Assembly: GCF_963506605.1 (NCBI RefSeq)
Contig: NC_083284.1
Location: forward strand, 69,378,001 to 69,442,000
Length of the DNA: 64,000 nt
From: Zootoca vivipara
Taxonomy: Eukaryota
Reading direction: 5' to 3'
Shown: one piece after another, positions 1 through 64,000 of the stretch
Layout: the number at the start of each line of letters is the position of its first letter
Position numbering within the stretch: position 1 is the stretch's first letter
Program-made: the position numbers and the translations under genes
Notes under the pieces: generated by a model
Told to the model about the DNA's origin: nothing
Database searches by the model: none
What the model saw: only the letters and a program-made list of their open reading frames with translations

Positions 1-236
1 GAGAAGTAGGTTATGAATTGTGTTTTGGGGGAGGCTTGAAAACTTACCAGGTTTCCTCTGATTAGGAGAACCATAATAGTGGCTAAAGTCATCTTGACCA
101 CAGTGCTACCAAACTTCCCTACAAAATGCAGCTGTAAATAAAAAGTGTTCAAGTGTTCAAGAAAAAAGTGTTCAAGTGTTCAAGATGGTAGTAAAGACTT
201 ATTCAGGAGCCACCATACATTTTTAATGCCTCTTTT

Positions 237-510
237 CAGGGCCCATGAGGCAGTTGCCCCAGGTGGCAGGCTGGGGAGAGCTTGAGGGGGGTGACAGATG
301 TGTGCCTCGAGTAACCACTTGCCACCTCCTGCACTTGTGACCTGGTGAGGAGTGTCTCCTCTTCCTCTGCCACCTACTCCGCTCTGGCCTCCTTCAGCAC
401 ACCAGGGTTTCCCCGGGCCACCTATGGTCACCTCTGGAGCAGAATAGCAGCAAGTGGGGGCACCATTTTGTGTTTTGCCTCAGGCAGCAAAGCATCATGG
501 ACCCGCCCTG
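237..510. mobile_element. Degraded hAT-like MITE
   Basis: CAGGGC...GCCCTG termini and internal TGCCCCAGGTGGCA / TGCCTCAGGCAGCA motifs; no clear TSD. Confidence 0.45.
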
Positions 511-732
511 TTTCTTGTGCATTGTCACCAGCTGTGTCTCAGAAAGTAATGGCATGGGCAAGAGGGCTGCATCAGTGGACCTTTAATGGGCAGATTCATA
601 TCAGAGGAGAAAGTCCCACAAGTACCTTGGTCCCGAGCCATAAAAGGCTTAGTACCAGCACCATAAATTGTGTTTGGAAATGAAGGAGCAGCCTGTGCCG
701 TAACGAGGTCACATGATCCCAGCACTTGGCCT

Positions 733-1269
733 CAGTGGCGGAAGAACCCTCTCCGGCACCCGGGGCGGGGCGCTGAGGGGCGGGGTGACCCGCCCGGTGA
801 CGCACTCGTGACGTCCGTACGGACTGCGCAGGTGCGGCATCCCATACAAAGTGCACGTGCGGCATCCCATACGGAGTGTGCACGCACAGCATCCCGCCTC
901 TCGCATGGCGACCATATGGGCTGCCACGCATGCACACTCCGTACGGGATGCCGCACATGCACACTCCGTATGGGCTGCCGCTCATACGGCGTCCGTACGG
1001 GCTGTCGTTTCCATGTGCCGTCCATACGGGTGTCCATATGAGCGGCATCCCATACGGAGTGCACATATGTGGCATCCCATACGGACTGTGCATGTGCAGC
1101 ATCCCTTATGGACTGCGCACGCATGGCAGCCCCGTGTGAGCGGCGCCCATACTGACTGCGCATGCCCTTGGCCGCTCTACAGCTGGGAGGAGGCAGGGGC
1201 CGTCTTGTCACCCCCCAAGGGGCAGCCAGGGCGGTCCACCCCCTCCGCACCCCACTTCGTACACCCCTG
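733..1269. mobile_element. Non-autonomous hAT-type DNA transposon containing a ~27-bp CpG-rich internal repeat array
   Basis: Imperfect TIRs CAGTGGCGGAAGAA / TTCGTACACCCCTG; 8-bp TSD CTTGGCCT / GTTGGCCT. Confidence 0.8.
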
Positions 1270-3594
1270 GTTGGCCTCAGTCAGAATTCTAGTAGTGGGA
1301 TTCTGCACCAGCTGAAATCTCAGGGGTGGGCTTTCAAGGGCAGCCCCACACAGGGCACACCACCTGACCTGGGAGAAAGCTTACTAAAACAGGCTGTTTG
1401 ATTGAAGTAATAGAGTAAATATGGCTCTTCACTCCAGGGTCCAGTTGTCTTTGGTTTGTTCTAGGGATGTGGAGTAAATTCTTCACCATCACAATTTTGA
1501 TTAGAACAAGTACAACCTGTGAGAAAATAGTTGTGACATGGGATGTTTCCTATTCAGGAATTCTTCCAAGACACTCTGCTTTCCTCTACTTCTGATTTTC
1601 ATGTTTCCCCCTCTCAACAGCCAGGGGTCTGTGGATTCTGAGCATGCACAGTCCTCATCAGGCTGCCCCCCTTTAAATGTTTGCCTTAAATTGTTTTCTG
1701 TGGGGGGTGTGTGTGGGTGTTATTTTGCAAATGGTAGCGTTTTCCCAAGCGTTTTCCCATCTTCCTTCATGTGCATTGATGGTGCTGTTTTGGCTACATT
1801 TAGAGAATGAGTTCACCATTAGGATATACTGTTGTCTTGAGATAGCCCAGGGCAAAGATGGTGGCTCTCCATTCATAACTCTCCAAAGGAGCAACATATG
1901 TGTAGAACAAACAGTTCCTGTTTGATCACAACAGATACAAACACAGTCAGAATAGTGTTTGTAGCAGTAGATAATGGGCAGGTGTGCACCAAACATTTAA
2001 AGCACATCCAGAGCACATATAAAACAAATGGTTTTCCCAACGAATCCTGGGGACTGTGGTCTTCTCCTCACAGAGCTACAGTTCTTGGCACCCTTAACAA
2101 ACTACAATGCTCAGGATTCGCTGGGGGAAGTGATAGGGCTTAAATATGTGTTGGATGTGTTTTAAATGCATGCTTTTAGTCTTCTCCCATTTTCTCAGGG
2201 GGTTAGTTCTTAAACTGTTTTGGGAGAAAGATCCTAGTCTACAATGTTCATATTTTATGATGCTATTGGAAGAATATATATTATAAACAGGCTGATCCTG
2301 CTTCTCCAAACTTTAGGAACGGGACCTTGAAAGAATGACAGCGATTTAGATTTTGCATGGCAGCATTTAGAACTCTCTTCTTCTGAGGAAAAGAATTTGC
2401 AGTGACCCATTTGCCATTTTGTTGGGTGCAAATTGGAAACCCACTTAATCAGTTTTTTCCGGAACAAATTTTTAAGTTACGAATTAGTGGAGCATAAACT
2501 TGTCTGTTTAAAAAATGGATTACCTGTCACATGGAGCTTGCATGGCAGGTTCTAGCAAATTTTCACAGGCTGTTTATCATGACTTGAAAATTGGAGTTTG
2601 TGAGCCTCTTGAATACTGAGCAGCGGTGCTTCCTCCTTCCTTTGTAATCAGAAAGGGGAGATTTAATTTCCAAATGCAAATGAGAAATATTTGAATTGTG
2701 CATATTATACAAAGCCTTTAATTTTTAATTTAGAACATCTTAATATTCACTGTGCTGTGCATAATAATTATTTAAATTTAAAGATGCATATTAATGTATT
2801 TACTGAAATTTGCAGTCCACAAATGACTTGCACTGCAGTCCTAACACCTTAGATTCTCTGCATGAATTACATCTAATATCCAGGTGGCAGCTTCGCATGT
2901 GATCTTTTCTTACTTAAAAGTTGTGGGGCGGAATCTGAATTGATATGACAGTACATGTGGAAAGGAGGTTTAATCCTCATTCCCTAGCAATGCCCCACTG
3001 AAACATTTAAAAAAAAATAGGGTCTTTTTTAAAAAAAATCACAGAGAGAAAAATAAGTTTCTCTTTTTTGGGGGGGGGGGTCTCAACTCACCTTCCTCAC
3101 ATTGCTGGACCAAACTAGATCATGTCCTCTGCACTTTGTTTTGAGCAAGACCCATACTTAGCTGTAGGCTACACATTAAATGTAATGTGTAGTTTGACCT
3201 CAGAGATTAAGAGCCAGTGTATACATCATTTAGTGAACCTGCTCTTGGTGTGTACCACATTGTGCTATATATGAGGGGTGGCAGGTATTTAAGTGCTGTC
3301 CTATGAAACCACCTCCTGGTACTCAGGAAGCTAGCACATGGGGAAGATGGCTAAGCTAGAACCTTCTATCTGACATGCCAACTCTCTCAATGTGGGGATT
3401 TTTAAACAGGAGGCAACATTCAGACATGTGATTCCCCCAATTGCAATCTGAAATGGTACAGCCCGGGAGCATTTTTTTACTATGTTATTGGGCGTTATAT
3501 GCAAATTAGCTCTCAGTCACTGAACTCAACACTTGATTGTCGTCCCTTCAACCTTGGAAAAGAGCTCCATTGACCTTGTGTGGCGGGACTTCCT

Positions 3595-4434
3595 TAGAAT
3601 CATAGACTTGGGAGAGACCACAAGGGCCATCCAGTCCAACCCCCTGCCAATCAGGAAACACCATCTAAAGCATTCCTGACAGATGGCTGTCAAGCCTCCA
3701 CTTAAGGACCTCCAAAGAAGGAGACTCCGCCACACTCCTTGGCAGCAAATTCCACTGTTGAACAGCTCTTACTGTCAGGAAGTTCTTCCTAATGTTTAGG
3801 TGGAATCTTCTTTCTTGTAGCTTGAATCCATTGCTCCGTGTCCGCTTCTCTGGAGCAGCAGAAAACAACCTTTCACCCTCTTCTATATGACATCCTTTTA
3901 TATAATTGAACATGGCTATCATATCACCCCTTAACCTTCTCTTCTCCAGGCTAAACATACCCAGCTCCCTAAGCCGTTCCTCATAAGGCATCGTTTCCAG
4001 GCCTTTGACTATTTTGGTTGCCCTCCTCTGGACACGTTCCAGCTTGTCAGTATCCTTCTTGAACTGTGGTGCCCAGAACTGGACACAGTACTCCAGGTGA
4101 GGTCTGACCAGAGCAGAGTGGTACTATTACTTCTCTTGATCTAGACGCTATACTCCTATTGATGCAGCCCAGAATTGAATTGGCTTTTCTAGCTGCTGCA
4201 TCACACTGCTGACGCATGTCAAGTTTGTGGTCTACCAAGACTCCTAGATCCTTTTCACATGTACTGCTCTCAAGTCAGGTGTCTCCCATCCTGTATTTGT
4301 GCCTTTCATTTATTTATTTTGCCCAAGTGTAGTACTTTACATTTCTCCCTGTTAAAATTCATCTTGTTTGCTTTGGCCCAGTTGTCTAATCTGTTAAAGT
4401 CATTTTGAAGTGTGATCCTGTCCTCTGGGGTATT
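3595..4434 (-). mobile_element. 5'-truncated CR1 LINE (ORF2 C-terminus plus 3' UTR)
   Basis: [23 protein letters not shown]...; remnant ATTCTATG-type tail at 3595-3605. Confidence 0.95.
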
Positions 4435-5070
4435 ATTTGATTAGGACTGATGAAGCTTAATTGCACAGTGGAAACGAAGGAGCTCCATAAATGTTCATGA
4501 GACCAGTGGGCTAGACCTAGAGGAAGCCACTTGCAGAACACAGCCTCATTTGTCAATGCTTAAGTAGGGGGGAGAAACAGAAGTTCCAGGCTTCTGTAGT
4601 CACTGCAGATTGGGGTCAATTAAACTTTCAGAGAAAAGTGGAAACGAGTATAAAAGGTGGGTAATTGTACAGACAGATAAGTGCCCTTTTGAGAGATGTT
4701 GCTGTCGGCTGCTGCCACAACTTCAGAGTAGCGTTTTAAATTTCATGATCATCCTACCTGCTTTGTCTTTCTCATCCTTGGAGGTTTAAGCTTTCCAATG
4801 AGACTTTTCTCATTTCAAAATGGCTCTGTAAATTATCTTGCTCTCCATTCAACTCTGAGGTTTATAACTGTGATCGATTCACACCTGCAGTGATGTGAGG
4901 TGACATGAATGTTTGGTTTGTGGTGGCACATCACTTGACGATGCAGTCATCAAGTGTTAAACTTGTTGAACAAGTCCTAGGATTTTAGCTAATTTATAGC
5001 CAAATCCCATTTGGGTTTACTCACAAATATATCCCAGTTACAGGTAGGTAGCTGTGTTGGTCTGACATAG

Positions 5071-5165
5071 AATCATAGAGTTGGAAGAGACCACAAGGGC
5101 CATCCAGTCCAACCAAGCAGGAAACACCATCAAAGCATTCTTGACATAAGCATTCTTGACATTCT
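5071..5165 (-). mobile_element. Very short CR1 3'-end insertion
   Basis: CR1 3' UTR sequence flanked by repeated TGACATAG. Confidence 0.8.
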
Positions 5166-5237
5166 TGACATAGTCGAACAAAAAATAAAAAAAATTCCTT
5201 CCAGTAGCACCTTAGAGACCAACTAAGTTTGTCATTT

Positions 5238-5275
5238 GTATGAGCTTTCGTGTGCATGCACACTTCTTCAGATAC
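5238..5275 (-). ncRNA. Minimal type-I hammerhead ribozyme motif (Penelope-type)
   Basis: GUAU-CUGAAGA-A-GUGUGCAUGCACAC-GAAA-GC-UC-AUAC: stem I, catalytic boxes, stem II, palindromic minimal stem III. Confidence 0.7.
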
Positions 5276-5317
5276 CAAGTGTGCATGCACACGAAAGCTC
5301 ATACCTATGACAAACTT

Positions 5318-6097
5318 GTTGTTGTTGTTTAGTCGTTTAGTCGTGTCCGACTCTTCGTGACCCCATGGACCATAGCACGCCAGGCACTCCTGTCTTGCAC
5401 TGCCTCCCGCAGTTTGGTCAAACTCATGTTCATAGCTTCGAGAACACTGTCCAACCATCTTGTCCTCTGTTGTCCCCTTCTCCTAGTGCCCTCAATCTTT
5501 CCCAACATCAGGGTCTTTTCCAATGATTATTCTCTTCTCATGAGGTGGCCAAAGTATTGGAGCCTCAGCTTCACGATCTGTCCTTCCAGTGAGCACTCAG
5601 GGCTGATTTCCTGAAGAATGGATAGGTTTGATCTTCTTGCAGTACATGGGACTCTCAAGAGTCTCCTCCAGCACCATAATTCAAAAGCATCAATTCTTCG
5701 GCGATCAGCCTTCTTTATGGTCCAGCTCTCACTTCCATACATCACTACTGGGAAAACCATAGCTTTAACTATACGGACCTTTGTAGGCAAGGTGATGTCT
5801 CTGCTTTTTAAGATGCTGTCTAGGTTTGTCATTGCTTTTCTCCCAAGAAGCAGACGTCTTTTAATTTCGTGACTGCTGTCACCATCTGCAGTGATCAAGG
5901 AGCCCAAGAAAGTAAAATCTCTCACTGCCTCCATTTCTTCCCCTTCTATTTGCCAGGAGGTGATGGGACCAGTGGCCATGATCTTGGTTTTTTTGATGTT
6001 GAGCTTCAGACCATATTTTGCGCTCTCCTCTTTCACCCTCATTAAAAGGTGGTTTAATTCCTCCTCACTTTCTGCCATCAAGGTGTCATCTGCATAT
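5318..6097 (-). mobile_element. 5'-truncated RTE-BovB LINE
   Basis: 184-aa ORF AESEEEL..GLKLNIKKTKIM..RRIDAFELWCWRRLL plus EKTLMLGKIEG; (CAA)n tail; TSD CAAACTT. Confidence 0.95.
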
Positions 6098-6439
6098 CAA
6101 ACTTAGTTGGTCTCTAAGGTGCTACTGGAAGGAATTTTTTATTTATTTTTGGTTTCAAATATATCCCAGTGAGTCTAGTAAACATTAGACTCTAGGATTC
6201 CTTTCCTGGTAACCATACTTAGTAATACGAACTTATTTTTGAGTACACACATTGGATCCAATGGACTGTTTATCTTAACAAGGGTCCTTCCAGGTGTTTT
6301 TATTATTATTACACATTTATCCTTATTTGTGCTCCTGATGCTTTAACGGCAGTTATACACAGTCCCACTTACAATATTAATTGTACCTGCAAAAGTTTTA
6401 TGGTGGTTTTACTGCTTCGTTTCCAACCAGCACATCCTG

Positions 6440-6817
6440 TAACTTCCTGCCCGCCCCAGCCCCACCCCCGCTGCCTGCTCTTACCGGCACAGCACAGTGC
6501 GGCGCGGGGACCAACTTCCGGGTTGATGAAGCCTGTGCGCATGTGCACGGGCGCTCCTCCGACCCGGAGGTGCGCCAGAAAGAGTGTGTGCGCTCCTCCG
6601 ACCCGGAGGTGCGCCAGAAAGAGTGTGTGTGCACGCATGTGGGGCAGAGAAGCGCCCGTGCGCATGCGCACACACTATTTCCGGTGCACTCTGGGTCAGA
6701 GGAGCACTGAAAACTCCTCCGACCTAGAACGTGCACGCATGCGTGCACGCTCCGGCCCGTCCTCCAATGGACGGAGCGTCGGCCGGTCCATCCTCCGATT
6801 AAGGTTGCCGACCTCTG
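6440..6817. mobile_element. hAT (Charlie-like) element fragment, GC-rich, with an internal tandem duplication
   Basis: Terminal AGGTTGCCGACCTCTG; duplicated GCGCTCCTCCGACCCGGAGGTGCGCCAGAAAGAGTGTGT. Confidence 0.55.
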
Positions 6818-7126
6818 AGTAATGTGGTAGCATTTGCAGAACAACTAATAAAGCAGAATAAATCGACCCCTATTGCACTAGTACTGTCTCAAGAACCTGT
6901 TGCAGCATATATTTGCAATAAAACACAAATGTGACTAAATGAGTTAAAATCCAGGTGTTCTTTTTTTTGGGGGGGGGAGCAAAAAACTTTAAATCAGTGC
7001 ATCTCAAACTTTTTGCAATGGCAGAACTCTTCACTTCAAACGAAACTTCAGTAGCATCCTTGAAGTAAAATCTTCTATTTTATTGTGTTTTTTGGAGGGG
7101 AAAGGTGGAGGGGGAAGTTAATTACT

Positions 7127-7186
<60 letters not shown>

Positions 7187-7187
7187 A
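7127..7187. repeat. (GAAA)n microsatellite
   Basis: Direct reading. Confidence 0.95.
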
Positions 7188-7329
7188 GAGCTGCAACTTT
7201 TTAACCAGAGCTGCAACTTTTTAAAGCTGCAATTTTGAGATTTTGAAAAACATTGTCTTCTAATCTCTTCTGAGGGGGACAAGCCTACATTTGGGTATTA
7301 TTTAGCTTCTCTCCCCCAACCCCCACATT

Positions 7330-7485
7330 TAAACCACAGAGCCTAGGGCTTGCTGATCAGAAGGTCGGTGGTCCGAATCCCCTCGACGGAGTGAGCTCCC
7401 GTTGCTCGGTCCCAGCTCCTGCCAACCTAGCAACCCCAGAGTCGGTCACCACTGGACCTAATGGTCAGGGGTCCCTTTACCTTTT
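7330..7485 (+). mobile_element. Internally deleted Sauria SINE
   Basis: Head and tail match the copy at 9150-9497. Confidence 0.8.
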
Positions 7486-7721
7486 AGTCCACACTCACAC
7501 ATACTTGAATTGGTATAGGAGGAGTCTTTACTGTTTATTCCCTTCTGTGTTTGTCTCTGCATTCTCATTAGTTGATTATGTTGTGCCTATTAAGTATTGA
7601 CAGGGCATGTGCACAGATAGCTATGTATACACCTTGGTGTTTTGCTTTTTAAAACAAAAAACAAAAAAAACCCTGCTCATGAATTGTCCAAAAGCACACG
7701 GTCAGAAGGGGGGGAACATTG

Positions 7722-7998
7722 GGTAAAGGCAAAGGGACCCCTGACCATTAGGTCCAGTCGTGACTGACTCTGGGGTTGCACTCATCTCACGTTATTAGCC
7801 GAGGGAGCCAGCGTACAGCTTCCAGGTCATGTGGTCAGCATGACAAAGCCGCTTCTGGCGAACCAGAGCAGCACATGGAAATGCCGTTAACTTACCACTG
7901 TAGGGGTACCTATTTATCTACTTGCACTTTGACGTGCTTTCAAACTGCTAGGTTGGCAGGAGCTGGGACCGAGCAATGGGAGCTCACCCCGTCGCATG
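7722..7998 (-). mobile_element. Sauria SINE, 5'-truncated
   Basis: Reverse complement of the SINE body and ACCTTT-type tail. Confidence 0.85.
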
Positions 7999-8644
7999 GA
8001 TTCAAACCGCCAACCTTCTTTCCAGTAGTAGAATGCAATTTTTGGTAGGAATCTCAGGTGAGATACCCACACAGTGGAAGTTGCTCCCAGTAACAGGCAC
8101 CACACAGAAGCAGAGAAAGATTCAGATAGTTTACTGTTGCAGAAGATAAGGCTCCGCAGTTCTGGATGTTTATACAGCTTGCAGGCTTTTGCAGATACAG
8201 ATATATACAGACACAAGTACAAAGTAGCTCCATTGGTCTAAATAAGTTGAGCAATTCAAGATGTGACACCAACTAACAGACAGATACTACTGCGCTGATA
8301 TGCATTAATTACAGATATAGTTGGGGCACTGGGCCGTTACCATAGCAACCGGCTTTGCTAACCTTGCACCTGCAATTAGCTCATCCCATGGCATGATTTG
8401 GGCTCATGAAGGAAATCAACCCCTTCTCATGCCCAGTTACTCCAACAATTTTATAACTGTTCCAGATAAACAGTCACAAGGAGCTCTACTTACTGTTAAG
8501 TGAGTGGCACCTTTACCAAAAGCAAGCTCATAAAGATATTCTTGGTCAACTCTCAGACCCCCATCTGCCTCATTTTCCACATCCTTTATATTCCCAAGTA
8601 ATGGATTGTTTTCTGTTGACTTCTTTTATTGTTTGGTCTCACAG

Positions 8645-8769
8645 ACAGCGTAGAAGATGAAATGGAAATGGCCACTGTGCGGCATCGACCCGAAGCCCTC
8701 GAACTGCTGGAAGCACAGAGCAGATTCACAAAGAAAGAGCTTCAGATTCTGTACAGAGGGTTCAAAAAC
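8645..8769 (+). CDS. KCNIP4: KCNIP4 (Kv channel-interacting protein 4) coding exon, first shared core exon ([42 protein letters not shown]); upstream exons lie outside the window
   Basis: 125-nt exon flanked by cag/gtaagt; translation matches recalled KChIP4 core N-terminus. Confidence 0.97.
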
Positions 8770-9149
8770 GTAAGTGGTCCTTGTTGACCCTGCAGAAGGG
8801 GTTACCCATACCCTGGTGTGAACTTGCTGCTACTTGAGTACACAGGTCAGCCGTGCTATCACAGATTACCCATGCCATGTATAATTAGGCCCAAAACAGA
8901 TGTCAAGCGAAGAAATGGAAGCACAATATTGTGGGGAGGGGAGAGGGTTTAGGCACAGGACTGTCTCAAATAGCGTCAAGCTATAGTTTGGTTTTCATCT
9001 GAGCCTATTCACAGCCATTTCTGGCTATCACCAACTGAGGGAACACTGCATATTTTGAAATCTGGGTTGGAGGTATACATAGTGGATGAGCTATGGATGG
9101 GTTGTGATAAGTGATTTGCATAGGGTAATAATTTAAAATTTACACGACA

Positions 9150-9497
9150 GGACCCAGGTGGCGCTGTGGGTTAAACCACTGAGCCTAGGGCTTGCTGATC
9201 AGAAGGTCGGTGGTTCGAATCCCTGTGACGGGGTGAGCTCCCGTTGCTCGGTCCCAGCTCCTGCCAACTTAGCAGTTCGAAAGCACCTCAAAATGCAAGT
9301 AGATAAATAGGAACCGCTACAGCAGGAAGGTAAACGGCATTTCCGTGTGCTGCTCTGGTTTGCCAGAAGCAGCTTTGTCATGCTGGCCACATGACCTGGA
9401 AGCTATACGCCGGCTCCCTCGGCCAATAATGTGAGATGAGCGCGCAACCCCAGAGTCGGTCACGACTGGACCTAATGGTCAGGGGTCCCTTTACCTT
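9150..9497 (+). mobile_element. Full-length Sauria SINE
   Basis: Pol III A/B boxes (GGTGGCGCTGTGG / GGTTCGAATCCC), BovB-like tail, flanking repeat TTTACACGACAG. Confidence 0.92.
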
Positions 9498-10204
9498 TTA
9501 CACGACAGGAACTAACGTACAAAGAAGGAGAAATACTGAAAAGGAATTGAAGAGAGCCGAATTGCATGATAAGTAAATAGCTACTGAGAGGAGCTGTACT
9601 AGAGTTGAGTAATGCCAAAGCTTGAGTAATTTGGAGAATTAAAAAAAGTTTTTACATTGTAATTGAAAAATAGATTTAATAGGGTCTTCAACACCACAGG
9701 CTTTCGAGGCTGCCTCCAGCGATGTTCAGCTTCACAGTCTTCAGTACCATTGCTAATGAATCATTGCCAAGCTGCCATCCCAGTAGGGGAGCGCCATTTT
9801 GTAGCTGGCTTTCCTGTCATCTCCATTTGCTACAAAATGAAACTGTGATTGCTGCAGTCATTAACCTTTCAAGCCAATGGCGCTGTGGTGTGCCTTCTAC
9901 AAGTGGCACTTCACAGTAAATTGCCCAGACTACCAAGCAGCTTCTCTCGGCATGCAGCCTTTCTTTCTCTTTGGGCCATTGATAATTTTCGTGCAAGTTT
10001 TTCCTTTCTTTTTCTTTTTTTTCTTTTTTGAAGCAGCTTTTATATTTCCACACACTTCCCTTCCCCAAGGACATGTTAAATAGTTAGGATCCTTCCAACA
10101 AATTAAACCTTTCCTTTCTCTTCTTAGTAGTATAGTCACTTCTAGAGCACGTTGCCCTATCCTTTGAACACTGTAAATATCTGTGGTTTGCAGAATGATA
10201 ACTA

Positions 10205-10436
10205 CAGTGGAACCTCGGTTTTTGAGCGTCTCTGAAGCCGAATATTTCAGAACCTGAACGCCGAAAACCCAGAAGTCATTGCTTCCATTTTCGAACATGC
10301 CCCAGAAGTTGAACAGCGTTTCTGGATTTTTTTTCAATTGAATTCTCCAACTGCCCGTTGCGCCTCAGTTGTCGAACATTTCGGAAGTCGAACCATTTTC
10401 CGGAATGGATTACGTTCGACAACTGAGGTTCCACTG
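10205..10436. mobile_element. Tc1/mariner MITE
   Basis: TA-CAGTGGAACCTCGG...GAGGTTCCACTG-TA. Confidence 0.85.
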
Positions 10437-10611
10437 TACATACCTGTTTTTGTCCATAAGTGTCCTGGGTGTGTTCAAAATGTTACCGCATTTTTAATTG
10501 GAATATAAAACAGGCAACCTTGTTCATACACGTTTTTAGCGTGTGATGTTGTACTCTCCTTTTACTATTTTTGTTGGGAGCCACCCAGAGTGGCTGGGGC
10601 AACGCAGCCAG

Positions 10612-10659
<48 letters not shown>
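10612..10659. repeat. (AAT)n microsatellite (tail of an L2 fragment)
   Basis: Direct reading. Confidence 0.9.
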
Positions 10660-10660
<1 letters not shown>

Positions 10661-11782
10661 AGCAAGTGCAAGCTGAAGTGCATCAGGAGAGAATGGTTTC
10701 ATTTAGCGTCTTCCTGAGTCTGACTTGCAAATCGTAATGCACATGCATGTTTCCAAGCTGGAATAGTGTTTAGAGGTACTTTTCAGCAGAAAAGTTTCGT
10801 GCTAGTGGGTACATACACATGTCCTCACACATCCAATTTCAAAACATTAAGTGGCAAACCCAGAGGAAATTCAAAAGTTAGACATGACAGCTTTGGAACA
10901 TCTGTTACGAGTTTCCCTGTTTCAATTTAGGAAATTCTGCAGTTGGCTGATGGGTGCACATAGGTTTGTAGACTTGCCCTTTTGACCTATTTCATAATAG
11001 CTAGCCTTACCCGGGGCAGAATGTTGATAATGAAAATATCTAATGTTTGGTGATAACTAATGTTTCTCTGGGGGGGGGGGAGCACAGGCCTTCAAGAACA
11101 TATCAGAAAGCCATATTAGGACAGCTTTATTTGGCCAAGCAAAATGTCCCAAAATCAAGTTTGGAGTTCCCCAGAGCTAGGTATAATGAAGGGTTTGAGT
11201 ATTGTTAAATCTTCTTAATACTAACTTAAATTGTCATAGGATAGGTGGATTATGTCCTGAAGGTGGCAATACTTCAGTCCCTTAGAGGGCACCCCAGGAA
11301 TTGTAGGAATCTTCAGAACTCCCTCTAGTCTACCGGGATAGGGGCTCTGAAGTAAGATGAGATAAAATGAAGTCATTCTAGGGGCATGTCAAGGATGTAC
11401 CAGGAGACTCTGTGAATCTGCAGAATCCCTAGCCCTTCCATCCCCCTGACACATGCCTGGAAAGGGGACAAATTGTGCTAGTCATTGATTCCAATAAGAA
11501 GGAAATGTTTTTAAAAACCCAAAGCAGGAAGCAAAAAGAAGGGGGGAAATGCTTCACTACGGACATACACAATGATGACAATGTCCAGCAGTGCTTTGGG
11601 AAAGACTGTTCAGTTCTTTTTGGACTGCTCCTCCAGTCTTTGTTGAATATTTTCATTCCATCTTCATATAAAATGATAACACAGCCAATTGAGAGAAGTA
11701 GCTAATGGCCACAAACCAACAGAGTTAAGCATGTCTTAGCCTATTGGTTTCACTGGATTTAAGCAGACATATAAGCAGATTA

Positions 11783-12136
11783 GGACCCAGGTGGCGCTGT
11801 GGGCTAAACCACTGAGCCTAGGGCTTGCTGATCAGAAGGTCGGCGGTTCGAATCCCTGTGACGGGGTGAGCTCCCGTTGCTTGGTCCCAGCTCCTGCCCA
11901 CCTAGCAGTTTGAAAGCACATCAAAGTGCAAGCAGATAAATAGGGACCGCTCCGGCGGGAAGGTAAAGGGTGTTTCCGTGCGCTGCTCTGGTTCGCCAGA
12001 AGCAGCTTTGTCATGCTGGCCACATGACCCGGAAGCTGTCTGCAGACAAACGCCGGCTCCCTCGGCCTATAGAGCGAGATGAGTGCCGCAACCCCAGAGT
12101 CGGACACGACTGGACCTGATAGTCAGGGGGCCCCTT
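11783..12136 (+). mobile_element. Full-length Sauria SINE
   Basis: Same family; TSD TATAAGCAGATTA. Confidence 0.92.
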
Positions 12137-13182
12137 TATAAGCAGATTATAGCCAATACATGTAGCGTAAATCTATGATTACTTGGCAATGCACATCTTG
12201 CAAACTCAAAGACTGATAATTGATCGCACTTCTGTGAAGAAAATTGTTTTTTCGTCGTACGGTTACTGAGGTGCAATAAATACCACTGCTTGCCGTGAAC
12301 ATTCGCACAATTGCTGTCAGAAGAACACTGTTACTTGGAATGCTTTTTATAAATATTCTCAATGAAAAGGGCGAACAGTGGCATACTGTGACTGGCTCTG
12401 GCCAAATTTCTACACTGGAAAGGCTTTTCTTAATTCTTATGATACTTCTTTGTGTGTGTGTGGGGGGGGAAATATAGTAGTATATATATAGTAGTATAGC
12501 TCACTCATGTGGGGTAATTAATAAAAGAATTGGCTGGATCCCTAGATCCAAAATACGGGGCTAAACACACACAAGCAAAAGCCCCCAGCAAAGTTTAAAA
12601 AGTCACAAGCAGCAGTGTAGCATGGGGATTGAGGCTACCACTTAATATTAATATTCAGAATTCCTAAGCGGTATAGCCTTGCTTGCACAGGTTGGCACAT
12701 TACCTGCTTGTAGATGTCCCAAGTCCATTGAGAGGGATGAATGGGTTTATGCTTTAGAATACTAGCAGTGATTCTTCAGGTGACGTTTGTGCTGAATAAT
12801 TTGGATCCTTCTAATCAAGGGTCCATGTTGCACGCAGCCCCGGGACTCCCCCCCCCCAACCGGCTTTGCCCCACTCCGCGACGGTGGTGCCACCATCACG
12901 CTCTTAGCCAATTAGCATGGTGGGGTGATTGGGGCTTTATTATTTAAACGGCAGCGGGCCGTGGGGAACCCCTCTTGCGTCGCGCTGCCGAACACCCACC
13001 CACCCATTGATAGGCTGGCATTTGGCCTTGCTTTGGACTTCGGTTGGTCGCCCGTTTTGGAATGGGGGCCGAGTAGGAATTTTTCCCAATGTGGCCGATT
13101 GGCAGTAGCCATTTGGTTTTTGCCTACCTCTTAGCAATCGTCACAACTTTGTAAGGTTTGGCGGTTAGGTATTGGTTTAGGG

Positions 13183-13318
13183 CAGGCATCCCCAAACTTC
13201 GGTCCTCCAGATGTTTTCTACTACAATTCCCATCATCCCTGACCACTGGTCCTGTTAGCGAGGGATCATGGGAGTTGTAGGCCAAAACATCTGGAGGGCC
13301 ACAGTTTGGGGATGCCTG
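13183..13318. mobile_element. 136-bp palindromic hAT-Charlie MITE
   Basis: TIR CAGGCATCCCCAAACT; TSD GTTTAGGG. Confidence 0.92.
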
Positions 13319-13575
13319 GTTTAGGGGAATGTGGGGAGGGGAGGGGCGGCCATCACCTGCCCCTCCATTTGATAGGGTATTCCCTTAAAGGAATCCGGGG
13401 GTCTGCCTCTCGTCCGAAGACCGGGGAGGGGCTAGGGCCATGCCAGGAACCCCACGAACCCCAGGGGTGAGCACCAGTCATTGGTCATTTATTGGAGCGC
13501 CCTCTGCTGATAGTTTACCCTTTGTAGGCTCCCTGCTGGGTTATAGTTATAGTCATTAGATACCAATGCCTAAGC

Positions 13576-13815
13576 CAGGGGTTAACAAACTAAGGCCCGG
13601 GGGCCGGATCGCCTTCTAAATCCGGCCCGCAGACGGTCTGGAAATCAGCATGTTTTTACATGAGTAGAATGTGTCCTTTTATTTAAAATGCATCTCTGGG
13701 TTATTTGTGGGGCATAGGAATTTGTTCATATTTGTTTTCAAAATATAGTCCGGCCCCCCAAAAGGTCTTAGGGACAGTGGACCGTCCCCCTGCTGAAAAA
13801 GTTTGCTGACCCCTG
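13576..13815. mobile_element. hAT-Charlie MITE
   Basis: TIR CAGGGGTTAACAAACT / AGTTTGCTGACCCCTG; TSD GCCTAAGC. Confidence 0.9.
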
Positions 13816-14408
13816 GCCTAAGCCAATATGTCATACTTGTGTATTCAATAAAGTTGTGGCCTAAATTTGCCTATTAACCTTTAAAGTAAATTCGGTGTCC
13901 ATTACATGAGGGTGGGTTTCGGGGCTTGACGCACAAATTTATGTGCTATGATGCAGTGCCTCTATGCATCTGGCCTGGGAAATGTGTAATCTAACATACC
14001 AATGCAGCTTGGGTGCCAGGCTGCTGTCTAGAAAGATCTGGCGAATTGCCTGGTTTTGCCCCTTAACCTGGGTCTGCATAAATAGGAGGTTTGACAAACC
14101 GCAGCCGTCGCCGCAGCCGTCGCCACCCCAGCTGCCCCAGGAGAAGAGGAAAAGGAGGGAGGCCCCCCCAGGTGAGGGAAAAAGGGAAAGATAGGGAGGA
14201 GAGGGCCCCTCGCCACCCCCCAACCCAGGTGAGAGCGCCTGGTGGGTCCGCCTGGCTACCGCGCAGCAGTTCTTCAGTGGCATGCTTTACATCTCCCCTC
14301 CAAACTAAACTAAATATAGGGCGGCACAGAGTTGGTGTGCCGCGGGATTTTTTTTCATAGAATAAGTGTGCCGTGGCCCAAAAAAGGTTGAGAAACACTG
14401 ATCTAGAC

Positions 14409-14546
14409 CAGTGTTTCTCAACCAGTGTGCCTCCAGATGTTTTGGGACTACAACTCCTATCATTCCTGACCACTGGTCTTCCTAGCTAGGGATGATGGGA
14501 GTTGTAGTCCCAAAACATCTGGAGGCACACTGGTTGAGAAACACTG
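14409..14546. mobile_element. Palindromic hAT-Charlie MITE
   Basis: TIR CAGTGTTTCTCAACC; TSD ATCTAGAC. Confidence 0.9.
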
Positions 14547-15039
14547 ATCTAGACAATCCCGATCAGCTTTCGGTAGTTCTCGTCTCAAAGACTGCAATTA
14601 TGTCTGGGTCAGAAGAACAGCCTGAAGGCCTAAAGCTTCATTGTAGCTGCAAAGATCTGATCTCATTAGACATTTGCTGACAAGTGAACAAATTTGGCCT
14701 TCTGGGGATCTCTTGAGGACTGGCATAGTTTATGAGAAATGAAACAAGTTGTGTGCTCCAGAACGGCATCATGTGATATTTGTTCTTATGAGGAGATATT
14801 CTCACCCCGAGGGTCCTTTGAGAATGTTCAGTGTTATGGGCTTGATTACTAAAGCAAAATGAATACTTTTAGTTTCTTTTCCACATTTTCTCAAGCAATT
14901 TTCTCAGAGTGGCCAGCCAGATGCCTCCAGGAATCGTAGAACTGTAAAGTTGGAAGGCATCCCAAAGATTATCTGGCCCGACTTCCTGAAATGCAGGAAT
15001 ATGCAACTGTCCCATACAGTGATCGAACTGCAACCTTGG

Positions 15040-15629
15040 GTTTTAGTAAAGCAAACAGTCTAATTTGTCAGCACCTAAATGATATTGAGCGTCAGAACAA
15101 CTTGGCCACAATAAGGAAATTTTGCCCATTGTATGACTATTTCCCACCTTCCTATTTCGACTCTCTGGCACCCTATCTGCATAACAGATAAAATATAGGC
15201 ACGCTTTTACTCTCGCAAGATTGAATATGTTGCCCTTGGCTGTACTTGAGGGATGATTCCAACAGATTCCACACGAAAAATACTTATGGCCCTGTGGAGA
15301 TGGCAGCACCGAATCGGTGGCGCATGTCCTGCTGGCTTGCACTCTTTATAAAGACTTGAGGAATTAGATCACCCCTCTTTTAATGTCCATTCTGGTTCGC
15401 TCAACCACTGCCCCAGTGTCCTTTCTCTTGTCAGATCAAGATGAGCAGGTAGCAAGGTTTTTAGCTGGGGCAATCAGAATAAGATCCACTATTGATTCAA
15501 AACCCTAAAAAGTATTTTATTTTAATTGACTTTTTATTTCTATTCTTTGTATATCGTATTGTTGTTTTAATTGCTATGGCTGATGGCTGACACAAATAAA
15601 GATTCATTCATTCATTCATTCATTCATTC
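15040..15629 (+). mobile_element. Old non-LTR retrotransposon 3' end with C-terminal zinc-knuckle remnant and (ATTC)n tail; clade uncertain
   Basis: AFTLARLNMLPLAVLEG*..PCGDGSTESVAHVLLACTLYKDLR, then AATAAA and (ATTC)n. Confidence 0.65.
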
Positions 15630-15643
15630 CTGCAACCTTGGCA

Positions 15644-15909
15644 CATACCTGCCAAGTTGCTGTCAGAGAAATAAGGGCCCGGGCAGGAAATAGCAGACCG
15701 GAAGTAGTGCTGCTGCCATTTTGGAACTGGGCGGAGCATGCTCAGAAGTGACTTTTGATGCTGCTTTGCCCAGTTCCAAAATGGCCGCCGTGCCAGAAGT
15801 CGCCACGCCAGAATAAACCGGGGGAAAACAAAAAAATCCGTTTTTTTCAGCTAGGAACAGCTGGAAAAACGGGGGTTTCCCGGGGGAAATGGGAGACTTG
15901 GCAGCTATG
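15644..15909. mobile_element. hAT MITE (CATAGCTGCCAAGT TIR family)
   Basis: TSD CCTTGGCA. Confidence 0.88.
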
Positions 15910-17190
15910 CCTTGGCATTATCAGCACCATGCTGAATATGGCATTATCAGCACCATGAGCTAATTTGATTTGTGACTCAACTCCTGGCAATTTCATTGGT
16001 GTAAAGGGACTTTAAAAAACAAGGCCCAGAAAACCCCCACCTCTTTTGCTGTATTCCCACAACTAGCATAGAAGTTAGGTGTGGTTCATATATGCTTATA
16101 CATCATTTATCTTCTTCATTTGTGGTATGTGGGACTATATAGTGCTTTATCTAGGCAGCCAGGGCTCCCCCGGATGACAATACCTTTTTGTACCAGGTCA
16201 GTGAGGACCATAGCTGCCAAGTTGTACACCAACAGGGTAGGGTTTATGGCCACATCCTACCATCCTTTGTAACTAAAGAGTATGATTAACGTAAAATAAA
16301 AGTTTGCAGCTGATAAAAATAAATATTTCAGTTTTGGTATCGTGGACTTGCGGGGGTCAGTAATTGCCCGCTATTGGTGTGAGGCTTTTTTTTTTTTAAG
16401 GAAAAAAAATTATTGATTTAAAATGGCTTGTACAAACCCAAGGGCTTGGTTTCCCCCCCAGACCTGTTAATTTCAGCCTGCAGAGTGAATTGCAAGCGGT
16501 CATTCTGATTAACTACCAAATCTCCTTAATTATAGTATTTGGTTTGCTTAAAGCAAAAATGTGCACTGATCTCAGCAATTATACTATAATTTCAACAGCA
16601 ATCGTTTCCTCAAAGTCTGAACTGGAAAAGGCTTGTGGAGGAAAATGAAGATTGATTATTTTATGAAGTGAAATCTTTTGCTGCTTTGCATGAATGCTGT
16701 GAGCCCCGATCCATTATGTGTCAAGCACCCTGACAGCCTCAGATCACAAGTTATAAATGCTCCAAATTATTCTGTTATTAGGATGTAGCGTCGAGTCATT
16801 TTCCTAAGAGCTCCTGCTCAAAGAGCCAAATTAATGCATTTTCATTGATATCCCCAGTATGTGCAATAATGTGGTTATGAAGAGGTAAGACCAATCATGA
16901 TGGGTTTTCTCCAACTTTCTCTAATTACCTGTGCTTGATTCAATTATGCTGCATGCCATAATTATTATTTTTTTTAAAAAAAAACCTATCTGCTGTTATC
17001 AGGTGGGAGAGGTTAGAGAGCTATTCATTTAATACCCTGACAGCTTAAGGGGAATTACCGTATTTCTTGCATTCTTATTTCTGTTGTGCTTATTCCTCAG
17101 CCAAGTTAAAGAATTAAGGAGTGCTTTTATTGCTCGCTACAATATAAACATTGGGATATATATGTGGGTGGGGGGTGTAACACTCTATAA

Positions 17191-17325
17191 CAGGCATCCC
17201 CAAACTGCGGCCCTCCAGATGTTTTGGCCTACAACTCCCATGATCCCTAGCTAACAGGACCAGTGGTCAGGGAAGATGGGAATTGTAGTCCAAAACATCT
17301 GGAGGGTCGAAGTTTGGGATGGCTG
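17191..17325. mobile_element. Palindromic hAT-Charlie MITE (same family as 13183)
   Basis: TSD CTCTATAA. Confidence 0.9.
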
Positions 17326-18062
17326 CTCTATAACACATGGGGTGCAGATTTTAACTGATTCTAAGAATCATAGAATTGTTGAGTTGGAAGCAGCAACGTC
17401 TTAAGGGTATCCAGCGCCGTGGTGCAAAAATCCTCCGGCGCCCCCCCCCCCACGGCGGCAGTAGCGTGCGGCCATTGAGCTTCCTCTCCTCGTCTTCTTG
17501 CCCATGAAGCAGAATGAGCGAGACTCTTGCCTGGAGCGGCAGCAGGCGCATGGCGCCACTCTAGGCAGGAGTCTCGCTGATTCTGCTTCATGGGCAAGAA
17601 GAGGAGGAGACACCAGCCCGTGAAGCAGAATCATGAAGCAGATTGGCGCCCCTTCCGCACCCCTGGGACCCCAAAGTCATCAAGCCCAGTGTTTCCCAAC
17701 CTTTTTCCAACTGTGGCTCCCTTCTGACCTTGTTTTCTTCCTGTGGCCCCCCAAGGGCATAGCCAAATAAGTAAAAATCAATAAAAATCAATACAAATAT
17801 GAGATCCACCCCCCCTCCCGGAACAAAAGCTTGCCCTCCTAACAAAAATCCTGGCTATGCCCATGCCCCTCCCCATTGTACTGGTAGAAAGGTAGCTATT
17901 TAAATGTTTTGTTTGTAAATAGAACCTGTTTTATTTATATATTTTTATAATTTGTACAAAATACAATTACATAAAATGATAGGAACATAATGAAATATTG
18001 TTGAAGCAGAAAAACATAGAATCGTCGAGCTGGAAGGGGCCCCAAGGGTCATCTTTCTAGTG

Positions 18063-18198
18063 CAGGCACCCAAAACTTCGGTCCTCCAGATGTTTTGGAC
18101 TACAATTCCCATCATCCCTGACCACTGGTCCTGTTAGCTAGGGATCATGGGAGTTGTAGGCCAAAATATCTGGAGGGCCGCAGTTTGGGGGATGCCTG
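18063..18198. mobile_element. Palindromic hAT-Charlie MITE nested in an old CR1 3' end (~18016-18320)
   Basis: TSD TTCTAGTG / TTATAGTG. Confidence 0.88.
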
Positions 18199-19399
18199 TT
18201 ATAGTGCAACCCCCTGCAATGTAGAAAACTCAGCTAAAGCATCTGTGACAGATGGCCATCCAACCTCTGCTTCGAAACCTCCGAGGAAGGAGAGTCCAGA
18301 ACCTCCCAAGGGAGACCCATCTTCCATGTATTCTAAAAAGTAAGCAACACTTATTTGACCCCAGTTATTTGACACAGAGGGAGAAACCTACAGATACAGT
18401 CCAAAAGGCGCACTGGGAGTTCTGTATATATGGGATAATTTCAAAAAGCAAGTGGTCCTCACCATAGCTGCCAAGTTTTCCCTTTTCTCGCGAGGAAGCC
18501 TATTCAGCATAAGGGAAAATCCCTTTAATAAGGGAAAGCCTATTCAGCATAAGGGAAAATCCCTTTAAATGAATTTATCATGCAAATTCATTTAAATCTA
18601 ATTGGTCGGTTAAAATGGCTGGTGATTTATCAACTAAATCTTTAATAGGTTGACAATGCTACTTTTGACAGTTCTTCGAAGTTCCCTATATCTTTGATGT
18701 CCATCAGTGTGCAAAATGAGGGTTCTTTCATTTTAAACTTTGTGTCATCTCTAGTGCAATGGGAGTTGATGATTAAGCATTTGAGGACATACAGAGTTTG
18801 AGTAGTCAAATTGGCTGGAACCTAGAAAAATAAGAAGTTTGCTCTGGGCAAACTATTTTTTAAAGTAGATTCTCTTTCATCTTCTTTTACTGTTAGGTTT
18901 CTATTTTTAAAAGATGAAATCCTATCTTGTCCTGGAAGTTCATGATCCCATAACAGAGACTGTGAGTAGAAGCAATATTCTTAGCTGTAATGAAGTGGCT
19001 AAAGTTTTTCCCTAAAGAAAAAAGCCTGATTCTGTTCTTTTTCTTTTCATTTAAGCACCAAACTGGTTTTTATTATTATCTTGTTATATTATTGTGTCCC
19101 CAGTTCCTATTTCTACACAATCTACTTGGTGACCTCAGAGCCGAGAACCTCTGACTATTGTAGTTATTGTCAGAATTATCTGGTTATATAAAATATCAAG
19201 AAGATAAACACAAGAAAGTTCAAAAAATCTGCTTGCAATAACATGCTAATATTGCATAGCATGCAAGAGCTCCGGAAGAGGTGCGCCCTTTCTGCTGAAC
19301 CCTATCTTCCAGATATCAATTCATAACCACAATACTCTACAGTAATTGAATTACTTCTGTTGTTGATCATAGCTCAAATCCTGCTCGTGAATTCATCGT

Positions 19400-19570
19400 A
19401 CTATAATAGTTCTTTAAATAGACTGAAAAAGGCATCCATTCTTCCATAAAACAGCCATCATTAGATTCTCTTCATTTTTCTGTTAATTTTGCCAGTTTTG
19501 CAAGGTCTGTTATCTTCCTTATCCATTCTTCATTGGCTGGAACTTCATCTTCCTTTCATTTCTGCACTTA
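19400..19570 (-). mobile_element. Degraded L1/Tx1-like ORF2 C-terminal fragment
   Basis: VQK*KEDEVPANEEWIRKITDLAKLAKLT..EEWMPF. Confidence 0.5.
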
Positions 19571-19689
19571 GAAAACCGTAGCTAATTATTTTTATTTTTT
19601 ATTTTATTTAAAACACTCATATACCAACTGTCATTAAAATATATCACAGTGGTTTACAATAGTATAAAAAACCATAAAAAACATAATAA

Positions 19690-19728
<39 letters not shown>

Positions 19729-20683
19729 TATACCCCGCCCATCTGGCCGGGTCTCCCTAGCCACTCTGGGCGGCTTCCAACAAAAGAATAAAACACAATA
19801 ATCTATTAAACATTAAAAGCCTCCCTGAACAGGGCTGCCTTCAGATGTCTTCTAAAAGTCTGGTAGTTGTTTTTCTCTTTGACATCTGAAGGGAGGGCGT
19901 TCCACAGGGCAGGCGCCACCACCAAGAAGGCCCTCTGCCTAGTTCCCTGCAACTTGGCTTCTCGCAACGAGGGAACCGCCAGAAGGCCCTCGGTGCTGGA
20001 CCTCAGTGTCCGGGCAGAATGATGGAGGTGGAGACTCCATCCTAAGAAAGTTTAAAGAAAAATAAAAAAGAAAGAAATTGGAAACAAACATCAATAGGTC
20101 ATTGTGTATTTGTCTGCATAGGGCTTGTGAAAAAGAAAAGTTTCCAGCAAGCGTTTAAAAGTTGGCAGAGAAGGTGCCCACTGAATTACACTAAAGACTT
20201 GATTACACTAAAGACTCGATTTCTCCTTGTTGTTAATTGAGCCTCGCCAACTTGGAGAGTGACCAAATACACCTCTGTAGGTGCTCTCAGGGATCAAGTT
20301 GGACTATAAGGGCTCAGGTGATTCTGAGGTATCCTGGACCCACGAAGTTCAGAGCTTTGTAAATCAACTGAAGAACCATGAGCCTGGCTCAGCAGCAAAT
20401 AGGAAGCCAGTACAGGTGATCACACTGGCAGTTTCTGCTGCTGCATTCACAATGCACTGACTTCTTGTCTGCGCCACCCTTCGCAATCTCAGTAAATTGC
20501 TGTAACTCCCATGCCAGGAGGCTAGATAAGTGCAGCCATCTATCGCCACAAGCTGCTCCTGCATAAAGCTTTAATCCAGACAAGCCAGAGAGATTACTGG
20601 TCAGTCAACAGGCAGAACAGGAAACAGGGATTCACATACCCTCCATCATTCCTCTGATGACAATATCTATCTATCTATCTATC

Positions 20684-20714
<31 letters not shown>

Positions 20715-22330
20715 AATAATATACCGCCCTATACCCGGGGGTCTCAGGGCAATTCACAGAATAAAATCAAGATATAAAACCATAAAATACCTAATAAAAA
20801 TAAAAACAACAACCCAATAGTCCCCCCCCCCCAAAAAAACCCCACATTTTAAAAGGGCATAGGATGTAAATTGGTTCAACCAAAGGCCTGGTTAAAAAGG
20901 AACGCTTTTGCCTGGCGCCTAAAGGCGTATAATGAGGACACTAGGTGAACTTCCCTGGGGAGAGCATTCCACAGACGGGGAGCCACTGCAGAGAAGGCCC
21001 ATCCTCGTTTTGCCACCCTCCGGATGGCAAGATGATCTCAGGGTCCGGGTAGGTTTATATGGGAAGAGGAGGTCCTTAAGGTATTGCAATCCTTTTATTA
21101 TTTATATCCCGCCTATTTGACTGGGTTGCCCCAGCCACTCTGGGCAGCTTCCAACACATATAAAACATGATTAAACATTAAACATTTTTTTTAAAAAACC
21201 TTCTCTATATAGGGCTGCTTCAGATATCTTCTAAAGGTTGTATCTCTTTGGCTTGGGCATCGCATAGCTCCATCCCCGCCAACATTTCTCTAGTGAAAAT
21301 AGGGATGTCCTGTGGAAAAGCAGGACATTCCGGGATCAAATCAGAAACTGGGATGGTTTCTGTAAATCGGGGACTGTCCCTGGAAAACAGGGACAGCTTC
21401 TTGGTCCAAACTTTGGTGACGAACATTCCTTGTACCCCTTCTGTTACTAGCTTGTGAAATAACATGTAATAATGACATATGGGTCCTTTATAAGTAACTA
21501 AAGAGAATATTTTGAAAGCCCTGCATGGTGAAATGCTCTTGTACCTGAACTCTCATGCCTGAAGTCATAACTTTCTCCAACGCTGTCTGAGGAGTTGAAA
21601 TTTTAACACACCTGATGGAGGATTTCATTTTATAATAACAATAAGTATTATTATTTTATTTATATGCCACCCATCTGACTGGGTTGCCCCAGCTACTCTG
21701 GGAGGCTCCCAACAAAATATTAAAAGCACAATAAAACACCAGTAATAAAAAATTTCCCTGAACAGGGATGCCTTCGGATGTCTTCTAAAAGTCAAATATC
21801 TCTTTGGCATCTGATGGGAGGCCCTCTGCCTGGTTCCCTGTAACCTCACTTGTCGCAGAGAGGGAACCGCCAGAAGGCCCTCAGAGCTGGACCTCAGTGT
21901 CCGGGCTGAATGACGGGGGTGGAGACGCTCCTTCAGGTATACTGGGCCAAGGCCATTTAGGGCTTTAAAGGCTTTGAATCACGCTCAGAAACTCACTGGA
22001 AGCCAGGATAGATCCTTTAGGACCAGCGTTGTGTGGTCCCAGGAGCCGCTCCCGATCACCTGCCTAGCTGCCGCATTCTGGATGAGTTGTAGTTTCTGTG
22101 TCACCTTCAAAAGTAGCATTGCAGTAGTCTAAACCAGAACATGCGCCACTCTGGCGAGACAATCTGCAGACAGGTAGGGTCTCACTCAGCCTGCGTACCA
22201 GATGGAGCTGGTAGACAGCTGCCCTGGACGCAGAATCGACCTGCGCCTTCATGGACAGCTGAGAGTCCAAAATGACTCCCAGGCTGCACACCTGGTCCTT
22301 CAGGGGCACAGTTACCCCATTCAGGACCAA
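19690..22330 (-). mobile_element. Cluster of 5'-truncated L2 LINE 3' ends (19690-20040, 20090-20560, 20670-21085, 21095-21245, 21648-22330)
   Basis: Repeated (TTA)n-TACCCCGCCCATCTG..CCAGCCACTCTGGG tails; DQVCSLGVILDSQL..LDYCNA ORF2 remnants. Confidence 0.8.
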
Positions 22331-22815
22331 GGAGTATGTAGGGTTTTGATATGTAGGGATGTGTATCTAGACTCCCCCAATTGTTTAGATACTGCTTGCT
22401 GCTCAGTAGCTTCAGTTAGGAAGTTTTTTCTCATTTAAGGCACACTGGGTGCTATTTTCATGTACCGTATGTCTGATGAAGTCATATCTTGAATGTGTGT
22501 CTGGGCTTCCCTTCTGCTTTCGAAAGCCATAGCTAAACAAACAGAAACAGCTCTGCTTCTTCGCTTTCTCTCTTAGCAACCTTATCTAGAAAACACTTGT
22601 GCCTTTCATCTTTCAGCCAATCAAAGCAGTATTTTGTTTCCCAAGAAAATGATTTCCACAACCCATTTCCTGAGAAGCTTGATATCACTTTTTGTTTCTG
22701 TTCTTGGCCACCAACCCTAGTCGCCCTTCAAAAACAGAGCCAGGTCCCATAACACCCTCAGGCACCTGACCTGATCACAAAAAAGGCATGTTCTACATAT
22801 TTTTGGTCTTCTTGA

Positions 22816-22819
<4 letters not shown>

Positions 22820-22857
<38 letters not shown>
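22820..22857. repeat. (GT)n microsatellite; others are (CT)n ~26174-26202, (GT)n ~27944-27986, (TTA)n ~42310-42358, (CAT)n ~49613-49649 and (CA)n ~60178-60213
   Basis: Direct reading. Confidence 0.95.
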
Positions 22858-22861
<4 letters not shown>

Positions 22862-22954
22862 GCCTCAAGCTGCTCTACAAACTTGATATGTAGAATTGCA
22901 TCCTAAATATGCTCAACAACCTTTGTTCTAAAATCTCAGTTATCAAAGCGGATG

Positions 22955-23387
22955 CAGTGGTACCTTGGTTCTCGAACAGCCTAGTTCACGAACAACTTAG
23001 AACCCGAACGTCGCAAACCCGGAAGTGAGCGTTCCAGTTCTCAATTTTTTGGGGGGAAGTTGAACATGTCCTGAGCTTCCGTTTTTTAGTGTTGCACTTC
23101 CATTATTAGAGAGATCACGCTGATTGGGGAGTTGAGGAGAAGCGTCCCGGCAGCATTCTGCAGTCCAGCCGCTTTGACGAGTGAGAGAGAGAGACAGAGA
23201 GATCCCGAAATATCACGCTGGTTGGGGCAGTGGGGTGAAGCATTTTAGGGGTAGTTTTTCAACAGCCTGGGATGGATTAATCCATTCTGCATTACCTTCT
23301 ATGGGAAAGCGCACCTTGGTTTTGGAATGTTTTGGTTTTGAAATGGACTTCCGGAACAGATTAAGTTCAAGAACCAAGGTACCACTG
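22955..23387. mobile_element. Tc1/mariner MITE
   Basis: CAGTGGTACCTTGGTTCT / AGAACCAAGGTACCACTG TIRs. Confidence 0.85.
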
Positions 23388-23444
23388 TGTTATAGCATGG
23401 TGCACTGTAAATCTTTTGTAAATGGTCACAGAGATCAAGGTGGG

Positions 23445-23881
23445 TGTAAGGGGGAGGGATTATAGAGAACCCCCCCTTCATCAGAAGCAGCCTGTCTCCA
23501 AGCAGTCATGAGAGCGAGGGGTCTGAAGGGGTGAGTCAGGAAACGGAGAGGGAGTGCCAGGGCTCTGGCAACACTAAAGAGCCCCTGCTCCATAGGCAGG
23601 AAGAGAGGGAGGCGGGAAGAGTGGAGAGGAATAGGTCAGACAGAAGACCCGTCCCTCCGACGCCGGAATTGAGAAAGAGGAGGAAAGGGAGGCACTTCTC
23701 AGTTCCGAGGCTTTTATGCTGGTCGCGAATGCGGAAGGAATTAGTGCAGGAATCTGACTCGAGCGGGTAGACATGAAATGAGCAATCCGTTACACTGTAA
23801 ATAATGTGCACCAATAAAAACGTCTGAAAGACAAGCATGTGGACGGTCGTTACTCAAGAGTAGTCACAACAAACCCTGACA
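23445..23881 (+). mobile_element. Solo LTR (Gypsy-like), 437 bp
   Basis: TGTAAGGG...CCCTGACA termini; AATAAA at 23813; 5-bp TSD GTGGG / GCGGG. Confidence 0.75.
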
Positions 23882-24321
23882 GCGGGGTTGAAACATGGCG
23901 GTGTGCTCCTGGCGGATGCCACTTGGGCTAGTTCTTCCAATAGTCTCCCTTTGCTCAGCAAATTATCTTTCTGGTTCCTCTTTGAACCAGGATATCAAGA
24001 TCACGCTGATCACTGCAGATATCAGCTCAACTTCTTTGAATGCAAACAGCGTAGAAGGTGCCAGGAATATAACAATGCTGCTCACATTTCACCTTGCAGT
24101 GAATATCCATACTAGGAGATGGGGGAGCTCATATGTGAATTTCCCTGCTTCTGGAGAAATAGACTTAGTACAGGCTTTGGCCCCGTTAGCAGAAGAGAAC
24201 TTTCGTAAAGTAGTTTTCGACATCTCTGTCTGGTAGTGGTAAAATCCTCGCTGTTTGCAGTCTCTTGTACAATTTGTACATGGGCATGTTATTCATATGC
24301 ATTCCTTGCCACTTTCCTTAG

Positions 24322-24391
24322 GAATGTCCCAGTGGGATTGTTAATGAAGAGACCTTCAAAGAGATTTACTCTCAGTTCTTCCCACAGGGAG
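24322..24391 (+). CDS. KCNIP4: KCNIP4 exon, EF-hand 1 region ([23 protein letters not shown])
   Basis: 70 nt, tag/gtgagt, NCS-family CPxG motif, phase compatible with neighbours. Confidence 0.97.
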
Positions 24392-24949
24392 GTGAGTACT
24401 CTGCACATAATTAGTCTTGTTTGCATGCACAACCAATTGCCATAATTGCTTTGAAATTTGGCCTAAACAGGTTGTTGTTCTAGTTAATTAAGTCTTTTAT
24501 ACTACTTAATGGGTGGACAGAAGTACTTTAGGGTTTTAATTAAAGAGTGGAAATACCTACTAGCAATATCTATTTATAAAAGCACACAGTCTGCAGTTTG
24601 TTTCCTGAGATGTACAGCTCGCTCCATCCCAAAGGCCCTGGACAAGTAACAAAAGCAATAGTTAAATTCATATATTCCCTGTCGCCCTGTTTACTAACAA
24701 AGCCTTGAGGCCCCAAAGGAGCCCAAGTAGGTAGGGTCTTGCAAAACTCAGTACTGAGCTTGGGGAAACTGCAGCAGGAGCGAGTCCTGCTTAAATCATC
24801 TGATTGGCAGTGCTTGGAAAGCCCCTGTGCAAAGCACTTCAAAGGGGGCTCATTGTCAGGTCTTGTTAAGCCCCTTTCTATCTTGTGGAGCGCTTTGAAA
24901 TAGGCTCTGCAAGCACAGGGCAAAAAAGCCCACCTGATGTTATGGTGTT

Positions 24950-25270
24950 GTCCAAACCACTGAGCCTCTTGGGCTTGCTGAACAGAACATTGGCAGTTCG
25001 AATCCCTGCAACGGGGTGAGCTCCCATTGCTCTGTCCCAGCTCCTGCCAACCTAGCAGTTTGAAAGCACACCAGTGCAAGTAGAAGGCAAATGGTGTTTT
25101 CATGCGCTCTGGTTTCGTCACAGTGTTCCGTTGCACCAGAAGCAGTTTAGTCCTGCTGACCACATGACCTGGAAAGCTGTCTGTGGACAAACACCTGCTC
25201 CCTCGGCCTGAAAGTGAGATGAGCGCCATAACCCCATAGTTGCCTTTGACTGGACTTAACTGTCCAGGGG
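24950..25270 (+). mobile_element. Older Sauria SINE subfamily copy
   Basis: Diverged match to the SINE body. Confidence 0.75.
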
Positions 25271-26170
25271 AAGCTCCTGCAGCCAATCAGGAGGCACTGA
25301 ACCCCGTCAGATATTCGGGTTCCAAAGAATGTTTGCAAATCGGAACACTCACTTCCTGGGTTGCGGTGTTCGGGAGCCAAAATGTTCGACTTGCAAGGCA
25401 TTCAGGATCCAAGGTACGACTGTATTCACTCTACAAGGCCATAGCATGGGACAACGAGGCTCCATTTTTTATTCAAACAATATCCAAAAAGTCAAAATAT
25501 TATTTAGCCTTGCCTGAGGTGTATATGAGAAAGGCCCATTAGCTTTCCTCTGACTCTCCTTGAAGACTTTGGTTCTCTGTTAAATGACTGAGGTGGATAG
25601 CCATCAGGGCCCTCTGGAATCTGTCACGTTTGCGTGTGAATATCTTAATTATATTCCCAACATATAATGCTACACATATAATGAAGCATAGAAAAGGAAA
25701 TTATCATCTGCATAGGGTTTTTTTCCTTTGTTGTTCTTGCGATCTAATTTGAATCCATTCAAGAGTTGGCCTCAGAACCTTGCCGTGCTCCCTCTACTGA
25801 AATCTCTTTGCCACCCTAATCTCCAAAATCTAAAATAAAGCCCTAGGTTCTCATTGAAGAGTTTAAGCTTGTCTGTTCCAAGTGTTCTGACTAATAAAGA
25901 GTCTTTAATTGTGAAAATAAAAGTTGGAGATTTAAGAGGGCCTACCCTCCTGCGAAATTGCTGTGAGTTCATGAGAACTGGCAACACAATAGATAATTCT
26001 TTATAAACTCTATATGTGCCTGTATGTTCACAATTATCCCCCTCTTACATTTGTGTGTGCAGAAAGAAATGTAGGTGGCAGTTTAACCGTGAGTCAAAGC
26101 CTAAAGCTGGTGTGGATTTGTGATTCCCCAATTATCTCTATGGGTTTTCCTTTGTTTCGCTAAGCCTGCT

Positions 26171-26205
<35 letters not shown>

Positions 26206-26260
26206 AAAACTGGGCATTTGTCACTGGTAATTTCCAGATCTTTTACATTTGAGTATAGCG

Positions 26261-26974
26261 TAGGGTTACCAGACGTTCCCGTTTTCCAGGGACAGTTGCC
26301 GGATTTGCGAATAAGTCCCCGGACAAATTCCATCCCTGGAATGTCCCCGGATTTCATCTAATGTCCCCGGGAAACGCAGCAGCGGCAGTCTCAGCAGCCT
26401 GGAGCAGTTGGCTCCGGCTGGCTTCAGGAGCTGCTCGGAAGTCCCCATCTGATGGTGGTGCAGGGGCTCTAAGATGCAGCTTCCGGGCTGCCTCCACCTT
26501 ACCTAACCGCACCAACTAAGCTGTGAAGGGAGGCTTCACGCTGCCTATCAGAGCTTGCATGCAAGGAGGAGGGGGCAGGGATCTCTCAGTTAGGCAACAG
26601 GAAGCCTCGCTTCCCAGCTGAGGGATCCCCGCCCCCTGCCGCTTGCACGCCAGTAGGAATGGGATTGGGGCTGCTCCGATGGGAAGGGAGGCATGACGCT
26701 GCCCAAACCTCGCAGCCGCCACTGCTGCTCTTGGCCCTCCTTCTCCGCCTTCCATGCCTGACCCACCGCGCACCAATTCCCCACCACCACCGAATGCCCA
26801 GGCTCATGGAGAAAGGAGATAGAAACCTCAGAGGCAGTGGAAACATGGTGGTTGAGGTCAAGGTGGCGGCCACCCCTCTGCCATTGCCATCGCTGCAGCA
26901 TCAACGTCCCGAACGTGTAGTAATTAATTAATTAAAGTGTCCCTGGATTCATTGAAAAAAATCTGATAACCTTA
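26261..26974. mobile_element. Non-autonomous hAT element with a GC-rich interior
   Basis: TIR TAGGGTTACCAGA / TCTGATAACCTTA; subterminal TCCCCGGA repeats; weak TSD. Confidence 0.75.
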
Positions 26975-27521
26975 GTGTAGTTTGGGTCATGCAATCACCC
27001 ACTTAGTATTCTTTTTCCTCCTGTTACTCAATATTTTCTTCTAGCATTTATTACGGATTCTCTGTCTTCAACGTTTTCCCCCTTTTGTATATTTTATCAG
27101 CTTACATGGCCAGGGTATAATTACGCTTTCCCTCGTTGTTCTTTAAGAGCAATCCAGTGGGGATTTCTCTTGGGCAAGTTCCGCTGAATTGAACAGGAGT
27201 TGCTCACAATCTCGTGCTCTTCGTTTCAAGCCGTTCCTCACCGGATCTTTCCACTTGAAGATGCCATTCATTCTCTTTCTCGTGTTGGGGAAAAAAGCAC
27301 AAAGGGGAGAATCACAGCTTGATGGTCCAGCATCTGCTTTGCATGCAGGCGGATTTGTGTCTCGTGTGTCCCAGTGTGCACAGAATCTTAAGAGTTGGAA
27401 GGAACCACAAGAGACATCTAGTCCAACCCTCTGCAACGCAGGAATCTTTTGCCCAACGCCAAGCATCTCCAAGGGACTATGGGAATGTCCCCTGTCTGAA
27501 ATCCCAGAGAAGAATCCTACG

Positions 27522-27760
27522 GAGGGCCAGCGTGGTGCAGTGGTTAGAGTGTCCCTGGGAGATCAGGGTTCAAATTCCCACTTGACATGAATCCCACTGG
27601 GTGACCTTAGGCCAGCCACTACCTCTCAGCCTAACCCACCCCACAGGGTTGTTGTGGGGATTAAATGGGGAGGGGGGGACAATGTGCGCCACCTCGATCT
27701 CCTTAGAAGACGAAAAAAGTGGGACATAAATGCAATAAATAATAGCAATAATAAATAATC
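27522..27760 (+). mobile_element. tRNA-derived CORE-type SINE
   Basis: GCCAGCGTGGTGCAGTGG A box, GGTTCAAATTCC B box, GGGTGACCTTAGGCCAG core, AAT-rich tail. Confidence 0.75.
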
Positions 27761-27939
27761 CCAGTTCAGCAATACTCAGCTAGATGAGTGTAAGATTCCT
27801 AGCAAGACTGGCAGAATTTTGTGTCGCTAATGGAAGTCAGCTTTAATTGTCAATAACAACAACAACAGTTCCGGATTATTATTTTTGTTTTATCTGGACG
27901 TTAAAAAGTAGATGCCTCCCATTGTTCAAAACACCCACA

Positions 27940-27987
<48 letters not shown>

Positions 27988-28947
27988 CAAAACCAGACAT
28001 TACAAAAATAAAAATAAGAAGTAAAACAGCTTGTTGGTTTCTGGTGTAGGTTATCCATTCTGCTAAGGTCAGTTGAGTAAAACCGTGACGCTCTTGCTTT
28101 CCAAATTTAATTTGTTTTACCCATCCCACCCTATCACCTGAACCAAGGTGAACATTTAAGGTACCACTCCTGCCCCACCTTCTCAGCCACCCAAGTGATA
28201 AGCTTGTCTTCCAATGTCTGATTAGACCTGATGAGTAGTTGCTGTGAATGTGCCGATGTTGCACAAAGCTTATTGGAGCCCTGATAATGCATGGTCTGAG
28301 TCTCTTAAGATGTTAGCACTCTAATGTTAGCTGCCACCTGTCAGAATGCTAATATATCATAATAGTTACCATTACTAGGTGCAAAACCAGAAACTTGTTT
28401 AATTTTTTAAACAGAAAAACCTGAAAAACTCCCGCTCTCTGTCCTGATTTATATTCCAGACTTAGTGGGAGAGGAATCACGTTAAGTAGCTCTAATTAAA
28501 AGCTTAAGGACTACAACCTTTGGCTTATGTTTAATCACAATTGTCTTCACTGCCTTGGATATTTTACTGAATGAAGGCTGTGAAACCACTGGAATTAATT
28601 GAAATGTATTAAAGGTAAAGTCTTGTAAATCTGGTAATCTTCTTTATTGGTTTTTGCAGAGTGTGGTTTAAAACCTTTGATTCTGTTCAGTGGCTGCGAT
28701 CTGACAAATGACACAATGAAAGCGCGCATTGCTTGTTTTCCTATTTATTTTTTAAATAACCACATACCAATAAGGAGGAAAATGAAAGAAATGAAAAAAG
28801 AAAAATAGTGTTCAAACTGGTTGATTATATAGGGAATAAAATTCTAACTAATTCAGGATCCTACAAATCTGGATCACCATTAAAAGACAAAATAAAAATA
28901 AAAAATCCTTCCAGTAGCACCTTAGAGACTAACTAAGTTTGTCATAG

Positions 28948-28985
28948 GTATGAACTTTCGTGTGCATGCACACTTCTTCAGATAC
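28948..28985 (-). ncRNA. Minimal hammerhead ribozyme motif (variant stem III) inside a Penelope fragment spanning ~28885-29005
   Basis: GUAU-CUGAAGA-A-GUGUGCAUGCACAC-GAAA-GU-UC-AUAC. Confidence 0.6.
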
Positions 28986-29060
28986 ATGCATGCACATGAA
29001 AGCTGAATTGAGTTTCTTTATTGATGCAATTAATAAGGAACAACCTTGTTTGAATTGCAG

Positions 29061-29131
29061 ATTCCACAACATACGCACATTTTCTGTTCAATGCATTTGA
29101 CACAGATCACAACGGAAGTGTGAGTTTCGAG
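29061..29131 (+). CDS. KCNIP4: KCNIP4 exon, EF-hand 2 ([24 protein letters not shown])
   Basis: 71 nt, cag/gtaagg, in phase. Confidence 0.97.
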
Positions 29132-31910
29132 GTAAGGCTGTTTATTTCTGTTCTTGTCACCTGGTTTCTCTGGTAGGATCTGACCCAGCCAAAGTTTAAA
29201 GTGCCTTTTATTCCAATGAGAGGGTTAAGCATATTTTCAGAACTCTCCCACGGAGTTCAACAAGCCTGTACTTCAGTTTTCTGAAGTATCATGACTTTTC
29301 AAAGCTTCATTAACAACAAAGAAGCTGAAATGTATATAAAAAAATAGATGCACAAATGATCAGAAATGTCTTAAATGGAATGTGTTGTATCTATACTTGC
29401 AATCTGGATTTAGTAGTACTTACTCCAAGAAAGAAACAGAAATTACCGTAAAAGCTCATAATTGTGTCAATATTTTACTAAATATGCAAATATTAACAGA
29501 TGCTTTAATAGCATAGTAAAAGCCAATAAAATATTACTTTTCACCAATTCTGATTTATCTAGCCCTCCTACTTTCATTCCCCTGTTCCATGATGAATTGA
29601 TATCAGTTATGAAAGGGTTAAAATGAGTTCTGCTATCAAACTAGAGATAGATGGAAAAGGAAGTGAAAAAGGGAGATCTTTTAATTTGCCAGGCTCAGTT
29701 CTTCATCTTCAACTTCCTTCGTCTTCCAATACATTCCTTGTTTTTATGTGTTATTCAAATGTGAGATTAAAATAAGGTTAGTAGTGATTTTTTTTGCCAT
29801 GAGGATGAGTGTTTTCCTTTTAAAATAGGGTAGTGTCTGCAGAAGTGATCAGGCTTGGAATTCTAAAGAATTTGCTAGCAATATGCTGGATAAAGCTTTT
29901 AAGGTTGCGACCCAAAAGCTCAGTCCCTTACATGTAAGCTGTTTTGGCATGTCCTTCTCTAAGGAAATGTTCTTAGGCTCAGATATAAATCTGCTATGTT
30001 GGGGGTGGATAAATAATCGTCTGGTTTCCTCAGATGACACAAGTGAAATACATGTTAACCCTGTTGAAAAAGAGAGAGACGCCATTTGTTTACCTCGGTT
30101 CTGTTTTCCTCCGTCGAAGTGTTCCTTACACATTCTTTTCAACAGACAGGCAAAGATATATGGGTCATATTGCTAGGTTTATACCGGGAGGCTTGTTTGA
30201 TCACAGGCAATTCCCAGTCCTTTCCCGGGATGCTTGTGTGTCAACTCCCATGTCAAAATGGCTTTGAAAAAGCTCGTGCTGCCGGCCAGCAGAATGGCAG
30301 GTGCCTTCATTTGCACCTTGGGAACATCTCCTCTTCTCTTTTATTTTCTAATCTCAGAGTGGCAGAGCCCAGAGGGAGGCTTGTGGCACCAACGCTTCAA
30401 AACAGATCCCCTTAAATCTTTTGTGTGCCTGTCTGCTGATCCTTTCTATTGTTTGGAGCAAAATATGAAGGAGTAGGGGTTTTTTTTTGTCATCTTTCCC
30501 CCTCCCTTATAGCTCAAGTGGTATTTTGGTGCTTGTGAACAATGTTGTATGAAGAGCAGGAGATTTCTGAAAGGAGCATAAGTTTGAATAGGCATGGAGG
30601 AAAGCAAATAGGTTTACCAACAGACGCCCAGCCCTATTTGGTGTGCCAACCAGAAGAACCAGATTCAGGTTTCTTGTTTCCTATCACATCACAACTGAAC
30701 AGCTACAAGAAGGCCGTAATTTTTTTGTTGGATTTCTTTAGGATGTTGCTGCATTGTAATGTTTATAAAATGTAGGAACGCATCAGGCCTTGACAAACTT
30801 GGTCTTTGTTACCGGCTATGTTAAGAAAATTATTTTCATTCTGCACAGGTCAACCTGCACTTAGCTTCAGCAAATGTTCTCTCTGTAAGTCCAATGGACG
30901 GTTCTAATCCTTGATTCCAACGAGTGCTAATGGGACTGCCAGTAATTGTAGTGGCTCAGTCAGGCATGGAGCCTCTTCCCTTGGGATTTTAAGCAGATAA
31001 AATCAGGATGTGCCATGAATTAGCTAGATTGGGTTAGAGGTCAGGCAAAGAGTTTGCATTTTCCTGACTTTTCTTCCGATATGCAGAGCCCACAAGAGTC
31101 TCGCTCATTGATCAACATCGAGGTCAGCAAATGCAAACTATACCTTTGTTGCTGTTTGTTGTAGCTTTTGCTTTACATAAAAAGATAAGTGGAGCCTTGT
31201 TGGATCAGGCCAAAGGCTCACCTACTATTTCATCCTGCTCTCACAGTGCCAACCAGAAATAGTGGGAATCAGTGCCCACGTGCCTTAAACACTTTTCTGG
31301 GCAGCGTGGAGATTTCCAGTGCCAAGGTGCTAGGGATATACTTAGAATGACAGCAAGGCTTACAAAAGTCCCATCAGCAAAGCACAATACTTGTCTGCAG
31401 AATTCAGACTAAGAGGAAATGTTGGCCACAACCCTATAGCCATTGACCTCAATGGCACTTGCCCACACTGTAAGGCTCTTACATGCCTGCTTCTTTGACT
31501 ATGCAAAAGAGCATTTCACCTCCTTTGATTGAGCCCTGTTAATTAACTTCTGTTAAGATATGAGATATAAATTCCCAGTAACTTTCAGAACACTTTTATT
31601 CCTCTTGGGATGAAGCTTCTATATTACTAAATTAATTGAGTTTATTGCCCATAGGCTAGCACACAAGTGCAGAAGAAGACTACTTTCTCATACAAAATTG
31701 GATGTACCACTTATTGTTTGTTCTATTTTAGGCCACCCTCCAGTATAAATAATCCAGGGTGACTCAAAGCTGTTTTTACACTTCTGTAATGTTGTTATCA
31801 GGAATTCTCTGTAATAAAATAGTTATTCACTGTATGTTCAATAGCCCAGTCCTCCAAGCTCAGCCTTAGCTGCTTTTGTTATTTGTGGGTGTTTTTTTTT
31901 TGCCGGGACT

Positions 31911-32012
31911 GGGATAGCTCAGTCAGTAGAGCATGAGGCTCTTAATCCCAGGGTCACGAGTTCAAGTTGGCATGGCAGGGGGTTGGACTAGATGACCCTC
32001 ATTGGTCCCTAA
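31911..32012 (+). mobile_element. tRNA-Lys(CTT)-derived SINE fragment with a CR1-like 3' tail
   Basis: TAGCTCAGTCAGTAGAGCATGAGGCTCTTAATCCCAGGGTC..GTTCAAG fused to GGCAGGGGGTTGGACTAGATGACC. Confidence 0.7.
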
Positions 32013-32311
32013 CTTTGGACTGTCAGCTTTCATGCTTTGGCTCTTCCACGCAAGGGAGGAAGGCAAAACTGCCATTCTGTTTTGAGGACAACCTTGTTTG
32101 GTTTTTGTTTCTCCAGATTTTTTTTTTTAAAAAAAAAAGCAGCGTTGTTATGATGGCAAATTTTGCATCTCAACCACAGACACACGTGCACAGAGATAAT
32201 AGAAGTATAGCGTTGGAATGGTCACCAAGTCCAAACCCCTGCCTTGCAGGAGTCACAGCCAAATAGATGGAAATAGATCTTTTATTAATCCACCATCTTG
32301 CTTTCTTTCAG

Positions 32312-32419
32312 GATTTTGTTATGGGCCTTTCAATTTTACTCCGGGGGACGGTGCAAGAAAAACTCAACTGGGCTTTTAATCTGTATGATATAAATAAGGA
32401 CGGCTGTATAACTAAAGAG
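32312..32419 (+). CDS. KCNIP4: KCNIP4 exon, EF-hand 3 ([36 protein letters not shown])
   Basis: 108 nt, cag/gtgagg, in phase. Confidence 0.97.
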
Positions 32420-32921
32420 GTGAGGAGACCATTTCACTCACTGTAATGTGAAAACGCTTGTCATTAACTGCATGTAACGGGGATGTTGTTTATAGGTTTT
32501 AGTAGATTAATTCCAGGACTAGGGACTTCCTGCTATCCCAAGTGGCTGTAGTCTTGAGTAAGAGGCAAATGCCAGGATCCCTTGTATACAGGACATTGGG
32601 ACTCACTCACCTCTGCTGCAGTGCGAGATCTCGTGGTGCACTTGTCCCATGATAACACAGTCAAATGCTGCTGCTTCAAGCATCTGCTTGGGTTGCTGCT
32701 GCAGTCAAGCTATCCCCTCCATGCACACCACTCACCTCCCCACCAAGGGGCAGTTATGCAAACAGCCAAATCTAGTGCTAAAGTTGCCGTCATTCCATTT
32801 CTGTCAGCATGTGTGTAGGTTTGCAAGTTTTGTAGAGAGTGATTTGCAAATTGTATTATTGAGCTAGATCTGATCCTATAGTTTGCATTGCTTGCATTGT
32901 ATGAATTCTGACTGTATAGGC

Positions 32922-33491
32922 TGTAGCCCTGGGATGTCTTGCGTAAAATGCTTTTTCCTTTGCCTCTCTCTGTGTGCCAAAGGGTAATGTAAACAAAACA
33001 GGATGCCCAGCTAAGCTATCAAGGCCAAATGACTGTCTTGTCGGATGCTAGCAGTCTGACGCAAAGAGCAGCAAGATAGTCAAGGCTTTGTTGAGCCAGC
33101 CAGAGATATGAATTCGACAGTAACTGACAATACGCATAGATGATGTGAAAGGGGGGGAAGATGCGCAAATCACCATTGTCCCCTATGGCCCTGTTTATGT
33201 TACCCCTGCCTAAGCCAGCATGTGTTTACGCACAGGACGTGTACTAGTGACCCCCTTGCGTACGTGACCCCTTTGCATGCACACATTTACAGGGAGGGGG
33301 AAAGAGCCCAAAAGAAGGGTATAAGGGAGCTTTGCAATTTGTTTCTTTACTCCTGTCATGAGCTTGACCACCAGGAGTCTCTTAAATTTAAGAATTAAAT
33401 TCTTTCTCTTGATTCAACCCCCCCCCCCGGTGTCATTATTGGCTATCTCTGTCCTGCCTGGGCGCAACTTAAAGGACCCTTATCAGCAATA
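32922..33491 (+). mobile_element. Probable ERV solo LTR
   Basis: TGT...AATA (decayed CA), 4-bp TSD AGGC, TATA-like GGTATAAG near 33318, ATTAAA at 33394, U5-like GTGTCATTATTGGC. Confidence 0.55.
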
Positions 33492-34216
33492 AGGCTGCAG
33501 TTTGAGTACTCACTCGGAAAGAAAACTCTCTCCAAACAAGGGAGAAGAAAATTCAGTATGGCAAAAGGCGGCAGGACAGCAAACTTACAAGAGGGAGTGA
33601 GCAAGCGTCTGATTTGCCCAAATAGCAATTTGAAATGAAATTTAAATCAGATTTGCCCCCACCACCTGCTTGACTTTGTTTAGTGTTTTCTTTTCAATGC
33701 AAATTGAATCTGTTAAGCATAAAGACTGAGTCTCCTTACTTTAAATGGAATACACTCAGCATTGCAATAATGGGAGGGGTTTGCTATGATGATTCCTGAA
33801 AGGCACAATGGGGTGTATATCAGTCTTCTGCTTCCACCTGATGGCCATTTCTTACATTGCTTTTGAAAGATGCAGGTGAAATATTAGGGGAAATGCTGTG
33901 TTGTAGGTCAGATAAAATCCTTCTGTAGGCCTGTAAACATCTGATTTATCCAGAGACTGCATTGCTACAGGAAAATGTGTTCCCACTGCAAAAGACAGCT
34001 GGGGGGTAGCTGCAACACCCAGCAACTTAAGAAATTATGATTTCTAGCAGTTCATGTATCAGCAAATGAAACACCTACACATTACTTTTGGGAAGGTTTT
34101 TCACTTCTGTGCTAGCAAGGCTTCTGTCTTATAAATGCAACTCTCTTCCCAATTGTGCATTTTCCACTGCACAGTATTTTCTTGCTCACTTTAATGTCTT
34201 GTTCCCTCCCCCAAAG

Positions 34217-34321
34217 GAAATGCTGGATATTATGAAAGCTATATATGATATGATGGGGAAATGCACTTATCCTGTTGTCAAAGAAGATGCCCCGAGACAA
34301 CACGTTGAAACATTTTTCCAG
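34217..34321 (+). CDS. KCNIP4: KCNIP4 exon ([35 protein letters not shown])
   Basis: 105 nt, aag/gtaggt; GKCTYP and [11 protein letters not shown] distinguish KChIP4 from KChIP1-3. Confidence 0.97.
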
Positions 34322-34688
34322 GTAGGTACGATTTGCCGGGGCGGGGCAGGGGAGCCAGGTGAAATGATGGTCATAGATAGCTATCGTATTGATGGTTTGC
34401 AGTGTGGCTATGTAACCTGCTCTTCTTGCTATGTTGCCTATACTAATTTGATTAAGCAAATCCCCTTCCTTCTTCATTTCCGTTTTTGTCTTGCCTACTC
34501 TGCAAGATTTGAAGCTCAGCACCTGTGATTTGTTAAAATAAATATAAAATGTCGGCAAGTGTAGGAGTAGTTTCTTTGGTAGCCATTATTCTATCACCTG
34601 TCCCCAAACCTGGCTTCTCATAGAAATGAAAGGCGGCAGTCTTAACTGGAGAACGACATTACTTAAGCAAGCATTTCTTCTTTGGCAG

Positions 34689-34751
34689 AAAATGGACAAG
34701 AACAAAGATGGCGTAGTCACCATAGATGAATTCATTGAAAGCTGCCAAAAA
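34689..34751 (+). CDS. KCNIP4: KCNIP4 exon, EF-hand 4 ([21 protein letters not shown])
   Basis: 63 nt, cag/gtaagt. Confidence 0.97.
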
Positions 34752-36317
34752 GTAAGTAACTGGTATATTCATAGTGCTTTGCTCTTATGACAGAATACAA
34801 AACCGCAGTATGAAGCTTCAGCATGTACGATATTTCACAAACTGTCCATATTTTAGAAAACGCATTTATTATCTCATAGAATCATAGAGCTGGAAAGGCT
34901 ATTGTGAGACCGTGTTCACCTGTCTAGCTCCTTGCTCAGTGCAAGAAATCCAGAGGTGGCACATATTCAGGTCCAGCCTTTGCCTGAAGACTACCAAGGA
35001 GGGAGAACTTCTACGTAACTGGCTCCATGTTTGAACTGCCCACACCAAGAAGTTGTTTATGGAACCAAAATCTCTCTCCTCCTGCAACTTAGCTCATTAG
35101 ATCTAGTCCTCCTCTCTGGTAACAAGGCTTCATCTGATTCTATATGACAGCCCTTCAGGTATTTGAAGATAGTGTCACAGCCTATCCTGCCCTGTCTTCC
35201 TTCCCCCAGGCTGAACATTCAGAGTTTCCTTCTGTGAGAATCAATAAGAATCCGATATCCAGCAAGTGTTTCTCTAACATGCAACAGGGCAGGCTTCGGA
35301 GATCACATTGGATGTTGCTACTCAACATTCTCCTTAATTATATGAGAAAATGTCAAAACATATAAAATGTATATCCGGTAAACCAAAATAATTTTAACGA
35401 GATGCCATAAAGACTGAAGCAGCTGTGGCATATTCAATAAAAAAGAACAGTCAGTTTTCAGAGAAGGCCCTTTGATATATATATTTAAAAAACCCTTCAC
35501 CTATAAGTGGTTGTCCAGGCAATTTCTCTAAGCTGGAGAATTGTCTCTTTGTTCTCCATTTCATCAGTATAAATAGAACACAGAGGAAGGCCTCATCCCT
35601 TCCACTGCCAAAGTCATATCTAGCACTTGGCAAAGTTACTCAGGTGCTTTCTCTTTTCCCCCTGTAAAGTGCACTGGAAAAATCAATGCACAGTTGGGAG
35701 GCTCATAACCAGGTGTTTTAAGGCGTACACCAGGATGGAACTCATGTCAGTGCAAAACAGCAAAAACCCTAAATTTAAGTTGTTGAATATGTTATACCAT
35801 AAGCCTGCAACTTATGCACCTTTAACTTTTGCTCATTCGTCTTTATGCACATGGCAAAATAAATAAATAAATAGGGGCAGAAACAGGGCAACGTTTGGGG
35901 CATATGACTTTTGCAGCCCCGCCCACCACTGATCCCAATATGCTTTGACTATACGCCATTTTGGCTCTAGGCATGATCCCCGGAACATAACCCCTGCGTA
36001 AGTTGCAGGCTTACTGTATTTAAAGTAGTTTATTCATTCAGTTGGATAAGTCACTTGCCTGTCAATAATCCCAATACCTTTGCACTCATTGGCCAATAAC
36101 AGTTAAGAAGAAGAAATTTACCTTTTACCAATGAACTGTGTAGAATATTGCGTGCCTATTTCCCCTTGATTTCCAAAAGGGTTCCTTTTTAAAATAAAAG
36201 CTAAAAATTAAGGGAGTGGATCTGATCGACCTCAAACACAGCCTGTGGCCCTGGTTGGCCTTCCCCATTCCTTGCGAGAGCTAGAGGTTTCCCATTGGCT
36301 TCTTCTGCAGTAGCAAT

Positions 36318-36452
36318 TGGAGTCTCCTTCTTTGGAGGTCTTTAAGCAGAGGCTTGACAGGCATATGTCAAGAATGCTTTGATGGTGTTTCCTGCTTGGC
36401 AGGGGGTTGGACTGGATGGCCCTTGTGGTCTCTTCCAACTCTATGATTCTAT
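36318..36452 (+). mobile_element. Short CR1 3' end; a similar one lies at 49514-49612 (-)
   Basis: Near-identical to the CR1 3' UTR at 51730-51872. Confidence 0.85.
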
Positions 36453-36864
36453 GAATTGTGGCACACCCCAAGAACAGCAGCAGAAGCTTGACATGGCTGC
36501 TGAACTTCTTAAGCCAAACTTCTTAAGAACTTCCTACAAAGTTCTAGGCCTGTTGCTCCTATTGTGTTTTTATCAAGGTTTTGCTATAAACAGCAAGGTG
36601 TATTTGATAGACAGACCCAGTATGAGTTACATGTTTAATTTCTAGGCATGAGATTGTAATTGTATGCCATCGCCAAACTTTAGCAGCTCCCCACAATGTT
36701 TTCTCTGTAAATTATTTGTGATAGACTGTAAGCAGCAAATACCTGTACTATTTGCAGAACAATGTGTAAGAAGCAGCAGACCTGTGTCTTCAAACGTACT
36801 AGGGCCTGTATAGAACACTGGGCTGTGTAGCAGACCTGTGGCCTGCATCACATATAAACTAGGC

Positions 36865-37000
36865 CAGGCATCCCCAAACTGCGGCCCTCCAGATGTTTTG
36901 GCCTACAACTCCCATGTTCCCTAGCTAACAGGACCAGTGGTTGGGGAAGATGGGAATTGTAGTCCAAAACATCTGGAGGGCCGAAGTTTGGGGATGCCTG
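36865..37000. mobile_element. Palindromic hAT-Charlie MITE
   Basis: TSD AACTAGGC. Confidence 0.92.
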
Positions 37001-37294
37001 AACTAGGCTTTAGAGCAAAACTGCACAATCAGCAGACTTGCAGGATTTGTGATAGTGGTATAGGAGAAATCTGCTAGTCAAAGAAAGTAATCAAAAATCC
37101 CACTTCGAAGATCCTGGCCCTTGGACATACCCAAAGTAGGTACTAACTTTTAGCTGCTTATTACACTGAAAATTTATAAAGGGTGTGGTTTTTCAGCCTA
37201 AGGAGGAAAATATTCATTGGATTAAAAATATTTCTGACTTTTCACTTTCAGATTTCAAAGCGCTCTCTCAAGATGAAATGTCTCTTTCTTACAG

Positions 37295-37342
37295 GATGAA
37301 AATATAATGCGTTCCATGCAGCTCTTTGAAAATGTGATCTAA
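37295..37342 (+). CDS. KCNIP4: KCNIP4 last coding exon (DENIMRSMQLFENVI*)
   Basis: cag acceptor, TAA at 37340-37342; KChIP4 C-terminal H10 helix. Confidence 0.97.
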   Translation, partial: DENIMRSMQLFENVI

Positions 37343-39075
37343 CTCCACACAGTTCTTTCTTCAATAAATGGACGGTATGAACAATCCTGCAACAACAAAT
37401 CCATAATGCTGTTGCCACTTTTACCATAAAACAGGATTGCTCGGCTTTACACGGATGTGTATAACGCAAACAAGTTTTGTTTAATCAAAGCCTACCTACG
37501 GAGACCGTATTTTTCCAGTAGTTGAGGTAAAATAGTTCTCTTAAACAATGCTCACGTAGTTGTCCTTAAAAAAAAAAACTTCATTTGATTCAGAGAACAA
37601 TCCAAAGAAACCAAAATGAAAACGGAATTATTGCATCCAAAACTTCATAGAAGAGATCCAGGAGAGAACAAGAGGGCAGGATCTGTTACTCGTTTCTATT
37701 AAATGAGTTTATTAGCTATACAACTCTTTCATTTTATACTCCCTTGTGTATTAACACAATCTTACACAATTCTCAGTTAAAGGTTATTACAGCTAATTAC
37801 AGTTTGGGCACAATCCTCCTTGTGTGCAGTAGAGTCCTGTTTCTTCTGCCTTCCCTTATGCTGACATCACACCAGATCATTACTGGAAGGGGGAAGCCTG
37901 CATGCATTGAGCCCGCCCATGTCCCCTATTCCCCATAATGATGCAACACATAGCATACTTGTCAAATGTATGTTTGTGCCCAGGCACACACAGAATCCTA
38001 GAATTGTAGAGCTGGAAGGGACCCTGAGGGTCATCTAATCCACACACACACACCCCAGAAGACACACAGACTCCATTATGCTCATTGGAGTATCTGTCCA
38101 CATAAGGAAGGGTTGGGCATCTTTGCATAGTAACCTGCAATTATTTTTTTTAATTCACAAGCAACTCATTTTTATAAAAGAATGTTCTTTTTATAGTAAA
38201 TGGTTACTGGATTAATTTATTTAACAGCTGCTTATGGCAAACATCTTCCATCCTTAAGATCATCAGTTTATGAGTGTTATGCTCCCACATAGTGCTGCTT
38301 TGTTTAACTAAAGCAACTATCTGAGTGAACTGAACTACTTACTTTCTAACTGTGGGATTGCCCAAAAATTAGTAGTAAAAAAGGAACGAATGTATTTGTA
38401 AGTTTCTAACCACTCACTGCTCAGGATACATAGCGGTATATAGAGTCATGCCAGACACTAGACTGCCAGTTATGAAGTTATTTTGCTCTTGTTGCCTCCT
38501 CCGACTATGGTGGAAGATGCTTAAGTTCATTAGAACAGTTATGTAAAAGCAGTGGTGGTAATGGATTTTTTTGAAAAGGAGGGGCAACTTTTTTTTTCTT
38601 TAAAGGCTACTACAGGGAACAGGGAAGAAGCATGTGTCAGGATGGAGCCGCAATGGGTACAAGCAGGCTCCCTTCTACTTTCCTCCCTGCCTTTTACACA
38701 GACATCATTGCTGAACTGTAGCCAGCAAAGAAGCGTCTTCCCCCCTCCCCTCCAACATATTCAAATCATTCTTACATGCCTGCCCACAAGCATATAACTA
38801 CTGGTACCAGACAATTGCAAACCTTAATTGTGACATTTCTGCACAAAGGATCTTAAGAGCTTACAGAAGTCCAAAGAGAGCTGCAAACTGTTTTTGCAAA
38901 AAAATAAAGCAGGCATCTATTCTGGTGTAGAGATGGGAATGAGGCATGTTGACGGCTGCTCTGCTATCACCAGTGTAGGAATATGAGTAGTACAATACAT
39001 GTACACTTGAAATTTGCTGTAGTGTTTGTGAAAATTATATGTGCACTTTAATAAAAAAAGAAAAATGCAGAATGG
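37343..39075 (+). other. KCNIP4: Probable KCNIP4 3' UTR ending after AATAAA at 39050-39055
   Basis: Canonical poly(A) hexamer followed by a U/GU-rich stretch (gttcagtttgtttttcc); the true end needs transcript data. Confidence 0.6.
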
Positions 39076-39876
39076 CAGTTCAGTTTGTTTTTCCAAAGGG
39101 CTTACATGGAGTCAACATTCACAAACACTTTAGTAATATAAAAGCTTTAATACTTGTCACATATATTAGTTGTCTTTTAATACTTCAAATTTCTATGTTT
39201 TCAAAGCAGAAGTAAACCAGTTGTGTAGCATGTTAACAATTTGCACTAGGAGAGGTATCAGTTCACTGAAGCACACTTTATATATTTTCCTATCCAGAAC
39301 CTTTTGGGAAAGAAGGCTTTTCCCTAGACAGTATAAAAATAATTTTCTCTATAGACACAGCAGTGAGTTAGTTCTTGGTCGAAATAAATTAATCATAGTA
39401 CAATCCAGGCAAAGTCAAAAACCTTCAAATCCTATTGATTTTAACTTCCCACTGACGGGAAAGTTACTAAAAGTTATTAAAAGCATAACTTTTAATAGTG
39501 ATTAACTTATGGATGGATTGTGCCTTCATTTCTAACCCATTGCAGTTGCTAAACATACCTAACTACACTTCAACATGTAAACACAGCAAATAAGTATTAA
39601 TGTTACTGTTATGGTTATAGTTTACTAAACTGGGTAATCCCTATTATTGACTGTAATAAACCAGACAAATTGATTTGCAATTTGTGGTGGAAGTACTGAA
39701 TAAGTATTTCTGGTGTTTTCCATAATTTACATGTCTTGAGCATATCCGCTCTTAACATTTGTCTTAATTTTTTAAAATATTGATCCCTGTTTCCCTGAGA
39801 GATTACACAACAGTGTACTATGGGGAAGCTAAGTAATACCAAATAGTTCTGAGGAGGCTCTTCGTCGCATCTCTCT

Positions 39877-39933
39877 TTAGGAGGAGATTGAACAGTAAGT
39901 TGGAATTTTAGCTTTTATAACCGTCAAACTTTC
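39877..39933 (-). CDS. PACRGL: PACRGL last coding exon (ESLTVIKAKIPTYCSISS*)
   Basis: cag acceptor; KIPTYCS C-terminus typical of PACRG-like protein; stop at 39877-39879. Confidence 0.95.
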   Translation of the reverse strand, partial: ESLTVIKAKIPTYCSISS

Positions 39934-40475
39934 CTGTTGATAAAAATGAGAAGGTTTATGCTGAAATAAACTGTATCTGAAATCAAAACGGGTCCAGACA
40001 TGTAGAATGCAAACTATGATTATCTTTCCTTCGTCAACTGGAAGGTGACAATATGCCACCTTCCAGAGGTTCTGGGATACATCAGCGGCTGTTGACCATC
40101 CTGGCTGGGGCTTATGGGAGTTGGAGTCCACAGCACCTAGAGGGACAACCATATTGGCTGCCTGTGCTTTTGGCTGCTTTGTTATTAATAATGCAGAACC
40201 ATCAATACACATGGCATTTTTGTATTGCCAAGTTTGCCCTTCACCAAGAGCACCTCTAAACTAAAAATGTTTTTAAGTAAGTGTAATTACTATGTTTCTC
40301 TCCAAACTATGGAGAATTGCAATATGGAATTATAACTTTGTTGTGCATCATCAGAGTATGACAACATGACTGCATGCGATGGATTTAACCTAACACTATG
40401 AGATAGCGAAGACAACAGGAGAAACAAATTCTGACCTAGGTGTGTCGCAGGAGCAGACCAATCAATTCAGCTTAC

Positions 40476-40556
40476 CTTCCCCCCATACTGCTCCAACTTT
40501 TGTAAGGCATCTGTAGTTTGCTCTTTGTACTTTTTGCTCATCTGTCTCTTTGAAAG
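40476..40556 (-). CDS. PACRGL: PACRGL exon (LSKRQMSKKYKEQTTDALQKLEQYGGK)
   Basis: 81 nt, cag/gtaagc, matches recalled [26 protein letters not shown]. Confidence 0.95.
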
Positions 40557-40948
40557 CTGTGGCAAAAGTAAAATACAATAGTGATTTTATTTGTTGAACG
40601 TAGCTGCAACACCCTCCTTTGTGCCCATTAAATGGAGAAGCGTCAACCAGATTATTAATGATGCATCCTGGTAACAATGACTGATAAGAGGCAGTCTTAA
40701 TTTCACAGATTCGGAGGGACCGTAGCATCTTTACATGTTCAGGCTTCCACAACTTGTGACTCAAGAAACTGAATGCAGGTCCTAACAAGAGCAGCTTGAT
40801 AAACTTTGTTTTGCTGCTTGCATGGAATTGGAAGACTGTGACAGGGGCTATCAAGCACCTTTCATGCTGCAAAACATGGCTGAGGGCCATCTTCAATAGG
40901 CATGCCACAAGCTGTGCTCAGAAATGTGAAAATGCCAACATGCTATTA

Positions 40949-41344
<396 letters not shown>

Positions 41345-42309
41345 TTAAATATTCATCACAACATAATCCTATGTATGATTACTTAGAAGTAAGTCTCACT
41401 GTGTTCAACTGGACTCACTCCTCAATACCCTGTTTAGGTTTGCAGCCAAGATCTAACCATAAAAACTATTTGCTTTGTCTGCAGAAACACTGACAGTAAA
41501 ACTGCAGTATTTAAAGTCTTCAAACACTTTGAACAAATCCTATTAGAAGCACTGATAGATAACCCCTTGCAATTAGGCAGTTGCTGTAATATTATTAAAT
41601 TAACTACTAGAATGCAGATTAAGTGGAGTTAGGCAACATCATCAAGTGCTAATTATTTTAAAGGGTCTTTTGTCCACAACTAAAACTGGATTCTGCATCT
41701 TGAAAGTACTTGGTAAGGCAAGGTTTTTGACTGATTGTGGGGCGACTTCTAAGCCAATCATGCATAGAAGTTCCCATCAGACATGTGTATGCAATGTGGG
41801 ATTCTCAAGGTGGAGCGGATCATACTCATGGGGATGTTGGGGGCAGGACCAGCCCACTACACACTTTTGGCCCTTACATGTTCAACATGAGCGTCTAAAG
41901 AGGGCTAGGATCCTAAGTAATGCTTCCTCAGTTTTGATAACCAATGGTCACAAACCACCATAAACAGGTATTCCACCACGCAGAAGCTTAATTAGCCCAC
42001 AGCTACTACAAAGAGACTTCCCCAATGCATTTACTGACAAGCTGCACAACCCTCTTTCACCCCACCTCCTGGATCAAGTCTACACAATCCAGGAGGTGGG
42101 ACAAATTAGGGTTGTGCAGCCTGTTACTGCTCAGGTGAGCAACGTAAACAGCAGGTGGAAGCAACCATGGTTTACAGTGCTCACAATGTAGGCAGGAGGG
42201 AAAAGGGGGGAAATGTGGTGGGATTTTAATACTGCTGTGGGATGATGGGATCAGAATATTTCTGAGTGCACTTGGATTACACTTTCAAATTCAATCCTCT
42301 TTCAATTCA

Positions 42310-42358
<49 letters not shown>

Positions 42359-43432
42359 GCTTCTGAGCAGGGATCTCTGCATTTTGTTTATCAGCCCTTG
42401 CCATCCGCTTCTTTACTTAAAGTAAACCTGTTGAAATTAATGGTTCTAACGTGTTCATGTTTATTAATTTCAATGGGAATACTCTGAGTAAAACTTAGTC
42501 GAACACCATTCTATGCTAATAGCAGTTGCAATCCAGATATAATATAGCATGAGCAGTCTAAATTGCTAAAAAAACCTCCAGAGCAGGATTAGAATCCAGA
42601 TCAACTGAGCCATCTGTGGGTATCGTTTTATCTTCCACACACCTTTTAGTCAATATTTCATGCACACATTCTGAGGATTCTAGCCAATGTTGATTGAACT
42701 GAGAATGGTTGAAACTATACATGGCTCAACAACCTTGCTTGCAAGGTTCATCCATGGCTTGCGAAGACAGGCAAGTTGGAGGCTCTCTTACAACACTGGA
42801 ATTGCAAAGGGGGAGCAATGTTCTCTGCCCCTCCTCCAGCCCCAAACAGAGACAGACGTGTGCCCCTGTGTCTGCTGGAGTTCCAACCACGAGGAAAGCA
42901 TGGAGATGAAAGGAGCACACCCACCCCTGTGGCCCTTGCAGGAAGGGACAGCAGAGCCGCACTGGGGGCTCTTAACTGCATCTGGCAGGTTTTGAGCTCC
43001 AGCCACACGGCAGGTGCCTTCACTGTACCTCCCTAGTTTTGAATTGTACTTTATACATATTGCAAGCTACCATGTGACAATTGTTTTCAAAAAGCAAATT
43101 ATAAATCTATCTAATCAATCAATCAATATATCTGGGCAGAAGAAATCTTGACTCTGCGCCTCTTTGGAGCTCGGAGCTCCAGCCATCTAAAAGGGAGAGA
43201 GGCTGCCCACAGCACATCACTGCCCCTCTCTGGCTTTGTGCTGGACACAGAAGGAGTACCCTGGTTTTTCACCGAAGCTGTGCTGTGTTTCCAAACGCCA
43301 AACAAGGCCAGGGACAAAGACCCTGCTCTCTGGGTAGGGAGATGTCCTGGCTTTGCAAATATTTGGTCCACCAAGACCACCTAAAATTTATTGATCCCTG
43401 AAACTTAACAATACATTGGGTATACGAGTTCA

Positions 43433-43609
<177 letters not shown>

Positions 43610-44821
43610 TCATAGTAAGCTCTACCTGCCCACCATCTCTGCTGATAAAAATACAAATATCTCAAAAAGTACAGTATATTACACTCTTTTCATTACAGGC
43701 ATTCAAAACACACTTGTGCCACCTTGTGGCTCCATCGAACGTAACGTTGTTAAGCAAATCGTTACATACCGAAATTTCTCAACATGTGTATTTTCTTACC
43801 ATCATTTTGTTTATCCATTTATTTCTACATTTATTCAGGAACAGTACATAATCAGTATTATTTCTAGGCCTTCTGCTCATGCTGCAACAGGTAGAACAGT
43901 ATCCTGTATAACTCCCAACAAAACAATGCAACCTTAGCTGCCACTAGACAACCATAACTCATTGACAGACTCCTGGTCATGGGGAGTTAAGGGCACAACT
44001 GACTTCTAGTAGTCCCCTCCACTCCCAAGTCCTGAAAAAGGATTCTGCCCCACAGTGTATAAGGGTCTCACTGGAGAAATGCCCCCAGTGGCTCAACAGT
44101 TCAGGCAGATTCCAGGATCCACTGCAGCCTCAGAAATCATGGCACACCAGATTATTTCTAACGGATGTTCAGAAGTGTTTTCTCTTCTCACATATCAGAA
44201 ACAGAGATTTGGAAAGCCTTTAAAAATGTAATATTCAATTTGACACGCTGTTGAGGCTCAAAATGCATGTTTGATGTGATTCAATTATTGCTTATAATTA
44301 TATATCTGCACACTCTTAGCAGATGCAGAAGATAAACGAAACATGCCAATTATATAATTTGGATGGGGTAACTGAACAAAGCAGACGCCAAGAGCAAACT
44401 CATATCTTTGGTAATTGACTTCCAGGCTGTTTCTTCTAGGAAGTGAATTCAGTAGCACACTAAAAAGGCTTTTCTTGTCAGACAGAACTGAGGTCAGATG
44501 TAGATGTTCAAAAGGATATACAGCACTGCACACCCACATGCAGTCCTGAATGAAGTACACTAATCAAGATAATATATACAATTTAGAAACAGGGCTAAGC
44601 AAAGCTCACAGGAAAAATGTGTGATCACTATGCATACCCAACACTGAGAAGCAAAGATGGAGTACTGCTCTTTTTGGAAGATATGCAAAATGCACCTATG
44701 TAGATGGCAAGGCCTCTAGCAAACATTTTTTTCTGCTCTTGGCTATACCGCTATGAAGCACAGAACACTAGTTTAACTTTCTGGAACAGCTAATAGTAAA
44801 CTAAATTTAGCAACAGCTATA

Positions 44822-45000
44822 CAGTGGTACCTCTAGTTACGGACTCGATCCGTTCTGGGGTGCCATTCACACCCGAAAAGTCCGTAACTAGAGTGCCGCT
44901 TCTATGCACGCACGCAGCGTGATAGAGCTCTTTATACTCAAGTGGCGTTTGCAAGCCAGAAAGACGCAACATGAACCTAACGCAGCACAAGGTATGACTG
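44822..45000. mobile_element. Tc1/mariner MITE
   Basis: TA-CAGTGGTACCT...AGGTATGACTG-TA. Confidence 0.7.
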
Positions 45001-45162
45001 TACTGAAAACACTATTTCAAAACAGCAAGTGAGCCGCTCAGAGATTTAAAAAATAGTGATAATAATAGTAATTTATTACTTGTACCCCACCCATCTGACT
45101 GGGTTGCCCCAGCCACTCTGGGCAATTTCCAGCACATATAAAAACATAGTAAAACATTAAAC

Positions 45163-45298
45163 CAGGCATCCCCAAACTTCGGCCCTCCAGATGTTTTGGC
45201 CTACAACTCCCATGATCCCTAGCTAACAGGACCAGTGGTCGGGGAAGATGGGAATTGTAGTCCAAAACATCAGGAGGGCCGAAGTTTGGGGATGCCTG
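45163..45298. mobile_element. Palindromic hAT-Charlie MITE nested in an L2 tail
   Basis: TSD CATTAAAC. Confidence 0.92.
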
Positions 45299-45562
45299 CA
45301 TTAAACCTTAACAAGCTTCTTAATAAATAATAATAATTTTATTGAGTGTTTTTATAAATTCTTTTATATAAACAAAACATTTAATATACCACTCACCAAT
45401 TATCCATGTGTGACAATGAAGTATTTATACAATTTATACAAAATCGTTAAAACGGACAACATGTTTAATTTTTACATATATATATATAAAGGATATATAA
45501 AGGGTTTGTGGCCAATATTAATGCAGGTAGCTTTTTCTTCCCCAGCCTCCTTTCCCAGAGAG

Positions 45563-45699
45563 CAGGCATCCCCAAACTTCGGCCCTCCAGATGTTTTGGC
45601 CTACAACTCCCATGATCCCTGGGCTAACAGGACCAGTGGTAGGGGAAGATGGGAATTGTAGTCCAAAACATCTGGAGGGCCGAAGTTTGGGGATGCCTG
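45563..45699. mobile_element. Palindromic hAT-Charlie MITE
   Basis: TSD CCAGAGAG / CCATAGAG. Confidence 0.9.
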
Positions 45700-46128
45700 C
45701 CATAGAGCAACAGTTTGTGGGCAATCAACAGAGACCATACAGAGTTATGATGAGGAAGAAGGACAGGTGGCTCACTGGACCGGAATACTATTAGCCTGCT
45801 ATATTTCTGGATTATGTATAGCCAGGGTTGTGTTGTCTGGGCAGCCCAGGACGTCCATAAAGACAGTGCAGGCCTGTGTGCCAGGGAGATCACTTCGGTG
45901 CTACTAATGCAGCAGTTTGACTTTACTCACCACTGCAGTCTCTACTTCTCTTCAAAAGATTACTTACACTATATCCCCAACTTTTTAATCTATTAAGGAG
46001 GAGAGTTGACACTCAGTTACTTTGCTTTGTTTTTAAGCTACTTCCAACTTTTTGTTGCAATTTTAATTAATTCAGCTGGAGTATTTGGTTGATGGATGAC
46101 CAGCATATTTAAAAACAACAAATTATCA

Positions 46129-46296
<168 letters not shown>

Positions 46297-46418
46297 TTAA
46301 GAATCAACAATCAGGCATGGCTGTACTGATCCCACTTCATGCCAAAGATCCTAAAATACTGTTCCAAAAGAACTAAGCCTGTGTGAGTTCAGGTATATTC
46401 ATGGCGCACCCCCCTTTT

Positions 46419-46677
46419 GGAAGAGGAAGAAGAAGAAGAGTTTGGATTTGATATCCCGCTTTATCACTACCCGAAGGAGTCTCAAAGCGGCTAACCATCT
46501 CCTTTCCCTTCCTCCCCCACAACAAACACTCTGTGAGGTGGGTGGGGCTGAGAGACTTCAGAGAAGTGTGACTAGCCCAAGGTCACCCAGCAGCTGCATG
46601 TGGAGGAGCGGAGACACAAACCCGGTTCCCCAGATTACGAGTCTACCGCTCTTAACCACTACACCACACTGGCTCTC
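46419..46677 (-). mobile_element. tRNA-derived SINE with a (TTC)n tail; a second copy lies at 62672-62910
   Basis: Head GAGAGCCAGTGTGGTGTAGTGGTTAAGAGC..AACCGGGTT; two highly similar copies. Confidence 0.85.
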
Positions 46678-47203
46678 ACACAGACTCTTATTAAAAATGT
46701 AAGACCGCCCAATCAAAAAAGGAGATTATTTTAATACAATTATGGATGATATCCAACATTAGCCATACTCAGACAGCATGGCCAAAGGTCAGGGGTCATG
46801 AAAGTTGCATTCCAAGAGCCACAGGTTAACCACTCCTGTAGTAGAGGCTTTTAGGGCCTGTTCACACATGGATGTTCATAATTTGATGGCAACAGCATGA
46901 AGTGTTGGTGTCCATGTGTAAATCAGCAGCCAGATAACACTGGTAGTACATTCACCTCGCATATCATGCTTTTGAATGAAAAAATGTTCACACGTCCTCC
47001 TACCAGTTATGAACTGAGGGACATGCAATACCTTAGTGTTATTCCCATTAGCAATATTGAGTGACACACCTGATAATGCCTTCTGAACATTTGTTCTTAT
47101 GATAAGCAAACCAAAAGCCTTCACAGAATGTTGACCAATGATACAAAGCCTATTGTTTAACTATGTTCCTTATGTTCACCCACTTCTGACCCCCAATTCT
47201 TAC

Positions 47204-47271
47204 CTGCAAGGAATTCCCCCTTTAGAGTAAATGGCAGCAAAGGCAGAAGGAGCCCTCGATTGACCACCAAA
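47204..47271 (-). CDS. PACRGL: PACRGL exon (FGGQSRAPSAFAAIYSKGGIPCR)
   Basis: 68 nt, tag/gtaaga; PSAFAAIYSKGGIPC matches recalled PACRGL. Confidence 0.96.
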
Positions 47272-48366
47272 CTAGAAAAAAAAGAGATGAAAGTGAGTTA
47301 GTCAGCCAAGAGGCAGATAAGTTCAGTTGTATTTATTTTTTAAAACCTGGAGATTTACCCAGTCAAAAAATGCTTTTCAAGTCCCATATTAATTCAAGAT
47401 TCATTTAAATGTCCTTAAATGTCTCCTACTAAAAGCAACAGGACTTGAAATGCTTAGCTTTGATTTGATTTCAAAAACAGCATATATGCAACAGTTGAGC
47501 AGAAGGTGCAAAAATGCAAATTTAAATAATCTGAATGCAGAACAATAAAAATACAGAGAGTAAATGCAGGCAATGCAATGTGTATCTAATGCCTGGAAAA
47601 GCACCCATAATGACAAGCAGAGATGCTTCACTTTTACAAGAATATCATAATTTACTGCATACTACATACAAGAACAGTCATATAAGAGTCACTTCTTTGT
47701 TACTGAGAATGCACTTTCTTATTTTAAAAAGCAATTCTCAGAACTTTCCAAGTAAATCAAAGAACTTGGAAATATAGACATTATGAAGTATTGCCATTTA
47801 GTACTCACTTTTGTCACCTGAGGCAGGTACAGTTTTACTCAAGGCAACCATTCATATGAAATGCCATCATGGCCATCAGCAGTACCAAGGCTTTAACAAG
47901 GCAAAATCCACTAAAACTTGACTGCAAATAGAGAATCCCAAACCAGGGTTCCAAACTAAGGCTATACAGTATTTTGCTGCATACCCTGGAATTCAGAGGT
48001 GCAAGAATGGGCACTCAACTGAATTTCCAAACAACTTAAGTGTCTTCCAGCAAAGTTGCTTCTAAAAATCACTGACAAAAAGCAAGTCAGCCAAGGAGGA
48101 ATGAGCGTGGGCAGATGGCACTGAGTGCTGAGTGACTGTTGTGGGGACGGAATGAAAAATCAAAGGGTGGGAATGGCAAGGAGTATTCTGGAGCAGCAGA
48201 GATTTGCTCCCCAAATTTTGATACCCTTAACTCAGTTCAGCAGAGATTGTGCTTATCACCTTATTCTCCCTTTTTCGCCACATTCTTTTTAAAATCACCT
48301 GCATAATTTGCTGAAGAAATGGGCTAACATCTTTATGTGGCCACTAGTAGTTCTGCCTGTACTTAC

Positions 48367-48524
48367 CGGATCAATTGTTTTGGGATTAAGTCTGTCACTG
48401 GGCCTGGGCTGCGGCTTAATTACAGGATCTGGAGAAGTCAATGCAGTGGGTGACGGCTTTCTTTTCTGTGTCACACTTTTCTTAGCCATTTGAGAACCTG
48501 AAGACATTCTTTTACCACTACTCC
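48367..48524 (-). CDS. PACRGL: PACRGL exon (GSSGKRMSSGSQMAKK...PRPSDRLNPKTIDP)
   Basis: 158 nt, tag/gtaagt; PRPSDxLNPKTI motif. Confidence 0.92.
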
Positions 48525-48662
48525 CTACGGCACCAAAAACAAAAAAAAAGACCCCACAGAAGAAAGCAGGGATGGTATTTACATTCTTGATGAAAAATAA
48601 TTTGTATTATAAGGCAGGTAAATAAAACATAGTTCAGCTGTCACTGAATTGTAAAGACATAC

Positions 48663-48714
48663 CACTTGCTCCATTTTTCAAACATGTGCTTTCACATTTC
48701 TTGGTTTGCTGCAT
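48663..48714 (-). CDS. PACRGL: PACRGL first coding exon (MQQTKKCESTCLKNGASG); the exon itself begins at 48741 with 27 nt of 5' UTR
   Basis: ATG 48714-48712, 52 coding nt ending in phase 1, gtatgt donor, polypyrimidine-cag acceptor at 48742-48744; the eight exons sum to 750 nt with an open frame. Confidence 0.85.
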
Positions 48715-50139
48715 ACCTCCTTGGGAGGTATGTAGAGACACCTGAGCAAAGAGAAATTGATACTGGTTGGCATCACTTTGCATTTGTATCTTGGTATCAC
48801 AAATTCTTAAGGGACTGTTCAAATAGAAGGGCTATTAAACAGAAGAAAATCTGCATTTTTAAGAGTCCTATGGACATTTGAAGAAATCCCTGCAGGGTTA
48901 ACCAAAAGGGCATCATTATCTGTAGATGGATCTTAGGCAGCTCTTTTATGGCACAAAGTATTTACAGGCAACCCCCTCATTTATGTGTGTTCAATATTTG
49001 CGCAACCGGGCACATGCACATTGCACCAAACCCGGAAGTGACCAAAAAAAGTCACCAAAAAGGGTGGAATGGTGCAGGGCGGAGCAGGATGCCTGTAGGT
49101 TTTTCCAGTGGTGATTCAAATATATGCCTTGGAATGTAACCGCATAAATGGATGGTTGCCTGTATCAACATTTCTATATCACCTATCATCCGAGGATCAC
49201 AGGGCAGTTTACAGTCTCAAAACACAAAAATCCATAACATAGAAGCAAATGAAAGTATTAATCAATGTCTAACTTTTGTAGCTACGACCCTAATCACATT
49301 TACATGGAATAATGATGTTTACCTCCCTCTTACGAATACTCAATAGTTACGAAATTAAACTGATGAGTAGGAGATTCCGGATAGGTAGTAAGCCTTATTG
49401 CCACAGTATGTGTTCCCGCCGGTGGTGTAGTTGAGTTTCCTGCATTTGGGGAAATTGCAGGCGTCAGAACCGTCCTGAGACCTGTGGGTATAGGGCGGTG
49501 AACAAATTTAATTCATAGAATCATAAAATCATAGAGTTGGAAGAGACCACAAGGGCCATCCAGTCCAACCCCCTGCCAAGCAGGAAACACCATCAAAGCA
49601 TTCTTGACATATTCATCATCATCATCATCGTCATCATCATCATCATCATAATTGGCCTAGTTATTATGAACTGACCTTTTAAAAGGGTGAAGCAAATTCA
49701 CAGAAGATACAGCTAACTGCTGCTGATAGGGCCCCTGAACATGGAGGTTCTTTCTTTTTATCACCAGTGGCTGGAGGCGCACAAAGGTGAGAGGATCATT
49801 ATGACTATTAATTAGTTTATCGCTCTATAGCCGCAGGTCTCGGGGCAGTTCACAAGATAAAATAAAAATATACAAAGGAAAACAACCCAATAAACGCCAC
49901 CCACCCACCCATTGGATATGAATCGGCCCAAGGCCAGGTGAAAGAGGAACGTTTCTGCCTGGAGCCCAAAGGTGTAACACAAATGGCTGACACCTGCGCC
50001 ACCTGGCAGGGAACCTGACGCTGCAGTAGACCAGGCTGCTCACCCAGCAGGGCACCTTCTCAGGGGCATAACAAACCTTACCGCATCCCAGGGGAGCTCA
50101 GCGCCAAGAAAATAAATGCCTTAGGCCTGGAGTCTTGTG

Positions 50140-50700
50140 TGCGCATAAGCCGCGCAAGCGCTAAACCCAGCCCCGTCTTCTTAAGCGGGGAAAGCACTCT
50201 GCACATGCTAAGGGAAGCGCACCTTCTTCAGCGCTGAGGGGAGGAAAGGCGCTCTGCGCATGCTTGGGGGGGCACCCCCCTCGTCTTCCCCGCTGAGGGG
50301 GGGGGGAGGAGAAGGCGCTCTGCACATGCTCGTGCTGCCTGCTTCCAGGACCCCGCTAGCCAAACTCCTTCGCCCGTTAACGCCGCGGCGGCGGGGGGGG
50401 GGAGACGAGCCACCTACCTGCGGGGGAGACTTACGGCCCGGGGGCGAAAAGGAAGGGCGGGAAGGAGCGCGCCTCTTCCTCGCCGCGACGCCGGCGACGC
50501 CTCCCTCGCCCGCCTGCTCCTCGGAAGGCGTGGGAATCCGCGCAGGCCGCAGCTGCCCGTCGCCGTTGTCAAGGAAACTACGGGCGCCCGGAGAGGCCAA
50601 ACTTCCTCGCAGAGAAGGCGGAGGGCGCTCTGTTCATGCTTGGAATTCCGACACGCGCGCACTCTTTGCTTTTTGTGTGAGAGCTGCGCATGGACAGGAG
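50140..50700 (-). promoter_or_regulatory. PACRGL: CpG island / PACRGL promoter with non-coding exon 1 (candidate donors after 50435 and 50418)
   Basis: Very high GC and CpG density, GC boxes, NRF1-like TGCGCATG motifs, RFX X-box-like GTTGTCAAGGAAAC at 50565-50578, minus-strand donors gtaagt and gtaggt. Confidence 0.8.
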
Positions 50701-50892
50701 GCGATGAGTGAGAACAACTATTGTTGTTGCCAACTTGAATAAAATAATAGGGAAGGAAAACTGATCACAGGACAGGGCACACTATTTGAATGGGAATGCC
50801 CATCAACTTGGGAGGGGGAAGGGCCGGCATAGCCAGGATTTATGCTTCGGGGGTGGACACCCACCTGCTACCATCCTCTATATATAGGGGGG

Positions 50893-51142
50893 GGGGCGTG
50901 GGTGGTGCTGTGGGTTAAACCACAGAGCCTAGGGCTAGCCGATCAGAAGGTCGGCGGTTCGAATCCCCGCGACGGGGTGTGCTCCCGTTGCTTGCTCCCA
51001 GCTCCTGCCAACCTAGCAGTTCAAAAGCACGTCAAAGTGCAAATAGATACCGCTCCGGTGGGAAGGTAAACGGCGTTTCCGTGTGCTGCTCTGGTTCGCC
51101 AAAAGCGGCTTAGTCATGCTGGCCACATGACCTGGAAGCTGT
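50893..51142 (+). mobile_element. Sauria SINE, 3'-truncated
   Basis: A/B boxes and body. Confidence 0.85.
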
Positions 51143-51319
51143 ACGATTACCAAGGCCTTAACGATAAAGCCAGTGGCTTTGAGGAGTTTTAGAAATGGTG
51201 CCAAACCAGCCTTTCACACATCCATAATTAAACATTAATTTAAACTATATAATCCTACTTTGCTATGAATTCTAAAGGCGAATCATTCAAATCTGCTGTA
51301 TACCACTGTGTGATGTCTC

Positions 51320-51873
51320 GGAAGTAATAGTACCACTGTATTCTGCTCTGGTCAGACCTCACCTGGAGTACTGTGTCCAGTTCTGGGCACCACAGTTCAA
51401 GAAGGATACTGACAAGCTGGAACGTGTCCAGAAGAGGGCAACCGAAATGGTCAAAGGCCTGGAAACAATGCCTTATGAGGAACGGCTTAGGGAGCTGGGT
51501 ATGTTTAGTCTGGAGAAGAGAAGGTTAAGGGGTGATATGATAGCCATGTTCAAATATATGAAAGGATGTCATATGGAGGAGGGAGAAAGATTGTTTTCTG
51601 CTGCTCCAGAGAAGCGGACATGGAGCAATGGATTCAAACTACAAGAAAGAAGATTCCACCTAAACATTAGGAAGAACTTCTGACAGTAAGAGCTGTTCCG
51701 CAGTGGAATTTGCTACCAAGGAGTGTGGTGGAGTCTCCTTCTTTGGAGGTCTTTAAGCAGAGGCTTGGCAGGGATATGTCAAGAATGCTTTGATGGTGTT
51801 TCCTGCTTGGCAGGGGGTTGGACTGGATGGCCCTTGTGGTCTCTTCCAACTCTATGATTCTATGATTCTATGA
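51320..51873 (+). mobile_element. 5'-truncated CR1 LINE; an older CR1 fragment lies at ~52370-52755
   Basis: [26 protein letters not shown]; (ATTCTATG)n tail. Confidence 0.95.
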
Positions 51874-52989
51874 TGTGAGGTTCCAGGTGATTACCCAGGG
51901 TTCGTGTTTCCTTTGGAATGGCAAACAGCAGAGACGTTTTTATGATATAGAGTAAAAGGTGGGCTGGGCAAGGTAACTTAGCTGGATTTGTAGCTTCTTT
52001 ACTGTCCAAATCAAATCCAAAGAGTGCTGGGAAAAAGCGACTGGTGGGGTGCCACAGAGTTTTGTCCTGAAGCCGCTGTTATTCAACATATTTATAACCA
52101 TCTGGCCTAGTGGGCGGGGCCCACGCTCACCAGCCCTTCTGAAGAGGCTCCTCATGAGGCCGGAGGAACATCACCTGGCTAATGTTTGATTGCTTGATTG
52201 ATTTTAATATGCTGTACACCGCTTTGATATTTTTATTAAAAATATAAAGTGGTATAGAAATTAAAAAATAAATATAAGAAAGGAAGGACCCGGATAGAGG
52301 AATTGAGGGGATGCTAATCAACTCTGCAAATAATAGCAAACAGGGAGGGTTAGCCAATGCCACAGAAAACCAGACTGGAGAATTGCGCCCAAACTAACAA
52401 AATGAATTTCAGTTGGGACAAGTGTAAGGTTCTGTACGTAGCCAGGAAGAAACAGCAGCACAAATATAAGATGGTGGACTCCTGGCTTGCCAGTAGCACA
52501 TGTGAAAAGAATCTAGGAGTCTTAGTAGACCACAAGTCATGAGTCAACAGTGTGGTGCAGCGGGGGGGGGGGGGGGGGACGGACTACTGCTATTCTAGGC
52601 TGCATCAACAGAAGTCTAATGTCATCTTCAAATATCTAAAGGACTGTCACATGGAAGAGGGTACAAGGAGATTCTGACTAAACATCAGGAAGAAGTTTCT
52701 GACAGAGCTGTCTGACAGTAAAACAAACTCCAACAAAAGGTGGTGGACTCTCCCATTTACCCCACTCTAACACAGAGCAACTTCCTTTGTTCTACTAAGG
52801 ACAGCATTAATGCTTCAAAAATCTTGCCTGGCTAGTTTAGGGTTGCCATACGTCCAAAATTTCCCGGACATATTCGGAATGCTGCTGTCGGAAGCAGTGT
52901 CCATGTGGAAATCACACACACACACACAAAAAAAAAAAATCTGGGAAAATTCGGACATACAGTACATGGCAACTCATGTTAGCACTGTC

Positions 52990-53350
52990 ATTTTTGCCCC
53001 CCCCCCCCAATGGGAATGCTTCCGTCCTACGGGCCTCGCTCCCACACTCGCCAGCGCCTCCAGGGCAAGCGCCCCCCCCAACGCCACCCCCACGCACATG
53101 GGCAGCACCCACTGCTCCCAACCACTGCTGCTGGCCAGAGCGGCGCATGCACGTTGCACGCGGCTTCGGCCTGCCGAACACCCGGAGGAAGCCTTCTCCG
53201 CCAATCCAACGAGCGAGCGGGCTCTCTGGACCGCCGTTAAAAGTGTGATTGGCGAGCCGCCTAGCCAATCCATCCGCCGCGGGAGGCAGGCCACGAGTTG
53301 CGTTTACCTCACAGCGATTCCTCAGCCAGTGAGGCGCTTGATTTGCTTAC
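52990..53350. promoter_or_regulatory. Second CpG-rich, promoter-like element with three CCAAT boxes and an NRF1-like motif
   Basis: GCCAATC near 53200 and 53264, GATTGGC near 53247, GCGCATGCAC near 53143, many CpGs. Confidence 0.5.
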
Positions 53351-55156
53351 GTTGCAATGTGAATGAATATAGTCGCCTATTTAATAAATATTTAGCAGGT
53401 CTACTCAGAAGCCCCACTGAGTCAAGACAGTAGCAACTTAAGCTGCTACACAACGTACATCTAAGGGCCTCCACCCTCGCAGAACTACAATTCCCAGCAC
53501 CCCTAGCAAACTACAGTTCCCAGGCTTTGGGGGAGGGGAAAGACCCATGCGCTTTAAATGTATGTGGTGTGTTAGGCAGGCTCAAGCTGCCCTTTAACAC
53601 CAAGCCAGAACTTTTATAATTCTATGTTTTAAATCCAATTTTGACCAAGTAGCTCTGATCGGAATTTGTCGGGGTTCTCTCCTTCCTGCCCATTTTACCC
53701 GCACCACCATCTTGTGAAGCGTAGTTCTGTGCAATGTCTCTACACGTGAGGGATTGAATAACCCTTTTTTGAGTTTTGGCACAAGTGTATTTGAGACCCT
53801 GACACCAACGGAATGAGAAAGGAAGATGGAAGATGGCATCAAGAAAATCATCAAGAGAACAATCAAGTTCCTTCCAAGCAGGCTTCTGGTCTCATCACGT
53901 AGAACGTATAGCAGCATAGATATATATGGGATCAGCCTAAGGGACAGTGGGCTTTTTGGCAACAGCCACCTTATAAAGAGTTTCTGACTCTGGCGTCATG
54001 ATTGTCATCATACCTTTCAACTTTGCATCCCAATAAACCAAATGATTTGTTTCCGTCTTCGAGTCTTGAGTCTGTAGTTTTCACTGGTTATGCTTCCTTC
54101 CTTGTTTCGGTGGGTTAATGGAGGACCAGGTTAGTGCTGGTGTTTTGGCATAGGATGCCCTGACCTCGACTGGATCTCCAACTTCAACATGATTTTATTG
54201 ACATATTGTTTTCCAAATTAGGCCTTGTGATTCAAAGAAAACAGAAAGAGACTGCACTGTTCTCAAGTTGTTACATTTTATGAATTATAATATATGCCTG
54301 CAGCCAGGTAATGGAAACGACTGACTTGGCTTTCTCCGTAGCTTCCCCCCCCCAACCCCCACTCGGAGCAGTGGTTGCGTGGCCTGCATTAAGACAGTCT
54401 GAGAAGTGTTGGTTAAAGGAGACAGCTGCTTTAAGAGATTTAGAAAACAAGGCACTCATTTCAGTCTGCACATCCAACATTTTAACCATAAATTTTCTCC
54501 CAAAGCAACAGACCATATTTCATTCATTTTAAGTCTACTGCAGCAACTTATATAATTGTTTAATAATAAAGTATACGTGTCTATGTCATTTTCCTTTTTT
54601 TCAGAAATTATTTACAGAAGTTGTTCAAAGGCTGCTACAGAGTTTTAAGTTATGAAATAGGAGTAAATTTGGGGCCCCTGAAAGTGGTTCAGCTTCTTAA
54701 GGAAGGCTGGACCTTTGAGGCTCAAACCAGTTGGTAAACACAGGTAAACAGAGACCAGACCAGGATTTTAAGAAAGCAAAGTGGCTGGAAGCCTGATCTT
54801 TTATTAAAATTATATGCAGAACATGGAGGGGGGTGTAGTTTATCAGTAGCAAGCGGCGCAAAGTAATATTCACAGTTTTGGGTATACAGCGATACAAAAC
54901 CTTCAAAACACATACAAAGTTTATAAAACGAATAAAAGAAAGTAAGGAAATTGATACAAGGTACAATGTTTGCACTCCAGTCACTGACACATGCATGTAG
55001 AAAGTACATTTATATCACTATTTAAACGGGAACGATTTCAAGGCGATAGGCATAGCAAGCAGAGTTCATAATTTTTATTTAGAAATCCCCTCTCCGGTCA
55101 TTAATTCTCTTATAACAATTCCCTCTTCCTGCACTCGTTGCGGATGTAAATCCGGA

Positions 55157-57033
55157 ATGGAAGAGGGCCTATGGGGGGGGGGGGAGGAGGACTTTCAAAT
55201 TGAGGGATATATTCTGCCCAAGTTAAAGAGGGCAAGGGAGCACAGTGTAGGAAGGTTTCAGGGTGGGCAGTTTCTAGGAGGGGCAAAGCTGCAATGGGGG
55301 CAAGGGTTAAGAGGGAAGACTTGGAAAGAAAGAGTCTCTTCATATAGGGAGGGCTCAGGAGGCAAGCGGGTATATTGTGGGAATGTTTCGGGGGGAGGGG
55401 GCCTGTTCAGGGATAGATTAAGGGGGGAGGGGCATATTGTGGGAAGGTTTGGGGGAGGGGCATGTTCAAGGAGGGATTAAGGTGATAAGGGGGGCATATT
55501 CAGGGAGGAATAAAGGGGGGGAAGAGGCATATTCAGGGAGGCATTAAGGGGGCATATTCAGGGAGGGGTTAAAGCGGGAAGGGGGCATATTCAGGGAGGG
55601 ATTAAGGGAGGAAGGGGACAAATTCAGGGAGGGATTAAGGGGAGGGGGCAGATTCAGGGAGGGTCTTTTACAGGGAGGGCTCAAGGGGCAAGGGGGCATT
55701 CCATGGGAACGTTTCAGGGAGGGATGGGGCATGTTGTGGGAGGGATTAAGGAGGGGGGCATGTTGAGGGAGGGTCTTTTACAGGGAGGGCTCAAGGGGCA
55801 AGGGGGCATTCCATGGGAACGTTTCAGGGAGGGATGGGGCATGTTGTGGGAGGGATTAAGGAGGGAGGCATGTTGAGGGAGGGATTAAGGGGGCATCAAT
55901 CAATCCCTGAATATGGCCCCTACCCACCAATTATCATCCCCGAGTATGCTCCCTTGCCTCCGGACATCCGCCCCGAACACATCCCCCTCCCCCCTGACAA
56001 CCCCCTGAATGCCTCCCCGAAAACACCCCCTCCCCCCTCTGAAATTGTCCCACTCCTCTGCTCCCTCTCCCCTCAGCCCATCCCTGAATATGCCCCCTAC
56101 CCACCAATTATCATCCCAGAATATGCTCCCCCGCCCACGGACATCTGCCCCAAACACATCCCCCTCCCCCCTGACACCACCCCTGAATGCCTCCCCGAAA
56201 ACACCCCCTCCCCCCAGACTCCCCCTCCGAAATTGTCCCACTCCTCTGCTCCCTCTCCCATCAGCCCATCCCTGAATATGCCCCCTACCCACCAATTATC
56301 ATCCCCGAGTATGGCCCCCGGCCCCCGGAGCTCCTCCCCGAAAATATCCCCCTCCCCCTGAGTCCCACATCGAGCGAAGGAAGGTAGCACACCAGTTCAG
56401 CTTGGGTTTTGAGACAATAACAATTATGAGCGTTAAGGTAGCCATTATTTCTCCTTGGTCCATTGACCAGCCTCAGAAATAATCAAAAGGCATTTTTATC
56501 CCCCTTTGTTCCTTCTGTTTTCACAGGAAATTGTCGGAGTGCATTGCCGGCACCTTCCCCCTCTCCCTCTAAAACCCACCCCAAATCTGCCCCCTTCCCC
56601 CCAGAAACCCTCCCTCAAAATATCCCCCTCGCCCCTCTCCTCTGCTCCCCATCTCTGCCAATCCCTGAATATGCCCCCTACCCACCAATTATCATCCCGG
56701 AATATGCCCCCCCACCCCGGACATCCGCCCCGAAAACATCCCCCTTCCCCTGAAACCCCCCTGAATGTCTCCCCGAAAACACCCCCTCCCCCGAGTCCCC
56801 CTCAGAAATTGCCCCTCTCCTCTGTTCCCTCTCTCTTCTGCCTATCCCAGAATATGCTCCCTTCCCCGCTGAAATCATCCCCAAATATGGCCCCCTGCCC
56901 CCGGAGCTCCTCTCCAAAAATATCCCCTTCCCTGCTGAGTCCCCCTCAGAAATTGCCGCATTCCTGTGCTCCTTCTCCCTCTATGCCAACCTGGAAATAT
57001 GACCCCCTAGAACAGCCCAGAACACTGGGATGA
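55157..57033. repeat. Head-to-head degenerate minisatellite: G-rich arm (to ~55896) followed by C-rich arms (55900-56365 and 56550-57000)
   Basis: GGGGCATATTCAGGGA repeats on the left versus the reverse complement TCCCTGAATATGCCCC on the right; 110-bp and ~180-bp higher-order units. Confidence 0.85.
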
Positions 57034-57044
57034 ATACGACTGAA

Positions 57045-57960
57045 CTCCCCTGGGGCAGATGTCATCTCCCTGCAAGAGACAAAAGGGGACCTGCTGGAGG
57101 AGCCATTGGCAATAGTGGAGAGCTATAACTCTTATTTCAGCTTCAGTCGCACCCGCAATAGGCTATTCAGGTGTTGCAAGATTCTGCAAGGTCAGTAGCA
57201 TCCCAGAGGCAGATGAAGAAGGCCTGTCTGGGTTGTTTGCTAAGCACGATGGCACAGTTGGTTCTTATGGCGAGACAGAGGGCTTCACAACTGAGGAGCT
57301 ACTGGCATTGGAAAGTGAGGGCCAGGCTGTGATCACCCGTCACTGTATTTGCACTTCAGAACAGCAGGAGACCACGCTGACAGTCATCAATGTGTACTGC
57401 CCTCGAGCAGACCATGAAAACCCAGAGCGTGGGGACTTCAAGCTGCGTTTCTATTACCTCTTGCAAGCTCTGGCCGAGGCACTTCTCAGAGCTGGAGGCC
57501 ATGTGGTCATCCTGGGGGACATCAACACAGCACACAAGCCTATTGACCACTGTGACCCGGGAGATCTGCAATCCTTTCAGGAGCATCCGAGGCATCGCTG
57601 GCTGGACAGTTTCCTGTGGGAGCCAGACAAGGATTCCCAGAATGGGAAATGCTTTGTCGACACGTTCCATTTTCTGCACGCTGGTCAGAGTGACGCCTAC
57701 ACCAGCTGGTGCAACGTAACCGGGTCCCGGCAGCTAAACTACGGCACCCCGCATTGACTATATCCTGGCTTTGACTAGCCTTGTCAGAGCTGCAGGATGC
57801 CCAGCTCATGCCAGAGGAGCTCCGGATGGTGGGAAAGGCTCTGTTTCCTCTAGTTCAAACCAGTCCGCTGCCCTGGGGAAGTCACTGCTGCCAGGCCCTG
57901 GTCGACCACCTCACTACAAGGCCCATGGAGAACCTTGTGTCCTGCGGACAGTGAAGAAGC
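57045..57960 (+). pseudogene. APEX2: Processed pseudogene of APEX2 (AP endonuclease 2), 5'-truncated, frameshifted and internally deleted
   Basis: Intronless run GADVISLQETK..EEPLAIVESYNSYFSFSR / GYSGVARFCK..EEGLSGLF..INVYCP..VVILGDINTAHKPIDH..LNYGT(R)IDYIL, then a jump to the zf-GRF start KSLLPGP..HGEPCVLRTVKK; +1 insertions near 57160 and 57750. Confidence 0.93.
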
Positions 57961-58732
57961 AAATTGGTTCGTGCCAGTTTCCACAGTAAGTTCAAGCCAT
58001 CAAAAACAACACACCTCTTCTTTAGATGTCTTAAAACAGATGCCCAGAGACCAACTTATATAAAATATGTTAACATTTCATTTCGAAAATGCTGTTATTT
58101 TAGTGCAAATGTAAACACTTGTTGTCAGCATGTCTAAATACAGTAAGGTAGATTTTGAAATAATTCCACAGGTGCTGCTTCAGATTCACTTTAAAAAAGT
58201 TGCAGGTGACCAGATTTGGGTAGTATTTCATTATACCATTTAAGTACTTAACAGGCATTGAAAACTAGCAATGGTACCAGTAGAATTCAACAAATGAAAA
58301 GTTTAGACAGGATTACCGTCTGACATGTCACAAGCATGGAAAAGTAACTACATGTGCCACTTTGTTAATATAACATACAGTGAGCCAGAAGCCTATAAAC
58401 TCATGGGTCTCTCTGATATACCTATACATTTAAAGGGGGTAGAAATTGGCAGTCAAGGGGCCAGATGCAGCCCCTCCATTCAGTCTGCAGAACCCCCTTA
58501 TCATCTCGGACAAGTTTTAGAGTTAAAAAAAAACCCTAGGGGGCTTTTCAAGTCTAATTTTGGGAGGGAAGAATCAGGCAGGGCTTGCATCTGGGGAGGG
58601 AAGTGCTTACCCTCTTTTCACTGTGAATCCCCCATGCCAGAATAAGGCTTGAAAACAAAGCCTTGTACTGCTGCTAATGGAGGGCTGTTTTCAATGCTAA
58701 CTGCCACTTGGGAAAATTGGCTGTTTTTAAAG

Positions 58733-58822
58733 CATAGCTGCCAAGTTTTCCCTTTTCTCGCGAGGAAGCCTATTCAGCATAAGGGAAAATCCCTTTAAAA
58801 AAGGGATAACTTGGCAGCTATG
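58733..58822. mobile_element. 90-bp hAT MITE; a truncated copy lies at 18463-18570
   Basis: TIR CATAGCTGCCAAGTT; TSD TTTTAAAG. Confidence 0.9.
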
Positions 58823-59574
58823 TTTTAAAGGAAGTACCAGCTAGGAAAGGAAGGCTTAAACTTCCCCTTCCTAATATCTATGAAGATTACACACCCACAC
58901 CTCCATCAGCTCTTTTTCCACCCTAGTGTGGTGGAGAGAAGAAAGAGTAAGAATCTGCATACATAGATGTGTGAGGAGTGTGCTATATGTGCAGTCTTGT
59001 GGTGTAGGAGAGAAAGAGCATGATTTGCCCATGGACCCTTTAATCACATACTCCAGAATTAGCCTCTCCTGCCAATGGCATACGACCCCCAAGAGGGGTG
59101 GTCAAGATGAAACATAGTCCTCCCACTGAAAAAGATTCCCCACCCATCAAATCTGAAAGCTATGATGTTCTTATTCATCCACATCCCATGTGACTCCTGT
59201 TTTATAAGGTGTGTTATTCAGGCATGTCCTACTGCCAGAAGTGTCAGCTGCTGACATCGCCCAAATTGCTCTCAACAAAAAGCAGCTGCTTGCTAAGAAG
59301 TAAACCATATGTTTTTAGAGAGGTTCCCTTCTACCTGAAGGAGTCAATAAAGGATGCACAATAAAGTGATGCCTAAGCTTGAAATTCTAAAGCACACTTA
59401 CAAGAAATAAGCTTCACTAAGCGTAGCATGGCTTCTTTCTAAGCAAGCATATATACAACCAGCCTTGTGGCACCAGAACTACGCTGAGATTGCACAATTT
59501 CACACATGATCTCAGAAATGTGATTTTGCATTCCACCACCCAGAAACCACACACTCTTCTTTCTGAAAGCTCAC

Positions 59575-59786
59575 CTTCACATTCTTCAACCCTTTCTCAG
59601 AGGCCAAGCATTTCTGAGAATTTATTGTCTGAGTGTACATTAGACACACTCGTTGTATTGCTGAAGTAATCCAATTATGTATTTATCTTCAATTTGTTCA
59701 TGCATTTTGAATTCCTTAAAAGTAGCATATAGGGATTGGAGGAGAGCCCCGAAGTCACTGTTGTTGGAGAAGTTGGTCTTAGAAAG
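59575..59786 (-). pseudogene. FBXL5: Orphan degraded copy of FBXL5 exon 2 (hemerythrin-like iron-sensing domain) with intact splice sites
   Basis: cag|[48 protein letters not shown] then NVHSDNKFSEMLGL and EKGLKNVK|gtgag in shifted frames; 212 nt versus 216 nt (72 codons) expected, explained by two 2-nt deletions. Confidence 0.9.
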
Positions 59787-60174
59787 CTGATAAGAAACAA
59801 AAGATGATCAGTTTCTTTCTGGGCTAATACTCAATAAATCATGTTATCCTCTAAAAAGATATCTGACACCATCCCACTTCCCTGGTCAAATGTGTTTCCC
59901 CTCCCCACCACAGGTGTTTCTAACTCTGATTAAGAACAAAACAAAACCTACCTGACAACACATTATTAATACAGGTAAAAAGTCCTTTAAAGTTATTTTA
60001 ACATGTGGCAAATATATCAAAACCTCAGTTTTAACTTCAGCAGTTCTGTAAATGTATTCTACATTTTTTGGGGTAATTTTAGAAAAAAGGTTTCGCTTAT
60101 AAATCTGGTAAGAGCACAAGCTTTTAAAGTGCTTTTAGGGTTGTGCTGTCGTTCAGTGCTGAGGTTCAGAGACT

Positions 60175-60220
<46 letters not shown>

Positions 60221-61258
60221 AATGCTCCCTCTAAGCTGAAGGAACCATCAGTGACCCTCAGCTATGGACTGCAAATTCATTTTGTCACAGACACCCTCCA
60301 CAACTGATGAAGTGTCTTGGGATATCCAGTCTCTGGCATCCTTTGACTCTCAACAGAGGTCATCCCAGAATACAAGGACAGAATACTGGAACAGATGAGG
60401 CTGGATGCTTCATACCTCTCTGGCCATCTCCACACATCCAGGACAGACTCAATCATTAGTTTAGGAAAGATATCACATTCAGCTCACTCTCTAAGATTTG
60501 TCAGTGCAGCTATAATGCTAGCACCAGAGCAGGCAGAAAATGAAATGTCTTGAAAAAAAAGTTCAGGGAAATCAGTTCCTACACTCAGCAGTATAGCCCA
60601 GGACGATGCTCTTCTACATCCTTCTACACTAGAAATATGTGACTATGGATTATTCTGAGGTATCAGTGTTCCCAGCCAGAGTCAAAGGACAAGCCCCAGA
60701 ACAACCACAGAAGCAACATTCAGGCAAACCTCATCACTGAGACCAGGAACATCTGGCCAGACAACAAATACTATTTCCCTACCTGGGACCCCCGGAGTAG
60801 GGATCAATGCCAATTCTGCCACTACTGTAGTATCCAGAACTCTTGTTTCTCAATTGGCACCCACAGCTGCCCTTTCCAAGACGGCTGCTGCTTGCAAGCT
60901 GCCACAACCTATCTTGAACAGTTTGTGCTTTCTCACTCCACTACCAAGATGGGAGGAAACCGCCCCCCCCCCAAGAGTGGGACACTCTCCGGGGGGGGGG
61001 GTTCCTCCCATCTTGGTAGTTCTACAAAATGTACAAAAGTGAATGCCAACGTGGAGACAGTATGAGATCACTTTAAGCTTTGTATTTGGTGTGTCTAAAA
61101 ATAACACTATGAGAAGAGCAACTGCCAAACACCACAAGCATTACCATTTACTAAAGGGAACCATTACGCCACTACCCACTGAGACTACAGCATAGCTACA
61201 GAATGGCACTTCTCTCTTTTGCAACAGGAAAGAGAAGACATAGGAGCACCTCTAACAG

Positions 61259-61937
61259 AAATATATAAAAAATACAATAAAATTGTCCAGTAGCACCTTA
61301 GAGACCAACTAAGTTTGTTCTTGGTATGAGCTTTCGTGTGTATGCACACTTCTTCAGATAGCAGGTGTCTGGAGAAGTGTGCATGCACACGAAAGCTCAT
61401 ACCAAGAACAAACTTAGTTGGTCACTAAGGTGCTACTGGACAATTTTATTATTATTCATACAGTGGTACCTCGGTTTATGAACACAATTGGTTCCGGAAG
61501 TCTGTTTATAAACTGAAGCGTTCATAAAGTGAAGCGAACTTTTCCATTGAAAGTAATGGAAAGTGGATTAATCCGTTCCAGACGGTCCGCAGAGTACTTA
61601 AACTGAAGCGTTCATAAACTGAAGCGAACTTTCCCATTGAAAGTAATGGAAAGTGGATTAATCCGTTCCAGACGGGTCCGTGGAGTACTTAAACTGAAGT
61701 GTTCATAAACTGAAGCATGGGTGTAATTGGTTCCGGAAGTCTGTTCATAAACTGAAGCATTCATAAACTGAAGCGAACTTTCCCATTGAAAGTAATGAAA
61801 AATGAATTAATCCGTTCCAGATGGGTCCACGGTGTTCATAAACCGAAAATTCATAAACCGAGGTGTTCATAAACCAAGGTTCCACTGTATATATTTCTAC
61901 TGCGTCAGACCAACACAGCTACCTACCTGAATATATA
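61259..61937. mobile_element. Penelope-derived inverted-repeat element with two opposed hammerhead motifs, interrupted by a Tc1/mariner MITE
   Basis: 11-bp TSD ACCTCTAACAG; near-perfect inverted arms ~61280-61445; hammerhead cores at 61324-61361 (-) and 61365-61402 (+, CUGGAGA variant). Confidence 0.8.
61461..61887. mobile_element. Tc1/mariner (Tigger/pogo-like) MITE with internal tandem repeats
   Basis: TIR CAGTGGTACCTCGGTTTATGAAC / GTTCATAAACCAAGGTTCCACTG; TA TSD; repeated TTCATAAACTGAAGCG units. Confidence 0.9.
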
Positions 61938-63003
61938 ACCTCTAACAGTGTTCCTCCTTCTTTCCTACACTTTTCTTCTACAGTGCAGATGAACAAGAGT
62001 GACATGAAAAGTCTGCTTGTCACCTTGAACAACAGCTGCAGGTGCTGCTGCTGCTGCTGAACATGCCAGTAGGAGGTAGGCTAAGGAACCAAGAGAGATG
62101 GGTTGTATACAGCTCAAAGGACTCAGCTAACACTGCTAAAATAATTGAGAATAGAGTTACAGAATAGGGTTGTGCGGGGGTTGCATTCTGGGTCATCACA
62201 TGCTTTGGTGGAGAAGACGCAAACCCAACCCACCGCCTTCCAGGGCTGAAATTGCCATGCACGTTGGGCGGGTGAGTGTACCTTGGTCACACACAAAATG
62301 ATCATTCCCTGTATTGAGACCCTTTACAAGCTTGATAACTGCAAACATTTCCTTGTTTATGTACAAAAGTGCATGAAATATCTAATCCAGGGGTCCTTCA
62401 TTGGGTGAGGGAGAAAAAGAAGACAGAGAAATCCTTTTGCAAATTGCAAACAATACAATTAAGGGCAAAGGTTTATTTCAGAGATTATGTAGCATTTTCT
62501 GACATAACTATGTAAGCCCTGCAAAGGCACTAATTAAAGACTAAGAATTTCAGAGGACTCCTCTTCCTCCTCTCTTCTTTCCACTCCCATATTCCAAAGA
62601 GGAAAAAAAATCAACCCAAATTGATAGTGTCCTAAGTACTGGCAGCAACAAATGACATAACTTGAGAGGATAGAAGAAGAGTTTGGATTTGATATCCCAC
62701 TTTATCACTATCCTAAGGAGTCTCAAAGCAGCTAACATTCTCCTTTCCCTTCCTCTCCCTCAACAAGCACTCTGTGAGGTGAGTGGGGCTGAGAGACTTC
62801 AGAGAAGTGTGACTAGCCCAAGGTCACCCGGCAGCTGCATGTGGAGGAGCGGAGACGCGAACCCAGTTCCCCAGATTAAGATTCTACCACTTAACCACTG
62901 CACCACAGTAGCAGGGGCAAGGTGGTGATTTAAAACACCAGAGGGGGAAGGCAAATTTAAACCACCAATTTAGATCAAGTTTCCTACTGATACTTTTCAT
63001 ATA

Positions 63004-63218
63004 CAGTTATACCTCGGGTTACAGACGCTTCAGGTTGCGCATTTTTGGGGTGCACACCGCGCCGAACCCGGAAGTACCGGAACGGGTTACTTCCGGGTTT
63101 CTGCGCTTTAGGCATGCACAGAAGCACCGAATCGCGACCTGCGTGTGCGCAGACATGGTGCTGCATGTTGTGAACATGCCTCTCGCAAGGATCATGTTCG
63201 CAACCCGAGCGTCCACTG
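63004..63218. mobile_element. Tc1/mariner MITE
   Basis: TA-CAGTTATACCTCGGGTT...AACCCGAGCGTCCACTG-TA. Confidence 0.75.
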
Positions 63219-64000
63219 TAGTACCAAAATAATAGTGTAAATATGACCAGTACACCATGTCAACTTCTAACTACAGTATCATAATATTTAATTACTACAG
63301 TGAAGCCTTACACCTATTTGTTACACCTACCTCTCATAAAAAACAAAAATGAAATACCCATGACTGAAGAAAATGTTTCAATGTGACTGTGAAAGAAAGA
63401 CGGCAGAAAAAACCACAGGAGATGGGTAAAAATACTCTGAAAGGCACGTAGGAAGGGGAAAATACAAAGGAAATGCCTTCTCTACTAGGAGCTTCTGGAT
63501 CAGAAAGTTCTGCCTAAAATGTGGAGGCTGAGTCAAAATCCCTTCAGAGAAAATGTGTGTACTTAGCCTGAGAAAAGCTGAGCTATGGAACTTCTTGCCA
63601 CAAGGAAATGTGACAAAAAACCAAATTCAAAAGTTGGATTAAATATGAGTGGAAAATGATGTCCATAACTGCGCATTGATTTTGTTAAATTTCGCTTCCA
63701 TCTGCCACCATTTGCCCTGCAGCACCATCTTGTTGCGCCTCAGTATTTTTCAGTCATCTCAAGTGGGCTCTGGGGGTTGACAACTGTACTATAGCAACAC
63801 ACACCACATGTGATCATATACAATAAATTCTGTGTATTTGGCATGCATATGGCCAAGTAAAATGTCCCCTCATCTGAAAAAAAATTATACTGCAAATAAA
63901 GTTGACCCTGAGCGTCTCTTTTCTACAAAGGCTTTCCTGTAGTAGAGCAGGGGCAGGGTGTGGGGAGGTAGTTCGGGATATACCGTACCTGTACATCTAG

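Follow-up and report, generated by a model that had tools for sequence, protein, structure and literature searches.

The window, a 64,000-nucleotide stretch of Zootoca vivipara contig C9, carries on its minus strand at positions 59575-59786 a 212-nt segment that an earlier note, made from the sequence alone, had read as exon 2 of the iron-sensing gene FBXL5. The identification is upheld. Human FBXL5 structures 3u9j and 3v5x match the first 43 residues of the segment in a structure-sequence search (E 2e-20), and both splice sites are undamaged, with a pyrimidine-rich acceptor ending in CAG and a GTGAG donor. A DNA search of the genome with this exon gave three matches, all three candidates being scored. 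We refer to these as copy A (the window copy, C9:69.4376 Mb, minus strand), copy B (C9:71.098 Mb, 1.66 Mb from the window copy, plus strand, with a 214-nt exon 2 at 96% to the window exon) and copy C (exon 2 at C9:76.005 Mb, minus strand, 216 nt, 92% to the window exon, with an open frame). Copy C is the intact FBXL5, lying 6.6 Mb from the window copy on the same contig. The earlier note had proposed that the intact gene be sought elsewhere in the assembly, and it was found at C9:76.0 Mb, along with exon 3, an exon for the F-box (Pfam PF12937, E 1.7e-18) and further exons.

A partial, unprocessed copy of FBXL5

The duplicated FBXL5 block occupies positions 57962-64000 of the window on the minus strand and runs onward to C9:69443569; its parent span is G000:C9:76003376-76011256. 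Within the window it comprises most of intron 2, exon 2 and intron 1, and copy A is collinear with copy C from 57962 to 65569, with breaks caused by repeats. About 8 kb of copy A, covering the promoter, intron 1 and intron 2, aligns to the parent at 83-91%, which bears out the earlier proposal of a duplication at the DNA level and not by retroposition. A 5.5-kb intron stands between exons 1 and 2, and the FBXL5 part nowhere has exons joined without introns in the manner of a processed pseudogene.

The exon had been described as an orphan with neither exon 1 nor exon 3. Only the second half of that description stands. Exon 1 (coding C9:69443296-69443379, equivalent to window positions 65296-65379, minus strand) and its CpG-island promoter lie 1.3-1.6 kb beyond the window end and were therefore invisible to a reading of the window only. 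Its 28-codon frame and donor are intact, and exon 1 is found in copies A, B and C alike. Exon 3 is absent, the alignment with the parent breaking off within intron 2 some 130 nt short of it, and no FBXL5 exon beyond exon 2 was seen near copy A or copy B. The observed/expected CpG ratio of the island is 0.92 in A, 1.01 in B and 0.95 in C. The island of copy A (L014:979-1569, just past the window end) differs from the parent by 14-16%, compared with 6-9% for the introns, with its CpG content kept. Beyond exon 1, as far as C9:69446397, lie an FBXL5 far-upstream piece and a second copy of a piece of intron 1. The outer part of copy A also holds an ARFGAP2-like fragment without introns; its parent exons lie on C1, and the fragment recurs at C9:71.139 Mb.

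Exon 2 of copy A is shorter than that of the parent by two 2-nt deletions, at 59598-59599 and 59651-59652 on the minus strand. Both are present as the earlier note described, and they fare differently when compared with other copies and with raw reads. The 59598 deletion is common to copy B and is therefore real; in its frame a stop arises at codon 92. The 59651 deletion occurs only in reference copy A and is contradicted by 8 of 9 RNA reads placed at ≥97% likeness, which contain the two bases (6/6 in run X21, 2/2 in X23 and 0/1 in X22). Five bases away, copy A's letter is seen in about half of the X21 reads, which suggests that this deletion is either a private allele or an error of the assembly; some of the reads may derive from copy B. 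The reported TAA at 59640-59642 is there, but it represents no independent nonsense change: the 59651 deletion shifts the frame, and this is the first stop that the shifted frame reaches. The frame of reference copy A stops after 76 residues and that of copy B after 91, in both cases ahead of exon 3. The HExxE motif is retained as stated in the earlier note (H57, E58 and E61), and H15 and H80 are kept as well. With exon 3 missing, copy A lacks the complete set of hemerythrin iron ligands, which we take to include a second HxxxE stretch in that exon.

Fusion to an intron-less APEX2 fragment

At its intron-2 end the FBXL5 block meets an intron-less fragment at 57050-57960 on the plus strand. The best solved-structure match of the fragment is an AP lyase (E 4e-73), and we take it and its parent at C16:37.476-37.486 Mb to be APEX2, a DNA-repair gene. 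Six pieces of the fragment match separate exons on C16, here joined without introns; the fragment is cut within the last exon and has no poly(A) at the cut end. The junction lies at 57960|57962, with the FBXL5 intron and the APEX2 fragment on opposite strands, and is identical in copy B. Microhomology at the junction amounts to 1-3 nt at most, which singles out no repair pathway. Copies A and B share both this junction and the 59598 deletion, and therefore descend from one chimeric duplicate.

Over 4204 gap-trimmed aligned sites the K2P distances are 3.2% for A-B, 8.0% for A-C and 7.6% for B-C, and A-B segments of 1.2-2.2 kb align at 92-95%. Copies A and B are mutually inverted, as are copy B and the parent. 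The intron-1 piece was compared in five places, which group as C, then a copy on C3, then B, then the two copies in A (A1 and A2). Of the 350 sites in this piece, 17 set all four duplicates apart from the parent, 6 group A1 and A2 with B, and 5 group A1 with A2. The 17 sites that separate all four duplicates from the parent argue for a single copying event.

In exons 1 and 2, 15 codons differ from the parent in both copies, comprising 12 replacements, one shared deletion and two silent changes. The aligned codons give no sign of purifying selection on copies A and B. The shared frameshift, the end of the frame before exon 3 and the excess of replacement over silent changes (12 to 2) are those of a sequence under relaxed selection with disabling lesions. 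Run X16, from organism B, gave solely parent-type exon-2 letters and intron-containing APEX2 contigs; this evidence consists of contigs, in which a missing stretch says nothing on the presence of duplicates. Copy A is 24 letters away from the FBXL5 contig of X16 and 31 from this genome's own parent.

A mosaic duplication family

Sequence comparison places the window copy in a mosaic duplication family. At least 10 loci belong to it, 8 of them on this chromosome end. The insertion that contains copy A spans about 51.9-68.4 kb in window coordinates. The other loci on C9 are at 67.786, 71.09-71.11, 71.139, 72.27-72.28, 74.26-74.27, 75.47 and 76.0775 Mb, with two more at C3:3.08 and C7:3.46 Mb. 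As in mosaic segmental duplications, more than 1 kb of non-repeat sequence is shared at ≥90% and the modules come from C9, C16 and C1. In a module-by-locus matrix of the 10 loci no module is present in all, the commonest being in 5-6 of 10, and module ends differ among loci. Exons 1-2 of FBXL5 are found in 2 of the 10. The loci carry broken fragments only, and the expanding, expressed gene family that marks core duplicons is not seen.

The left part of the copy A insertion is formed by module U1 (51899-53008), which recurs almost in full at C9:75.469, C9:74.268 and C3:3.079 Mb and has a relative, at 75-81%, upstream of intact FBXL5. A low-copy anonymous module follows at 53750-54471, with parts at C9:71.106, 72.279 and 76.0775 Mb, the last of which falls in the distal inversion-breakpoint interval described below. 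We had considered a solo LTR at 53.6-54.1 kb and rejected it, since 53750-54140 has only three other matches among the 40 scored of 531 candidates and is low-copy. The module at 54472-55181 matches C7:3.465 Mb (87%) and consists partly of dispersed repeat pieces. Between it and the APEX2 fragment lies a GC-skewed minisatellite (55180-57030), with related arrays at family loci B, D and F and on C7. Near 55895 its polarity flips from G-rich to C-rich, forming a fold-back; copy B repeats this switch and has a longer arm. A 60-77-nt direct repeat (77%), at window positions 52932-53008 and at L014:1568-1629, flanks a 12.5-kb core of the insertion, and the pair splits sequence that runs unbroken at C3:3.079 Mb. 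A separate segment of 2.2-2.5 kb is common to C9:74.26, C9:75.47 and C3:3.086 Mb at 95-98%, and in part to C7:3.455-3.459 Mb.

A gene-capturing Helitron-like transposon could in principle have assembled such a mosaic as its cargo. Bat Helitrons favour promoters, first exons and introns and carry retrogene fragments (PMC4224331), a bias that the lizard cargo shares, and this genome holds young Helitrons, with eight places of identical score and a 1658-aa open frame (24 matches from 33 candidates). We nonetheless regard this origin as quite unlikely. A 6.4-kb young Helitron had no match at E<1e-3 to the loci then compared, and no element sequence from the eight Helitron neighbourhoods recurs in the eight family spans compared with them, those other than J and K. 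Hairpin-plus-CTRR sites number 4 in 111,600 family bases against 16 in 328,000 background bases, a rate no higher than background, and none is at a shared end. The shared 5' TC and 3' hairpin-CTRR ends of Helitrons were not found in a comparison that covered the family copies and the young Helitron family. The lack of a universal module and the position of 8 of the 10 loci on one chromosome end also speak against capture; low copy number, local clustering and the lack of Helitron ends set the family apart from the bat elements. The young Helitrons themselves lie at C1:43.68, 43.70 and 119.24, C2:115.24, C3:101.62, C6:18.18 and 24.17, and C10:57.32 Mb. In a comparison of three copies, identity was 98.6-99.9% over about 6.4-6.7 kb, and this young autonomous family has likely been active recently.

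Gene order and a likely inversion

Copy A sits between the 5' end of PACRGL, whose first exon (50416-50563, minus strand) forms the left flank outside the insertion and is seen in RNA, and SLIT2-like 3' exons, all on the minus strand. This order matches the human order PACRGL-SLIT2. The order and orientation of PACRGL and SLIT2 are unchanged, and copy A is therefore an insertion and no breakpoint.

The surroundings of copy B and of the parent differ from this. At 71.08-71.18 Mb the order is FGFBP(+), copy B, FGFBP(+), ARFGAP2-like piece, IREB2(-), and at 75.96-76.10 Mb it is CC2D2A(+), FBXL5(-), BST1/CD38-type(+), family piece, HYKK(+), PSMA4(+). The family piece between the CD38-type genes and HYKK is 200 nt of the left module of A, at 94%. 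The order FBXL5-BST1-CD38-FGFBP is conserved in tetrapods (PMC8669677), a duck candidate list agrees with it (PMC10875613), and IREB2, HYKK and PSMA4 are neighbours in human (PMC4776066). Reversing 71.15-76.07 Mb restores both the FGFBP-CD38 and the IREB2-HYKK adjacency. A single inversion of about 4.9 Mb, with breakpoints FGFBP|IREB2 and CD38|HYKK, is therefore the simplest reading of the gene order and a likely one; it rests on one assembly, in which duplications can cause misjoins. The FBXL5 5' end lies 60-70 kb inside the distal breakpoint, and we infer that before the inversion copy B had the orientation of FBXL5 and stood at a distance of about 100 kb from it. All four PF02267 matches among nine candidates are at 76.06-76.07 Mb, with none near copy B to indicate duplicated BST1/CD38-type genes. 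Copies B and C were considered as the recombining pair behind the inversion and rejected, as an exchange between them would restore neither FGFBP-CD38 nor IREB2-HYKK.

Both breakpoint intervals (C9:71.119-71.151 and 76.070-76.082 Mb) contain family pieces, the ARFGAP2-like piece in the proximal one and the left-module piece in the distal one. With 8 loci scattered at random over the 8.4 Mb that the real ones span, 0.03% of 2 million trials hit both intervals; the test was post hoc and ignores avoidance of genes. The link to a rearrangement that the earlier note had suspected thus holds for the family, but copy A itself lies in the undisturbed PACRGL-SLIT2 interval.

The more specific proposal in that note, that an inversion by staggered breaks left the copy as its direct scar, does not survive this comparison and is in our view very unlikely. 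Staggered breaks leave inverted duplications at Drosophila breakpoints (PMC1885836), and the lizard resembles the flies in having duplicated gene pieces near an inversion, some of them inverted: an inversion is indicated near the parent, and the pairs A/B and B/parent are each in opposite orientation. The model predicts the same sequence, inverted, at both breaks; here the two intervals hold different modules and no inverted pair. The FBXL5 copies, moreover, are off the breakpoints. Copy A has kept its PACRGL-SLIT2 adjacency, a whole FGFBP gene sets copy B apart from the proximal break, and no duplicates were found of the genes between FBXL5 and the distal break.

Genes other than FBXL5 were named by sequence likeness, Pfam domains and, in one case, a structure match. 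Pfam gave no domain in 6 of 21 fragments (KCNIP4-like, two ARFGAP2-like, FKBP4-like, the first HYKK exon and FBXL5 exon 2), and the structure match of IREB2 has IRP2 best with IRP1 close behind. The proximal breakpoint interval also contains an intron-less, ID3-like helix-loop-helix fragment (PF00010; C9:71143859-71144098, plus strand), which is a third local retrocopy. The inverted segment (C9:71.15-76.08 Mb) joins the block that holds IREB2 and an FKBP4-like gene (72.285-72.303 Mb) to the CC2D2A-FBXL5-CD38 block; in human these two blocks lie on different chromosomes. The inversion would bring IREB2 to about 50 kb from copy B (C9:71.09-71.18 Mb). The product of IREB2 is a known substrate of FBXL5, and this closeness is probably a coincidence.

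Transcription of the copy

Judging by RNA reads, the minus strand is transcribed weakly across exon 2, intron 2 and the antisense APEX2 fragment. The earlier note had proposed RNA-seq as a check of exon inclusion, and exon 2 of copy A is indeed transcribed weakly, as judged from X21 reads with letters private to copy A (7/13 at 59656 and 7/21 at 59684, positions at which the likeness filter undercounts parent reads). At 59750, 38 of 42 X21 reads are parent-type and 4 are duplicate-type. Reads over the A-only part of the APEX2 fragment are without parent letters at 57121 and 57201. Runs X22 and X23 cover the APEX2 fragment almost entirely as minus-strand RNA, X23 being not cleanly stranded. These observations come from about 6% of three runs of one study, at a depth of 0.1-7.5. 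Depth is zero in the intron-1 bins and nonzero in intron 2. Exon 1 likely splices to exon 2 in copy A RNA, a reading taken from coverage alone, the joint itself not being among those listed. In run X6, which is independent of these, one contig agrees without a single difference with the intron-less APEX2 piece over 57273-57451, a stretch that crosses an exon junction, and exon 2 shows duplicate-type letters at 59643 and 59649; the duplicates are therefore real.

Read-through from the copied FBXL5 promoter into PACRGL was considered and rejected, with low power. No joint between copy A and PACRGL is among the 15 of 19 joints listed, in which PACRGL's own joints are seen, and none of the three raw RNA runs has any coverage at 53814-54214 or 49804-50204. 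The PACRGL 5' exons (48367-50563, minus strand) have alternative joints at 48522/48527-48662/48663, 48739-49321 and 49438/49479-50416/50417.

An alternative reading is that of a young functional gene, its product being either a hemerythrin peptide cut short or an RNA antisense to APEX2 with a regulatory role. Both copies keep the CpG island, the frame of exon 1 and three splice sites are intact, the five ligand residues of exons 1 and 2 are in place, minus-strand RNA covers the APEX2 fragment in X22 and X23, and the 59651 deletion is missing from most reads. Function is all the same highly improbable in the light of the 12 replacements against 2 silent changes on the duplicate side, the shared frameshift that ends the frame at codon 92, the absence of exon 3, in which the second HxxxE stretch lies, and the small share of duplicate-type reads at 59750 (4/42). 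That the copy or its lesions are an assembly artefact, or remains of a once complete FBXL5 paralog as the earlier note had also entertained, is barely credible: most reads lack the 59651 deletion and no listed contig spans the whole block, but the X6 contig and the RNA reads with A-private letters speak for real DNA, and copies A and B stop at the same intron-2 base, fused to APEX2, with no further FBXL5 exon near either.

Origin of the copy and related systems

We think it probable that copy A is an unprocessed, 3'-truncated, chimeric partial pseudogene of FBXL5 in a segmental-duplication mosaic, produced by one DNA-level duplication, fusion to a retrocopy and serial local re-duplication. The front end of FBXL5 (promoter, exon 1, intron 1, exon 2 and most of intron 2) would have been copied once and joined to a pre-existing APEX2 retrocopy via break repair or template switching. 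Re-duplication would then have yielded the C3 piece first, followed by copies A and B, and last the second piece inside A. Family members may have made the chromosome end fragile, or may have been deposited during repair of its breaks. The copied promoter likely still fires weakly. For want of an exon 3, the transcript of exons 1 and 2 would continue across intron 2 without further splicing and enter the APEX2 fragment in antisense; minus-strand AATAAA motifs, at which it might end, lie at about 55079, 54805 and 54199. A peptide made from it, 76 or 91 residues long, would be without the exon-3 part of the hemerythrin domain, the F-box and the repeats, and is therefore likely non-functional.

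Copy A is a further example of two known kinds, the unprocessed partial pseudogene and the mosaic segmental duplication. With other unprocessed partial pseudogenes it shares copied introns, splice sites and promoter, frameshifts, free replacements and a parent intact elsewhere; it differs in being fused to a processed fragment of another gene within a multi-locus mosaic. Human chimeric pseudogenes of the ANAPC1P2 and HYDIN2 type (PMC13122177) likewise have two gene pieces joined in an intron and are transcribed from an upstream promoter that was duplicated with them. In the lizard, by contrast, the partner is an antisense, intron-less retrocopy, and there is no sign of purifying selection or of a function.

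Primate mosaic blocks such as GOLGA at 15q25 (PMC6436712) and LRRC37 (PMC3530683) are comparable in their mosaic of modules, clustering on one chromosome, members at inversion breakpoints and some transcription. Relative to these core duplicons, the lizard family is smaller (0.2-16 kb), older (3-8% divergence) and non-mammalian, and has neither a universal module nor an expanding intact gene family. It is an unlikely further step that the patchwork of FBXL5 promoter, retrocopy fragments and minisatellite, as a small lizard counterpart of the primate duplicon mosaics, hopped along the chromosome end and seeded the 4.9-Mb inversion, and that the chimeric RNA it now drives from the FBXL5 promoter, antisense to APEX2, is regulatory.

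The literature searched links duplications to inversions mainly in primates and flies. It contained no report of this FBXL5 copy or locus; lacertid genome papers may list the inversion in their supplements. The exon itself is an ordinary pseudogene fragment, and its value is as a marker of a mosaic tied to both ends of a likely inversion. The locus offers a datable, testable case in a reptile in which to ask whether inversions are caused by duplications or leave them behind. In this species, reads from two transcribed or transcribable FBXL5 copies and from the APEX2 retrocopy can confound expression and variant calls.
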